Positions 1 to 64,000 of a stretch of 64,000 nt of DNA are shown in pieces; position 1 is the stretch's first letter, and every line of letters begins with the position of its first letter. A program made the translations under genes and the position numbers. Origin of the DNA: Bacillota bacterium. GTDB taxonomy: Bacteria > Bacillota > DTU025. Location of the stretch: contig JBMNJT010000002.1 of the NCBI GenBank assembly GCA_050951805.1, positions 1 through 64,000 on the forward strand, written 5' to 3'. Below the pieces are notes generated by a model. The model searched no databases. It was not told the origin of the DNA and saw nothing but the letters and a program-made list of their open reading frames with translations.

Positions 1-180
1 CAATGGAGCCACGGTTTTTCAACCATGGAGACATCTATCATCAGGGCTGGTTTCGGTCTAGTGGAGGAGGTTTCAATGGAGCCACGGTTTTTCAACCATG
101 GAGACAGCGCACCAGCACGATGTCCTGGGAAGGAGTGCAGAGTCGTTTCAATGGAGCCACGGTTTTTCAACCATGGAGAC
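1..180 (-). CRISPR. CRISPR array, leader-proximal end; continues beyond the left window edge; 36-bp repeat GTCTCCATGGTTGAAAAACCGTGGCTCCATTGAAAC (minus strand)
   Basis: Identical repeats at 1-32 (partial), 70-105 and 145-180, with unique spacers at 33-69 (37 bp) and 106-144 (39 bp). Minus orientation is supported by the 3' ATTGAAAC end, a GAAA loop, and a stem CCAUGGUU/AACCGUGG that pairs fully (one G-U) only on the minus strand. Confidence 0.97.
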
Positions 181-480
181 CCCCCACGTTTTCCGCGGGG
201 ATCTAGCTGGGCGCTAATTGGCGATTTCGAGTGCCTTCTGTGCCCCGGACAGAAACTATTCAATTCTTCAGCTACAAGGCGGGATGCGCGACGTGTAGCT
301 GTGCGTTTGTGTTTCGAGCACCTCCCTGCATTCTGGCGTGTTCTGAGGTGCTCGAAATTACCCGCATCTGACAAGTGAGCGCCTCCCTATTAAAACATAC
401 TATTCGCTCGTTGCGAGATTTCTCCTTCCGGGATCGCAAAGTAATAGTGGATAACTAGAACACATGCCTGAGGCCACGAT
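181..480 (-). promoter_or_regulatory. Putative CRISPR leader
   Basis: Non-coding stretch directly adjoining an intact terminal repeat, upstream in the inferred transcription direction. The far boundary is approximate. Confidence 0.6.
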
Positions 481-1114
481 TTTCATAACATAGCAGTCTT
501 CCGCTGGATGCAAGGCGGGGCATTGTGAGAACGCCATGCACTGGCTGACCTGGCAATGCTGGAGCAATGAATAGATAGTTGGGCGCCGTTGCTCAGATTT
601 TCAACCTGAACGTCCCTCCTGTTAGTGCGACCTGTGAGACTCCCTCCATCTGGGCTGCTATAAAGGGTGTGGGAGCTACCCAGTATTTCTTGCCAATCAC
701 GCTTCGTTTTTCCCGTCAAATACTGCGATTGGGCCACATGACACTGTCCCGACTAGTCTACATCTCCAGATATCCGGATCAGGGCTGCACGAGAATGTTC
801 GGCTACCTTTCGAAGCTACTCAGTCGTTGCTTGGACTGAATGCACCAGTTTTTTGCTCTGAGGACGTCTAGATTTCCGGGGTTGAGATGCCTCAGATTGC
901 CGTGATCTCGATAGAATGTTACTCCCACAAAAGCAGCGCCCCTTAAGCGCGAACCCGTGAAGGGTAGAGGCTGTGCCTGCCTGTCACCGGAGTGCAGATT
1001 TCTTCTAAACTTCCCACATTCTCGGAAGGGCTTCTGAGCGTTTTGGCGAAACATTAAGGAAATGATTTGTCTACAGTATTGCTTTCGATAATGTCGATGA
1101 TTGGAGGCCGTGGG

Positions 1115-2206
1115 ATGGCTGAGCCTGTGTTGGAATTTGCTCAGGACATCGACCTCAAAGTTGTGACGCCACTCTTTCTCGGCAGTGCCACGCAAAGCAA
1201 GGCGGAGTTGCGCCCACCTTCCATCAAAGGAGTCATGAGATTTTGGCATCGGGCAACAGGGCCCGAAGGCCTGGAAACCGAGGCCGCTCTCTTCGGCAGT
1301 TCGGGGAAGGCGGCCTCCGGCCAAGCACCATTTCTGATCCGCATGGATACCGCTATGCTGAGCGGGCAGACCCTCGATCACGTGAAAGCGCCCCTGGCTT
1401 ACTTGGGCTACGGCGCCATAAACAAGGGGCAGAGCCGCCCGTTCATCCCTCCTGGGACCGATATCAAGCTTAAACTCGTTTTCAAGCCTAGCGCCTCTTC
1501 AGATGTGAAAGACGGAGTGTTGCGTAGCCTTAGGCTGATGAACTACTTCGGCGGACTAGGGGCGCGTAGCCGCCGCGGCTGGGGTTCAGTTGTGTTTGCC
1601 GACGACTTGCCAACCGACTTCGATGACCTTGTGTCTCGCCTGCAAGATGAAGTAGCTGCGCTCAACATTCCTCAATCCCGAGAAGCTAGATATACATCTT
1701 TTAGTGGCGAATCGCGTGTAGTAGCGCTGCCGGCAGGCAAATCGTGGGAGGAGGCTCTAAGTACTGTTGGACAGCAGATGATGATGCTCCGCAACCCCAA
1801 GACTAGTCCCCCTGATTATCCCTGGGCAATTCGGGATGTGCGTATGGTGTCGGGCTATGTAAAGAATGGCGCTGCCGAACAAGCCCCTTATAGGGCCATG
1901 TTCGGGCTGCCCCACAACTATTTCTTTGGCACAACGAAAGACAAAGTCAACATTGAGGGGGCCAATAAGGATTTCTCAAGGCGTGCAAGTCCCCTGTTCA
2001 TCCACGTCCATCTCTTGCAGAACGGGCAGTACGCCGTTGTGTTGACATTCCTGCCTGCGCCATTGCTCCCTGCAGGACAGAAGATAAGCATGGGGACACA
2101 AAAGCAGCGGACGATTACAGTTTCTCCTCCAACTAGCTGGGGAGCTGTTGAAGGCTTCCTTGATCACATAGCTGGGCAGCCCGGAGCAAAGGAGGTGCTG
2201 ATATAG
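1115..2206 (+). CDS. cmr1: Type III-B RAMP protein Cmr1
   Basis: VVTPLFLG, ELRPPSIKGVMRFWHRA, GGLGARSRRGWGS, FGLPHNY and RRASPL motifs; GGAGG RBS at 1103-1107 before ATG 1115. Confidence 0.93.
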   Translation: MAEPVLEFAQDIDLKVVTPLFLGSATQSKAELRPPSIKGVMRFWHRATGPEGLETEAALFGSSGKAASGQAPFLIRMDTAMLSGQTLDHVKAPLAYLGYGAINKGQSRPFIPPGTDIKLKLVFKPSASSDVKDGVLRSLRLMNYFGGLGARSRRGWGSVVFADDLPTDFDDLVSRLQDEVAALNIPQSREARYTSFSGESRVVALPAGKSWEEALSTVGQQMMMLRNPKTSPPDYPWAIRDVRMVSGYVKNGAAEQAPYRAMFGLPHNYFFGTTKDKVNIEGANKDFSRRASPLFIHVHLLQNGQYAVVLTFLPAPLLPAGQKISMGTQKQRTITVSPPTSWGAVEGFLDHIAGQPGAKEVLI

Positions 2207-2208
2207 CC

Positions 2209-4032
2209 GTGGAACCGATTGGCAGAGACAAGAATTCAGTATCTGCGTCGTGTGGGCTGGGGCATCAGCCACATCCGGAGCGGATTCTCGATTTCACCAT
2301 CGCCCCCGTGCAGGGATTTGTCGGGCAGGCCAGGCGCACCAGGGATTTTTGGGCTGGCTCATACCTCATCTCCTATCTGACTGCCCATGCCATCAAGGCC
2401 GTTCTCCAAGCTGGACCTTGCCTTCCCGGCCAAACACCGGAGCAAAACGCAAACAGAATCATATTCCCCCACATTGATGACGATCCGCTTCTCGCTGCGG
2501 TGATGGGGAGGGCGACGCCGCAGAGTGGGTCCGATGAAGGCGCTCGGATTGCATCCCTTCCCAACCGGTTCAGCGCCGAGTGCCATGACCCGGTATCTGC
2601 AGGGAAGGCGGCTGCGCAGGCTGTCCAGAGCGCTTGGCAGAGTTTGGCTCTTGAGGTATGGAAGACAGTCTGCAATCGTCTGAGGCGGTCCTTCAGATAT
2701 TCTGAACTTCTGCCCGAACTCGCTTGCCAAGATTCTCTCCCGCCGACATGGTCTCGTCAGATTGAAAACCATTGGGAACTCTACTGGGTTGCCGGGGCTG
2801 GGCCGTCCGGGGTTGATCAACGAAAGAACTGGCGACAGATGCACATGTTCGATGAGACCGGAGAAGTCTGCACCATGTGTGGCGAGCGAGTGATTGCATT
2901 TGGAGCGGAATTGCCCAGATGGCAGGCGCGTCAGATATGGCATGGAGCGGGTGGGGTCATCGAATCGATAAATGGCGAGAGTGGCAGTGGCGGATGGGCT
3001 CTCGCGCTCGATCCTGACCAAAAAGAGCGCCTCTGCGCTGTCTGCATGGTGAAAAGGTTATTCCCCTACATCGCGCAAGAGGCAATTGGCTGGCCTGTAC
3101 CTGTCAGCTTTCCGTCCACGCATGACCTGGCGTGCAGGCCAGGTGAGAAGGCAAGCTCTGACTCTGGAGATCTGGCCTTTCCATACTACGCGATCCTTTT
3201 TATGGATGGAGACAGCATGGGCAAGCACCTTAGCAGCAACCCTGAACGGACAGGCCAGATATCCAGGGCCATCTCAGGTTTTAGCCGTGCGGTGCCGCAG
3301 ATTGTGGAGCGCGAATACCATGGCAAAGTTGTGTACGCTGGCGGCGACGATGTCCTGGCGCTCCTCCCTGTCGATGAGGCCCTCAATTGCGCTGTCCGCC
3401 TCCGCCGGATGTTTGTTGAAAGCAGCAAGTTGGCCGAGGTTCCCATGACTATCTCCGCTGCCATCCTGTGCGTGCACGTGAAAAGCCCGCTGCAGGCCGC
3501 ACTTGCGACTGCACATCAGCTCTTGGATGACGTGGCCAAAGAAGGAATAGGCCGCGATGCCTTTGTGATCGAGGTGCGGAAGAGAGGGGGTTCACCGCTT
3601 GTCGTCGCAAAGCCATGGGAAGACAACTCACGCTGCGGTGCTGTGAACCGGAAGGACGGGCAGACGTGGGCCGAACGCATTGACGAACTGAGTGGCCAGA
3701 TATTCGGCTCCGAAGATGAGGGCTACTCCTCCAGGTTCCTGTACAGCGCCGCAGAACTGCTGGAACCCTTTGCCCGTTCAGTCAAGGAACACGGTGTTGA
3801 GGGGCCTGCCTTTGAGGCGGCGGACATGATCCCTGTCTTGGCAGCCGAATACCTGCGTGGGCCAGGTGCCTTGCTTGAGATCGATTGGGATGAATCTGTC
3901 CGGAGGATGACGGAATTATACGACTTGTGTAGATGGGAGCCGCGGGAGTCCGGCAAGATTCGCGACCACGTTTTGCAGCCTGAAGCATTGCCGATTGTGA
4001 GGTTTCTGGCAGAGGCGAAAGGGGTGAAGTAG
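2209..4032 (+). CDS. cas10: Cas10/Cmr2 cyclase, HD-less, with intact GGDD
   Basis: PVQGFVGQARRTRDFWAGSYLISYL N-terminus, CxxC zinc motifs, MDGDSMG and VYAGGDDVLA palm motif; no N-terminal HD domain. Confidence 0.95.
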   Translation: MEPIGRDKNSVSASCGLGHQPHPERILDFTIAPVQGFVGQARRTRDFWAGSYLISYLTAHAIKAVLQAGPCLPGQTPEQNANRIIFPHIDDDPLLAAVMGRATPQSGSDEGARIASLPNRFSAECHDPVSAGKAAAQAVQSAWQSLALEVWKTVCNRLRRSFRYSELLPELACQDSLPPTWSRQIENHWELYWVAGAGPSGVDQRKNWRQMHMFDETGEVCTMCGERVIAFGAELPRWQARQIWHGAGGVIESINGESGSGGWALALDPDQKERLCAVCMVKRLFPYIAQEAIGWPVPVSFPSTHDLACRPGEKASSDSGDLAFPYYAILFMDGDSMGKHLSSNPERTGQISRAISGFSRAVPQIVEREYHGKVVYAGGDDVLALLPVDEALNCAVRLRRMFVESSKLAEVPMTISAAILCVHVKSPLQAALATAHQLLDDVAKEGIGRDAFVIEVRKRGGSPLVVAKPWEDNSRCGAVNRKDGQTWAERIDELSGQIFGSEDEGYSSRFLYSAAELLEPFARSVKEHGVEGPAFEAADMIPVLAAEYLRGPGALLEIDWDESVRRMTELYDLCRWEPRESGKIRDHVLQPEALPIVRFLAEAKGVK

Positions 4033-4034
4033 AC

Positions 4035-5273
4035 ATGGCGGAAAAGCTCTTTCTCTTTGGCTGCGAGGAAAGCTACTTCTTTCGGGACGGAACGCCGTTC
4101 ACTGCCGGAGAAGACACGTTCCTTCCGTCGAGTTTCCCGCCCAGCTGCAATGTACTGCACGGCGCAGTGCGCACGGCCATAATGCGAGGCCACGGCCTGG
4201 ATTTCGGGGAATATGCGCAAGGTCGGTGCAGCGTGTGCGGTTGTGCCCAGGAAGACTGCGAGGTCTTGAAAGCCATGAGTGGCAGCCCAGATGAGCCTGA
4301 AGACGCGGGAATGGACCTGATTGGTCCGTTCGTGACGCGGGAGACAGAAACCGGAGTGGAGCGTCTATACAGAGCCCCATCTGATTTGGTGCAGGTAGAA
4401 TCTGTTGCTTCCGAGATCGAGTTCGGCCGTTTGCATCCGTCCCCAGAGCCCGTCATGACCGACATTGGCAGAGTCTTTATGCCCTCATCCGATGTGCGTT
4501 GTAAGTCTTTGTCTGATGTATGGATAAGCGAGAACGGGCTTTTGGGCTATCTTTTGGGGGCTGACGTCAGCCCAGATGAGGCCTACTATTCGGCTAAGAA
4601 GGATGGAGCTTCAGAGCAAGGACGGGCGTTCCTGTTGCGGGAGGAGAGGATCGGAATAGCGAGACAGAGAGCTACCGGCGCTACGCAAGAAGGAATGCTC
4701 TATGCGATTGAACATATCCGCTTTTTGCATGGGCCAACTGAGAAGTTCGGAATGGGCGTGCGTGTCCGCGGATGTCCGGATACGCCAGTTCCCAACGTGG
4801 TCAGGCTTGGAGGGGAAGGGCGTTTTACGAGCCTGAGAGTAAAGCGTTCGAAGCCGTTCCCTGCAGACGGCGTCGCTGAAGCGATCGATCGGGGTCCGAG
4901 TTTGTTCGGCGAGCGGGGTTTCAAAGCGGTCTTCACGACCCCTGTCCAGTTCTGCGCTGGAGATGATGGTGACGGATGGCTGCCGCCAGGATTTGACCAG
5001 TGCGAACGTGACGGCGCACTGGTCTGGGAAGGGATTTTGCGAGACATGCGGTGCACACTTGTGAGCGTGTGCTCGGATAGGCCTGTTCGCATAGGCGGTT
5101 GGAATATGGTGCTCAACCAGCCCAAGCCGCGATTGGCTTACGTGCCGGCCGGAGCTGTCTACTACTTCACAACTCCTCACACGGGAGCGGAGGTTGTGGC
5201 GGCGTTCCATGACGCCAAAATTGGAATGGACACTCGCATAGGTTTCGGCCATGCAGTAGTCGGGAGGTGGTAG
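4035..5273 (+). CDS. cmr3: Type III-B RAMP protein Cmr3
   Basis: FFRDGTPF, EERIGIAR, LGGEGR, VPAGAVYYF and IGFG motifs; position after cas10. Confidence 0.93.
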   Translation: MAEKLFLFGCEESYFFRDGTPFTAGEDTFLPSSFPPSCNVLHGAVRTAIMRGHGLDFGEYAQGRCSVCGCAQEDCEVLKAMSGSPDEPEDAGMDLIGPFVTRETETGVERLYRAPSDLVQVESVASEIEFGRLHPSPEPVMTDIGRVFMPSSDVRCKSLSDVWISENGLLGYLLGADVSPDEAYYSAKKDGASEQGRAFLLREERIGIARQRATGATQEGMLYAIEHIRFLHGPTEKFGMGVRVRGCPDTPVPNVVRLGGEGRFTSLRVKRSKPFPADGVAEAIDRGPSLFGERGFKAVFTTPVQFCAGDDGDGWLPPGFDQCERDGALVWEGILRDMRCTLVSVCSDRPVRIGGWNMVLNQPKPRLAYVPAGAVYYFTTPHTGAEVVAAFHDAKIGMDTRIGFGHAVVGRW

Positions 5274-6232
5274 TTTTGGATACCGCAAAAGGAGTTCTGT
5301 TTCTCTATGGCCAAAGCTGGCTTCGCCCGGGAGCGGGAGCAAGCACCGGAGTGATCGACCTGCCCGTTCAGCGCGAGGTGCACACGGACTACCCAATGAT
5401 TCCTGCGTCCAGTGTTAAGGGAAGTCTCCGCGAGACCGCCGAAGGAACGGTTTCTCAGGACGTGGTGGACGGCCTATTTGGACCGGAAGTCTACCGTCCT
5501 GCAGCAGGGGAGCCCCGCAGTAAGGAAAGGCATTTCGCCGGCGCCCTCACTGTAGGCGACGCCAAGTTGATCCTTTTTCCGGTCAGATCGCTTACCAGGT
5601 CGTTCTTTTGGGTGACGAGTCCGCTAGCCATTGCGCGTTTTCTGCGGGACCTCAAGACAGTCGGCATCAACCCCGGTTGGGATGGACCATGCAATGTCGA
5701 CGGCGCCCGGGCGCTAGTGCCGCAGGAATGCAAGACTTCGTCCCGTCTCTACCTGGAAGAGATGGATTTCGAGCCTCAAAAAGATCCAGCCGTATCAGCC
5801 ATAGCTCAGTTCTTAGCAGAAAAGTTCGATGCCTCCATAATAGGCGCTGCTTTCAATGAGAAGCTCAAAAGCGATATTGCGGTTTTGAGCGACGACGAAT
5901 TCGCATATTTCGTTCGCTATGCCACGCAAGTTTCCGCCAGGACCCAATTGACTTCCAACAAGACTACAGACAAGACGATCGGGCCCGATGGCAAGATCGA
6001 ACAGGGTAATCTCTGGTATGAAGAGACATTGCCTCCCGAGACTGTTTTCTACATCCCGCTCATGGCCAGTGCGGCCAAGGGAGGCGGAGCCCAAGATCAG
6101 CTTTCAACCGGGAACGCGGTAATGGACAAGCTCGACCGCGAGGTGCTGGCAAATCACTTCATACAGCTTGGCGGGAACGAGACATTGGGGCATGGTTGGT
6201 GCGCAGCCTTCCTTGTGAGGGGGGATCGATAA
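5267..6232 (+). CDS. cmr4: Type III-B backbone nuclease Cmr4
   Basis: GVIDLPVQREVHTDYPMIPASSVKGSLR, LWYEETLPPET and QLGGNETLGHG motifs. Confidence 0.95.
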   Translation: MVVLDTAKGVLFLYGQSWLRPGAGASTGVIDLPVQREVHTDYPMIPASSVKGSLRETAEGTVSQDVVDGLFGPEVYRPAAGEPRSKERHFAGALTVGDAKLILFPVRSLTRSFFWVTSPLAIARFLRDLKTVGINPGWDGPCNVDGARALVPQECKTSSRLYLEEMDFEPQKDPAVSAIAQFLAEKFDASIIGAAFNEKLKSDIAVLSDDEFAYFVRYATQVSARTQLTSNKTTDKTIGPDGKIEQGNLWYEETLPPETVFYIPLMASAAKGGGAQDQLSTGNAVMDKLDREVLANHFIQLGGNETLGHGWCAAFLVRGDR

Positions 6233-6682
6233 TGCGCACGCTAGAACAGGAGCGTGCTCTCTTCGCTTGGGAGCGGGTCAACTCAGTCTGCAAAGACCAT
6301 CCAAACATGCCAAGGATGTCGCCATGAACATCAGGAAGATGCCGACAATGGTGTTGACTAACGGGTTAGGCCAGACCTTGGCGTTTCTGCTTCAGAAGGA
6401 CGAAGGGAGGAGATCGGGGCCGGAGTATATCGTGTACGACATGATCGCAGAATGGATTGTGGACGAAGCGTAAACTATATGCGGGGCCCAGGGCTGACTT
6501 GATGAACCAGGCTGATTCAGGGGGACAGATACCTTTACCGGCAGGCCCAGGAGGAAACGTGGGCTATGTTGGCGTGGCTCAAGAAGTTCGCCGATGCCTA
6601 TATTGGAGCCGGCGAAGGCCTGGAGGAAAAGGGCTCTGATGTGGGCGGCGGGCGCCCCCACGGAGGGGAGGGGCGATCATAG
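6232..6682 (+). CDS. cmr5: Type III-B small subunit Cmr5 (about 3 frameshifts in this read)
   Basis: ATG overlaps the cmr4 stop. MRTLEQERALFAW..., RKMPTMVLTNGLGQTLAFL and ...AQEETWAMLAWLKKFADA lie in different frames; TAG at 6680-6682 abuts the cmr6 ATG. Confidence 0.85.
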
Positions 6683-7799
6683 ATGCTGCCTCTCTACAAA
6701 GACGCAGAAGAGTGGCTACAGCACCGTCAGGATTCCAATCTTGGGCTGGAGTATGACAAGTACATAGACGAATGGTCGAAAACCGGCGATGCAGAAGGAG
6801 TAAGGGTCTCCATGGACCCAAAAGGAAAGCAGCGTTTCTACGCCCGGTTTGCTACATCCCCGGGCAACTACTGTTCCAGCCTTCTCCGGGACTATCGGGA
6901 GCGAAGATACAGGCTCCTGTGGGAGCTGGGCGGCAAGGTTGTTCGCGCCAGGACTGTGTGGCGATTCGTGTCAGGGCTAGGCGCCTCGCACCCATTGGAA
7001 GCCGGATTCATCTGGCACCGCACACTGGGAGTTCCATACTTGCCCAGTTCCTCCGTAAAGGGCATGGTTAGGGCCTGGCTTACCCACTGGCTTGGCGGGG
7101 CAGACGATGTGGCTGCTGAGCGCGCGAGGGCACGAGCTGCGGAGCTTTTCGGTGACACTGAGACAGTGGGCATGGGACGGCTGATGTTCTTCGATGCCGT
7201 GCCGGAGAGTCCGCCGAGGCTGGAAATGGACATTATGAATCCGCACTATGGCCCCTACTACTCCGACCCTCAAAAGCAACCTCCCGGGCGATTATTACTC
7301 GCCGGTGCCAGTCAACTTCCTTGTGGTTCCGGCAGGGCAATGGTTCGAGTTCACGTTGGCTCCTGCGGATCCGAGGTGCACTGAAGACGATTTGGCAGAA
7401 GGAATCGAATTGCTTCAGAAGGCCCTCGAGGTTATCGGCTGCGGTGCGAAGACAGCTGTTGGCTACGGAGTGTTCGAGTCCTTTCAGGACAAGACGGATG
7501 AGGTGTTTGCCGAATTTCGGAGGCAAGAAGAGAACGCCGAGCTTGAGAAGCTGTCTCCTCTGGAGAGGAAGCTTCGGGAACTGGAGATCGCCGTTGAGAA
7601 AGAAGGACAGACCGATACGATCATCAAGACAACTACGGACTTGTATTACGAGATGAGTACGATGAGTGATGACGACAAGCTGGTCGTTGCGCAGACGCTC
7701 AGAGATGTTTGGATGGCTGTTGGGCGTTGGTCCGGCAAGCTCAGCAAGAAGCAGAGAGAAAAAGTAGCGGAGGTAAAGAGAGTGTTGGGGGAGGTTTGA
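6683..7799 (+). CDS. cmr6: Type III-B RAMP protein Cmr6 with C-terminal helical extension (one frameshift near 7280)
   Basis: GLGASHPLEAGFIWHRTLGVPYLPSSSVKG and DIMNPHYGPYY in one frame; PVPVNFL and GCGAKTAVGYG in the next frame. Confidence 0.9.
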
Positions 7800-7805
7800 G
7801 GATCA

Positions 7806-9037
7806 ATGGCTCGGGAAAGAGTATTGGTTTTTGCGCCGGGGACCATGCCGAGGGAGGCAGATTACTTCCTGCCTGAGAGCCCCGACGTGCTTGAGACGAC
7901 GAACTTAGCGCCAATCGCCCTGGTGAAGTTGGAAAAAAAGGTACGCGGTAAGGAATATCCCGATAATGTGATCGCGCTCTGCACCCAGGAGGTCATGGAC
8001 GAGAGAGTGGCGGGAATAGAATCCGATTTTGCCAAGCTTGGCATCGATGTGAGTCCGCTTGAGGTTCCCAATGGCAAGGACGAGGAACGAGCTGAAGGAT
8101 ATAGTCAGAATACTGCTGCAGGCTATTCCGGATGAGTGCGATTTGACGCTCGATATAACTCATGGCTTTCGGTCGAGCCCGTTCGTCTTTTCAGTTGCCG
8201 CTCAGTATCTGAGCTTTCTACGGCCGTCGGTGACAATAGAAGGGCTTTACTATGGCATGTTGGGCAAGACGCGAGCCAGATTCCTGCTCCCCGCACGCCT
8301 TTGGTGGATATGAGCATTTTCCTCGAGCTTATGGATTGGGTGTACGCGGTGCGCGTCTTTCCGCGACACCTATATGCCGCAGAAGCTGGCGGACATGGTC
8401 AAGCGGGCGGCCGGGGGCTCTGACGATGCAGACGGGATCATAGAGTCGATAACGAGATTTGCAAACGCCTTCGAACTGGGCCTGCCTATCGAGCTTGCTG
8501 AGCGAGCTGTCGACCTCCGTAAGCAGGTGAGCCCTCCATTGCCCGAAACACTTGAGTCAACTGTCTTGCTGCCTGATGAGTTGTTTGGGGAGGTTTCAAG
8601 GCTGGCGGCGGACTTTGCTCCCGCACAGCGGAGACCGAGTCCCCGATACACTCAGTTGGGAAGAGATTCGTAGACAGGTTCGGGTTATAGATAGATATAT
8701 CGAGGCAGGCCATGCCGTCAATTCCGTCGGCATGATGCGGGAATGGGTCATATTGATGGTCATATACTACAACGGCGACAGGGACAAGTGGCGGACTCGG
8801 GAGGAAAGAAAGAGCGCCGAAGATTTGGCGAACAAAGGCAGATGGGTGTCGCGGGAACTGTACAGAATAAAGGACCGCGTATGGGAGCTGCGAAACAATC
8901 TTCATCATCATGGCCACGAGGCTACAGATAATTTGGATGTAGATGAAATGGCTAACCGAGTTCGGCGAGTTTGGGCTGACTTGAGGCCTTATATGAATCG
9001 GCCGGCTGACTGGAAGATAGAGCCCTGGGGATACTAG
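7806..9037 (+). CDS. csx1: Csx1/TM1812-like CARF (DxTHG) + HEPN ribonuclease effector (about 4 frameshifts)
   Basis: LDITHGFRS CARF motif, YYGML, LMDW..AV..F, and a C-terminal RNNLHH (R-X4-H HEPN) motif, spread over consecutive overlapping ORFs. Confidence 0.82.
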
Positions 9038-9056
9038 CGCCTTTGGAGGATGAGCA

Positions 9057-9458
9057 ATGATAGTAGTGAACTTCTCGCACCCGCTCAGTGAAGAACAGCA
9101 GCGTCGGATAGAGGCTCTGACTGGCCAGACAATAGATGCAGTGTACGATATACCATGTCAGCTCGATCAGGACAAGGCGTTTGCTCCGCAGATTGCAGGT
9201 ATTATCGATGCCGTTCCTGTTCTGGCTGAGGACTGGCAAACCAATTCAGTGTTAGTGAACTTGCCCGGCCTGCACAACGCAGCGGCGTTGGTAGTGGCCG
9301 AACTTCATGGACGCATGGGGCACTTTCCCGCCTGCGTGCGCATTAGGCCTGTGGCGGGCAGCGTGCCCACACAATTCGAAGTAGCAGAGATAATCAACTT
9401 GGAAGCTGTGAGGCAGGAAGCGAGGACAAGACGGTTTCCTGGGAGTGCAAATAAGTGA
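9057..9458 (+). CDS. csx15: CRISPR-associated protein Csx15 (putative ring nuclease)
   Basis: NFSHPLSEEQ...IEALTG, VNLPGL, LHGRMGHFP and EIINL..VR..AR signature; 133 aa; follows the CARF effector. Confidence 0.88.
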   Translation: MIVVNFSHPLSEEQQRRIEALTGQTIDAVYDIPCQLDQDKAFAPQIAGIIDAVPVLAEDWQTNSVLVNLPGLHNAAALVVAELHGRMGHFPACVRIRPVAGSVPTQFEVAEIINLEAVRQEARTRRFPGSANK

Positions 9459-10237
9459 TTGGCATTGTTGGAGTCCGATGCAGTGTGGAGCCTTGCTTTC
9501 GTCCGCCTGTAGAAGAGACGTTGCTTGTGGGCGAGATGTGCAGACGGGCGATTATGAGTCAGTATGGAAAGGCCCATGGCGGAGCAGTATCGCCCGTCCT
9601 GTCGGGAAAGGACCAGTCGGGAAAGGTGCTCTCCGGTCATCAGCACGCTTTTTATTTGGCTGATGACGGCGACGGAGATGGGTTGATTGACACAGTATTC
9701 GTGTATAGCGTTCGAGGGTTCAACTCTCTCGAAATCGACGCGATTGCCAGAGTGAGGGAAGTCTATCTTGGACATTATTGCGAGCCCATGGAGCTCAGGC
9801 TGTCGGGCGTGGCGAACATGGAGAACATCGCGCAGCTGGGCAGGATCTTTGGGCCTTCTCGTGTTTGGATTTCTGCTGTTCCTTACGTCATGACTCGCCA
9901 CCCGAAGAGGACACGGGCCGGAGAGACCAAGCTAACCAAGAACGGCAGACAACAGGACGGCCCTGAAGAGCAGATTGCCCGGGAATGGGATCAGCGTGTA
10001 CACGACAATTGCAGTCTGCCGCTGCTCATTGATATGCAGCTGCTTGGCGCGACTGCTTCAAGGCGGGTATATCGAATAGTCCGAGCCTATGGCAATGCCC
10101 CAGATCCGGTGAAGAGAGCTTTCAAATTCAAGCTCATGTTCGATGGCCCTTTGATGGGGCCTGTGGCTTTGGGCTATGCATGCCATTTTGGATTGGGATT
10201 GTTTGTGCCTGAAACAGCTACAAGCCCATTGCCTTGA
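9455..10237 (+). CDS. csb2: Stand-alone Cas6-like domain of type I-G Csb2 family (crRNA processing endonuclease)
   Basis: LSGK...GHQHAFYL..D, WISAVPYV..RHPK and GPVALGYACHFGLGLFVP match the C-terminal half of Csb2. It is only 260 aa and lacks the N-terminal Cas5-like half. Confidence 0.8.
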   Translation: MIGIVGVRCSVEPCFRPPVEETLLVGEMCRRAIMSQYGKAHGGAVSPVLSGKDQSGKVLSGHQHAFYLADDGDGDGLIDTVFVYSVRGFNSLEIDAIARVREVYLGHYCEPMELRLSGVANMENIAQLGRIFGPSRVWISAVPYVMTRHPKRTRAGETKLTKNGRQQDGPEEQIAREWDQRVHDNCSLPLLIDMQLLGATASRRVYRIVRAYGNAPDPVKRAFKFKLMFDGPLMGPVALGYACHFGLGLFVPETATSPLP

Positions 10238-10304
10238 TTGCCAGAGCGGCCTGGAGGAGAGAAGACAAAGATGCATGCACGGGATAATAGGATCCTTCAC
10301 ACCG

Positions 10305-11168
10305 TTAAGCTTTCATATGAGACCGTGCGCGAGTGTGCCCGAATTGGCTGCGAATTTCGTAGGCGAGTATAGAGGCGGCGACGCCAGCGTTTAGGGAATC
10401 GACTGTGCCCATCATCGGGATGTACACCGACAGGTGTTCGGTTTCATACCAGTCCGGGCTTATCCCGTATTTCTCGTTCCCGACCACCAATGCAGATCTC
10501 GGGGCATACTCTATGTCGCTGTAGACGACGCCGCCAGAGGCGTCTGCGAAGTAGAGCGCGAATTCGTGCATACGGAGCCACCGTATGATGTCTTCCATAT
10601 CCGCCTCCAATACAGGGAGGCTCAGAACACTGCACAGGCTCGACCGCACTGTTCGGGGATTGGTAATATTTGCTTGCCCATGGCAGATGACTGCGGCACA
10701 AGCGCCGGCGGCCTCTGCTGTGCGTATTATCGTCCCCACATTGCCCGGGCTCTCCAGACCGTCCAAAACGAGCACTAAGTCGTTAGTGCGCGGACGAACA
10801 CTGTTGAGCGTGATTTCTGGCAATCTGCAGAGTGAGATTACGCCTTCGTCCGATTTCGGCTCGCTCAGCCTGTGGTAGACGTTTTCGGAGATTATGCAGA
10901 TCTCACCCATCGTCTGGTCGACCAGTCTGGAAAGGAGGTCCGCCCCTTCCGGCGTGTGAATCATTGCAGGGCAGACGTACAATGTTTCGATGCGTGCCCG
11001 GGCGGTGAGCGCCTTTGCATTCAGCCATATGCCTTCCACTGCAATGAGGGATTTGTGGCGGCCCTTCATGGCTGAACGAAGGAGTTTGATGCTGTCGTTT
11101 TTCATCCCGATATTGACGGCTCTTTTGCCCATAGCTGAGGCAAGGGATTTGACATCGCCCTCCTCCAT
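10305..11168 (-). CDS. TrmH/SpoU family RNA methyltransferase
   Basis: LDGLESPGNVGTIIRTA, VVGNEKYGIS and IPMMGTVDSLNAGVAASI SPOUT motifs; start chosen at ATG 11168. Confidence 0.93.
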   Translation of the reverse strand: MEEGDVKSLASAMGKRAVNIGMKNDSIKLLRSAMKGRHKSLIAVEGIWLNAKALTARARIETLYVCPAMIHTPEGADLLSRLVDQTMGEICIISENVYHRLSEPKSDEGVISLCRLPEITLNSVRPRTNDLVLVLDGLESPGNVGTIIRTAEAAGACAAVICHGQANITNPRTVRSSLCSVLSLPVLEADMEDIIRWLRMHEFALYFADASGGVVYSDIEYAPRSALVVGNEKYGISPDWYETEHLSVYIPMMGTVDSLNAGVAASILAYEIRSQFGHTRARSHMKA

Positions 11169-11767
11169 ATCAACGCCCCCCATTCGGATCAGCGATACTA
11201 GGCGGAGTGTATCGCTGCGCATATGAACCATGATTCCTTCACGTATGTAGTATAGCAGACAACCAAGTGTCTTGGATCGGGCCACTTCTACCATAGGGGA
11301 CAGGTTAACGGCTCATCTGCTATATTCCCACGAGGTCGCCGTGGCAATCATTTGTGTGGCTCGAGGTGGTCCATTTGAAGCGACTCCCCTTGCTTGATGC
11401 TGCTTCAGCAATAGCAGAATCAAATCACATTTGGGGATTGCTGTTACACGGCTATTTGCATGGCAAGTGCAGTCTAAGTGGCCAACTCTGAGCGCCCCCG
11501 TTGTCGTGACCATCGTAGGTCGGGCTAGCAGTGTTATGATGGCAAAGCTTCGATTATTTCTGCTCAAGTTGATGAAGGTGGTGGCGTTGGGTCGGATACA
11601 CCTCTGAACGTGGTATGGCCTATCAGAAGATTCTGATTGGACCAGATCCAGCAAATGCACCTTTGGGCCGTCGAGCTTCATTTCCCGCGCTTCAGCTGTT
11701 ATGATGGTGCTTGTGATCGATCTAGCCATGGCAGGTTTACCATTATGTTGTGCGAGGAGGAAGGCAC

Positions 11768-12301
11768 ATGCAAGATAACCTGTTACCACTTGTTTCCATA
11801 GAACTTGAAAATGGAGCTGTAATAGAGGCAGAGCTGTATCCGGATGTTGCGCCTAACACGGTAAACAATTTCATCAGCCTTGTGAGCAAAGGCTTCTACG
11901 ATGGACTCACCTTCCATCGGGTGATCCCGGGCTTCGTTATCCAGGGCGGATGCCCCAAGGGGGTCGGAACCGGAGGCCCCGGGTACAGTATTCGGGGGGA
12001 ATTTGAGGACAACGGTTTTGCGAATGACCTCAAGCATGTACCCGGAGTCCTTTCCATGGCGCGCGCTGCGCATCCCGACTCTGCGGGTTCGCAGTTTTTC
12101 ATCATGGTTGGAACATCGCCGCACCTTGATGGCGGGTATGCGGCTTTTGGGAAAGTCGTGTCGGGCTACGAGGAAGTGGAACGCATTGCGAAAGTCCCGT
12201 GCGACCGGAGCGATAAGCCGCTGTCGCCTGTGAGAATGAAGAAGGTGACTGTAGAGCTGTTCGGGGTGGAGTATCCGGAGCCTGAGACTGTGGCCGGGTA
12301 G
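11768..12301 (+). CDS. ppiB: Cyclophilin-type peptidyl-prolyl cis-trans isomerase
   Basis: [35 protein letters not shown] and [12 protein letters not shown] motifs; AGGAGG RBS. Confidence 0.95.
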
Positions 12302-12334
12302 GGGGCCTGCCCAGGCTTGCAAGACTGAAGAACT

Positions 12335-12370
12335 AGCCCTGCACGCCGCCATAAGGCGGCTTGTAGGGCT
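12335..12370. terminator. Hairpin between convergent genes (putative terminator)
   Basis: AGCCCTGCACGCCGCC-ATAA-GGCGGCTTGTAGGGCT: 16-bp imperfect inverted repeat. Confidence 0.55.
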
Positions 12371-12439
12371 GTTTGTGTATGATACTGCCTATGATCCCCG
12401 TGGCGAGTTTGTCTGCAGCAATCGCGCTGCCGGTCTGGT

Positions 12440-13533
12440 TCAGCGATCCTTCTTCGATCCGTAATCAGATTGGCTGTGCCTTATTTGGTAGCTTTGGGAC
12501 CGCATGTTCTTGCGCGTTTCGCTTAGTGTATGTCGTGGGGTGGTTTTGCTGATCTCCTCGGTGAGCTTTCGCAAGGTGTCTATGCGATTTTCCAGTATTG
12601 CGCGGGCCTCCTTGTAATCATCCCTGTCCATGGCTTTGGCGCTTTCGTCCTTGGCTGTATGAGCTCGACGGTTTTGATGACGTCGAAGTTTGGCTCCTGC
12701 GGCTCGGCTGCTCCGAGGATTGCAGCAAGTTTCGCCGTCACTTCGAGGGTAGTATGAGCTAGATTATGGAGCGCGTCTGTGTATGACAGAGCTACGTGTA
12801 ATACGGGGTGTTCGCCTTCGGGCAGGGCCAAAGAGGCACCGTGAAGACGGTTTGTATCCTTTGAGTTCTGCTGAGAAGACGTTGGGGATCTCATCGGCAT
12901 CTTTGATGTAGTAGTAGGCTCCGCCTCCAGCTTCGGCCAAGGCAATCAGCAAGTCTTCGTCGAAGCTCAGGCCGACTCCGACGGTGGAGAGGGATACTCC
13001 CTGTTCCAGCATTGCGCGGGCTTTGGCAGAGAGCGCGGCGGGGTTGGTTACACCTACGTTAGCCATCCCGTCCGTGAGCAGCAGAACACGGTTGACTTGG
13101 CCGGGGCGGCATTCCTTGAGGGCTTCCTCATACCCCCTGAGCAGGCCACCTGAAAGGTTGGTGCTCCCCCCTGGCCAGATAGAATCGATGGCTCCTTTGA
13201 CAAGGTCTTTATTCGTGACCTTCTGAGATGGGAGTGCTACGTCAACCTCGTGGTTAAAGACGGTTATTGATAGGACATCGTTGGCTCCTATCTGTTCTAC
13301 AAGGAATTGTGTTGCCTGCTTCACCTGACCCGCTCTCGGTCGAGCACTACGTTGATGTTGAGCGGCAACCGCGAGTCGGACTTGTCGCTGCCTGCTTTGG
13401 CCTCTTCGGTGGCTTGGTTTGACGCCGAAAGCTCGATCACAGCCCAGAGTTTTCCGGGCCTGTTTGCCGGGAGCATGCCATGGGATAAAGCAATTCCGAC
13501 TTGAATAGGGCTTACGACCTTCTCATCATTCAC
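12440..13533 (-). pseudogene. von Willebrand factor A (VWA) domain protein, fragmented
   Basis: RLPLNINVVLDR, GSTNLSGGL, VLLLTDGMANVG, VGVGLSFDEDLL and GGGAYYYI motifs split over four ORFs; the region after the VWA core appears shortened. Confidence 0.75.
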
Positions 13534-14202
13534 TTCGTCGTGTATTAGCTGCCTCTAGCTATGGGCAAGCAAGGTAGTGGTTAACATGTCACAAAGAGGA
13601 CTGGCTTGTGTTCTAAAAGCGTCAGTTGCCGGTCGAAGCGGTCTATGTGATGATTCGCCAAAACCTTGCCGGAAATCGGCGTCCCTGAAGCGGAATTCAC
13701 CGATGCTTGCTTATATATAGATACCCGTTCATCTCGATCTGACCTTTTGGCTCGCCGGGTGCTGCGGGAGATTGGAATTGGGTTGCGGAAGGACGTTTTG
13801 CTTCAGGCATCACATCGAGGACAGTTTCCGGGATCCTGGCTGGTTTTCGGCCCAACATTTGCCGTCTCCATGCTGGATCAGCTTCACTTCTGATCAGGGC
13901 CCTTACTGATCGAGGCGCATACTGCGGGACCACTGTTTCCACCCAGGGTTCCGGGAAGATGCGGGCGCGTGTTGTCGGTGGTTGTCGCGCATTTCGCGGT
14001 CGAGGATGGATTTTTTGAATATGAGTCCAAATCCAGTCGTATACTTGCATGGTCTGTCAATCTGCTGACCGGCTCCTATCTTTATGAGAGGCCTCGATGG
14101 GGCAGATTATCGATGATATCAAGGATGGTTTGCGGAGTAGGGTTGCACCTAGGGTGGTGCTATCAACCCACGGTGTAGTGCGGGGGAGGAATTGGCGGCA
14201 AA

Positions 14203-15246
14203 ATGGATGCGCGATTGGTGCGCGGCCTCATTATCGCTCTCATCTTCGGGACAGTGGCTCTCCTCGTGGTGTTTAAGATATCAGGAGCAAAGGTCACTTG
14301 GTCGGATTTGATGAGAATCAACCCGGTTGTGGTTATCGTGGCGCTTTCGCTCGTGACGGCGACTTGGGTTTTCGATAGCCTCCGAATGTCGGCCCTAATC
14401 CGAGCCATAGGCGAGAAACTCGGTTTTTTGAGCGGGATTCGTGTCGCCATAACCGGCGTTTTTGTGGCCAGCTTGATGCCGTTCAATGCAGGCGGAGAAC
14501 CCATGCAGATCTACTTGTTGAGGAATGAGGGCCTCAGCGTGGGACAGGCATCGGCAGTCGTAGCGGTAAAAACCTTCTGCAACGCTCTTGCAAAGGTTAT
14601 TGTGGCATTGACTGCGTCTTCATGGATCGTTCTGTCCGGCATAGGTTGGCGTGTGCCGCAGCAGATGAAAGCGGTGTTGTTGACTGCGTCCTCGCTGTAC
14701 GTGGGATTCTTCCTTTTCTCGCTGTTCCTGATGAATGACCCACAGCTGATCGAGACTGTTATTGCTCCGATTCTTCGCAGCCGATTTGTTGCCAGGCTGT
14801 TAAAACCTGATGGAAGTGAACGGGTTCTCAAATCGATAAGGAAGTGGATCTCCGAGTTTCAGGTCGCACTTGCGCACTATTGGGAGTGTGAACGTTGGAC
14901 CCTGCTGGGAGTGATCTATCTGAGTGTGGCCGGATGGCTTGCCCTTATTCTGGTACCTACGATGATCCTCGCTGGGCTCGGGGTTAGGGCGCCTAGCGAG
15001 CAAGTGATGGCCAATGTAATTCTCTTTCATATGGTTTCATCGTATGTTCCTACTCCCGGGGCGAGCGGCGCGGCCGAGCTGGGGTTTGCTGAGCTGTTCA
15101 GGATGGTTGTTCCGCCGGATCTGATCGGTGTGGCTGTAGCCCTTTGGCGGCTGCTCACCTACTACTTTACCCTGTTGGTGGGGGGCACTTTAACCTTGAG
15201 TCGGTTGTTGCGAGGCAGCGTTGGGCCGGCAGGGGATGAGGGATGA
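14203..15246 (+). CDS. Flippase-like (UPF0104 / lysylphosphatidylglycerol synthase TM region) membrane protein
   Basis: Multi-TM protein with PFNAGGEP, PTPGASGAAELGF and LWRLLTYY motifs. Confidence 0.88.
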   Translation: MDARLVRGLIIALIFGTVALLVVFKISGAKVTWSDLMRINPVVVIVALSLVTATWVFDSLRMSALIRAIGEKLGFLSGIRVAITGVFVASLMPFNAGGEPMQIYLLRNEGLSVGQASAVVAVKTFCNALAKVIVALTASSWIVLSGIGWRVPQQMKAVLLTASSLYVGFFLFSLFLMNDPQLIETVIAPILRSRFVARLLKPDGSERVLKSIRKWISEFQVALAHYWECERWTLLGVIYLSVAGWLALILVPTMILAGLGVRAPSEQVMANVILFHMVSSYVPTPGASGAAELGFAELFRMVVPPDLIGVAVALWRLLTYYFTLLVGGTLTLSRLLRGSVGPAGDEG

Positions 15247-16024
15247 GGTTGGGGCCCTAGGCACAGGAGTCGAGGTGTTGGGCGTAGAGGATAGTTCTTC
15301 TGAGTCATCAAGGAAATCGGGGCGTGTTGGAGCCTGGTTATACCCAACATCCTGCTGCGAACCCTAAGTGGTGGCGATTTTTCCCGGAGGTCTGCGCAAG
15401 CCGGGTAGCCGACATATCTGCAGCCATCGCTTGGACAAATGTCAAGGAGGTATGGCTTTTCGGAGGGATTCATGGAATTCATCGTTAAAGCCCAGATAGA
15501 CTAGGAAGGTTTTGGCCATGTCGTCGCACTCCATCCAGGTGCGTGGATTGAACGGACTTGATCAGGCTGAGTCCTCGCAGCTATGGAATGAGTGTCGAGG
15601 ATATGGCGGAACTCGGCAAGCCCTCTGGCCAACATGGTGCTTTCTCAGGGTTAGTTCGATGAGATAGGACTGATTGATCTCGCAAAACATGAGGTCGGCC
15701 CCACCTTACTTGATTGAAACGCGTTGCCATCGAGGAGGCGTAGATTTGGGTGTGGGAATTCAGGGCAGTGGGTGAATATCCCCAAACGAGGTCTCGGCAG
15801 CTGAAAGGAGACTGAGACTTAATGGAGTATGAACAATGATAAGCGGATGAGAGAGCATGAGGCGGCAATCGAAAGAGCCTGTTAAAGTCTGAAGTAGTGG
15901 TGTGAATTTGGCAGAAGGATTTTGGGGTATTGACGGAACAGCCATCATGCGATTCTCTTCGGATGTAATACAGACTCAAACCGAATAGGGACAGGCCATA
16001 TTGCACTATTTCGGAGGTATTTTC

Positions 16025-17689
16025 TTGAGATTAGCTACGTTGAGAGCAACATGTATTCTGGCACTAGCAGTGCTTTTGTTGGCAGTGAGTGCTTCAGGAG
16101 CGTTAGCGGCGCCGGAGGCAGTGCAAGATTTGACTGGAGTTGAAGAGCACAAGCCGTACTTCATCATCCACCTTGACGCCATCTCGTCACAGGTGTTCTT
16201 TGAGATGTATGACGCCGGCCTCCTGCCCAACATTTCGGAGCTGTTTTCCGAAGGCAAGGTCATCCCGTATGCTATTTCCCCATTTATGCCTGGTACCGAG
16301 ATGATCTACCCCCGGTTGAAGCAGGGGGCTCCGGCGAGTTCGGATGATCCCATTTCGTGGACTTCAATCAACCGCCATACCGGTGAATACAAGACCTACC
16401 TTGACAATGTTATAGGGCTTTGGTCGTGGGCGCCGCGGTATGCGTTTGGTCAGCTTCTCACAGGCGTGCTCGGGCTTGACGCGTTGTCCCGTCTGTCGCT
16501 GGCGAACATCGAACGGCTTTTACGGGATTATGGTGTAGTTGAATTCCTGTGGTTGGCATCTGACACCGTGGGCCACATAAAGGGCATCGATGCGCAGAAA
16601 TCCAGCGCAATGCGTCTCGACAGCATGCTGGCTCCGTTGGTGCGTTATACGAAAGACTCGCCGGGCAGTCTAAATCTTGTCCTCTACTGTGACCACGGGA
16701 TGAGTATGATTGATGAGTATGTCCTCACGGAGCGTGCCATGGCCGAGGTTGCAGGTGACAAGGCGCTGCTCTGCTTCTACCCCAACGTGTATCTCAAAGA
16801 CGAGCGGCATGCCCCCGAAGTTGCAAGGGCTCTTGGAGAGCGGCACGAGGTTGATTTTGCCTTTTGGCGTGACGGAGAGGGCCGGATAGTCGGCTGCCAT
16901 GACAAAGGGACAGTGATGATCGATTATGATGACGAGCGGGTTGCCTACTCCTATGAGGGAAGCGATCTGTTCGGCTATGTTGACCTCGGGTATTCGGGTG
17001 AAGCTCTAACCGACTCGGAATGGTTGGATCTGACCGCGCGGTGCCAATGGCCGGCTGTACCAGTCCAGATTGTCGGATACATGCAGGGTGACTACAGTGG
17101 AGACGTGGTTGTAGTGACTAATCCTCCGAAAGGGATGCCTAACGCAAGCGGATTTGTTGCCCGTCACAAAGGTGTTGCAGCGTCTGACTGCACAGTGCCG
17201 GTGCTACTTGTGGGCCCTGACATCAACCTCGATCCTGTGCCTGATAGCATCTGGCTGCAGACTCTGTACAGCGATGTGTTGGGCATTGACACAGTCAACA
17301 CTCTGCGTGCCGAAAGGGAACCACACAGCTTGTCTCTTTCGTCAGCCGGGGTTGGGTGTACCCTATCGCCTGCTCCGAGCTTGGTGCTGCAGTTAGAGCT
17401 CGGGAAGGGATCTAGCGATTTTCTGTGTGAGATCGATGTGTTCCGTACTTTCAACACGAGGATCTGGATTGGGGCGGGGATAGTTGCTGATAGGGCATCT
17501 TCATTATCACCATGCGGCACCTTTTCGACCAGGTCGGAACTTTTTTCTGGCAGGATGGTTTTTGAATTGCGCAAACTCAGATTCGACCATAAGGTTGAGC
17601 AGCAGACATCTGTCAGGTATGACGTTGGTAATGGTATCACATTGAGGTGGACTTATCCGGATCAGTTCAGCCTGGGAGTGACTTGGTAG
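16025..17689 (+). CDS. Secreted alkaline phosphatase / nucleotide pyrophosphatase superfamily protein with beta-rich C-terminus
   Basis: Signal peptide ending ALA-A; IIHLDAI, DTVGH, YCDHGM and ARHKG metal-site-like motifs; GGAGG RBS before TTG 16025. Confidence 0.75.
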   Translation: MRLATLRATCILALAVLLLAVSASGALAAPEAVQDLTGVEEHKPYFIIHLDAISSQVFFEMYDAGLLPNISELFSEGKVIPYAISPFMPGTEMIYPRLKQGAPASSDDPISWTSINRHTGEYKTYLDNVIGLWSWAPRYAFGQLLTGVLGLDALSRLSLANIERLLRDYGVVEFLWLASDTVGHIKGIDAQKSSAMRLDSMLAPLVRYTKDSPGSLNLVLYCDHGMSMIDEYVLTERAMAEVAGDKALLCFYPNVYLKDERHAPEVARALGERHEVDFAFWRDGEGRIVGCHDKGTVMIDYDDERVAYSYEGSDLFGYVDLGYSGEALTDSEWLDLTARCQWPAVPVQIVGYMQGDYSGDVVVVTNPPKGMPNASGFVARHKGVAASDCTVPVLLVGPDINLDPVPDSIWLQTLYSDVLGIDTVNTLRAEREPHSLSLSSAGVGCTLSPAPSLVLQLELGKGSSDFLCEIDVFRTFNTRIWIGAGIVADRASSLSPCGTFSTRSELFSGRMVFELRKLRFDHKVEQQTSVRYDVGNGITLRWTYPDQFSLGVTW

Positions 17690-17797
17690 ATATGGTTTTG
17701 CGAGAGAAACCCATGGCCCGGTTGAGCATGTGAGAGTGTTCTAGAGCGAAGGGGTGCGCAACATGTGGGGCAGTGGAGTGGTAAGGAACAGAGGAGC

Positions 17798-19099
17798 CTA
17801 CATGAGGTTGAAAAGCGCATTCCACCCCCAATACGCAAGGGTGAAAAGAAGGCTGAGACCGCTCGGTATTATTAATAGTCGCCAGCTTTCCCCCAAGTCA
17901 GCCCCGAGATATTGTGTTGTAGCGGTTAAACAGACATGTGCGGGGGAGACGAGATACCCTGAAAACGATGACATGAAGAGGGCGACGACGAAGCCGAAGG
18001 GAGTCGGCAGGTCTGCGATTAGGGGCAGGAGAAGGGGGGCTGTGATGGCTACGGCGGCGGTATGTGAGCCTAGCACGAAGGCAGCTGCAATGGGCATGGC
18101 GATCCCGAACAAGAGCAGGGATGCCGGGCTTGTCTGCATGCTGGCACTTGCTATATCTAGGGCTGGCGAGTTGGCCACTGTTTTGCCCAAAAGAACGGTG
18201 CCTGCCACTGTCGCAACTACGGGCCAATCGATGCCGCGCACTACGCCTTCCCTAAATCTTCTGTTTACCTCTTGCCAGTAGGGTTTGCCCGGTTGCACCA
18301 CAAAGACTCCTGTTGCCACGCTAAATGCTACAGCCAGCGGGAAACTGACTGGGGTTGCCAGGGCGAAAAGCAGAACTACGATGATCGGAGCTATAGATAT
18401 CAGGATCATCGGGAATGTTGTACGGGCCCGGGATATTACTGCGCTCGGCAGCCTGGATTGAGCGTCTAAGCCAAAGGCGGTTCTTGAGTGTGTACCCGAA
18501 GGCTCCATTGGCGGTGCTTCCTGCGGGAACACCAGCTTGGCTGTGGATAGAATTACTATTATGCAGGCAATGGAGCCTGGCAATGCGAAGGCGCTATATG
18601 GTACGCCCGAGACTTGTTGGGTGAGGAGAAGGGTTGTGGAGAGGGGATAGATGTAATACCATGCATGTCTGAACATGATGTTGGCAGTCACTTTCTGTTC
18701 TCGGCTCATGTCCAAGGCATCTCCAACAGAATCGATGACTGGCGCGGAGAAGACTGCAGCCCCTGGAACGCTGAGGAAGCCCATAAGTGAAGGGATGAGG
18801 AAGACAACCCAGCGATCATCTTTGACTAGGCTTCTTATTCCCTGTGCCAAGGCGTCGGTTGCTCCCGAGGTTCTCATTACACTCCCTAACATGGTGATGA
18901 GGGCGATGGAAACAAGCAAGGTGAGGCCGTTCGGATCAATAAATGTATCGTGCAATGCTCCAGCAAGCATGGCGATTCCGTTGCCGCTCATAGCTGTAAC
19001 GACCAGCGCGGCTATTGTGGCTGCAAGTCCCACATTTACTTTGTGCCTGACGGCGATGAGCAATAGGCCAGTTCCTACTGCGAGCCCCACATAAGGCAT
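17798..19099 (-). CDS. DUF401 family membrane transporter
   Basis: Highly hydrophobic; GFLSVPGAAVFSAP, FRHAWYYIYPL and GYLVSPAHVCL motifs. Confidence 0.85.
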   Translation of the reverse strand: MPYVGLAVGTGLLLIAVRHKVNVGLAATIAALVVTAMSGNGIAMLAGALHDTFIDPNGLTLLVSIALITMLGSVMRTSGATDALAQGIRSLVKDDRWVVFLIPSLMGFLSVPGAAVFSAPVIDSVGDALDMSREQKVTANIMFRHAWYYIYPLSTTLLLTQQVSGVPYSAFALPGSIACIIVILSTAKLVFPQEAPPMEPSGTHSRTAFGLDAQSRLPSAVISRARTTFPMILISIAPIIVVLLFALATPVSFPLAVAFSVATGVFVVQPGKPYWQEVNRRFREGVVRGIDWPVVATVAGTVLLGKTVANSPALDIASASMQTSPASLLLFGIAMPIAAAFVLGSHTAAVAITAPLLLPLIADLPTPFGFVVALFMSSFSGYLVSPAHVCLTATTQYLGADLGESWRLLIIPSGLSLLFTLAYWGWNALFNLM

Positions 19100-19519
19100 C
19101 AACTGGCACCTCCGAGAACATGCTACCACATCCCAGTATATTTCGACATCTGGCACTGGTTCAATGCTGAACGTGTCAGGAAGGCAGTCTCGATATTCGG
19201 GCGTTAGTAAAGGAATTGAGAACACCGTGGAGTATGTATGCCTAGGGACTGTGGAGCTGCAGTGGGCTATGTAGCAAAGATTGTTCAGATTCTCCCGTAG
19301 GCTAGCGGCCCCATTTTACGCTTTGCGCAAGTGGGCGGATTGAGGTTGTAGCGCAACCACTAGGATGCTCAGTATTGTGCAGCCTTGTGTGGTTGTTACA
19401 GATTTTACATAAGCCTTGCTTCGGCCGGGAGCGGTGTATGTGAAGTTCATGGTTGCGGAGTGGGACGGGTAGGCGAGAATGTAGACTGATGGCTCAAGAT
19501 GAGGGAGGTTTCGTTTGGA

Positions 19520-20380
19520 ATGCATGTCCAGACCGTGGAATACAAACGCGTTGACGGATGCAGCATATGTGCTGATGTCTATGGTTCATCCATTCCAAGC
19601 TCTCCCGCTGTAGTGTACATACATGGCGGGGGTTTGATATGGGGATCGCGGAAGCGGGTTGTGCCGGAGCAAATCTCTGCCTTTGTGGGTCAGGGGTATA
19701 CTGTGATATCCATAGACCACCGTCTTGCCCCCCAAACAAAGCTGCCGTCCATTGTTGAAGATGTGTGCGACGCTCTGAGCTGGGTATTGGATGACTGCCC
19801 CAGGCTCTTTGACATCGACCCTTACCGAGTCGCTGTATTCGGCAGGTCGGCAGGCGCGTATCTTGCGTTGCTCAGCGGGACCCTTGCCCGAAAGCCGAAA
19901 GCTGTCGTTTCGTACTTTGGATTTGGCGATCTTCTCACTGATTGGGGGAATAAGCCAAGTCAGTATCATCTGTCAATGCCCGAAGTTTCGAAGAAACGGG
20001 CATATGAATGCATAGGAAGCAATGTTATATCCGGAAGCGGTGAAGAACGTTTGCCGTTCTATATCTACTGCCGCCAACAGGGTATCTGGATGCGCGAAGT
20101 GGTTGGCCTCAACCGAGATGACAGAGTCCTGAAGGAATACTCGCCCATCCACAATGTAAGGTCGGATTACCCCCCTACACTGTTGATGCATGGCGAAGAA
20201 GACAAAGATGTGGATTGGACGGAGTCCGTAAAAATGGCCAATGCACTGACTCATGCGGGAGTAAAAAACGAGCTGATAACCCTTCCCGGCCTAGGACACT
20301 CCTTCGACCGCCAGATGGGGGACGCGCGGGTTAGGGAGTCACTCGAGTCCATGCTGGCTTTCTTGCGCGATAATCTATAG
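19520..20380 (+). CDS. Alpha/beta hydrolase (HSL-like esterase/lipase)
   Basis: HGGG oxyanion motif, GRSAG nucleophile, HGEEDKDV and GHSF. Confidence 0.9.
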   Translation: MHVQTVEYKRVDGCSICADVYGSSIPSSPAVVYIHGGGLIWGSRKRVVPEQISAFVGQGYTVISIDHRLAPQTKLPSIVEDVCDALSWVLDDCPRLFDIDPYRVAVFGRSAGAYLALLSGTLARKPKAVVSYFGFGDLLTDWGNKPSQYHLSMPEVSKKRAYECIGSNVISGSGEERLPFYIYCRQQGIWMREVVGLNRDDRVLKEYSPIHNVRSDYPPTLLMHGEEDKDVDWTESVKMANALTHAGVKNELITLPGLGHSFDRQMGDARVRESLESMLAFLRDNL

Positions 20381-20432
20381 ACAGGTGGATGCAGCTATTC
20401 GACTCATGGAGTGTGCTTGAGTCTGTTGTGAG

Positions 20433-20627
20433 GTGGGTTTTGTGATCAATGCCATAACTGGTCTGGATGATCACCTATTGCCACGTTTGGAGGCGGCAAT
20501 CGGAAGAGCCGACAGGATACGGCTGATTGTGGCATTTGTCATGGAATCTGGGGTGAAGCTCATCCTGCCAAGTCTTCAGCAGGCGGCTAGCCGAGGCGTG
20601 TCTATAGAGCTTATTGCGTGGCGCTAG
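20433..20627 (+). pseudogene. N-terminal remnant of a PLD/HKD-nuclease-helicase gene
   Basis: ITGLDDHLLPRL...ADRIRLIVAFVMESGV resembles the start of PLD-domain SF2 helicases; it stops after 64 codons where base composition changes. Confidence 0.6.
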
Positions 20628-21290
20628 CATGACAGGTCTGTGTCACTCGTGTCTGATATGATCATTATCAAGTTGACCACGCAAACTTGATAGTTCAAGC
20701 TGGTATCGGCATTTTCCTAGAAAACAGAAGGAACAACATGATTATCGGCGAAAGGAATACTAGGTAACCCTAGGCAAGTTGATTATTGAGTCATCGCTGA
20801 CTTTGCACTATTTGCAGCTCGGGCTTTGGCTAAATAATAGTGTTCGAATCTTCTTAGGCGGTTATCTAGAGTAACACCAATAGTAGATAGCACTGGACCA
20901 TGATTGCTTATCATGGATCCAATTGGCAAACTTCGTAAATGAGATTGATTGTATAAGAGATAGCGCAGGATATTTTTCTAAAGTCTACCATTGTTTATAT
21001 CATTCAACGTTCTACACACTACCTACACTGATAGATTGTAAATTGTTATCTATAATCCACAATCCACTGTTTGCGACGCTGAAAGGCTGCCGGTATACTA
21101 CCATACATATCTATTCGGTCGGTGGGCCGCACATCTAGTGTTTGAGTGAAGCAAACAACAAATGTTTATTTGCGCATCCTCGTGTAGTCGCGTTCTAGGA
21201 ATGAATGAACTAATATGATAACGCCATAATCTACAAAATCATAGCCAGTGTAATTGGTCGGGTGGTCGGAGGAGGGGCGATATATAGAAT

Positions 21291-22211
21291 ATGGCAAGTG
21301 AGGTTGCAAGCTATGAAGATTATGTAAAGCAGGGTAGTCTAGGAAGGCATGAGACCTTTACCCCTAGGTATGGCTGGCTCAAGAAAGGGTATGATGCCGC
21401 CAAGGAAGATGCAAATGTATTCAGGGCAGTTAACGCGATACAGCGTCTAGGTGTTGGCAAGAACATGGTTAGGTCGATCAGATACTGGTGCCAGGCATTC
21501 AAGGTTCTCGATACAGATCCCTCTGGCGGAATGGTACCTACAAAGTTAGGCGATAACTTGTTTGCGGACGATGGCTGGGACCCCTATCTCGAAGATGCGG
21601 CGTCCTTATGGTTGCTGCATTGGCAACTTTTTGTGCCTCCCCTTGACGCCGTAAGCTGGGTGTTCGCTTTCAACCGATGTAATCTATGGAGTTTTGATAC
21701 CCGACAGCTCAGCAGGGTTATAAAAGACTCTGCTAGCAAGTACGATAGTCTTTCATCCTTGTCAGACAACTCATTTGCGCGAGATGCTTCTTGCATTATT
21801 CGAATGTACGCAAGGGTTGGGTCGGCCAGCGAGTCTGAGATCCAATGTCCGTTTACAGAAATGGGTATCATGAGACCAACAGAGGATCTCAATTCAGTTC
21901 GGTTTGACACATCGACCAAGCACGATCTTCCACCGCTGATATTTGCAGCATCGTGCTTTTCATTTATAGCGCATTATGTGCCGCCGGGCCCAAAAACCGT
22001 ATCTATTCACCGGTTAACGCATGATGCGAATTCGCCGGGCGTGGTCTTCAAGTTGACCGAAAGCGCCGTAGGGGCTTACTTGCATGAGGCTGAAGAGAAA
22101 ATGGAGGGCTTCGCATTAATCGATATTCTAGGAGACGTGCAGCTGCACCTGAACGAACATCCTCTGACTTTGTACGAGAGTGCGCTAGAGAAATATTATA
22201 CGGAGCAATAG
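21291..22211 (+). CDS. sspB: DUF4007 family protein (SspB-like)
   Basis: GRHETFTPRYGWLKKG, LGVGKNMVRSIRYW and DPYLED.ASLWLLHWQL DUF4007 signature; followed by an ATPase and a PAPS reductase. Confidence 0.88.
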   Translation: MASEVASYEDYVKQGSLGRHETFTPRYGWLKKGYDAAKEDANVFRAVNAIQRLGVGKNMVRSIRYWCQAFKVLDTDPSGGMVPTKLGDNLFADDGWDPYLEDAASLWLLHWQLFVPPLDAVSWVFAFNRCNLWSFDTRQLSRVIKDSASKYDSLSSLSDNSFARDASCIIRMYARVGSASESEIQCPFTEMGIMRPTEDLNSVRFDTSTKHDLPPLIFAASCFSFIAHYVPPGPKTVSIHRLTHDANSPGVVFKLTESAVGAYLHEAEEKMEGFALIDILGDVQLHLNEHPLTLYESALEKYYTEQ

Positions 22212-22215
22212 AGAA

Positions 22216-25200
22216 ATGAGAGTATCGGATATTGTCCAACCTGATATGAATATTGCACGCTCTACTAGCTTGGAGCGGGACAAGAGCGCAACTAGTTTCA
22301 TTAGAGATTATCAACTGACTGCAAAAGCAACAGAAGCACTTGGCCGTTTTGCGGATGCACTTGGCGGTGAAAAAGTGTCAGCCTGGTCCTTAACAGGACC
22401 GTATGGCATGGGGAAATCTAGTTTTGTATCCTATTTGATGGCCCTGACTGGTCCGAAAGATGATCCCCTAACGGAGATGGCAATGAAGAAGCTAGAGGAT
22501 TCGTCTCCGCAGTTGCATTCAAGAATATCCAATGCTATGGCCGAAGCTGTAGACGACGCAGGCTTCTTCCGGATCGCCGTTACGGCTGCTTATGAACCGA
22601 TAAATAACACCTTGGCGCAAGGACTCCGTGAAGCACTAATGAGCACTCAGCTAGATAGCGGAGATCAATGCATTGAACGACTGAATCGGCTTATAAATAG
22701 CGATTGCGTTGATCCGAGGGAATTGCTTGCCGTTTTTGAAGATGTGCGTAATCTAGCAGGGTGTCCAATGATTGTAGTAGTAGATGAATTTGGTAAGTGC
22801 CTGGATTACATGTCCCATCATCCTGGTGAAGGCGACATATTCATTGTTCAGCAATTGGCTGAGCTTGATGATATATACCTTTGGGTCTGTTTACATCAGG
22901 CTTTCGATGATTATGCGTTAGGGTTATCTATTCTTCAGAGGCAAGAATGGGCCAAGGTGCAGGGACGATTTGAAGACATATCCTTCGTGGAATCGACCCC
23001 GCAGATGCTATATCTCATAGGTAGGACTTTAAAACAGAGCCAAGACGAAGAAATGGAAAGGCTAATTAGGCGGTGGGCAGTGAATGCCCATGAGCTTATT
23101 GACCAGCTTGTTGGGGCTGACAAGCAGTATTTTGACGTGGACGCAATAGCTGGCATGTACCCACTACATCCTCTAACTGCTATTGCATTGATAGAACTGT
23201 GTAAAAAGTATGCTCAGAATGATAGGACCCTCTTCGCTTTTATGTGTGGTGGCCATAAGAATGCGCTGCCTGCTTATATTCAAACAACAGTGATTGCTAG
23301 TGAAGAATGGCTTCCCTCTGTGGGTTTGGATTACCTGTACGACTATTTCTTCAATATTGTTACAACGACATATGTGAATCGATCTGAATCTCAGAGATGG
23401 ATCGAAATACATGACATCATAAGGGGAGCAAGCCATCTGTCCGTTGATGAGTATGCGTTGTTGAAGACCATTGGTGTTTTGAACCTCCTGTCAAATAACC
23501 TTGGAATAAAGGCAAACCTAGCAAACATCTGTGCCATCATGGAATACTCCCATAATATACCACGCGCGAAGGTCTGTGATATTGTAGAGGAATTTGCCAA
23601 TAAAGGGTTTCTTATATATAGGGAATATGCAGATGAATATCGATTATGGGAAGGGTCTGATTTCGATATACACGGGGCAGTTCGTCAGAAGAGGGAGAGA
23701 CTGATTTCTGCTCCGCTAGATGCCATTTTACAACGATACGTGGAACTCTCTCCCGTAACGGCATCACGCCATTCGTACAAGACAGGGACTACCAGACGTT
23801 TTGAACGACGTTGGGTCGATGTTGCATCGTTGTCTGACGGGCTGAGTCCATGCGAGGGCTTTGATGGCTTACTGGTATATTCCTTTGGAACTACCCCTGA
23901 GCCAAGCTTTATTCCTAGGATATGTAATGATGGACGGCCACTGCTTGTCGCTTATTCTGGAGCTAGACGGACTATTCATGAATTGGCTTTGGAATTAGCG
24001 GCATCTCGCCTCGTTCTTGAAAACAGTCCTGAGCTTATGCATGACAGTGTAGCCCGGAAAGAAATGAGGTTTCGCATTGAGGTTGCGGAACAAAAGCTTC
24101 GCATTCATTTGAAGGAGCTGTATAGCCCAGGTTCCGAACGTGTCAAGTGGTATAAGTCTGACCGGATTACGGGTGTATCTGAAGTACACATATGCAATGC
24201 TCGAGGGCTTTCTTCTATACTCTCGGATCTTTGCGATGAATACTACTACAAGTCCCCCCGGATTCATAATGAGATGGTCAGCTATCACACGCTGTCCGGT
24301 GCTGCATCGCGTGCCCGTCGTGAGCTGGTCGAGGCTATGGCAACAAGGTCTGCTGAAGAGCGCTTGGGGTTTGATGGTTTTCCACAAGAGGTTGCCTTAT
24401 ACATTTCGCTACTCGAGGCTGAAGGGCTACACAGGAGGGATGATGCAACTGGATTTTGGTATCTGACACTAGAAGGTCGGGATAATGATCTTAACTATGT
24501 CTGGGAACAGATAGACCAGTGCATAGAAAACGCCGACGATTCTGGAATAAGTGTGGCGGATATTCTTAAGGTGCTCTATGAGCCCCCGTTTGGGATGAGA
24601 CAGGGGCCAGCCCCCATATACCTTTCTCTATATATCTTGGTCAAATCAGAAGAGATTGCGGTGTTTCTGGAGGACAAGTACTTGCCATATGTTTCTGCTG
24701 CAGACATGGCGCTAATGCTCAAGCGTCCGGAGTTATTTGTTCTGAAGAAATTTGCTGCGTCGAACATGGAAAGGGAAGTATTTGATCTTTATCGTGCAAT
24801 ACTGAACACGATTGAGATAGCTGCAGATACAGGCTTGCGCAATGCGACTATGTTGGGAGTAGTTGGCCCGCTTACGAGATTTATCGATGAGCTAACGGCG
24901 TACGCGAAGCGAACTAGGAATATTTCCACAGAGGCCCAACGGGTAAGAACAGCTATTCTCAACTCTGTTGACCCTATTGAACTCCTTTTCGAGGGGTTGC
25001 CTAATGCTGTTGGCGTAGAGCTTGGGGCAACTGATGGTTGGAACCGTGAGTGGCAAGATGCGTTCCAGAATAGATTGCGAAGCTCTCTCTTGGAATTAGG
25101 CGAAGCGTATAACCTTCTTACCTCATCCGTAAAGGATGTTGTTGCAGAAGCGTTTCGATGTGAAGACTTAGCAGAGTTTCGTGCAACACAATGTGAAGAT

Positions 25201-25653
25201 TTGAAGAAGCTAATCGACATCTGTAATGATAATGAACTAAAGGCGGTATTACGAGCACTAACGAGGAAATGCGATAGCATTGATGACTGGGTGGATGGTA
25301 TAGCTGGCACAGTATCCAGAAAACCTATGTCTTCATGGCGTGATGGTGACTTAGAATTGTTTGCTCTCAAATTAAGGGACTTTGCTAGTCGAATAGAGCA
25401 ACTACAACAACTAGCTGCTGTAACAGGCTACTCACGGATGGATAATGCCATATGCTTAAACATATTGATGCCGGATGGAAATGTGATTAGAAAGTCGGTC
25501 ATACCAGATGATGAAGGGAACGCTGTGGTCAGGAAAACAATCGATGAGGTAATGAAGTTGAGCGAGGCTGCCAACCTTTCGAGTGATGAGCGTTGGCTAG
25601 TCATATCAGGGCTAGTAGAGAGCCTTCTCGAGGGTGATAAGGATGCTACATAA
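22216..25653 (+). CDS. sspC: Large P-loop ATPase (SspC-like)
   Basis: Walker A GPYGMGKSS, Walker B VVVDEFGK, EWAKVQGRF, YPLHP, AQNDRTLF and PPFGMRQG motifs; 1145 aa; sits between DUF4007 and PAPS reductase genes. Confidence 0.82.
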   Translation: MRVSDIVQPDMNIARSTSLERDKSATSFIRDYQLTAKATEALGRFADALGGEKVSAWSLTGPYGMGKSSFVSYLMALTGPKDDPLTEMAMKKLEDSSPQLHSRISNAMAEAVDDAGFFRIAVTAAYEPINNTLAQGLREALMSTQLDSGDQCIERLNRLINSDCVDPRELLAVFEDVRNLAGCPMIVVVDEFGKCLDYMSHHPGEGDIFIVQQLAELDDIYLWVCLHQAFDDYALGLSILQRQEWAKVQGRFEDISFVESTPQMLYLIGRTLKQSQDEEMERLIRRWAVNAHELIDQLVGADKQYFDVDAIAGMYPLHPLTAIALIELCKKYAQNDRTLFAFMCGGHKNALPAYIQTTVIASEEWLPSVGLDYLYDYFFNIVTTTYVNRSESQRWIEIHDIIRGASHLSVDEYALLKTIGVLNLLSNNLGIKANLANICAIMEYSHNIPRAKVCDIVEEFANKGFLIYREYADEYRLWEGSDFDIHGAVRQKRERLISAPLDAILQRYVELSPVTASRHSYKTGTTRRFERRWVDVASLSDGLSPCEGFDGLLVYSFGTTPEPSFIPRICNDGRPLLVAYSGARRTIHELALELAASRLVLENSPELMHDSVARKEMRFRIEVAEQKLRIHLKELYSPGSERVKWYKSDRITGVSEVHICNARGLSSILSDLCDEYYYKSPRIHNEMVSYHTLSGAASRARRELVEAMATRSAEERLGFDGFPQEVALYISLLEAEGLHRRDDATGFWYLTLEGRDNDLNYVWEQIDQCIENADDSGISVADILKVLYEPPFGMRQGPAPIYLSLYILVKSEEIAVFLEDKYLPYVSAADMALMLKRPELFVLKKFAASNMEREVFDLYRAILNTIEIAADTGLRNATMLGVVGPLTRFIDELTAYAKRTRNISTEAQRVRTAILNSVDPIELLFEGLPNAVGVELGATDGWNREWQDAFQNRLRSSLLELGEAYNLLTSSVKDVVAEAFRCEDLAEFRATQCEDLKKLIDICNDNELKAVLRALTRKCDSIDDWVDGIAGTVSRKPMSSWRDGDLELFALKLRDFASRIEQLQQLAAVTGYSRMDNAICLNILMPDGNVIRKSVIPDDEGNAVVRKTIDEVMKLSEAANLSSDERWLVISGLVESLLEGDKDAT

Positions 25654-26461
25654 GGACACTACATGCTGTAAAGCCAAGAAGGAGCGACACATACTTGCTA
25701 TTTCGGGGGGGAAGGATAGCGCTGCCCTCGCAGTCTACATGAGTAAACACTATCCCGACCTAGAGCTAGAGTATGTTTTCACTGATAGTGGCCTGGAGCT
25801 CCCCGAAACCTATGCGTATCTCGACAGGATCAGAGCTGTTTTGGGCATTGATATCACCGTGATCAGGCCTGAAAGGGATTTCGATTACTGGCTTAAGTAT
25901 TACAACGGAGTATTGCCATCGCCCCAGAACAGGTGGTGTACGCGTCAACTAAAACTGAGGCCTTATGAAGCCTACATTGGGAATGACTTAACCTACAGCT
26001 ATATCGCAATTCGTGCAGATGAGAATCGCGAGGGTTATCGAAACACGAAAGGGAATATCGTGCCCTGCTATCCTTTTGTGGATGAGGGAATCACACTTTC
26101 AGATGTAATTGGGATGCTGGATGAATGCGGCTTGGGGCTTCCTGACTACTATGAATGGCGGTCTAGATCCGGTTGTTACTTCTGTTTCTTTCAGTCAGAT
26201 GATGAATGGCGAAGCTTAAGGGAACGTCATCCGGAGGAATTCGAAAGGGCGTGCCTCTATGAGGAAAACCACAGCGATGGGAGGGTGTACACGTGGAGAG
26301 GCAAAAGGCGGGGTGTGCCTCTGTATCTAAGGGATCTTAGAGGTACGCCTAGGCCAGTTAGTGATTATCTGTTTCAAGAGCGTGATAATGATAATCGGTT
26401 AGTTAGCATTCTAAATGACATAGACATGCCCGTTATGGGCGACAAAGAGTTTTTTGTGTAG
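25643..26461 (+). CDS. sspD: PAPS reductase family protein (SspD/DndC-like, DNA phosphorothioation)
   Basis: ISGGKDS PP-loop, PSPQNRWCTRQLK and RSRSGCYFCFFQ motifs; start overlaps the sspC stop. Confidence 0.88.
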   Translation: MLHKDTTCCKAKKERHILAISGGKDSAALAVYMSKHYPDLELEYVFTDSGLELPETYAYLDRIRAVLGIDITVIRPERDFDYWLKYYNGVLPSPQNRWCTRQLKLRPYEAYIGNDLTYSYIAIRADENREGYRNTKGNIVPCYPFVDEGITLSDVIGMLDECGLGLPDYYEWRSRSGCYFCFFQSDDEWRSLRERHPEEFERACLYEENHSDGRVYTWRGKRRGVPLYLRDLRGTPRPVSDYLFQERDNDNRLVSILNDIDMPVMGDKEFFV

Positions 26462-26471
26462 GGTGAGGTGT

Positions 26472-29400
26472 ATGCATGCTGTAGGAGATTCCTTGGCAAG
26501 GCCCGGGCTCGACAGGAATGAATCATTGGCAACGGGCCCAAGTACTAGCCTGTTCAAGCACGAACAGGACGTAATAGACAAAATCAGAAACCAGATTCAA
26601 AGTGAGGATATCGGGAAGCTGGCTTCTAACGTTTACATCTTTGACCGGGCGACTGGCAGTTATCTCGAATGCGATATTGTGCTCGTTGCCTATTCTGGCA
26701 TTTACGTCGTTGAACTTAAGCATTGGTCGGGGCATATTGAAATTGCACCTTATCAATGGAAGATTAACCATACCAAGGAAGTGATATCGCCTCACAAGAA
26801 TAACCATCGTAAATGTCAAGTTCTAAAGAGCATTTATGAACACCATTTTAGGACATATCCAACTGATCTGTGGGTCGAATCGGTAGTAGTGCTGACAAAT
26901 CCTGATAGTGGTAGTAGTGGGCGCTAGCGATCCAAGCGAACTTGATGACGTAGCCAAACATAACCCAACATTCGATTCGCCGGCTCAGTTTATGAGATAT
27001 CTGCGGCAGAAGCAAAGTGGAGCAGGTAGCTCCATTCTTGATACTAGGCAAGTTGACAATATCGTTGATTACCTCGTTAACCTTCAGAATCCCCAAAAAG
27101 GAATACATTACAGTATCCCGGGTTATGAGATTGTCAGCTACTTATACCAAACCCCAGAATGCATAGAGTTGGTAGCCCGACCTGTCAATGGCCGGACTAG
27201 AGGGTTGAACCGTTTTAGAGTCTTTCGCCCTCCTGTTGAAGCAACACGAGAAGAGAAAGAACGGTTTGTTAAGAGAGCTACCAATACCTTAAATGCGGTG
27301 TCGGATATAGGCGAACACCCTAACATTCATAAGGTATGGCGTATCCCCAACGATTATGGGGACATCATAGAGATGTCTGACTGGTCCGAAACAGGAACTT
27401 TGCGCGATCTAATATATGAGCGCGATGGCAATTTTGACAAAGATGAGGCTTTGGCAATATGTAGACAGATAGCACTCTCTCTTCACGAGGCACACCGCTG
27501 CAACGTCATTCACCGTGCAGTAAAGCCAGAAAACATACTGATCATGCACGATATGGCCAAACTGACAAATTTCGACCTTTCTTATCAGGTTGAGGATCAT
27601 CGGTTAACCGTTATTCCGGATGTATCTGCTATTAAGGACGATGGTTACATAGCGCCTGAGGTTCTCATGGGTATGGATATTGACGAAGGTAGTGACTATT
27701 TCAGCCTAGGGGTAATAGCGTATCAACTATTGACAGGGGTTAAGCCCTTCGCGTCAACGAGGGAGTTTGTTGCCAAAGGTGGAGCGCTAGAATCTGATGA
27801 GATCGAAATGTTGGTTGGGAAAGGGACACCGGAGGCTACTGTTGACGCCATACAACGCATGGTAATTGCAGATCGCCGATCACGGCTGAAAAACGGCGAT
27901 ACAATCATATCTGCATTCAGTAGAAACGACATGGAACGGGAGGAAGGTGCACGCACGCCTGAGCACAATGCAGTATTGCAGGCCGGCGCTAAGCATGATG
28001 TTTATACAATAACCGGTTTTGTTGGTGCGGGCAAGGACGCACAGGTTTATCGAGCAGAGACATTGGAGAGCCGGATAGTAGCTCTCAAGATGTTTAACAG
28101 GGAAGTTCCCAAAAGTAGAATCATGAATGAGTATAAGGTCGGGACTGCTATACACTGTCCGTATGTTGCAGAATACTACAGTATTGGCCATTGGAGTAAT
28201 GATAGATACTTTATAGCGCTAGAATATGTCGCGGGCAGGTCTTTACGAGAGATGATTGACCAAGAGGAAAGGCCGGATAAAACCACGTTCCGAGCTATTG
28301 CAGTCTGCTTGATGGAAGCGATAAGGGCATTTCATCTGCACGAACGCGATGGCAAAGTGAGACCTCTATTGCATAGCGACATAAAACCAGAGAATATTCT
28401 GCTCCCCGAAAAGGATAAAGCAGTGCTCATCGATTTGGGGATAGCAGGTGAGCCTAGAGTGGACATTTTTGCGGGCACAGCAGGGTATGGTGCCACCTGA
28501 TAGCATGGACGGGACAGATATGCAGTTTTCCGAAAGCGTAGATCTATTTGCCCTTGGCGTTACGTTGTGGGAATGGCTATTTGGGGCTAAACCCTATCAG
28601 AGTGCTACTATCGGAGATACGCCCGACATGCCAGAACATATCGATGAGGAAATGCGGCAGTATTTACCATGGTTGCAGAAGGCTGTAGCTACTGAAGGCC
28701 ATGAAAGATACTCTACGATTGAAGAGATGTATGATGCCTTCCTAAAGTGTGATAGAGAAAGTGATGGGACTTCCGAAAAGGCGGATGCTGAAAGACATAG
28801 GAAAACGATCCTTCCCCATGACGAGGTTTCGTCCGAAGCTGTCTGTGGCAACACTGGAAAAGAGCGCGAAACTGGGACGCCGGAATTGGCAGCTTGGAAT
28901 CCATTCGTCGAATACCTCAACTCACTATGCAATTCATCCGCAGCTAATGAGAACGCTACCGCAGAGTCTCAGATTGGGAACGAATTTTTCGAGAGGATCC
29001 ATGTCAGGAATCCCATCACTGATTACGTCTATGATGTGCTTTTCGAGGACAAGACCAATGTCATTCTTACAGGCCACGCAGGGGATGGAAAAACGACCAT
29101 TGCTGCTGAGGTAATTCAAAGAGCAACAGGAGCGAGGCCGACGGTATTGCAGCGATCGGAAGACCTTTCCGAGGCTGGCTTGGTGGTCATCAAAGACATG
29201 AGTGAATTGGCCGGTCATGTTCAGGTTGATATTCTGAAAAGGGCCGTTGACGATGATTCGAAGAGATACTTAATTATCTCTAACACTGGCACATTGATAA
29301 ATAGCTTTAGGGGACTACGAAATTGCGGAATAGGGGTTAGTGAAAGTGAATTGCTGACGGCTCTCGAATCCGACAGGCCAGAGTACGTGCTAGACCATCA

Positions 29401-30610
29401 GTTTCAGATTATCAATATTGCCAAAAACGATAGCATTGATACAGCATGTATGGTATTCGATAGGATGCTTGAAGAGGACAACTGGCGTGAGTGTCAGCAG
29501 TGCAAGTACGTTGATGTATGCCCTATTAATAGTAACGTAGTCTTGCTTCAAGACTCATTGGATACCGCCAAGTCGCGGGTCGCGCTCATGTATAGGCGAT
29601 TGTACGAGTATAATATTGGGCTTACGATGCGGCAGATGACAGGCCACTTAGCATATGCTATTACTGCTGGGCTGAACTGCGAAGACATACATGACATGTC
29701 ATATATTGGGACGAAATCGTGTTTCCCTGGGACAATGTTCTTCAATCGATTCTTCGGTGATGACGGGGATGAAGTGGCCCCCGAAAGCCTGCAGCTATTG
29801 CCTGTGCAGCATATTAGGGAAGCCAATTTTGGTACATCCCTCGACCCCGAATTCGAAACGAGTGCGTGGATCGGAGATCAGGCGCCGTTTCCTCTCATAG
29901 GAAAGGCTAAAGACGTGTTTGAAAGGCTTCTCGCAACTCCGGATTTGGAGCCTCATTGTTGGCGTCGACAGGTCAGACGTCTAGGATATTTTACTAGTCC
30001 AATGAACGAGCAATCTGCGGGCAGATACGTATGCAACTTCTTGCAATCTCCTACATTGATGGACTTCTTGAAGTATTCAGAGGCCGATAGTTGTATTTCT
30101 GCGCTTGATGAAAGACATTATCGTCATCAGATACTCCAAGTGCTTCAGGAGCATTTCATAGGCATACGTTTGCCAGAAAACAACCGGGTAATACGCGACT
30201 TGTACATTACGCTAAATCATGGAGAGAACAGTTCTAGAACGCAGATGGTGCTTGCAACTCTCAGAGAAGACGATTTTAGGTTAGTTCTTAGGAAGCGCTA
30301 CATTTTGGGATCTAATGCAAGGAGTGTACTCTGCCTGGACTACAAAGATGGCGAAGCAACAATGGTACTAGATTTGCCGTTTCTCGATTATGTAGAGCGT
30401 AGATATCAAGGAGAGATTGCTGAGGAGCTATCTGCGAGCTATATGAACAGACTGGACCGGTTTAAGGCCGAACTCCTTGCTGCGTATGACAATCATTCGG
30501 AGGCCATTTGTGATAACGAGCGGTGCCTGGTTTTGCTTCGTATAGATCAGGCATACACGTTTCGAGTGATCACCATCCTCCAGAGCGATAACTACCTGGA
30601 GGTGATCTAG
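26472..30610 (+). CDS. NERD nuclease + pseudokinase + Ser/Thr kinase + P-loop ATPase fusion (~1370 aa; MAD6/PglW-like N-terminus, SspF/DndF-like C-terminus); frameshifts near 26905 and 28488
   Basis: NERD ECDIVLV..SGIYVVELKHWSG; kinase 1 HRAVKPEN/NFD; kinase 2 GAGKDAQVY, VALK, HSDIKPEN, DLG, GTAGY(V)PPD; ATPase ILTGHAGDGKT. Three ORFs join by short frame changes. Confidence 0.8.
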
Positions 30611-32244
30611 TGACTCTGCCAATGCCTTTTCCCACGAAGGAGATCGCGGGCGACTACAATCCGGCGATTAGACTCTTCGGGTTGCGGTTTGTTGCGGATC
30701 AAACGATTGTGGAATACCTATCGGAATTCTTGTCCATCGTCTTTTCTAATAAGACAATCTGGGATGACACCATAACCACGCCACTCCCGAGTCTTGAGGA
30801 TCTGCAAAAATGGTCCGCAACTAGCGAATATGCGCCACTGAGATATGCTCCGCCTATCAGGCTGAACCTCAAACTATTGGCGTTCTACGGTTTGACGCCT
30901 CTTGCAAAACGGCACAAGGTTCATGGCTATGGTTATGAGAGAGTAGCAACGATGTTGGAAAGCCAGATCAAATCTTCCACGGTAGAACCTGAGGAGGCAC
31001 GCCGTTGTATTGAGGATTTCTTCAAAGGCTTTCAGGGTGCTGGCGATACTAGGACGTGGTGTGCACGGACGTTCTATCCGATCTCGGAAAGTCTCTTAAC
31101 CCAGGAGACTATGTGGGAGGAGACGAAAGCACGCAAGGATGATCTTAGCACCTGGGAGGACTCTATAGACAACTTCAGCCGCTATTACAGCACAACCAAG
31201 CATAATTTTCTAGCCAGAGGCGGAGAACTACTATATCTTCAGTTGTGCAATGCATTATCTACTGAACAGCGCAGTATCGATGATTTTGTAGGAAACGCAG
31301 GCCCATTTTTTGATGAAGATGAAGTCCAGCTAAAGACGTTGCATAATTCACTTCAGAATGGATTGAAGAGGCTTTATGGATCCTACACTGCACCACTGGA
31401 TGAGCTTGCAGACTACGTGGAACGACTAGATAAGGAAACATACAAGCGTATTGGCAACTATTCTAAGGCTCTGACGTGTGAGTGGTGTCCTCGAGACAGC
31501 TGGCCCGAAGGTTATTTATTCGCTGTAGAGCTCAATCGATTGATGTCTACGACAGTCAGCCTTGCCGACAAGCTTGAGCTAATGATGATAGGATGCGCGT
31601 TGCAGGTATTAAGAAGCCTATGCGCCCAGAGTGCTAGGTACATGAGCCCCTTAGATAAGGCCAAGAAGGGGCGTGGCGGGGCGCTTGGATACGCATGGAT
31701 ATTTTCAGCTCCGGATTCGTGCACAAGACAACAGAGCTTGGTGTCACAAAGGAACCTACAGGCCATAGAGGCACTTATTCAGGGGGTTTTGCGTATCAGT
31801 GCCTTGGAAACGTACGTAAGAGAAGGCCAAAAGGATGACCGCAAGATTCGGGAAAGGTACAAGGAAGCGGACAAGAAATATGGCTACAAGCTATTCCGTT
31901 CATTGGGCAAGAATCTACTTATCATAATCCCCAGGCGGGGCTCTGGCGCCAGATTCGTAATGACTGAGAAAGTTTTGCGTTACATGGTCATGACTCTTGT
32001 CAGGCCCGGTGAAAGGTTGACCTACGACGAGTTTCTTGAGCGCCTGTATTGCTTTTATGGGATTGCCGTTGAATCACCCCAGCTGATGGACGCTATGGTT
32101 TGGAGTGGGCTGCCTGCTAATCAGTCTGTGCAGTCCGACAGGGAATCATGGCTATGCCAGATGCTGAGGGCTGGCGGATTCTTGACTGAGCTTTCAGATG
32201 CGCGCTCAATCGTCTGTAACCCTTTTGGCACGAATATTGACTAG
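30610..32244 (+). CDS. Defence-associated protein (SspG/DndG/MAD7-like by position and size)
   Basis: 544 aa, overlaps the upstream stop; C-terminal winged-helix-like segment (EFLERLYCFYGI...GFLTELSDA). Confidence 0.6.
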   Translation: MTLPMPFPTKEIAGDYNPAIRLFGLRFVADQTIVEYLSEFLSIVFSNKTIWDDTITTPLPSLEDLQKWSATSEYAPLRYAPPIRLNLKLLAFYGLTPLAKRHKVHGYGYERVATMLESQIKSSTVEPEEARRCIEDFFKGFQGAGDTRTWCARTFYPISESLLTQETMWEETKARKDDLSTWEDSIDNFSRYYSTTKHNFLARGGELLYLQLCNALSTEQRSIDDFVGNAGPFFDEDEVQLKTLHNSLQNGLKRLYGSYTAPLDELADYVERLDKETYKRIGNYSKALTCEWCPRDSWPEGYLFAVELNRLMSTTVSLADKLELMMIGCALQVLRSLCAQSARYMSPLDKAKKGRGGALGYAWIFSAPDSCTRQQSLVSQRNLQAIEALIQGVLRISALETYVREGQKDDRKIRERYKEADKKYGYKLFRSLGKNLLIIIPRRGSGARFVMTEKVLRYMVMTLVRPGERLTYDEFLERLYCFYGIAVESPQLMDAMVWSGLPANQSVQSDRESWLCQMLRAGGFLTELSDARSIVCNPFGTNID

Positions 32245-32259
32245 GCAGGGGTAATTTGG

Positions 32260-35200
32260 ATGAAATATTTGGCGAATGCTATAGCCGACTACATATTGAG
32301 GAATGTGGATCGGAATTCAGGGACTCTTAGATTCGTGCTTCCCTCCTACCCGGCTGAGGTCTTGCTAGAAATAGGGCGGAAAGTCGATGAAGGGATCCAA
32401 CGGCGGCTGGATCGCAATATTGGTTATGAATATGGAATAGCCTATAGACTTGGCAAGGAATGGGCGGCAGGTACAAGAGCTGACAAAGCATGCTTTGAGC
32501 AGATTCAAGAAAAAGGTTGGTATAACAAACAGAACAATCTTACAAGCCTACGAAATATTGTAAAACCCGACGACGTGGATTGCCTTGTGATTCTCCTGGC
32601 CGGTTATACCGATGTTGACGATCAGGCTAGCTTGAAGGACTTTTTCCACCTAGATCAAGATGATGTATGGGATATGTGCTTGCGCCAGTCCTTCGCGGGC
32701 TGGGTAAGGGATTGTGTTCGGGGGCACATTAACATGGATGACGCCGAGCACGATATAGAAGCAATATGTAACGTCTTGGAGGGACTTTGCAATAACGGCT
32801 TGGCTCACGTGCTTGATATAAGCAATTTCCTTGAAAGTCTAGATTTCTCATCAGCACGCGATGGGCACGATGCTTACAGAATAGTATTGCAGGGACTCCC
32901 ATTCTTCGGATTGCCTCAAATGGATGGACTTGCTCACAAGCCGCTGTCAAGACGCAATTTCGGTAGATATGTTGCTCCCGCACAAGAGTTCCTTAACTAT
33001 AGCATGTTCATTGATGAGAAGAAGAGAGAAACGGCTAGAATAAGCATTGATGGGTTTAGGCAACAAGTTGCCAACGGGATGTCTGATGTAGATATAAGTG
33101 TATTAGGGCCTTTTGCAACGGAGGAAAAACCCCTGGATGAATTCCTGAATGCTCTTGAGGATTATGTTGATAATAGGTCCGAAACCGCTCGCGCCAAGCT
33201 CGCAGGGGTTGATTTCCTATATGTATATGAGAAGGTACTCGGATATAAGCCACCCTCTCCCGGAGGTAAAGAACCGGCTATACCCAGAACCAGGAAACTG
33301 GCTGGGCTGCCGCCTGAGGTTTTTCTACATGGGTTATGGCTAACTTTTGCTGATTTCGAGAAGGCTAATAATGGAGTTGGTATTGATAGCGTCTCTGCAG
33401 TGGTGCTCGAAAGCATAGAGTTCAGATACGATTATGACGCTAGTGATGATGAGAACCATTGTGAATTGGCAAAGCTGTTCATGCGACGAGTGTTAGGCGG
33501 AATAGATGATTTTCTAGAGGACCAGCTTCGCCTTGGTGTTGGGGCGGACGATGCGAGTATTGCTGTAACATCCCGTCTTGAGCCGGATACAGAAGATGCT
33601 AGTCGGTTGTCTTATAGAAAGCACAACAATGCTGAGCCTTATTTGAAATTCCAGGTTTCCATTTTCACGCATGGCAATGACAAGCCATTTATTCGTGACT
33701 TTCGTTGGGCTTTGCCGGAGTACCATCAGAGCCGATTGTTGATAGATCTCTATGATTGGGCCTATGCGAAATGTCGTGTCGCAGGTGATGCACTGCCGAT
33801 TTTTGCAGTGCCCTATATGAGCGAGATTTTCATGGCTAGCGACGAGGAAACGATAAATCATATTATGGGCAGAGCATTGCAGGAAAATAGACGGCTTGCG
33901 GCGGAACTTCACGCTGCAACTAACTTCAGGCAATACGAGTATACAGATAAGGTGCTTCCTCTTCTCGGAGGATTATCCGCATGTTATCAGGAGTTCATCG
34001 AACAGGTACTTACATGCGGGTTTTTCAATGCTCTCCATAGCAAGTATTATGTTCTTCGAGACAACTATTGCAGAGTACTGGAAACATATATTGAAACAAG
34101 CGATTGTAGTATCTCTGGCCCGTTGCTAATGAAGGCTTTCATGCTTGTTTCCGATAACAACTTGGATATGTCGGCATTGCTCCGGAACGATATCCTAGAG
34201 GCTGGTATCGTTACACCTCTACATCCGGCACTACTGGAAATGATCTTATATCAACATGTCTTTCTATGCGAAAGCTTTTGCTACTATTTCAACGAGAAAT
34301 TGAAAGAACCGAGCGCCAAGCTGTTTACGGGCCGGCGCTGGGAACGTGCGGTTGAACTGTCAACAATGCGATGGCCAGTATTTGGAACAATCGGGGCAAA
34401 CAGGTCTCTTGACACTCACGTTAATTCCTATGGCTACGTGCATCTGGTTGGTCATCCTAGGGGCGATTCGCTATCGATCGGTTCAACGCTGCTTCTGCAA
34501 GATAAAGATGTCGATGAAGATGAGGAGATTACAGATACGGACCTGTTTGGCGAAACTATGTCATCAAGGCTGATTAAACGTACTCTCCTCGACTATAGAC
34601 AGGTGCACGAGCACGCAGATGATGGAATAAGTATAGGGGTTTACTGTGGTGGAGACATGCAGCCGATCATTGCGGGAATCGACTCATATCTTTCGGAGGT
34701 CATTACGAAAGAGCGCGGAAACAGGTTGTATTCACTCAAGTTGACTGTATTTTCAGACAGTGTGCATGACGCAACATTCTTACGGTGGGTAGACGCTTGG
34801 AAGGAACGTTGGCAACAGGCCGAACTGTCTCAGGCAAAACGGCACTACACGAACTGCAGAATATCCATTTCATACCAGGTTACCTCAAGCAAAGATGATT
34901 TTAAGCAGCTTGAAGACCTAGTCGAAAGGACGCCCCTAGATGTAATGGTATTCTTGAATTTCATACCCCCCGACTTGAGCGAATTCAAGCTTATCGGAGA
35001 AGACGATTTTATTGAGGCCGGATATCAGAAATTCCCTATCCTTGAGAAGATTTATTGCCGTGTTGACGATGGAGGGATGGATAGCCAACGTCGCAGGATC
35101 TTGAGCAACCACCGTTTTAGGTTAGGCGCTCTGCACGCCGAAGCCATGGCTCGAATACTGACAGGACCTCGAAGTTTGAAGCAGAAACATGCAGTCATTT

Positions 35201-37551
35201 GGAGGTCTGATTACAGCCGAGTGGAAAGAACTGTAGACGCTGCACATAGGTGTAGCGCGTGGGTCGTATGCATAGATCCATGTATGGATGAGCAGTTGCT
35301 AAAGAAACCGTACGAATCGGGTTTGTCCCGTGACATAATTGGCTTTGGCTCAGGTGTTGGGGCACATGGCGAAAGCAACTACACGATATCTACCGAGCAG
35401 TTCTACTTGTCCGACATATCAGAGAAGATTGGTTCACAGGTATCCGCAATATTTACCCCAATAGACAGTGAAAGCGCCGATCGAATTGCTAAGAGTCTAA
35501 TGCAGGATGCACAGCACATAGGGGGACTTTCAGTGGTGAAGGCCACAGGACCATCAGATTATGTGAGAGATTACATGGCCTATTCCATGATGAGAAAGCT
35601 TCTGCCCAAGAATGACAGTGCGTTTTGCGATGAAATGATATCTTTGGACGCTGTTTGGCACTGGTTTGATGACGCAGAAGATCGAAAACGTCCCGATCTA
35701 CTTAGACTTCACGCTAACGTAGTGGACGGTTACTTCGATATTGAGGCACAGATTATCGAATGCAAGCTTGCAGCACATTCCGAAAAGTATCTCGTCGATG
35801 CACGGCAACAGATTGAAAATGGCATGAGGCAACTTTCTGCCCATTTTCGTCCTCGAGAAAGTGATAGACCTATGGGGACTGCTGATAGGCCTCCCGACCA
35901 GAGATTCTGGTGGATGCAGCTTCACCGTTTGATTGCTAGTCGAGGCATGGCAAGCCCACAAGACTATAATGAAGCTCTGCTAGCTCTTGAACGTCTGAGT
36001 GAGGGATACTTCGACATTACGTGGCAAGCGGCAGCGGTAGCATTTTGGACCGATATGGATACTGAGACCATTACGTGTACGCCTTCATGGGAAATAGGCT
36101 TATGCGATGACGAACGACTAACCGTGTCTGTCGCTACTGCAGGTAAAGGATTTTTTAAGAAAGTATGTATGGACAATATCCGCGGGCCAGTATTCTGCGA
36201 CGACAGCAGCATTACTTTTAGATTCGCGCGACCAATAAGCAACCGTGGTCAAAAGGGTAATGCATATGAAGCTCAGGAATTCTCTGAAGCAATAGCAGCG
36301 GCCACTGTGCCTGCTGTTGCAGACCGAGCGGCACCAGAACCCTCTATGTCGTCTCAAGGGACCTTGGAAATACCGCTGGATGATGGTGAGCAGGAGCGAC
36401 AGCTTTCCGAAGTACCTGATCGGATACTGCTTGGTAGATTCACGTCAGGTTATAGAGAAATCTATTGGGAGTTTGGTCATCCGGAGCTATTGAATCGACA
36501 TATAGTGATCTTTGGTTCCTCTGGCTCAGGCAAGACCTATACCATTCAAGCGCTGCTATTGGAACTTGCCAAAGCAGGTCAGAATAGCTTAATAGTTGAT
36601 TATACAAATGGGTTTACTGCGGGGCAGCTAGAGCCGATCATTGTGGACAAGCTTTCTCCGACTCAACATGTGGTGAGACAGGAACCCCTGCCGATAAATC
36701 CCTTCCGCCGACAGTGTGACTACATTGATGACCAGCCGTTGCCTGAAACTCCAGCTGGAGTGGCCAGACGGGTTACCGATCTGTTTGCGAGTGTGTATCA
36801 AATAGGGGATCAACAGCGTTCTGCGCTCTATACGGCCATACGAGATGGAATAGATGAAAAGGGAGACAGCTTTACGCTGGAGGATTTGGTCAGCACCTTG
36901 GAAGAGATCCAGTATGGGAAGGGACCAACTTCAATACCAGCGGCAACGCTTGTCAGCAAGATGAGGCCTTTTGTGGACATGAATCCATTTGGCAGGGAGG
37001 ACAAAGATAGCTGGGAGAGACTATTTACGGATACTGAATCAAGATGCCACATAGTTCAATTGATGGGATTTCCTAAAGATAGCGCTCGGCTGATCACGGA
37101 ATTTTGCTTGTCCGATTTCTACTGGTATTACCGGGCCAATGGGAACAAAGATTGTCCAAGAGTGGTAGTGCTTGATGAAATCCAGAATCTTAACCACAGC
37201 CTTGACAGTCCAATAAGTCAGTTGCTCACTGAAGGCCGTAAATTCGGAGTTTCACTCATATTAGCCACACAGACCATGAGCAACCTCGGAAAAGATGAAA
37301 GGGACAGACTTTTTCAGGCTAGTCACAAGCTTTTCTTTAAGCCGGCGGACACGGAAGTCAGGTCTTTTGCTCAGATACTTGCTGATTCAGATTCCACGAA
37401 GACTTCACAAAGTGAATGGGTGGAACGGCTATCTTCGCTGAAACTGGGCGAATGCTACTCGCTTGGTCCCGCCTCGAGTGAGCCAATACAGAAACTAGAA
37501 GTAGGTAAGAGCTTCAGGATCCGCGTGACAGCGTTGGATGAAAGACTTTAG
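32260..37551 (+). CDS. Large PD-(D/E)XK nuclease + HerA/FtsK-like ATPase (SspH/DndH/MAD8-like)
   Basis: 1763 aa; RPDLL...IIECK nuclease motif; NRHIVIFGSSGSGKT, VVLDEIQN and EGRKFGVSLILATQ HerA motifs. Confidence 0.82.
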   Translation: MKYLANAIADYILRNVDRNSGTLRFVLPSYPAEVLLEIGRKVDEGIQRRLDRNIGYEYGIAYRLGKEWAAGTRADKACFEQIQEKGWYNKQNNLTSLRNIVKPDDVDCLVILLAGYTDVDDQASLKDFFHLDQDDVWDMCLRQSFAGWVRDCVRGHINMDDAEHDIEAICNVLEGLCNNGLAHVLDISNFLESLDFSSARDGHDAYRIVLQGLPFFGLPQMDGLAHKPLSRRNFGRYVAPAQEFLNYSMFIDEKKRETARISIDGFRQQVANGMSDVDISVLGPFATEEKPLDEFLNALEDYVDNRSETARAKLAGVDFLYVYEKVLGYKPPSPGGKEPAIPRTRKLAGLPPEVFLHGLWLTFADFEKANNGVGIDSVSAVVLESIEFRYDYDASDDENHCELAKLFMRRVLGGIDDFLEDQLRLGVGADDASIAVTSRLEPDTEDASRLSYRKHNNAEPYLKFQVSIFTHGNDKPFIRDFRWALPEYHQSRLLIDLYDWAYAKCRVAGDALPIFAVPYMSEIFMASDEETINHIMGRALQENRRLAAELHAATNFRQYEYTDKVLPLLGGLSACYQEFIEQVLTCGFFNALHSKYYVLRDNYCRVLETYIETSDCSISGPLLMKAFMLVSDNNLDMSALLRNDILEAGIVTPLHPALLEMILYQHVFLCESFCYYFNEKLKEPSAKLFTGRRWERAVELSTMRWPVFGTIGANRSLDTHVNSYGYVHLVGHPRGDSLSIGSTLLLQDKDVDEDEEITDTDLFGETMSSRLIKRTLLDYRQVHEHADDGISIGVYCGGDMQPIIAGIDSYLSEVITKERGNRLYSLKLTVFSDSVHDATFLRWVDAWKERWQQAELSQAKRHYTNCRISISYQVTSSKDDFKQLEDLVERTPLDVMVFLNFIPPDLSEFKLIGEDDFIEAGYQKFPILEKIYCRVDDGGMDSQRRRILSNHRFRLGALHAEAMARILTGPRSLKQKHAVIWRSDYSRVERTVDAAHRCSAWVVCIDPCMDEQLLKKPYESGLSRDIIGFGSGVGAHGESNYTISTEQFYLSDISEKIGSQVSAIFTPIDSESADRIAKSLMQDAQHIGGLSVVKATGPSDYVRDYMAYSMMRKLLPKNDSAFCDEMISLDAVWHWFDDAEDRKRPDLLRLHANVVDGYFDIEAQIIECKLAAHSEKYLVDARQQIENGMRQLSAHFRPRESDRPMGTADRPPDQRFWWMQLHRLIASRGMASPQDYNEALLALERLSEGYFDITWQAAAVAFWTDMDTETITCTPSWEIGLCDDERLTVSVATAGKGFFKKVCMDNIRGPVFCDDSSITFRFARPISNRGQKGNAYEAQEFSEAIAAATVPAVADRAAPEPSMSSQGTLEIPLDDGEQERQLSEVPDRILLGRFTSGYREIYWEFGHPELLNRHIVIFGSSGSGKTYTIQALLLELAKAGQNSLIVDYTNGFTAGQLEPIIVDKLSPTQHVVRQEPLPINPFRRQCDYIDDQPLPETPAGVARRVTDLFASVYQIGDQQRSALYTAIRDGIDEKGDSFTLEDLVSTLEEIQYGKGPTSIPAATLVSKMRPFVDMNPFGREDKDSWERLFTDTESRCHIVQLMGFPKDSARLITEFCLSDFYWYYRANGNKDCPRVVVLDEIQNLNHSLDSPISQLLTEGRKFGVSLILATQTMSNLGKDERDRLFQASHKLFFKPADTEVRSFAQILADSDSTKTSQSEWVERLSSLKLGECYSLGPASSEPIQKLEVGKSFRIRVTALDERL

Positions 37552-37565
37552 GGGGTACGTAGAGC

Positions 37566-38393
37566 TTGCTACCTGTTAATTTCCATCAGACATTCATACC
37601 CGAAAGGCGCTATATAGCGTCTCTTCTTCAATATGCTGCTTTGGGTGATCAAGGCACGTTGCAGGAAATAGCAGAGGATACTGGCATACCAATGGGCGAA
37701 TCGTCTGGTAAACTCGCTGCAACGATAGACTATGCTACGGGCATGGGGCTAATATGTATCGAAAGTGCGGCCGACCGATCAGTGAAGAGGCCTATACTTA
37801 CCGCCTTTGGGCATGTAGTTTATGCTGAGGACAAGTTTCTGGGTGAACAGATGGCGCAGTGGTTAGCCCATATGAATCTGTGTTCTTCGCTGATAGGTGC
37901 GACAGCTTGGCACGAAGTGTTCGCAAAAGGTCGCAGGCTCTTGGGCATTAGCTTTACCAGAGATCAGCTGGAAGATTACCTTGTTAGGATATATGGACCA
38001 ACCAAGACCAGAACGAGGACGGGTCCACTGCTGCTCACATACCAAGAGGATGAAGCGTTAGGACGAAGTGGCGTGTTAACGGTGGACGAAGATACAGTCA
38101 CTAGGCATAAGGCTCCAATCATGGACGAGTATGCCATACCGTATTCCGCGTATGTGCTTCAATTACTCGAAACACATTTCCCAGGTCAGAATCAGATCAC
38201 GTTGACTGACTTCGCAGATAGCACCTTGTGGTTTGATATCTGTCTTTGGAACGAGATGGATGTTGAAGATGTAATGAGAGTTATTGAGAGCAAAGGTCTT
38301 GTTTCTGTGGATCGCCAGATGCAGCCGTGGATAATTGAGAAAAGAGCCGATGCAGATCGAGTGTGGTCCCTCATATACTCTGAGATTGTGTAA
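37566..38393 (+). CDS. Divergent DUF4007-like protein (second SspB-like gene)
   Basis: FHQTF (cf. HETF) and LTAFG..V...DKFL...AQWLAHMNL (cf. TKLG..LF...DPYL...SLWLLHWQL). Confidence 0.65.
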   Translation: MLPVNFHQTFIPERRYIASLLQYAALGDQGTLQEIAEDTGIPMGESSGKLAATIDYATGMGLICIESAADRSVKRPILTAFGHVVYAEDKFLGEQMAQWLAHMNLCSSLIGATAWHEVFAKGRRLLGISFTRDQLEDYLVRIYGPTKTRTRTGPLLLTYQEDEALGRSGVLTVDEDTVTRHKAPIMDEYAIPYSAYVLQLLETHFPGQNQITLTDFADSTLWFDICLWNEMDVEDVMRVIESKGLVSVDRQMQPWIIEKRADADRVWSLIYSEIV

Positions 38394-38402
38394 CGAAGGA
38401 GA

Positions 38403-41400
38403 ATGCCCAATATGAAGCTCTCGGATATTGTACGCTTTAGGAAGGATCTCCTTTTTGAGGGAGCGGTCCAGTTAGGATGGTTCCAAGAGGACAGGAATCT
38501 AGCAAACAAAGCCGCTGAGCACTATGTGTTCCATGGCCCGCAGTATCACGGAGTTACTGAAGGCGATCTTGATGATATCGGCCCTAGCCTTGTAGATACT
38601 GCTACATTCACGCTCGATATTCTCGAACGCATCACTGGCCAGACAGGTGACGAGCCATTCACAATGGCCATAGCAGGATACGGAACGGGAAAATCCCATC
38701 TTGCCATAACCCTCGCCTGCCTACTTAGTGACCCCAACTCTTCTGTGGCAGACAAGATTCTTGATAATATTAGCATGGCTGATGTCGAAATAGGTAGAGA
38801 GGCACGCCATATACTGAACAGTTCAGATCAGCCATTTTTAGTGGTTCCACTAAACGGAATGCAGGACTTTGACCTGAGTGCAGAAATAGTCCGACAGGTG
38901 CTACATGCTCTTACTGAAAACGGTTTGGATACTGCGCCTCTTGAAGACCTGCGGCCTCGGTTTAGAACTGCAGCCAACTTCACGGAATCGTTTTTTGATG
39001 CATTGGCAGATGATTTCGCGATTGCCTTTGGACGATCGTGTGACAAGCGCAAGATAATTGCTGATTTGAAAGCTCAAGATGAGGAGACATTCAGCAAAGT
39101 TAACGATATCTATCGGGAGAAAATGGGTTCGACGATACGCGCCGTTGGCCACGAGTCGCTTCATGATTTTATCCGTGTTGCAAAAGAGACATATTGTGGT
39201 CCTGGAAGACCTTTTCGCGGCATAGTGATCATTTTTGATGAATTCGGGCGTTATCTGGAGTTTTCTGTGCAAAAGCGTCACATTGCGGGTTCGGGTGCTC
39301 TACAACAGTTGTTCGAGTGTGTCCAGGCAAATGATGACGGTGTCTTCCTGTTATGCTTTATCCAGTATGAATTGAAGGCATATATATCTCGTATTGCGCC
39401 TGAATTACGTGAGGATCTAAACCGTTATGTGACTCGTTACGATGCTGTACGTAAGGTACGGTTGTCTACCAATATGGAGACTTTGATAGCGAATCTCCTT
39501 GAAAAAAAGGACCGAGAGGCACTAGATGAGCAGATTAATGGTTTTTCGGTAGCCCCAAAAATCATTCAGGCGTCGATGCAGCGCTGGTTCCCTGACATGA
39601 CGAATCATGCTCTGTGGTTGGACGAGGATAGGTTTAGTCGAATTATCTGTAGGGGATGTTGGCCGCTCCATCCTTGTTCAACATGGGCCCTCTATAGGCT
39701 TACTGCTATTGGCAAGTCACTGCAACAGCGCTCGGCGCTATCTTTACTTGCAGACGTGTACCAGCATTTTAAAGACGAAGATGTCACTCTGGGGATGACA
39801 ATAGACCTTGTGGATCTGTGTAATGAGGGCCTAATAAACGAATTCCTCGCTTCAGAGAGATACGGGCAGCAGGGGGCTACTGCACATGGATATGAGACTG
39901 TCCTGGAGAGATATAGGAATGCACTGTCAGAAGATGAAAAGCGCGTACTGAAAGGAGTGCTCGTTTCAGCTAAAATCGGCATGAAGGCTGATTCAAAGGA
40001 AGAGTATATCCAAGCCTTGTCGATGTTTTCTGGTTTAGGGATGATGGCGGTAGAGACTGCCATACGTTCCTTGGAAGGCGAATATGCGGTGCTGGAATGG
40101 AACGATCTTCTTAACCAGTACGAAATTGCAGGAGATGCTATTCCCAGAAAGACATTCTTAGCTCAACTAAAGGAAAGAACATCGGATATTGATTCTGCTA
40201 GACGTGCAAGCATTTTCACTCAGAAGCTGTCTGCCTGGGGGATAGTAAGCGACACATACTATACAGATTTTGGTAGCGCAAACAACATAACTACAAATGA
40301 ATGGAATTATAGAATTCACTTAGCTGATGTCTCTATCATTGATGAACAGATCAATTTCGCCATACATACATGGCGTGAATCAATAGCAGTGGACATATCA
40401 AAAGGTCAGCTAATATACTGCTACGTGGGGCCTGAAAGCAATATTGAGACTGTGAAGGAAAATGCACTAAGGAGAATCTGGGCAGCTGCTGAAGAGAATG
40501 GTCTTGATGTAGAGAATGGGTTGCCTCTTGCAGTGTTGTTCTTGTATGACGAAGATGGAACATTCGGCCAGAAACTTGCAGAACTATGGGTTTTGGATGA
40601 GCAAGAGCGAGAGACGGAATCTCAGAAGTACATGCATTTTGTGCTTGACAGAAAGAGAAGCCTAGAGCAAGAGATACGGAATCAGTTTTCAAAACTGCAG
40701 AGGGAGCAACATATAGTGCTTGGCACGAATAGAGAAATATCTGGCTCGAAGATCAAAGATATTCTCGATCAGCTTTTTGATGAAGTATATCCAAAACGGA
40801 TACCATTTCCTTTTGATGGATTTTCTACAACTCGTGGCAATGCTGCAAGAGATAGCGGATCTTTCACTAGACAGTTGTTTTTGGGGACTTTGGATCGTGA
40901 TTGGATAGCTGCACAGAGCAAGCAACAGCGAAATCGTGCCTTTGAAGTATTGGAGAGAGCATGGGGCCTTATTGGCTGCGATGGGGCGTTACGGAGGATA
41001 CCGCTAGATGAGAGTGTGCGCCACTTCATTGATGTTCTTGGCCAAAGCCTTGTTGCCGAAGAGGATGATCCCTATGGAGCAATGACTATGGGAGAGGCAC
41101 TACATATGTTGTGCATGCCGCCTTATGGATGCAATATTGCGTCTGCGGGCTTACTACTAGCGTACTTCATAGGAAGCCGGAAAGATGAAGTGCAGTTGTA
41201 CCTCCATAACCAGGCCACAAGCACTGAGAAATGGCTAGAGACTGCAATGCCTCAGCCATTTCCTGTCCATACCTGCTCTGGAAGCGACCAATGTGGTTCG
41301 GAGTCCCCGGAGAGAGCCTGTCAGAATGGGAAACGCTATTAGAGCAATGGGAATTAGAGGATTCGCTCAGTGGCAAGGTAGACTTCCTAAGGAAAGAACG

Positions 41401-42734
41401 AGATTTGGGGAGACGCATCCCAATACCGCAGCAACTATACTACAAACGCGACTCCCTGAGGAAGGAATCCCGCTCTGCTGAAAGCGAGCTTAGGCAAGTG
41501 GAAACTGACTTCGACCGGGCTCTAGAAAAAATACAACAAGGAATAGAGCGCGACGACGTATCTCTGCTTTCATGGGGAGCTGCAGACTTGAAAGACATTC
41601 ATAGAAAAATGATTATTGAACCGGAAAAGTGGACAGGCGAGCAGATACAGAAGGTAGAAGCTTGCCTTGCAGAGTCTAAGCAGGAGACATGCAATAGGTT
41701 TGATAGGTGGCTACCCATACAGAAAGTGGTTCGTGTCGAAGATTTGGGTCGCTTCAAACATACGATGCTCACCCACGTGGGAGGTAATTTGTCCAAACTA
41801 GGGTTGGAGGAGCAAGAACAGCGGTTGGAGCGCCATGTGGAGTGGATAGAGGAACAGGTGGAATTCCTGGCCGAGATTCACAGAACAACAACTGATATTG
41901 AGAACATGATTCTCTCGAATGTAGTAACTGCTGCCGCAAAGGTTTCTGTGCTCAATGATTGGCTGAGGCAGGCGGAAGGGTTGGCCGGACGGTTGGATGC
42001 AGCACGTCAACGAGCGGACTTCGATAGGGACGCGCTTGATAAGCGCAGCAAAGAAGCTTAGGGATTTCAAACGGGCCTGCGAGGACCAACTTAGTATGCA
42101 CAGACAGCGGGCAGCCAATGTATATGATACTAGGGAGATTGCCTCGTTGAGCGACATAGCCAATTGGCGGAACGAAGTTACGGACCTGTTGCGAGTATTT
42201 GAAGGCCAGGAATTGGATGTTGAGGACTTGAAAGCCGTTCAGACACAATTGCATCTAGTCGAAATGCATTACGAGTCTCTTACCGATAGTTCTCTGGACG
42301 ATGCGGGATTTGAAGCTTTGCTACACCAATGTAAAGCCGAGAATAACAGAGCCTTCGCTGGTGACGTTCCGCCATTGGATAATGAACGAATATATGAAAG
42401 CATCGCGGAGTCCATTGGTGACAAGAGGCATCGCACCGCAGCAAACTGGATGAAAGTCAACCTTCCTAGCATGGAAGACATAGAGCAGGCAGATGCATCC
42501 ACTGTTGTTGCATACAGGACGAGACTGCATAACATGCCCCTTTTGCTGTCGGAGCGCCAGATAGAGGAAGTAAACAGGTCGCTGGAAGCATGTGCAAGCC
42601 GTATTGACGAGCTGGAGGTAGAAGGGGCATTGGCGCTCTTTAGCGCATTGTCTGATGAGAATAAGATAGTCTTCATAAGGGAGATTTCTCATTACATAGA
42701 CAAGCGCTATGCTGCCCATATGCACTTGTCTTGA
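38403..42734 (+). CDS. Second large SspC/BrxC-like ATPase with long helical/coiled-coil tail (~1440 aa; frameshifts near 41250-41305 and 42050)
   Basis: GYGTGKSH, IIFDEFGRYLE, WPLHP, QQRSAL and PPYG motifs parallel those of the first ATPase; three overlapping ORFs. Confidence 0.75.
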
Positions 42735-43026
42735 AATCAAGTTGATGTCAACGGGCTAGAAACCCTGTCGGTATTTACCTAATGCGTTGGAGAAATGAAA
42801 AGACTTTTGGTGTGCTGCTTCACGTCGACGATTAGCCTGTTGTGCATTTAAACTGCAACAATTGTATATTTGTCGCCGGCCAATGGAGGATATCTGTTGG
42901 CCTTTGTGCTATTTATCAGTACAGATGCGGTATGGATGGATTATCCAAAGAAGAACTGATTGACAGTCTTACTTCTGCGACACGGGCTTGGCTAGGCCAG
43001 AATGTGGGATCATGCAAAGGAGTGGA

Positions 43027-44673
43027 AGTCACGTCCGATATAATGCTGTAAAAGGCCTTCGCCCTGTTGTGGTGGGTTGGGATGGGTATGGAAAGGCCAC
43101 TGGTTCTCTAGTAGAATTGGAGCATAAGCGAACCAATTATCTACTAGGAGGAGAACCAATGGCTACATATCAGATTAGCATATCCGAAGAGCAATTGCAT
43201 GGACTTTTTGATGGGGACCGTGGGTTAGCAAACCTTCTTGAATCAGTGCTTAACCAGGTGCTTGAAGCGCAGGCTACGGAGCAGCTTGGGGCAGAGCCTT
43301 ATCAGAGAACTGAGGAGCGGACCGGGTATCGCAATGGGTCCAGAAGGCGACCCTTGGTGACGCGGGTGGGCTCAATTACCCTTGAGGTCCCCCAGTTTAG
43401 AAAGGGCAAGCTGAATACGGACCTTTTTGAAAGGTACCAGCGCAGCGAACGAGCCCTGATTGCCACGCTTGTTGAAATGGTAGTGAACGGGGTGTCTACT
43501 CGCAAGATTCGAAAGATAACCCGCGAGCTATGTGGTGTGGACATCTCGGAATCCACAGTCTCAGACATGGTGAAGACGCTGGACCCTGCAGTGCGCGAAT
43601 GGCGTGAACGTCCTCTCGACAAAGGGCCATATCCGTTTTTATTGGTTGATGCGATAGTGATCAAGATCCGCAAGGGAGGCAGGGTCTGGAATCACAGTGC
43701 GCTGATTGCCGTAGGCGTAAACTCTGAAGGCATGCGCGAAATTATCGGGTTCATGCTTGCAGACAGCGAGAAGGAAGACTCATGGCGCGAGTTCTTCAAC
43801 TCTTTAAAGGCAAGGGGCCTTTCGGGCGTAGACCTTGTGGTGTCAGATGACCATGGAGGACTAGTCAATGCTGTAGCAGTAGAGTTTCAGGGGGCATCAT
43901 GGCAGCGTTGCCAGACTCATTTCACTAAGAACATCCTGGATGCGTGCCCCAAGGCGCTTAAGGATGAACTCCACTCCCGACTGCGCCTCATGTTTGAAGC
44001 GCCCGATATGGATACTGCCAGAGAATTGCTTGGTGGCATCATTGCTGATTTCGCAGCTCGGGCCCCTAAGGCAATCGACAGGCTTGAAGAAGGATTTGAC
44101 GATGCAATGGCTGTAATGGTTCTACCCCAATGCCTCCGGAAAAGGCTGAGAACAACCAACTGTGTAGAGAGGCTCAACGAAGAGATCCGAAGGCGGGAAC
44201 GGGTGATAAGGATATTCCCAAACGGTGATTCGGCCATCAGGCTGCTTGGTGCTGTGCTTATCGAAAGGGATGAGGATTGGTCTACCGGTCGCAAGTATCT
44301 CAACATGGCTGAGTATTGGCAATGGAAGCAGGCTTGTGAATCGGGCCAGGCAGAATCCTCGCTCCATGTCGCTTGAGGGTTAGCGCTTCTCGTTACAATC
44401 CAAGCTGATGGCTATCGCTGACTCCGGCGCAGACCGAGAGGAAAGCAGAACCTAGCTAGAGATAAATATCTTGGTCATGGACTAACTTGCCTCGAGGCCG
44501 AGCCGGAGTACAATACTCATTCGGCTTGGATAGAAAGTGCAAACCAGTCGAATGCGTCCACTATACCAAGGAAGAGGAATTGGATGAAATTCGTCGGCAG
44601 TCCCGACTAGCTATCTATACAAACATGCTCCAGTAGAGGAGAACTGCTTTTACAGCACATTTCGGACTTGATC
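43027..44673 (+). mobile_element. IS256 family insertion sequence
   Basis: Imperfect terminal IRs AGTCACGTCCGATATAATGCTGTAAAAG / CTTTTACAGCACATTTCGGACTTGATC, flanked by an 8-bp direct repeat GGAGTGGA (43019-43026 and 44674-44681). Confidence 0.93.
43159..44376 (+). CDS. IS256 family transposase
   Basis: GYRNG, FERYQRSE, GVSTRK, VVSDDHGGL, WQRCQTHF and RTTNCVERLNEEIRRR motifs; AGGAGG RBS. Confidence 0.96.
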   Translation: MATYQISISEEQLHGLFDGDRGLANLLESVLNQVLEAQATEQLGAEPYQRTEERTGYRNGSRRRPLVTRVGSITLEVPQFRKGKLNTDLFERYQRSERALIATLVEMVVNGVSTRKIRKITRELCGVDISESTVSDMVKTLDPAVREWRERPLDKGPYPFLLVDAIVIKIRKGGRVWNHSALIAVGVNSEGMREIIGFMLADSEKEDSWREFFNSLKARGLSGVDLVVSDDHGGLVNAVAVEFQGASWQRCQTHFTKNILDACPKALKDELHSRLRLMFEAPDMDTARELLGGIIADFAARAPKAIDRLEEGFDDAMAVMVLPQCLRKRLRTTNCVERLNEEIRRRERVIRIFPNGDSAIRLLGAVLIERDEDWSTGRKYLNMAEYWQWKQACESGQAESSLHVA

Positions 44674-44948
44674 GGAGTGGATTTTCATGAACGGAGGAAC
44701 ACACGGGTTTCCTACCATGCAACAGTATTTTGCGAAAAGGTATCGCGTTTGGGCAATTATAAGTTTCGTCATTGTTCTAGTACTCTCGCTCGTTGCTGTG
44801 TTTAGTGCAGACTAGAACTACGGGGAAATGCAGAATGGATTTCCCTGAAGTTGCAGAATAGAATTCCGTGTTTCTGCAGACAAAGAAGGCCATTGCAGTG
44901 GCCCCCCAGAACACCCCTTGTGGACAAACATAAGGGGGGGTCGGGAGG

Positions 44949-46475
44949 ATGCTTACAATGGCACAGATAAATTCTATCAGACAACTGTTCTTTGAGAAAG
45001 GCCTGGGTTATGCTGAAATCGCAAGGGCCACGGGTTTTGACGTGAAGACTGTGAAGAAATACATACTGATGGAAGATTTCAATCAACCTCTTCCGAAGCC
45101 AAAGCAGATTCGTGGCTCTAAACTGGATAAATACAAAGAGCAAATCGACCAATGGATGGTGTCAGATAAGCAGGAGCGGAAGAAGCAGCGCCATACAGCG
45201 AAAAGGATTTTCGACCGGCTTGCAAAGGAGCATCCTGGGTTCGATTGCTCTTACCGCTTGGTAGCAGATTATGTCTCCCGGAAGAAGAAGGAGATCTACG
45301 GCAAGCAAGAAGGGTTCTACATGCCGCTAATTCATATACCAGGCGAAGCGCAGGTGGACTTTGGCGAAGCTGACTTCTTTGACAGAAACGTGCGTTGTAC
45401 AGGCCACTATTTGAACGTGTCTTTTCCACACAGCAACGCAGGCTACCTGCAGGTGTTCAAGGGTGAAAACATGCAGTGCCTGGCAGAGGGCCTAATGAAT
45501 ATCTTCGCGCACATAGGAGGAGTGCCGACAAGATTGTGGTTTGATAACCTATCACCTGCAGTCAAGACGATTCTGAAGGATGACGGGCGCGAATTGACAG
45601 ATGCCTTCTTGCGTTTCAAGAGCCATTACGGTTTTGCCACTGCCTTCTGCAATCCGGGCCAAGGCCATGAGAAGGGCAGTGTGGAGACGAAAGTAGGATA
45701 TCACCGCCGTAACATGCTGGTACCTGTACCCAAAGTAGATGATTTGAAGGAGTTCAACCGCCGACTCTTAGAGGAATGCGATCAGGACATGCTGCGGCCT
45801 CATTACTTGAAGAAACGTCTTCACAGAGACCTTTTTGAAGAAGACTTAGAAGCTTTCCTATCCTTGCCGTCTGTGCCTTTTGACGCATCTGAAATCAAGG
45901 TAGTGCGCACAAACAGCTATGCCAAGTTTACTTTGAACAACGGGAAGCACACGTATTCCACGGCTCCACGTTACGCAAAAAGCCAGGTGTTTGTGCAGCT
46001 AACAGCGTATGATGTCATTGCTTTCGATGAGAATTACCGGGAGATCATAAGGCACCCCAGGCTTTACGGCGACTATGAACAAGAGAGTATGGACTGGCTG
46101 CCTTACCTGACGCAGTTATCCAGGCGACCCGCAGCGTTGAAGTACACCGGCATCTACCCGATGTTGCCTCAAGAGGTACAGGCGTTCTTGGACTCGTGTA
46201 GCTACCAGGCTAAGAAAGAGACCCTGAGGGTCCTGGCCGAACTGAGCGAGAAAAGCAGCTTCAGCAAAGCCGCCGAGGCTGTCAGAAACGTCATCTTGCA
46301 TGGCGCACGGGATGCAGACAGCATTGTGGCTATGTTCAACAGGCTAAACGGCGATATCACGGATTTGGCCCCTATGGTTCTGCCGGCCAGCGTTCCTGAA
46401 ATGCCGTCGGTCAAGCCAAACCTGAGCGACTACGACCACATGCTCTTCAGGGAGGGCGAAGCCTGTGAAAGCTGA
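44949..46475 (+). CDS. istA: IS21 transposase IstA
   Basis: N-terminal HTH; PGEAQVDFG, GGVP.RLWFDN and HEKGSVE motifs. Confidence 0.96.
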   Translation: MLTMAQINSIRQLFFEKGLGYAEIARATGFDVKTVKKYILMEDFNQPLPKPKQIRGSKLDKYKEQIDQWMVSDKQERKKQRHTAKRIFDRLAKEHPGFDCSYRLVADYVSRKKKEIYGKQEGFYMPLIHIPGEAQVDFGEADFFDRNVRCTGHYLNVSFPHSNAGYLQVFKGENMQCLAEGLMNIFAHIGGVPTRLWFDNLSPAVKTILKDDGRELTDAFLRFKSHYGFATAFCNPGQGHEKGSVETKVGYHRRNMLVPVPKVDDLKEFNRRLLEECDQDMLRPHYLKKRLHRDLFEEDLEAFLSLPSVPFDASEIKVVRTNSYAKFTLNNGKHTYSTAPRYAKSQVFVQLTAYDVIAFDENYREIIRHPRLYGDYEQESMDWLPYLTQLSRRPAALKYTGIYPMLPQEVQAFLDSCSYQAKKETLRVLAELSEKSSFSKAAEAVRNVILHGARDADSIVAMFNRLNGDITDLAPMVLPASVPEMPSVKPNLSDYDHMLFREGEACES

Positions 46476-47193
46476 AATCGCTGAGTGCTGCAAACGCCTC
46501 CGGTTAAGCAGGAACATTGCTGCTATCTGCGACCAGATGGAAGCTGACAGCTATCAAGAGTATTTGCTGAAGATACTTCAGCATGAACTTGCCTACCGGG
46601 AGACTGCCCGGAGAAATCGACTGATCAAACAGGCAGGGTTCTATTCATTGAAGACGTTTGAAGGGTACTGCTTCGATGAGATTCGATTCCCGGGCGAACT
46701 GTCGGTTCCTGCACTAAAGACGACAGCGTTCATTGATGAAAAGAAGAATCTCGTGCTCTATGGCAATGTGGGCACGGGGAAAACGCACTTGGCTACAGCA
46801 ATCGGCGTCGAGGCTTGCAACAGAGGCAAGACTGTGCGCTTCTTCCGCACGGCCGCCCTAGTCAATCAACTTAACGAGGTTCAGAAGAGCGGAGAGATCA
46901 GCCGGTTCTTCAAGCAATTAGCCAAGACGGACCTTCTGATCTGTGACGAGTGGGGGTATGTGCCTCTGGACCAGGCAGGATCCAAGCTTCTGTTCCAGGT
47001 CATCTCAGACTGCTATGAGCAAAGGAGTGTGATCATAACCACAAACCTTGAGTTTAGCAAATGGGTAAACGTCTTCTATGATGAGCAGATGACCGCTGCC
47101 ATGATTGACCGCTTGGTCCATCACAGCTACCTTCTGCTTTTCGATGGCCAGAGCTATCGAATCAAGAATTCACTGATGAGAGAGCACTCTTAA
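46465..47193 (+). CDS. istB: IS21 helper ATPase IstB
   Basis: GNVGTGKTH, LLICDEWGY, TTNLEFSKW and DRLVHH motifs. Confidence 0.96.
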   Translation: MKAEIAECCKRLRLSRNIAAICDQMEADSYQEYLLKILQHELAYRETARRNRLIKQAGFYSLKTFEGYCFDEIRFPGELSVPALKTTAFIDEKKNLVLYGNVGTGKTHLATAIGVEACNRGKTVRFFRTAALVNQLNEVQKSGEISRFFKQLAKTDLLICDEWGYVPLDQAGSKLLFQVISDCYEQRSVIITTNLEFSKWVNVFYDEQMTAAMIDRLVHHSYLLLFDGQSYRIKNSLMREHS

Positions 47194-47953
47194 AATTCCC
47201 TGGGGGGATGCTGCAAAACGAGTCTGCAACAACAGGGAAAAAGTACTTGCAAAAAACACGTTGCTGTTGATTCGATCATATCGAAATCAGCAGCCCGCAC
47301 TATGCTTCGGGATCTGGAGGCCGGCATCCGGAAAGGAGAGAGGGGCCTGTTGGGCGGCTTGCTTGCCAAGGACCGGGGTGGAACCTTGAATATAGCCCCT
47401 GATGCAGTTGGAGACTATGTTGACACATGGCCGGATGTTCAGCGGGTGCAGGATAGGGGAAAGGGATCCGGCCACGGAAATGTCCCTTGGACCAGCGGGT
47501 CAGTGGTCTGGGCGGCCCGAAAATGGCATGACGGCACAATTGAGGTCACGTGGACCCGCCTGTTCGGCGTTAGGAAGGATGCAACTGGCATCTATCTACT
47601 TGTTACCGCTGCAGTGGCGGTTTCTTTCTGGATCAGCGCCGTCATAGCCAAGCAGGGTGCAAAGAGAATATCCCAGATGGTGGGGTCAGCTGCCGAGGCG
47701 AGCTTGAAGATATCAGAGGGCGATATGGAGCTCGATATGGAGTTCCGGGCGACCCAGGAGCTTTCAGACATATCAGACGCCGTCAACAGGCTTGCTTCAA
47801 AGCTTCGAAGAGAGTAGATGCAGCTTGAGACGCGGCCTCACCTTACTCGAATGCATGGATTAAATGCTGGTGTCGCCAGCGCAGAATGTGCTGCCTTGTT
47901 TCAAAACGACTCGTTGTCCACCTCAACCGGGTACCTGAAGAAGGCACACCGTA

Positions 47954-48047
47954 TTGCGCTTGAAGGTACTGACTGTCCTTGTAATAGAAGACGACCACAA
48001 CGTCCGACGCCTGCTTTCCCGGTATTTTGAGGCGGTTGCGAGTAGAT
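47954..48047 (+). pseudogene. Response-regulator receiver N-terminal fragment
   Basis: VLVIEDDHNVRRLLSRYF matches the start of a REC domain; it is cut at the IS21-remnant end at 48048. Confidence 0.55.
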
Positions 48048-48328
48048 GTGTTAATGGCCAACTTGAAATGGACATAAGGTGGGTGGAAGAAGACTTATTG
48101 ATAGTAGAGACCCTTCCTAGACAACAGGCTCAGGTAGATTGGGGCTAATGTGGAAGTCAACATCATGGTCTTGTCAATGGCCATTTGAGAATCCCCTTTT
48201 TTGGCCATGAAAAATCCCCACGGGAAGAGCAACGGGTCTAGGAACAAGAGCTCTTTGTCAGCTCGTGCTTCCTGTATGCATCTCGGTCGTGATACCTTAT
48301 GCGGATTCCCCCTTCCATTCGTGTAGGC

Positions 48329-49108
48329 TTAGGTGGTTAATGCCGTCATCGGTGGTACAAGGCGATGGCGTATTCGGTAACTGTCACCTTTAAGTGAGAT
48401 AACATGAGCATGGTGCAAAAGCCTGTCAAGGAACGCGGCCGCTGTTGCCGGCTGGTCAAATAGTTGTCCCCAGTCCTGAAAATCAAGGTTGCTTGTGACG
48501 ATCAGGGACCTGTGTTCATACGCCTTAGCAACCAATTGGAACAAGTGATCTGAACCTATGGCATCAAGCTGTATGTAGCCAAGTTCATCGAGGATAATGA
48601 GATCGTTACGTAGCAGCTTATTCATGATTTGTGAAACCGACCCATCCGCCAATGCGCTGTAAAGCTGATCTACCAAATCCTGAGTCGTAATGAACTGAAC
48701 ACGATAGCCCGAGTTGATGGCCTCGATACCTAGCGCTACTGCCAAATGAGTCTTTCCGACACCCGGCGGCCCAAGTAGAATGACGTTCTCTTTAGATTCG
48801 ACGAACTGCAATTGGGCTAGGTCCAGCAGGGTCTGTCGGCTGACGGAGTTCTGAAAGCCAAAGTCAAAGTCATCCAGAGTTCGGTAGAACGGGAACCGAG
48901 CTGACTTGAGCCGCGTTTCCCTTTGGGTTCGTTCCCTTCCTTCCACTTCCCGAACCACAAGGTATCCCAGGAAATCTATGTATGAGGGCTCTTCTTGCAA
49001 GGCAAGCTCGTTGATATCGTCAAGGTGTTCCCGCATATGCCTGAGCTTTAGCCGTCTAAGCCCCTGTTCTAATGCTTCTCGGTCTGCTGCAGGGATGGTT
49101 CGAATCAT
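48329..49108 (-). CDS. istB: IS21 helper ATPase IstB
   Basis: GPPGVGKTH, LIILDELGY and DRLLHH motifs. Confidence 0.96.
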   Translation of the reverse strand: MIRTIPAADREALEQGLRRLKLRHMREHLDDINELALQEEPSYIDFLGYLVVREVEGRERTQRETRLKSARFPFYRTLDDFDFGFQNSVSRQTLLDLAQLQFVESKENVILLGPPGVGKTHLAVALGIEAINSGYRVQFITTQDLVDQLYSALADGSVSQIMNKLLRNDLIILDELGYIQLDAIGSDHLFQLVAKAYEHRSLIVTSNLDFQDWGQLFDQPATAAAFLDRLLHHAHVISLKGDSYRIRHRLVPPMTALTT

Positions 49109-50583
49109 ACATCATGCCCCCTGTAGTAACTCAGATCCCGTTGCTCAACCCCGATGCTCTGCATGCAAGCATATTGGATAGGCATATCTGATGCTTCCCC
49201 GGGCACTCCAGGCAAGCTCAGAGGGTTCTTACGCTGCTTTTCCAGAGTTCGCTTTAGCTGACCATATCCAAAGGCCCTAAAGGCAATGCCACGCTCCATG
49301 GCAGCTTCCAGTTCACTCTCCGAGTACATGTTGGCCAGGTCAACAATCTGCTCCATCTGTTCCCTGAGATGTCCGATACGACTTTGGCTGAGCCCTTCAA
49401 GGTATACCTTCGCTGAGGGCGACAGGGCCTCAAACTTGGCCTGTAATGGATGCGATGTCCTCTTCGGTCGGCTATGGGCAGGATAGTGGCGATCTTGTAC
49501 TATGCTTTTGCCCTTGCCAGCGACCAACTCAATCGTGTCAATTACTTTATCTCCATCCAGAAGTTCGATCCGAGCATCGAAACGACGGTACTTCACCTGT
49601 TTGCGGGCAAACTGCACTGGTACGGAATACTTGTTTCCGTCAACCGATATCAGCTGTGTCTTTGTGGCCTTGCGTACTTCAATGACAAATAGCGGTTCTC
49701 TAATCGCCAGGGGCTGTAGATAGTGCTGTTCCTCTGCCAGGCGTTCAAATGGAACTTCACCAGTAGTACTGTGGATCTTGCTATTGGCAACCTCATCACA
49801 CCATTGCCTTGCCTGGATATTCAGATCCCCGAGGCCAGTATAGGAACAAGCGTAGTAGAAATCCCGTTTCACGTATTTAATGCTAGACTCAACTTTTCCT
49901 TTCGACTCCGGGTCATCAATCCAGCAGGCCTTAGGGCTAAATCCATAACTGACCGCCAGCCGCAAGAGGTGTTCATTGTAGCGTACGACTCCCCCTACTC
50001 GCTCGCTCACGACTGTTTTGGCATTGTCGAAGACTATCTCTCGAGGGACACCGCCCACATACTCTAAAGCCCGATGCATACAGCCAAAGAAAGTTGCCAT
50101 ATCAAGCGAGGTGACGAATTCGACGTATCTCATACGAGACCACGATAAAGTGAATGCAAAGGCATAAAGAGAAAGCTTGCGCCCGTCTACATCTATCTTT
50201 CCGCAGTGGCCCCAATCTACCTGAGCCTGTTCTCCCGGAAGGGTCTCAATCGGTTTATACTCTCGATAGGTCCTTTTTCGTAACCCCATAACGCAGCGGC
50301 GCACTGTCCTTTGGGAACCTGTATAGCCTTTCTTCTTGATTTCCCGATAGATGCGCTCCGCAGTCAACTCAGGCCATTTATCCAAACGATCTGTGATATA
50401 CTCTTCGTAAGGATCTGTTAGTCTAAAGCGCCGCTTATATCTGGGGTTTTCGGGATCATCAGCTGGGCCTTCCCAGTATTTAGCGACAGTCTTACGATCC
50501 AATCCTAGCCGCCTAGCTGTAGCTTTTTTCGTCAACCCTTTGTCACGATACTCACGGATTTTCACGACAGTCCCCACTTTCAT
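49105..50583 (-). CDS. istA: IS21 transposase IstA
   Basis: HTH; PGEQAQVDWG, GGVPREIVFDNAK and ESKGKVE motifs. Confidence 0.96.
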   Translation of the reverse strand: MKVGTVVKIREYRDKGLTKKATARRLGLDRKTVAKYWEGPADDPENPRYKRRFRLTDPYEEYITDRLDKWPELTAERIYREIKKKGYTGSQRTVRRCVMGLRKRTYREYKPIETLPGEQAQVDWGHCGKIDVDGRKLSLYAFAFTLSWSRMRYVEFVTSLDMATFFGCMHRALEYVGGVPREIVFDNAKTVVSERVGGVVRYNEHLLRLAVSYGFSPKACWIDDPESKGKVESSIKYVKRDFYYACSYTGLGDLNIQARQWCDEVANSKIHSTTGEVPFERLAEEQHYLQPLAIREPLFVIEVRKATKTQLISVDGNKYSVPVQFARKQVKYRRFDARIELLDGDKVIDTIELVAGKGKSIVQDRHYPAHSRPKRTSHPLQAKFEALSPSAKVYLEGLSQSRIGHLREQMEQIVDLANMYSESELEAAMERGIAFRAFGYGQLKRTLEKQRKNPLSLPGVPGEASDMPIQYACMQSIGVEQRDLSYYRGHDV

Positions 50584-50762
50584 CAAGTTTGCTCGCTCCC
50601 TCGAAATTATATTGGTTGGACATACCAATTAACTTCGAGAAAGAGCGGGCTTTTACTTCTTGGCTGTTGGCCGTTTGTGGGGATTTTTCGTGGCCATTTA
50701 TGTCCATTTTAGGTTGGCCATTAACATGGTCTCGCGTGAGGCGCATTCAATTTGTAACCAGT

Positions 50763-50794
50763 GGCCTTTTTACAGCATTGTATCGGACGTAACT
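50763..50794 (-). repeat. Orphan IS256 left inverted repeat
   Basis: Reverse complement AGTTACGTCCGATACAATGCTGTAAAAAGGCC is near-identical to the IS256 left end at 43027. Confidence 0.8.
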
Positions 50795-50861
50795 GACAAG
50801 TCTGTGCCGGGGCTATCTGTTATCCTTGTCTTACCGGAACTACGGAGGGAGGCTGACGCAG

Positions 50862-51494
50862 ATGGCACAGGATATTTCCATCGCTGCTTTGTTGGCGGAG
50901 GAGGGGTTTAACACTTTAGCTGCCAGTCGATCTGCTCGGGAGACGCTCGTGCGCAACGGCCTCACAAACCACCGGAAGAAGAACATAAGCGTGCAAAAGC
51001 TGTCCCGGGTCCGTGAGGTTCTTGCAAGGGAACTGTATCGTGTGTGCGACGATCCATGGTGCCAGGCGATTGCAGGCATGGAGGCTCGTGGGCGGGAAAT
51101 CGTCACTGTTGCAGAAGACGGGTGCCAAGTGTGCAGGGGCGCAAAATCATGCAGGTCGCTAAAGGCAGCAGCGCTGGTCTTTGAAAAGCGGCAGATCCGC
51201 CGGGTCGTTATCGTGGGCGGCACGAAGGCCGGCCACAACGAGATAGCTGCCCACGCTTGTGGTAGCGGTGTAGAGTTCCGGTTCGTCGACGGAACCAAAC
51301 CCGGCCGGGCCAGCCAGCTTGCCGCAGAATACGCCCGCTGGGCCGATTTGATGATAGTCTGGGCCAACACCCCGATCAAACACACTGTCAGCTACACATA
51401 TAAAGGTGCGTGTCCAAAGTCCACCCGGCTTGTATATGCCACGCGGACCGGGGTGGCAGGAATGCTATATGAAGTCATCAGCCAGATAGCTTGA
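50862..51494 (+). CDS. DUF2325-like domain protein with Cys-rich middle segment
   Basis: C-terminal VVIVGG...ADLMIVW...IKHTVS pattern; CDDPWC and CQVC motifs; GGAGG RBS. Confidence 0.65.
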   Translation: MAQDISIAALLAEEGFNTLAASRSARETLVRNGLTNHRKKNISVQKLSRVREVLARELYRVCDDPWCQAIAGMEARGREIVTVAEDGCQVCRGAKSCRSLKAAALVFEKRQIRRVVIVGGTKAGHNEIAAHACGSGVEFRFVDGTKPGRASQLAAEYARWADLMIVWANTPIKHTVSYTYKGACPKSTRLVYATRTGVAGMLYEVISQIA

Positions 51495-51498
51495 AAAA

Positions 51499-51544
51499 CA
51501 GCCCTCTGCGGGGTCGTACTCTCCACAACCTGCGCAGAGGGCTG
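51499..51544. terminator. Hairpin between convergent genes
   Basis: CAGCCCTCTGCG ... CGCAGAGGGCTG perfect 12-bp inverted repeat. Confidence 0.6.
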
Positions 51545-51553
51545 GCGAATGCC

Positions 51554-52459
51554 CTACCGCATCTCTTCCATAAGTCTCACATAATGTTCATATCGTGCCT
51601 GTGAAACTAGGCCTTGTTCTACGGCTTCTCGGAGGCGGCACCCTGGTTCTGTTGTGTGGGTGCAGTCCCAGAACTTGCACGCATCTATGTGCGGCCGGAA
51701 CTCCCTGAAACACCATGCTAGTTCTTGGCGTGGGATACGGTAGAACCCGAATTCCCTCATCCCTGGGGTGTCCGCCACGTATCCGCCGTCTGCCAGCTTG
51801 ATCAGCCGTCCAGAAGTTGTCGTATGTCTGCCTTTTCCGGTGCTTCCGCTTACATCACCTACTGCAAGATCCAGGCCCGGCTCGACGGCGCTGATGAGCG
51901 ACGACTTTCCTACCCCGGACGGCCCGACAAGAGCCGACATCTTGCCGGAAAGAGTCTCGCGCAGCGTGCTGATGCCGACACCCGATACGGTAGATGCTAT
52001 GATGACGTCATACCCGATATCGCTGTAGACCGACATCTTTCCCCCGAGAACCTCTATGGATACCAGGTCCGCCTTATTGATGCATACGACGGATCTGAGG
52101 CCGCAGTATTCCGCTGTCGTTAGATATCTGTTTATGGCGGTCTCTTTCATGGGCGGGTTGGCCGCGGCGAACACTATGACCACCTGATCCAAGTTCGCGG
52201 CGATAACCTGTTCATCTCGGCGCTTGCCTGCCACTTTCCGCGAAAACTGAGTTTTGCGCGGCATCACTTCCTCGATAACGCCCCTGCCGTCCGGCGTGAG
52301 CGTTATCGCGACCCTATCTCCAGGCACGATCCCGCCTGCTTGTGCCAGCGGAGATACCGCCTTGGACCGTGCCGTGCAGAAGACGCTGCCACATGATGTC
52401 TCTACTTCAAAGAAAGAAGATGCTTGAAGAACAACGCCCTGCAATAGATCACTGTTCAA
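51554..52459 (-). CDS. rsgA: Ribosome small subunit-dependent GTPase A
   Basis: NKADL, GPSGVGKSSL, GKGRHTTT, DTPGMRE and CKFWDCTHTTEPGC motifs; AGGAGG RBS before TTG 52459. Confidence 0.95.
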   Translation of the reverse strand: MNSDLLQGVVLQASSFFEVETSCGSVFCTARSKAVSPLAQAGGIVPGDRVAITLTPDGRGVIEEVMPRKTQFSRKVAGKRRDEQVIAANLDQVVIVFAAANPPMKETAINRYLTTAEYCGLRSVVCINKADLVSIEVLGGKMSVYSDIGYDVIIASTVSGVGISTLRETLSGKMSALVGPSGVGKSSLISAVEPGLDLAVGDVSGSTGKGRHTTTSGRLIKLADGGYVADTPGMREFGFYRIPRQELAWCFREFRPHIDACKFWDCTHTTEPGCRLREAVEQGLVSQARYEHYVRLMEEMR

Positions 52460-53228
52460 TTCGTCCGATGCCTCCTGTGCGTGTGGTGGATCGTCGACGT
52501 GCCCAACGTCCCGTTGTCGCCATGGAGGAAACGGACGCAATCCGGCTTGTTCCGCAGCAGCCTGAAGCGGCAGAACAACAAAGCGCGCCCGCTTCCGCAG
52601 GCGCGCATATCACGCTCGTGTAGAATCGATCATCAGGACAGGGCAAAGCCTCTACGCATGGACCGCAGATGGCATACAGCCTGCATGTGAACGAATGCTT
52701 TGCGGGCCAAGCCGAGCTTGAGCAGACAAGCGCTTGCCCATGCCGTCCAACGGCAACTACCTGTTCAGATCGGCCTGTGCGACAACCGGCGAACGGTGGG
52801 TTGGACAATATTCGTGCGAAGAACGCTCAATCATCATGTAGGACATAAAAACCACCTCTTCCGCCGGGCCGGATCTACCGAACCGTACCGCTCATATCTG
52901 CACCATATGCTATCATTTGGCCGTTTCGATGTCAAACACTGCACAGGTTGGGTTGTGCCGGAGAATTTGGGGCGTGCGAGGGACGACGGCTCGTGGGGTT
53001 AGACTCCGTTTTCCCAGCCTATCTCCGACAGGAAGCACCGGCCCTTGCTGCCATTCATCCCAAGCACGCAAACGGCTCGACAGTGCCTGCACATGATAGC
53101 AGGGCTTCTGGTGCTCAGCCTTGGGCAGCAATCGGCGTGCGCCTGGATGCGGGGTGGATGGAGGTGAATGGCATGTGCATGTCAAAATAGCATCAGCAAG
53201 CAACGCGTGTTAGCGAGGAGGAGACTTG

Positions 53229-54341
53229 ATGCCACCGAAGGTGTACTTCGTCAGTGCAAAGGATGACCACGGCGTGAGTTTGCCCGACAAGATGTCGCGG
53301 CTGCTCGACGCCGCCGATATAGGCAAAGGTATATCCAAGGGCGACCTTGTTGCAATTAAGCTGCATGTAGGGGAGCCCGGAAACCTATCATTCGTGCCGC
53401 CGCAGCTAGTGCGGAGGGTAGTCGATAAAGTGAGAGCAGTGGGAGGCAACCCGTTTCTAACAGATGCCAATACTCTCTACGTAGGTCAACGCTCGAACGG
53501 AGTGAACCATGCCATGGCCGCAATATCCAACGGCTTTGGCGTGGAGGTTACGGGCGCACCGTTCATCGTGGCCGATGGCCTCACTGGGCAAGACTATGTT
53601 GGCGTTTCCATGCCGGGCCCCTTCATACGTGAGGCAAAGATCGCGTCCGCAATAGCCCGCGCAGATGCCGTAATATCCGTTGCCCATTTCAAAGGGCACC
53701 AGCTGTCAGGGTTTGGCGGAACACTGAAGAATCTTGGCATGGGGAGCGCCAGCAGGGCGGGCAAACAGGTTCAACATTCCGACTTGAAGCCCAGGACGAA
53801 TCAGGAAAGGTGCGTCGGGTGCGGACGATGTGTGCGATATTGTCCTGCCGAGGCAATAGCACTCGTTGACAGGCGTGCTGAGGCAGACTGGGGAAAGTGC
53901 ATCGGCTGCGGAGAGTGCGTGGTTGTGTGCAGACACAAGGCTATGCAGATAAACTGGGATGAAGGGGCGCCCGGAAGCATGCAGCGCAGGATGGCCGAAT
54001 ACGCCGCGGCCGCGCTCGCCGGCAAGGAAGGGAAGACGGGTTTTGTGAACGTCGCAATCAGGATCAGTCCTAACTGTGACTGCAACCCGGTCAATGACAT
54101 TCCAGTAGTCTCGGACATAGGATTGCTCGCATCCCATGACCCTGTTGCACTCGATCAAGCCAGTTCGGATATGGTGGTTCGGGCAGCCGGAGCCCCGGGC
54201 GGGGCATGCTGTGACGTGGGCGAACATGAAGACAAGTTCAAATCCGTCTTTCCCAATACCGACTGGAACACCCAGCTGGAGCACGCTGAGGCTATAGGCC
54301 TTGGAAGCAGAGAATACGAACTTGTTGAACTAATGCGTTAG
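53229..54341 (+). CDS. DUF362 domain Fe-S protein with two 4Fe-4S ferredoxin motifs
   Basis: VAIKLHVGE, HFKGH...GGTLKNLGMG, CVGCGRCVRYCP, CIGCGECVVVC and DPVALDQA motifs. Confidence 0.9.
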   Translation: MPPKVYFVSAKDDHGVSLPDKMSRLLDAADIGKGISKGDLVAIKLHVGEPGNLSFVPPQLVRRVVDKVRAVGGNPFLTDANTLYVGQRSNGVNHAMAAISNGFGVEVTGAPFIVADGLTGQDYVGVSMPGPFIREAKIASAIARADAVISVAHFKGHQLSGFGGTLKNLGMGSASRAGKQVQHSDLKPRTNQERCVGCGRCVRYCPAEAIALVDRRAEADWGKCIGCGECVVVCRHKAMQINWDEGAPGSMQRRMAEYAAAALAGKEGKTGFVNVAIRISPNCDCNPVNDIPVVSDIGLLASHDPVALDQASSDMVVRAAGAPGGACCDVGEHEDKFKSVFPNTDWNTQLEHAEAIGLGSREYELVELMR

Positions 54342-54581
54342 CAAGGGTCCTGCCGAGGCAGACATGCGGCTGGTGATGGCGCCCGGCCAACGGGCATTGA
54401 GGCTCGCAGCTATTGCAGTGGCCTACGTGGCATTCGTCTTCACGCCAGAAAAGCTTTGATATATGAATAACGAAGGGAGATCTGTGGGAGGCGGGCCTGA
54501 GAGCGTGTGCATCCCGGCTGAAGCCTTCAGGCCATCAAAACACCTCCCACAAAACCCTCGGTTCTCGTATGTGTATGGGAT

Positions 54582-55397
54582 CTACAGACTGGAGTGTGTG
54601 AAAACGAACTCTGCCACCTGGGGCGCTTTATCGGACATCCTCCATTCTCCGCGGAGACCGTTGGCCTTCGCCGCTATTTCGAAATGGAGCATTGCGATCC
54701 CGCAGTCCAGCTTGACCGGGGCGATAGGAAACGGATCAAGTCCGGACGTGGATATCGTCACCCGCTCTTCGCCTACATTGAACTGCCATGGTTGCCTGTT
54801 CAGCGCTGACGGCGCAAGCCTGGCCGCCTCAAGAGCTTCACCGCAGCCGGGTGGCCAGTCTTTCTGAGGCAGTCCGCTGACAATCGATGACAGGGGCTTT
54901 CTCTTATGCGCAGAAGCCGCGGTCCTTATTGCCTTCGCGCCGAAAGTCTCGCTAGACGCGGGAAAGCCCAGTGGCGTCACGGCCATGACTTTTTCTGATG
55001 CTGCAAGGGTTACCCTGCGTTCTGCTTCGTTGCGCCTGAAACTCCCGCTGACCCAGCAGGTAGCAAGGCCCAGTGAAGTAGCCTCAAGGACGATTCCTTC
55101 ACCCAAGTAGCCCGTGGCCACTTGATAATGGGGATGGGAGGTGTCTGCGATGAACGCCAGCGCGACGGGGGGAGCTGTGATTTTGCCCACAGGGCCGACA
55201 AGGCCTGTGAAAACTTCAGATGCGCTGTCTGCGACGATAACAGCGCGGGCCCCTTCACATAGCGGTGCGAAACCGGAAAGAAGGGGCGCAAGCGCGTCAA
55301 GCAGGCCGTCGGGAACGGGCCTGCCGTCGTAGTTCCTAGTCGAATGGCGATCGAATATCGCGTCATACCATGTCAATGCCAGAGTTTCAGAAACCAT
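54582..55397 (-). CDS. Nitroreductase family protein (tandem domains)
   Basis: RHSTRNY, LGLATCWV, ARLAPSALNRQPW and DCGIAMLHF motifs. Confidence 0.92.
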   Translation of the reverse strand: MVSETLALTWYDAIFDRHSTRNYDGRPVPDGLLDALAPLLSGFAPLCEGARAVIVADSASEVFTGLVGPVGKITAPPVALAFIADTSHPHYQVATGYLGEGIVLEATSLGLATCWVSGSFRRNEAERRVTLAASEKVMAVTPLGFPASSETFGAKAIRTAASAHKRKPLSSIVSGLPQKDWPPGCGEALEAARLAPSALNRQPWQFNVGEERVTISTSGLDPFPIAPVKLDCGIAMLHFEIAAKANGLRGEWRMSDKAPQVAEFVFTHSSL

Positions 55398-55609
55398 TCC
55401 CTTCCTCCTTTGCTTTCCACACTAACGTTCGTCTGCGTCCTTGTTCAACTTGAGGCTAAGCGATTCCTGCAACCGACTGTGTAAGAATATGTGCTGGACG
55501 TGCGCGGCAGAAGCTGTATGCACTACCGAGGCCATACAGCCGTTTGAAGGGAAACGCGCTTTGATGGCTAAGCAAGAAAGGTATAGTCTTATGACAGGGG
55601 GGAGCAAGG

Positions 55610-56116
55610 ATGGGCGTATTTGGATGGCATGATAAGCGTTCGTCTGCGGAAAAAGAGGCGTTGCAGCATGCCTGCACTTATCTGTACGGGGCAAGCCAGT
55701 TGATTTCTTACGGAATTGCGCTGGACGACAACATTGAGGTAGTCGCCGAACAATTCCCGCACTTTGGCCGCGATAACTTGGAGAAGGTGCGTGAGTCTCT
55801 GTTGAAACATGCTGAAGCCAGTCTGAGATCGGCTCGACTGTACCTCGAATGCCATCCGGATCTTGCGGATTTCGAGCCTAATTGGACTCCGGAAGATACC
55901 GGACTTATAGTGGAGTTCCTCCAATGCGAGTACGGGGACGAGCAACCTGAACTATCCGATGCAATGCGCGGCGATCTGCTGGCTCCAGTCTATGTTTTTC
56001 TTGAACGGTGCGTAAACGAGCGCCGAAAGAGCAGCAGTGCTCCTGCAGCCGACATCGAGGGTGCCGACCGGACCTGCGATGGAGAAGCAAAAGAGCAGCC
56101 GTCCTGCCGAGACTGA
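55610..56116 (+). CDS. Hypothetical protein
   Basis: 168-codon ORF with GGGGAG RBS filling an intergenic gap; no recognised motif. Confidence 0.55.
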   Translation: MGVFGWHDKRSSAEKEALQHACTYLYGASQLISYGIALDDNIEVVAEQFPHFGRDNLEKVRESLLKHAEASLRSARLYLECHPDLADFEPNWTPEDTGLIVEFLQCEYGDEQPELSDAMRGDLLAPVYVFLERCVNERRKSSSAPAADIEGADRTCDGEAKEQPSCRD

Positions 56117-56158
56117 CGGCTGCTGTCAATCATAGCCCAGACCGAAGATGAGCCGCGT

Positions 56159-57070
56159 CTATTGAGCCGCGTATGATTCGAGAATAATTGTGAGTGTAGC
56201 TGTTTCAGAGTTTTCGTCACCAGGGTAGGGGCTGTTAACGATCTCTGCTTTTACGAGTCCGATATATGGCGCAAGCCAAAAAGTGATTCGTTCAACGTCG
56301 TCCTCGTCTGAACCCGCGAGAGCGCAACGTAAGGCTTTGAATCTGCCGGTTGGTGTTGCTATCGATTCTTCTCCTTCGACTGTAAAAAGTTCGCCCATTA
56401 TGGTGTCGCCCGCCTCAAGCGGCGCCTCAAACAGAAAGGCTTCAATCGATTCTTGGCCCTCTACTTGGATGACAAGGTAGTAGCCATCTTCTTTTCGGGC
56501 TATCGCCAGCATTACTTCTTCCTCTGGCGGTTCGGGCTGCCCGGTCAAAACATGGTAGGCAGGAGCGACTTCGCTGCCCTCGAGGGATATGTAGAAGTAA
56601 GTTCCATCCTCGCACTCTTCAACGCTGTCGACTGCTACGCTTACATAGAGCTCGTTTAGCTCATCTTCTGGCGGTGGCTCTATGGTTACGTTGTAGTTCC
56701 ATTCGCTGAACTCGAAAAGGCCAAGGTAATCGAGTTTGCTTCCCACAAAGTCCACATTCGATGCCTCTTTGGAAACGGTCTTTGAACCTGGCGTGAACTT
56801 CCAGCCTTCCTTTGTGGGGGTGACGGTGACTTTGCCCTTCAGACCGTCTTTGGCCCATTTCCCATCATCCGAGGTGGTTGCGGTTCCGAACCTACCGCTG
56901 AAGGCAATTGCAACGCCGCCGATCCCGTTGCCGTCGGGATCAGTGATCTTGCCTGACACTGAATAGGGTTGCGAAATGGCCCCTCCAAGGCACCCTGACG
57001 TTGTAGTGAACAGCAACACAACCACAGCTATGCAGGCTGCCAGCCGAAGCCCATTGATTACCCGCTTCAT
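56159..57070 (-). CDS. Lipoprotein with carboxypeptidase-regulatory-like (beta-sandwich) domain
   Basis: Signal peptide with lipobox TSGC; YSVSGKITDPDGNGIGGVAI..TTSDDGKW..VTVTPTKEGWKF; GGAGG RBS. Confidence 0.8.
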   Translation of the reverse strand: MKRVINGLRLAACIAVVVLLFTTTSGCLGGAISQPYSVSGKITDPDGNGIGGVAIAFSGRFGTATTSDDGKWAKDGLKGKVTVTPTKEGWKFTPGSKTVSKEASNVDFVGSKLDYLGLFEFSEWNYNVTIEPPPEDELNELYVSVAVDSVEECEDGTYFYISLEGSEVAPAYHVLTGQPEPPEEEVMLAIARKEDGYYLVIQVEGQESIEAFLFEAPLEAGDTIMGELFTVEGEESIATPTGRFKALRCALAGSDEDDVERITFWLAPYIGLVKAEIVNSPYPGDENSETATLTIILESYAAQ

Positions 57071-57447
57071 CAATACTACGCCTCCCAATGTTGTGGTTTG
57101 ACCACAGGAAGCACTGAGTCCCATGGCCACAACCGCTTATTTCGGAACGATATCCGAATATATCCTAATTATCCACTCCAAAACATATAACATCAAAAAT
57201 CACTTTGACTAGGGCTTGTCTTCCAAGCGCGTTGCCTCGCCGCGCCGGAACCGCAATGGATGCTCGCCGTCTGATGCAGGCACATTGTGGTCGAGGAAAG
57301 TTGTAGCCGGGGAAGGAGTCTTGGGTTTGGCGGATAACCTTGTAATTGTGTCTGACAAGGGAATTGGGCCCTCGCATGTAGGGTATAAGGAATATCGAGG
57401 TTTCCGCTGGACGGCGTCGGGCTGTCGGGTTGTGGGGGGGATGTTTT

Positions 57448-58776
57448 TTGAAGTTCATTCATACATCTGATTGGCATTTGGGGCGGATCTTCTATGGAGT
57501 TCGCCTCACTGACGATCAGGCTTATGTCCTCGATCAATTCGTGGACTTGGTTCGGGATGAGTCGCCGGACGCGGTGGTGATTGCAGGCGACATATACGAC
57601 AGGACTGCGCCTCCGGTGGAGGCAGTGCAACTTCTCGACGAGACATTGTCCCGGATAGTGCTGGGACTTGGGGTGCCTGTCATCCTCATTGCCGGAAATC
57701 ACGATTCGCCCGAACGCCTCAGCTTCGGTTCTTCGCTCATGCAGACGCAAGGACTACACATTATCGGGCTGCCTGACATGTGCGCCCCCATCGAGATCAG
57801 CGACGAGCATGGGCCGGTATGGTTCGTGCCTATTCCCTATGCCGAGCCTGCTGTTGTGCGCGACAGGCTTTGCGCTCCGGATGCGCATGATCATGATACT
57901 GCAATGAAGGCGCAGTTCGAGGCGGCAGCTGCTGAGGCGATCAATTTTGCAACAGCTCAGTATGGTGTTGTGGGAACAGGGGAGCTCGGAGAAGGGCCTG
58001 GGAAGCAGAAGATTGCATGGGGAGGAATGCCGGACGCTGGCTCTCCAGCGATGCGGTCACTTTTTGAGCATTCCGCTGCCGCGGATTTTAGCCCAAACAT
58101 TGTCCCATGGAATGTTCGCGCCGTTGCCGTTGCCCACGCATTTGTTAGCGGCGGGACAGTGTCAGAGTCGGAACGGCCACTTTCCGTTGGAGGCGCGGGC
58201 ATGATCGACATATCTCATTTTCTTCCCTTTACATACACAGCCCTTGGCCACTTGCATCGTCCCCAAACCATGTCTGAAACGGCAGTCAGGTACTCCGGCT
58301 CTTTGCTCAAATACTCATTTGACGAGGCAGACCACTCAAAATCTGTCACAGTTGTGGAGATAGACGGCGATGGGACGCCGTCAGTGAGAGTGGTGTCGCT
58401 GACGCCAAAACGCGATGTGCGCAAGATCAAAGGACGGTTTGAAGAAGTCATGCGCGGGCCGGGGCCCGGCGAATCGCGACATGATTACATATCAGTCTGC
58501 CTTACCGACCGGGAGGCGATATGGGATGCCATGAACCGGCTGCGGGCTGTCTACCCCAATGTCATGCAGATCGTGCCGAGCGAGGATGCTATGGCAGATG
58601 CGGCCGAATCCGGCCTCGTTGCTGCAAGGGTGGATCACAGGAAAGTCACCGACCTGGAGCTCTTCTGCGATTTCTATTCGCAGGTTACCGGGGAGGCGAT
58701 GTCGGATGACGAGAAGGCGGCCTTCGTGGCTATTCTCGAGAAAGCTCAGGCAGAGAAGGAGGTGGCTGCGTTATGA
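57448..58776 (+). CDS. sbcD: Exonuclease SbcD
   Basis: HTSDWHLG, AGDIYD, GNHDS, ALGHLHRPQ and RYSGSLLKYSF motifs. Confidence 0.95.
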   Translation: MKFIHTSDWHLGRIFYGVRLTDDQAYVLDQFVDLVRDESPDAVVIAGDIYDRTAPPVEAVQLLDETLSRIVLGLGVPVILIAGNHDSPERLSFGSSLMQTQGLHIIGLPDMCAPIEISDEHGPVWFVPIPYAEPAVVRDRLCAPDAHDHDTAMKAQFEAAAAEAINFATAQYGVVGTGELGEGPGKQKIAWGGMPDAGSPAMRSLFEHSAAADFSPNIVPWNVRAVAVAHAFVSGGTVSESERPLSVGGAGMIDISHFLPFTYTALGHLHRPQTMSETAVRYSGSLLKYSFDEADHSKSVTVVEIDGDGTPSVRVVSLTPKRDVRKIKGRFEEVMRGPGPGESRHDYISVCLTDREAIWDAMNRLRAVYPNVMQIVPSEDAMADAAESGLVAARVDHRKVTDLELFCDFYSQVTGEAMSDDEKAAFVAILEKAQAEKEVAAL

Positions 58777-61700
58777 GACCCATTCGTCTGTCGATGCAAG
58801 CATTCGGGCCTTATGCGGGCGAAGAGGTCGTGGACTTTCGCGAGCTTGAGGGCAGGAGCTTTTTCCTGATTCACGGTCCGACTGGGTCCGGAAAGACCGC
58901 CATCTTGGACGCTATCTGTTTTGCTCTTTACGGCAAGACGAGCGGAGCCGAGCGCGACGGCAGCGATATGAGATCCCATTATGCCGATGATTCGACGCCG
59001 ACTGTGGTCATCTTCGATTTCGCCGTGGGCCAGAAAAAATACCGGGTGCAGAGGAGCCCCTCATACGAGGTGGCCGGGAGGAAAACCCCGATAGGGCCCG
59101 ATGCCACCCTTTGGGACAGGACAGGTATCGACAGTGAAGACGAGGTTAGTGATGAGGGACGGGTATTGGCCACAGGAGTAAAGTCAGTCACCTTCGAGGT
59201 CGAGGAGATCCTGGGCTTTAAGGCCGACCAATTTCGTCAGGTAGTCCTCTTGCCACAGGGCCAATTCAGGCAGGCGCTCACTGCTGATTCGGCTGAACGC
59301 AGGGGAATCATGGAGATACTTTTTGGGACCGAGCCTTACAGACAGATTGAGGCAGCACTGAAGGATGAAGCTAGGTCTCTTCAGGACAAGCTTGAACAGG
59401 CGAAGGATCGGCGCGATACTCTTCTGAAGCAGACGGACGCAGAGTCCGTGGACGAGCTGAAGGCGGCTTGCGAAGAGATGTGCGAGAAGTGCGCAATGGC
59501 CAAGCGGACTGAAGAGGAGATGAAGGAGAAGGCGGGCAAGGCCGCAGGGGCTCTCGAAAAGGGGCGGGCAGATGCAGGAAAGATCGAGGAGGCCTCTGCT
59601 GCAGCTGCGGCTGTCGCCGAGTTGAAGAAGAGGGAAGCGGAGATCGCCGCTATGCGGGACGAACGTGATGCGGCCAGGCGCGCGCTGGCATGCGCCAGCG
59701 CTGAAGGTCTGTACGCGGCAGCCGAAGAGACGGTGGAGGCTGGCATCAAAGCGGCCGAGGATGCCAACAGGAAGTTGGCCGAAGCAAAAGAGCTTGCCGA
59801 AAAAGCCCGAGAGAAGCTTGAAGAAGAGAAGTCGCCTAAAAGGGCTGAGGAACGCGAGAATGCTGAGAAGGTCGTCATGCGCCTCGAATCGCTGGGAGAC
59901 AAGGTAGCCGCGATCGACGAGGCGAGGAGTGCAGCAGCAGAGGCGTCGCTGGCGGCGAAAAGCGCAGCTGGGTTGGCGGAAGAGGCAGGTAGAAACAAAG
60001 GCAAGCTTAACAGCAAGCTCAAGGAGGCCAAGAGCCAGCTGAAGCGCGTGCAGAAGGAGGCACCTGAGGCTTTACGCTGGGAGACTGTTGCAAGGGAGAC
60101 GAGGCAGACCCTCGACAGGTTGCAGAGGAGGAGAGAGCTCGAGGCTGATCTCGAGAAAGCGAATGAGGAGGCGCTTGAGGCAGCTGACGCGGCAGAGAAT
60201 GCTGAAAAGGCGTTGGCAACAGAGAAGAAGGACCTCGAGAGGCTGCAGGATTCCTGGATGGCGGGCCAGGCAGCTGCGCTGGCCATGTCTTTGAAACCGG
60301 GGATGCCTTGCCCTGTGTGCGGATCCCTCGAACATCCGAAGCCGGCTTGTGTTGAGATGGAAGGCCCAGACGGCGTAGGAAGTGCACAAGATGCAGAGGT
60401 TGCAGTTTTGTCTCAGGACGCGATTGAGGCGGCCAGGGAGCGAGTTAGGTTAGCAGAGGAAGACTACCGTCGCCTCCAGAGGATCGCTGCAGATGCAGCC
60501 CAGGTCGTAGCGGAAGTGAAGGGCCGCCTCGGGGCTTGGGAAGTCGGCATTGAGCCGAAGGAGGGCGAGAGCCTCTCTCAGCAGGTGCAAAGGATCGGGG
60601 CTGAGTTGGCCGAGGCAGAGAAACGTGCCGAAGAGGCTGTAGCCGCTGCAAAAAGGGCGGATTCGCTGGAGCAGCAGATCAACGATATGGAGGAGCAGCT
60701 TGTCCGCGCCGAAGAGGAGCTCGCTCAGGCTGAGAAGGCTCGATCGGAAGCGGAAGCGAGGTTGGCTGCCGCAAAGGCAAGGGTGGAGGAGAGGGAAGCC
60801 GATGTTCCTGTAGAACTGCGCGCCCCTGACGCGTTGGAACGGGCATTGGCTGAGGCCGAAACCGCTCGCAATCGCTTGCTCAAGGCGCTGGAAGAAGCCG
60901 AGAAGGCCTCGCAGGCGGCAGAGCAGGCATTGGCTGCTGCGAAGTCCGAGAAGGGCGCGGCCGACAGGGCCGTTGAAAAGGCGGTGACGGTAAAGAAGAG
61001 GCGTATGGGGGAGTTCGCGGCTAGGGTAGCCGAGGCCGGATTTGCGGATATTTCGGCCTATAGAGCTTCCAAAAGGTCGGAGCAACAGCTTGATGCTTTG
61101 GAGAAGGCTATCGACGGTTTCGATCAGCAGATGCATGCAGCAACGGTGCGCCTAGCCAGAGCAGAAGAAGCTGCAGCCGGAATAGAGAGTCCCGATCTTG
61201 AGACCCTGGAGGCAGAGGCGAAGCGCCTCGCGCAGGCATCCGATGATGCCGTGGCTGCCCGTGCCCAACTGGAGAGCGAAGCCGATGCCATGCAGAAGCT
61301 GGTTAAGGCTTTAGAGGCTCTGTCACAGGAGATGGCGGGCTTGGAAGAGGAATATGGGGTTGTTGTCCGCATAGCTTACGTAGCTGGCGGCAAGAAACCG
61401 AACAAGCTGGGGATGAACTTCGAGACTTTTATCCTCGCCTCCATGCTTGATAAGGTTGCAGATGCAGCTACCCGAAGACTTCAGGTCATGAGTAAGGGCA
61501 GATACAGTCTAAGGCGGACACTTGATCGAAAGACGGCTCGAAGCGCCGGAGGGCTTGAGCTGGAAGTGTTCGACATGTACACAGGACGGGAGCGTAGTGT
61601 GACGACGTTGTCTGGAGGCGAGGGGTTCATGGCTTCGCTCTCCCTAGCGTTGGGACTGGCCGATGTAGTCCAGGCCTATGCTGGAGGGATTCACCTGGAC

Positions 61701-61904
61701 ACGATGTTCATAGATGAAGGCTTTGGCGCTCTTGACCCTGAATCGCTCGATCTTGCTCTCGACACCCTGATCGATCTGCAGCGCGACAGCGGGAGGCTCG
61801 TAGGCGTGATCTCGCACGTTCCTGAGCTTGAGGAGAGGATAGACGCCAGACTCGAGGTGAGCATGACGGAGACTGGAAGCACGACAAGATTTGTGGTGGG
61901 GTGA
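58773..61904 (+). CDS. sbcC: SMC-like exonuclease subunit SbcC
   Basis: GPTGSGKT, LPQGQF, CPVCGS zinc hook, long coiled coils, LSGGE and FIDEGFG. Confidence 0.96.
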   Translation: MRPIRLSMQAFGPYAGEEVVDFRELEGRSFFLIHGPTGSGKTAILDAICFALYGKTSGAERDGSDMRSHYADDSTPTVVIFDFAVGQKKYRVQRSPSYEVAGRKTPIGPDATLWDRTGIDSEDEVSDEGRVLATGVKSVTFEVEEILGFKADQFRQVVLLPQGQFRQALTADSAERRGIMEILFGTEPYRQIEAALKDEARSLQDKLEQAKDRRDTLLKQTDAESVDELKAACEEMCEKCAMAKRTEEEMKEKAGKAAGALEKGRADAGKIEEASAAAAAVAELKKREAEIAAMRDERDAARRALACASAEGLYAAAEETVEAGIKAAEDANRKLAEAKELAEKAREKLEEEKSPKRAEERENAEKVVMRLESLGDKVAAIDEARSAAAEASLAAKSAAGLAEEAGRNKGKLNSKLKEAKSQLKRVQKEAPEALRWETVARETRQTLDRLQRRRELEADLEKANEEALEAADAAENAEKALATEKKDLERLQDSWMAGQAAALAMSLKPGMPCPVCGSLEHPKPACVEMEGPDGVGSAQDAEVAVLSQDAIEAARERVRLAEEDYRRLQRIAADAAQVVAEVKGRLGAWEVGIEPKEGESLSQQVQRIGAELAEAEKRAEEAVAAAKRADSLEQQINDMEEQLVRAEEELAQAEKARSEAEARLAAAKARVEEREADVPVELRAPDALERALAEAETARNRLLKALEEAEKASQAAEQALAAAKSEKGAADRAVEKAVTVKKRRMGEFAARVAEAGFADISAYRASKRSEQQLDALEKAIDGFDQQMHAATVRLARAEEAAAGIESPDLETLEAEAKRLAQASDDAVAARAQLESEADAMQKLVKALEALSQEMAGLEEEYGVVVRIAYVAGGKKPNKLGMNFETFILASMLDKVADAATRRLQVMSKGRYSLRRTLDRKTARSAGGLELEVFDMYTGRERSVTTLSGGEGFMASLSLALGLADVVQAYAGGIHLDTMFIDEGFGALDPESLDLALDTLIDLQRDSGRLVGVISHVPELEERIDARLEVSMTETGSTTRFVVG

Positions 61905-62297
61905 AGTGCGGGTTGTCAACAAACCTGGCCAACTTCCAAACCCATCCCATTTGTGGACAGGTTCAAATGCATAAACCGGCCTTCACTGGCAAAAGACAGT
62001 CCAACGGGTGTCGATAGGCTGCTTCTGAGATTTGTCCGGAAGTGTGCAGGCAAAACCCAAAATCCGGCTGTGCTGATTACTTGACCTGCCTTTGCTCAAA
62101 AACTAGCTGCGCTCTCCAAAACACGCCCCGAGTCTGTTCGGCAATGAAAAAAGTGCATAAGTTGATCACCGTGCTCGAGGGCGATACGGGGCCAGTGGGC
62201 TTTGGTAACTGTGTTCTGAATATATGAGCCGCCGCGTCTTAAGGAGTGGTGCAGATAGAGTCTGAGGTACGCAGGTTGAACTGCAGCCGTGAAATAC

Positions 62298-62326
62298 TCA
62301 CCGGGCTTTTGAGGAAAGCCCGGTGA
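62298..62326. terminator. Hairpin in the convergent intergenic region
   Basis: TCACCGGGCTTT-TGAGG-AAAGCCCGGTGA perfect 12-bp stem. Confidence 0.6.
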
Positions 62327-62448
62327 TATGGGAACCGAGAATTACCGCGCCGGAGAAATATCAAATCAGGAAAGGGCAGGGGGCGAAATTGCCCCCTATT
62401 GTTCTATTTTGCCTGCTATTGGCGCCCGGCGGGCTTTGCTATCCGCAG

Positions 62449-63819
62449 CTACTTGCCTGTTATGGAGCACCCCTCAATCTGGATGTAAGGCATTCTTGAG
62501 CCGCCAACATCGACGTATTCACGCGATACGTCCACGACCTGTCTGAGGAGGTCGTAGATGTTGCCTGAGATCATGACCTCTTTGACCGGACACACGATTT
62601 TGCCCGCTTCTATGTAATGCCCTCCCTTTACCAGGCCCGAGAAGTCACCGCTCACAGGGTCAACATTCCCTGAGAACCTGCTCACCAGCAGTCCCTTGGA
62701 ACAGCCCGCTATCATCTCGTCCAGTGAGTGTTTGCCGGATGCAACGACGAAGTTCGTCGTGGAAATGCCTGGAACAGTATGGTCGCTGCCTGCTGCGCGC
62801 CCATTGGAGGCGACGCCATCTTTTTTAGCAGTATAGCAGTTATAGAGGTAATGGTTGAGCGTGCCTTCGCTTACGAGCTGCAAAGCAGCGGGCGGCACCC
62901 CTTCGCGGTCAAATGAGGTGGACCCTGCCGCTTTGGGAAGCTTGGGATCATCAGTCACTGAAATCACCGGCGACATTACCTCGGTGCCCAACATGCCCGC
63001 CCATTTGGATCTCCCGTTCTGCACATTCTGGGCATTGCATGAGAACGATATGGGTTCGGCTATTAGATCGTAGCCTGCGTAGGGAGTGATGATCACGTCC
63101 CCTTTGAAACTCGGCACGGTAGTGGCCCCGAGCGAAGCGACGACTTTCTCGGCCAGTTTGCGTCCTATGGCTGTAGGATCGATTTCGTCCTTCCTGCACG
63201 TGACCGCAACTTCCAAATCAAAAGATGACACTTCTTTTTCGTCCCTGGCAAACCCCATAGCTAGGCAGGTGAAGACAGAATCTTTTTCAACGAGCCTGAT
63301 GCCCTTGGAGTTGACAATGGCTTTCTCAGTGATGTCCACCATATACTGCGCTGAATCCAAAGTAACTCTGGGATCGAAGGCACGAGCTGAGTTCACAAGC
63401 GCTAACCCCTGCTCTACTGCGTCTTCAAGGCTCATGGTTTCAGCAGATTCGTCGTATCGGCCGGGAACCGGCTCGATCGCGGACGGCTCAGGCATCCAGT
63501 GATTGGGATCATCAGGCGACGCATTCGCTATTGCTATCGCGGCCAGGAGCGTCTCCTCAAGCGAGTCGGGGGAGAGCATGTTCGTGGCGGCAAAGCCTTG
63601 TTTTGCTCCGCCCTTGCCGTAAAGGAGCACGCGTATGCCCAGGCCGTCATAGTCGTCGCCCTTGGGTACCTGCAGGTCGTTTTTTTCGAATACTGCCCCA
63701 AGTTGTCTGGACTTGATGTAGAACACTTCTGCATCGTCGGCGCCCATCTTGCGCGCACGTTCTACCAGGCTGTCACAGAGCTCGAGTTCCTTCAATGTTT
63801 CGCTCCCTCCTCTACTCAT
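62449..63819 (-). CDS. pmbA: TldD/PmbA family protein (PmbA/TldE)
   Basis: GADDAEV, IVNSKG, FDREG, SGDFSG, PVKEVMISGN and MPYI motifs; downstream of tldD. Confidence 0.9.
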   Translation of the reverse strand: MSRGGSETLKELELCDSLVERARKMGADDAEVFYIKSRQLGAVFEKNDLQVPKGDDYDGLGIRVLLYGKGGAKQGFAATNMLSPDSLEETLLAAIAIANASPDDPNHWMPEPSAIEPVPGRYDESAETMSLEDAVEQGLALVNSARAFDPRVTLDSAQYMVDITEKAIVNSKGIRLVEKDSVFTCLAMGFARDEKEVSSFDLEVAVTCRKDEIDPTAIGRKLAEKVVASLGATTVPSFKGDVIITPYAGYDLIAEPISFSCNAQNVQNGRSKWAGMLGTEVMSPVISVTDDPKLPKAAGSTSFDREGVPPAALQLVSEGTLNHYLYNCYTAKKDGVASNGRAAGSDHTVPGISTTNFVVASGKHSLDEMIAGCSKGLLVSRFSGNVDPVSGDFSGLVKGGHYIEAGKIVCPVKEVMISGNIYDLLRQVVDVSREYVDVGGSRMPYIQIEGCSITGK

Positions 63820-64000
63820 GGCGTCCTCCAACGGTTACACGACAACGCAGATAAGGCCCTCCAGCGTCCACCTTGGCAGCTTGGAATTTGCCGCAGTGTC
63901 CTGCGCCCATCGCCATCTCAAAATCGGAGGATACTGCATCGACGCTCTCAAGAACATCAAATGCCTGGCCGGAGATGGTGATGCCCTTGACCATCTCTCC
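63812..64000 (-). CDS. tldD: TldD family metalloprotease, C-terminal part (runs off the window edge)
   Basis: ITISGQAFDVL...GHCGKFQAAKVDAGGPYLR...VGG C-terminal TldD signature. Confidence 0.88.
   Translation of the reverse strand, partial: GEMVKGITISGQAFDVLESVDAVSSDFEMAMGAGHCGKFQAAKVDAGGPYLRCRVTVGGRHE

Follow-up and report, generated by a model that had tools for sequence, protein, structure and literature searches.

An SspF/DndF-type subunit carrying a NERD nuclease and a pseudokinase-kinase pair in a Bacillota phosphorothioation operon

The window analyzed here, a 64,000 nucleotide stretch of contig JBMNJT010000002.1 (Bacillota bacterium assembly GCA_050951805.1), encodes at 26472..30610 (+) a single 1378 aa protein in which a NERD domain, a pseudokinase and an intact Ser/Thr kinase precede an SspF/DndF-type P-loop core. 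It is very probably the SspF-type (F) subunit of a phosphorothioate (PT)-linked restriction system. The first-pass annotation regarded the fusion as a new signalling layer, but the architecture had already been published, from computation: Rakesh, Aravind and Krishnan 2024 (PMC10853773) describe in their main text DndF fused to a wHTH, to NERD and to S/T/Y kinases, inactive and active, and the same fusion is restated in a passage of PMC12839542 (2026). The additions here, drawn from sequence comparisons, are a probable identity of the 'wHTH' as a sulfur-binding domain (SBD), the apparent equivalence of MAD6-7-8 with F-G-H, and a kinase cassette that appears optional.

One gene within an ssp operon

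The operon has the order sspB, sspC, sspD, the NERD-kinase-F gene, sspG and sspH, after which come one DUF4007-like and one SspC/BrxC-like gene (Table 1). The PT context proposed earlier is borne out, with sspBCD lying directly upstream in the same orientation and matching PADLOC profiles. The F start codon (ATG at 26472) is preceded by the ribosome site GAGGTG, and the sspD stop lies 10 nt before it. The H protein carries a nuclease (PD1146...E1167xK), whose P, D, E and K are invariant (31/31), and a HerA/FtsK ATPase with its Walker A at residue 1419. Of 28 loci with sufficient DNA, 21 have the second DUF4007/SspB-like gene next after H; for the second SspC/BrxC-like gene, Atlas neighbours carry DUF6079/BrxC. 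Profile searches recognized neither a phosphatase gene nor pglXYZ in the operon, and there is no tRNA gene in the window. Two full-length aminotransferase class V genes of cysteine-desulfurase type (PF00266; E 1.7e-94 and 5.5e-83) lie elsewhere in the genome, outside the operon, and are candidates for the cysteine desulfurase (sspA or iscS) of the Ssp system.

Table 1. Features of the operon and of the NERD-kinase-F gene in window coordinates.
Feature	Coordinates	Strand	Details
sspB (DUF4007), 306 aa	21291..22211	+	PADLOC SspB E 3.8e-97; PF13182
sspC ATPase, 1145 aa	22216..25653	+	PADLOC SspC 1095 bits
sspD, PAPS-reductase family, 275 aa	25634..26461	+	PADLOC SspD E 4.7e-96; PF01507
NERD PD-(D/E)xK nuclease domain, residues 29-142	26556..26897	+	PF08378
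Frame break 1, extra base in assembly	26910	+	absent in 4/4 runs
Pseudokinase, ~residues 212-485	27106..27927	+	Gly loop absent; R249 replaces Lys and N271 replaces Glu; HRA, NFD
Hanks-type Ser/Thr kinase, ~residues 505-760	27985..28753	+	PF00069; K539, E553, D636, K638, N641, D654; non-RD
Frame break 2, extra base in assembly	28489	+	absent in 4/4 runs
SspF/DndF-type core, residues 806-1378	28889..30607	+	PADLOC SspF E 6.2e-36; model pLDDT 89, pTM 0.90
sspG-like, 544 aa	30610..32244	+	PADLOC SspG E 4.8e-17; start overlaps F stop
SspH/DndH-like, 1763 aa	32260..37551	+	DndH E 9e-59, SspH E 3e-17, mad8 E 3e-17
Second DUF4007/SspB-like gene, 275 aa	37566..38393	+	PF13182 E 8e-7
Second SspC/BrxC-like (DUF6079-type) ATPase, ~1440 aa, three pieces	38403..42734	+	SspC E 3.6e-17

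As assembled, the F gene is split into three open reading frames (26454/26472-26927, 26908-28500 and 28448-30610). The database protein P0001 (1378 aa) is identical to the three pieces joined in order, save for a single substitution (residue 259). Its cluster has eight members, four of 1378 aa, three split pieces and a 313 aa fragment, and one of the 1378 aa members occurs on 28 contigs. The two frameshift sites flagged in the first-pass annotation were compared in assembled contigs (not raw reads) of four runs from four studies, one of them possibly the source sample of the window, and at each site all four have one base fewer. NERD-kinase-F is thus truly one gene, split in the window by sequencing errors. 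The second SspC/BrxC-like gene has extra bases at 41252, 41300 and 42044, absent in every run covering them. Nor are homologues always separate genes, as an intact 1378 aa protein is on record, and 209 long homologues exist; at one locus (L082) the cassette and F are encoded as two adjacent ORFs. A genuine disruption of the gene in this strain, or an artefactual fusion, is suggested by the three ORFs that the assembly displays and by the presence of the pieces in the protein collection, but this is largely refuted and most improbable given that both extra bases are missing even from the possible source sample, that identical or near-identical 1378 aa proteins lie on many contigs, that there are so many long homologues, and that the next gene downstream has the same kind of breaks. 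The locus is an example of how single-base assembly errors make three apparent pseudogene pieces of such a gene.

Both breaks turn TGT into TGGT. Without the extra base neither site contains CCA/TGG, and for that reason a reading of the assembly errors as marks of PT sites was rejected. No homologue was found in 40 related genomes searched at E 1e-30; a search of genome contigs with the last ORF of the window alone gave no match, and the loci described below were retrieved with an alignment query. An RNA-library contig spans 23204-30491, which is no proof of transcription, and a promoter scan (5 sites, against 2.2 +/- 1.6 by chance) was not used.

Domains of the fused protein

All the motifs named in the first-pass annotation (HRAVKPEN, NFD, VALK, HSDIKPEN, DLG and GHAGDGKT) are found where it placed them. 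In the NERD domain E31, D68, E81 and K83 are all kept in 115/115 homologues. The first kinase domain has HRAVKPEN (H347, nt 27511) and NFD in place of DFG, and lacks a Gly loop; across the homologues its beta3 Lys is replaced by Arg in 115/115 and the alphaC Glu is present in 0/115, and all 30 fused representatives inspected share the Lys-to-Arg change and the loss of the DFG Gly. The reported loss of its catalytic Asp holds for the protein in the window, but not as a rule of the family, the HRD Asp being retained by 11 of 44 full-length fused representatives.

Active Hanks kinases are characterized by a beta3 Lys, an alphaC Glu, a catalytic Asp and Asn, and a Mg-binding Asp. All five are present in the second kinase domain of P0001 and in that of 107/115 homologues (the K, D, N and D together in 114/115), along with a VGAGKD Gly loop, VALK (K539), HSDIKPEN (H634, nt 28372) and DLG, and the domain is predicted to be catalytically complete. 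The earlier picture of a pseudokinase beside a catalytically complete kinase is therefore upheld by residue conservation, and the pseudokinase is as conserved as its partner, with 58 of 274 columns at least 90% conserved versus 50 of 256. A model of the N-terminal 964 residues of a homologue has confident domains but no fixed arrangement (pTM 0.54), and so gives no evidence of pseudokinase-kinase contact. The top Foldseek rows for this model suggested a likeness to the JAK/TYK2 pseudokinase-kinase pair, which was rejected as merely two kinase folds in a row (TM ~0.2, rmsd 19-37).

An SspF-type core after the kinases, also proposed earlier, is supported by the PADLOC match, by Walker A GHAGDGKT (G867-T874, nt 29072) and by conserved core residues. 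The model and conservation together give a helical extension, KD908, a Cys insert (1007/1010/1016), R1053, a helical lid and an alpha+beta C-terminal domain. Asn replaces the Walker B Asp (N937, 115/115), and in the strand-2 motif D908 (115/115) follows an invariant Lys, this motif being YD in the MAD6 cores read; C1007, C1010, C1016 and R1053 are conserved among the homologues. The DndF profile does not match the F protein at E 0.001. The core of DndF is described as a derived P-loop kinase fold. For the core model here, Foldseek gave no match at E 0.001, a result that does not imply a new fold, and the best VIA rows are STAND/Cdc6-type P-loops with middling scores (Z 8.5-9.8, rmsd 4-5.7, 171-249 aligned). 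Canonical SspF does not carry the NERD-kinase N-terminus: the protein at locus L030, with 950 bits on the SspF profile, is 597 aa long.

Distribution of the cassette and its proposed role

In 98 of 120 long homologues the N-terminal 'wHTH' is a match for the PT-reading SBD, with the sulfur cavity kept, and the comparison of this domain with SBDHga (PDB 8H0L) gives E 8e-26 and E 6e-16. The cavity residues named in PMC10602919 are largely retained (H25 84/92, K26 86/92, P76 91/92, H79 79/92), and reading the 'wHTH' as an SBD appears to be new to this analysis; main-text passages of PMC10853773 do not equate the two. The SBD of Hga targets cleavage to PT DNA, whereas on F it belongs to a subunit encoded beside PT-making genes and so must mark self. 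Where a locus has both upstream DNA and an SBD supported by profile, sspD lies upstream in 15/15, though these are kin and not independent. SBD-kinase members are present in cultured strains, Thermacetogenium phaeum DSM 12270 and Desulfofundulus thermosubterraneus DSM 16057. P0001 has just 25 residues before NERD, with no SBD profile match, and the loss is real since sspD ends immediately upstream; in some other homologues the SBD may be missing only through truncation at a contig end. A profile search of the assembly found no SBD elsewhere.

The best 150 representatives of 50% clusters comprise 44 with NERD and kinases (22 of these with an SBD), 39 SBD-F forms and 38 of F alone, with 16 fragments and 13 others set aside; 77 thus have no kinase at all. 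The kinase-less forms nest inside the fused clade, in trees with weakly supported inner branches, and their G and H neighbours are unchanged; because the FastTree trees were used without a clade test, no order of gains and losses is claimed. Gene contents were compared at 37 loci (L001-L035, L040 and L055) and five metagenome loci, most rows of the searches being unrelated single kinases; L034 (a single kinase) and L166 (unannotated) were left out of the tallies. Wherever the DNA of a kinase-fused locus extends beyond H (6/6), G, H and the DUF4007/BrxC-like pair are retained, and sspBCD is upstream in 5 of 6 fused loci with >2.5 kb of upstream DNA; a fused locus, L010, has no ssp gene within 2.8 kb upstream. 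From these comparisons the cassette appears to be optional on F and gained or lost as a block, which argues for a plug-in second effector arm over an obligatory phosphorylation gate.

A scenario with roughly even chances is that F belongs to an SspFGH-type complex to which the cassette adds such an arm. As in known systems, SspBCD and a housekeeping cysteine desulfurase would mark self DNA with sulfur, and FGH would travel along DNA on the HerA/FtsK motor of H, whose PD-(D/E)xK domain would nick unmodified DNA. The NERD-pseudokinase-kinase cassette would be a self-contained unit, its kinase held back or scaffolded by the pseudokinase. When an invader is met or the complex is blocked, the nucleotide-binding F core would change and so release the kinase, which would autophosphorylate and switch on the attached NERD nuclease, and might also phosphorylate host proteins. 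The outcome would be backup DNA damage or cell arrest, with core restriction independent of the cassette. In most relatives the N-terminal SBD would let the same chain read PT marks directly, an ability that the lineage of the window would have lost. A plug-in arm is supported by the occurrence of the same cassette on a different C-terminal half in PglW, and by the invariant nuclease site of H itself alongside the kept NERD and second-kinase residues.

Gating of restriction by the kinase, as the first-pass annotation had it, is plausible, yet we consider it rather unlikely. Here the second kinase would phosphorylate F, G, H or the modification proteins and so switch restriction on or off, with the pseudokinase, or the SBD in relatives, as sensor. 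A phage kinase turns DndFGH off through Ser, Thr and Tyr phosphorylation (PMC12345140), so complexes of this kind respond to phosphorylation; most fused homologues have a PT-reading SBD on the kinase chain, and a loop in which the SBD sees self and the kinase silences the complex would prevent autoimmunity. The strong conservation of the pseudokinase also favours a gate, and the loss of defence in PglW K677A, where the kinase Lys is needed (PMC4365076), is compatible with either a gate or a backup. However, over half of the best 150 representatives do without a kinase, the kinase-less relatives nest among fused ones beside the same G and H genes, and the FF-93 SspFGH defends with an SspF for which Walker A alone is noted. 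The operon moreover has no recognized phosphatase gene, and the cassette travels with an apparently complete nuclease that a pure switch would not need.

Somewhat more doubtful is a broader reading in which SspFGH, DndFGH and MAD6-7-8 would be one restriction machine with different self-marks, the SBD and kinase cassette being swappable on F. An SBD-kinase chain would read the sulfur mark and respond with phosphorylation, silencing or licensing the complex, so that a protein kinase would transduce a mark on the DNA backbone, and the DUF4007 and SspC/BrxC-like pair after H would complete a five-gene restriction module, of which we found no description.

It is improbable that F-G-H is PT-independent and senses invader features itself, with the adjoining sspBCD a second, loosely linked island set. 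According to Rakesh et al., DndFGH often occurs uncoupled from PT genes; in MADS the partner of the homologous trio is a methylase, 6 of 16 F-alone loci with at least 5 kb upstream have no ssp gene, and no SBD was found on this F or elsewhere in the assembly. Against this, sspD ends only 10 nt before F, sspD accompanies every SBD locus with upstream DNA (kin, as noted), and the toxicity that SspFGH has in the absence of PT is relieved by SspBCD.

F alone, SBD-F, kinase-F and SBD-kinase-F form a natural series on one core that lets the reader domain and the kinase be studied separately. PT sensing by DndFGH and SspFGH is called poorly understood (PMC12914056, 2026), and the restriction mechanism of MADS is listed as unknown (PMC12904381).

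Comparison with known systems

The DndF of Rakesh et al., as their main text presents it, has the same domain order of NERD, inactive kinase, active kinase and F core, and its Walker A, Asn at Walker B, helical extension, lid (about 200 residues, with an optional Zn insert and a conserved Arg) and alpha+beta C-terminal domain all recur in this F; the strand-2 motif is ND there and KD here. The present F also differs in its sspBCD partners, in its best profile (SspF) and in having no wHTH/SBD. A co-effector role, which favours the plug-in arm, is proposed in PMC10853773, the main text of which never names SspF or MADS, although its supplement may list this clade.

The Vibrio anguillarum FF-93 SspABCD-SspFGH system (PMC8092258) likewise has sspBCD adjoining F-G-H in one orientation, a Walker A in F and an FtsK-like end to SspH, and the window has profile matches to all six ssp genes. 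Canonical SspF is ~560-600 aa without a kinase, against 1378 aa with the cassette here; its profile scores just 122 bits on this F, which is therefore of a distant subfamily, and two further genes (DUF4007-like and SspC/BrxC-like) follow H. SspABCD-SspFGH places PT at CCA, restricts phage and spares self DNA through the PT mark.

The NERD and tandem kinase layout attributed earlier to BREX type 2 PglW is indeed common to both, P0001 residues 24-777 matching the NERD-pseudokinase-kinase half of PglW. The C-terminal half of PglW is instead wHTH/iSTAND and not an F core (PMC12839542), and P0001 reaches 173 bits on NF033442 (PglW) versus a cut-off of 990, the match ending at residue 777. PglW is known to autophosphorylate, and in E. 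coli it is toxic (PMC4365076), both in keeping with a plug-in effector arm.

The layout is also shared with MAD6, but there the likeness extends beyond the N-terminus invoked in the first-pass annotation, to an SspF-type core. The MAD6 proteins from four plasmid MADS loci (1379-1391 aa) have NERD, two kinase domains and this core, and profiles of F, G and H match MAD6 (E 9e-32 to 8e-21), MAD7 (E 6e-13 to 7e-10) and MAD8 (E 2.5e-22 to 0.0016) in 4/4 each, reversed controls giving E 0.1 at best. MAD6 is thus the same fusion paired with methylation, because MAD6-7-8 match F-G-H gene by gene. Deleting mad6 weakens MADS, a deletion that removes the F core too. The MADS trio is paired with an N6 methylase and a specificity subunit and the present trio with sspBCD, which lies upstream where neither the mad2 methylase nor the mad5 specificity subunit is found in the operon. 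P0001 scores 357 bits on NF047741 (MAD6; cut-off 460), versus 789 and 644 for two plasmid MAD6 proteins; the MAD7 profile does not match the G of the window, the MAD6 cores form a separate long branch in the tree, and three MAD6 proteins read keep HRD in the first kinase. By profile cut-offs and neighbours, then, this F is assigned to neither MAD6 nor PglW. The MAD6-7-8 match predicts that MADS restricts by an FGH-type translocase-nickase, and NERD-kinase-F would link a sulfur-DNA anti-phage system to the methylation-based MADS defence.

One fused gene with two frame breaks

The gene for the SspF/DndF-type subunit (F) occurs in the window as three overlapping ORFs. By profile, NERD falls on the first and two kinase domains fall on the second; the third holds an SspF match as well as the end of kinase 2. 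Database protein P0001 (1378 aa), the best match, equals these pieces joined end to end with one substitution, and 1378-aa proteins make up half of its cluster (4/8 members). Contigs of all four runs, from four studies, have one base fewer at 26910 and at 28489, and 4139 nt less two gives 1378 codons plus a stop. Searching the F part against longer proteins yielded 209 relatives out of 7354 candidates, and NERD and kinase domains are present in every one of the best 120 listed. The NERD-kinase-kinase-F fusion is real and the frame breaks are almost certainly assembly errors. The first-pass annotation had raised genuine breaks with homologues always encoded separately, or a canonical SspF already carrying this N-terminus; neither is the case. 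Locus L082 has SBD-NERD-kinases and F as adjoining ORFs, which may be separate in nature or through a sequence error.

Features of the window and related loci (L numbers)
Feature	Location	Remark
NERD-pseudokinase-kinase-F gene	window 26472..30610 (+)	
SBD-NERD-kinases (870 aa) and F (654 aa)	L082:7198-11799	two adjoining ORFs
Segment with alternative contigs	window 35908-36485	contigs of two runs connect 35933 to 36462 via 510 other letters
DUF4007-like gene	window 37566..38393	directly after H
SspC/BrxC-like ATPase gene	window 38403..42734	in three pieces
Same gene pair	L003, L004, L006-L008, L010-L015, L017-L019, L024, L025, L028, L032, L081, L082, L084	
IS256 transposase and IS21 istA/istB	window 42988-47193	directly after low-GC defence island
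Two GmrSD-family genes	L029:1028-4631	upstream of F-G-H module; no ssp gene seen
MAD6-MAD7-MAD8, matching F, G and H gene by gene	L162:4521-15635; L163:11950-23243; L164:11878-23299; L165:9875-21179	plasmid MADS loci
PP2C-domain phosphatase gene	L162:15632-16336; L165:21176-21841	directly after MAD8

Domains and modularity of the F chain

The two kinase domains are read here by the usual kinase motif definitions. In an alignment of 115 of the 120 listed proteins (five near neighbours omitted), kinase 1 lacks the Gly loop, has Arg for the beta3 Lys throughout (115/115), never retains the alphaC Glu or the HRD Asp (0/115 each) and has (N/D)FD in place of DFG; its conservation matches that of kinase 2, which marks it as a maintained pseudokinase. 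More distant representatives retain the HRD Asp in 11 of 44 cases, and each of the 30 inspected has Arg in place of the Lys and no DFG Gly. Kinase 2, a non-RD kinase, has its Lys, Asp, Asn and Asp all present in 114/115 aligned proteins and in the same 30 distant ones. The domain reading made from the sequence is borne out: a pseudokinase without the HRD Asp, a catalytically intact kinase and an F core. NERD keeps E31, D68, E/D81 and K83 in all aligned proteins, and in the F core GxAGDGK, KD908 and N937 are invariant, accompanied by three Cys and R1053. The F core is modelled well (pLDDT 89, pTM 0.90), and against solved structures the model has no clear relative, the best rows being STAND/Cdc6-type P-loops of middling Z. 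For the first 964 residues of a homologue single domains fold with no fixed relative arrangement (pTM 0.54).

Among the best 120 of the 209 relatives, 98 carry an additional N-terminal domain that matches the phosphorothioate (PT)-reading sulfur-binding domain (SBD) SBDHga (PDB 8H0L); in homologue P0013 it matches an NCBIfam PT-DNA restriction model at E 3.5e-12, under that model's cut-off. The sulfur-cavity residues named in PMC10602919 are kept (H25 84/92, K26 86/92, P76 91/92, H79 79/92), position 75 being variable. With flanks of up to 10 kb and kin that are not independent, sspD lies upstream in 15/15 loci that have upstream DNA and an SBD supported by profile (16/16 counting L016, its SBD recognised by eye), and 6 of 16 F-alone loci with at least 5 kb upstream have no visible ssp gene. 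The window protein has no SBD, and none was found in its assembly.

An unfiltered F-core search gave 592 representatives at E 0.001, the best 150 comprising SBD-NERD-kinases-F (22), NERD-kinases-F (22), SBD-F (39) and F alone (38), the remainder (16 fragments, 13 partial or otherwise different) being set aside. F-core trees, built with FastTree, weak in their inner branches and without a clade test, place kinase-less forms inside the fused clade and scatter SBD-less forms, and with this tally they indicate that the core is constant, with the SBD and the cassette (NERD plus kinases) coming and going. The common SBD-F form without kinases stands alongside sspD in L005, L007, L019-L021, L023, L024, L028, L032 and L083.

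The operon and the gene pair after H

The window order is sspB-sspC-sspD-F-G-H, followed by the DUF4007-like and SspC/BrxC-like ATPase genes, in a stretch of GC 0.47 versus 0.55 on either side; a homologue search of 40 related genomes gave no match. H carries a Walker A motif and a PD...ExK site that is invariant, and two full-length cysteine-desulfurase-type genes lie elsewhere in the genome. The alternative contigs within H, joined through 24-26 matching letters per side, are probably an H homologue of another organism. In related loci G and H follow F wherever the DNA reaches, and sspBCD is upstream in 5/6 kinase-fused loci with more than 2.5 kb of upstream DNA, the exception being L010.

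The pair is 3' of H in 21/28 loci with enough DNA and in all six that are kinase-fused, including loci in whose vicinity no sspBCD is seen (L013, L017, L018, L025). It may form a five-gene restriction module with F-G-H, which our literature search did not find described, supplements being where it may appear. In the window ATPase gene, extra bases at 41252, 41300 and 42044 are missing from every run covering them, and from 41250 on run contigs differ at many positions (one contig of 17 kb has as many as 114 other letters), so the sequence here is either poorly polished or a divergent allele.

Proposed mechanism and relation to known systems

The gene, its domains, operon and modular distribution are established. 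By analogy with known systems, SspBCD would set PT marks and FGH would translocate and nick. We favour, at about even confidence, a self-contained cassette arm in which the pseudokinase would restrain the kinase, a change in the F core would activate it, and autophosphorylation would switch on NERD as a backup. A tentative, less probable alternative is that the kinase would act as a gate by phosphorylating the restriction complex, a view that PglW genetics, the inactivation of DndFGH by a phage kinase and the SBD-kinase linkage keep in play. PT-independent action of F-G-H is improbable, less likely than the arm or the gate, and a truly broken window gene, likewise behind both, is very improbable indeed.

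PMC8092258 defines SspFGH, PMC4365076 describes the PglW autokinase and its K677A mutant, PMC12345140 reports the phage-kinase inactivation, and PMC11662687 gives a 2:2:1 DndFGH stoichiometry, nicking coupled to translocation and PT repression of the DndFGH ATPase; the MADS preprint, PMC13662399, PMC12904381 and PMC12914056 were likewise consulted. The literature search found neither an identification of F's N-terminal domain as an SBD, which supplements may state, nor a link between MAD6-8 and FGH, which supplements and the Cell Host Microbe MADS paper may state.

P0001 matches six plasmid records, four of them annotated loci with a methylase, an S subunit or hypothetical gene, the kinase, and genes of ~530 and ~1800 aa. 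L162 and L163 both clear the cut-offs for MAD6 and MAD7, and that for MAD8 is passed by L162 and narrowly missed by L163; L164 scores 733 bits on PADLOC mad6 and 881 on mad7. Our F, G and H profiles match MAD6, MAD7 and MAD8 in 4/4 loci (small database, weakest E 0.0016; reversed controls of eight proteins, best E 0.1), and PADLOC independently matches SspF, SspG and SspH on L162, from which we conclude that MAD6 is the same NERD-kinase-kinase-F fusion. The window protein itself is ruled out as MAD6 by score and neighbourhood. The phosphatase gene after MAD8 in two of the four loci may be the kinase's counterpart; no such gene was recognised in the window operon. The NERD-pseudokinase-kinase-F architecture is already in print, PMC12839542 restating the DndF-kinase fusion published in PMC10853773 and comparing PglW, and its function is a predicted one; the value of this case lies in its side results, namely the SBD, the conserved extra gene pair and the matching of MAD6-7-8 to F-G-H.
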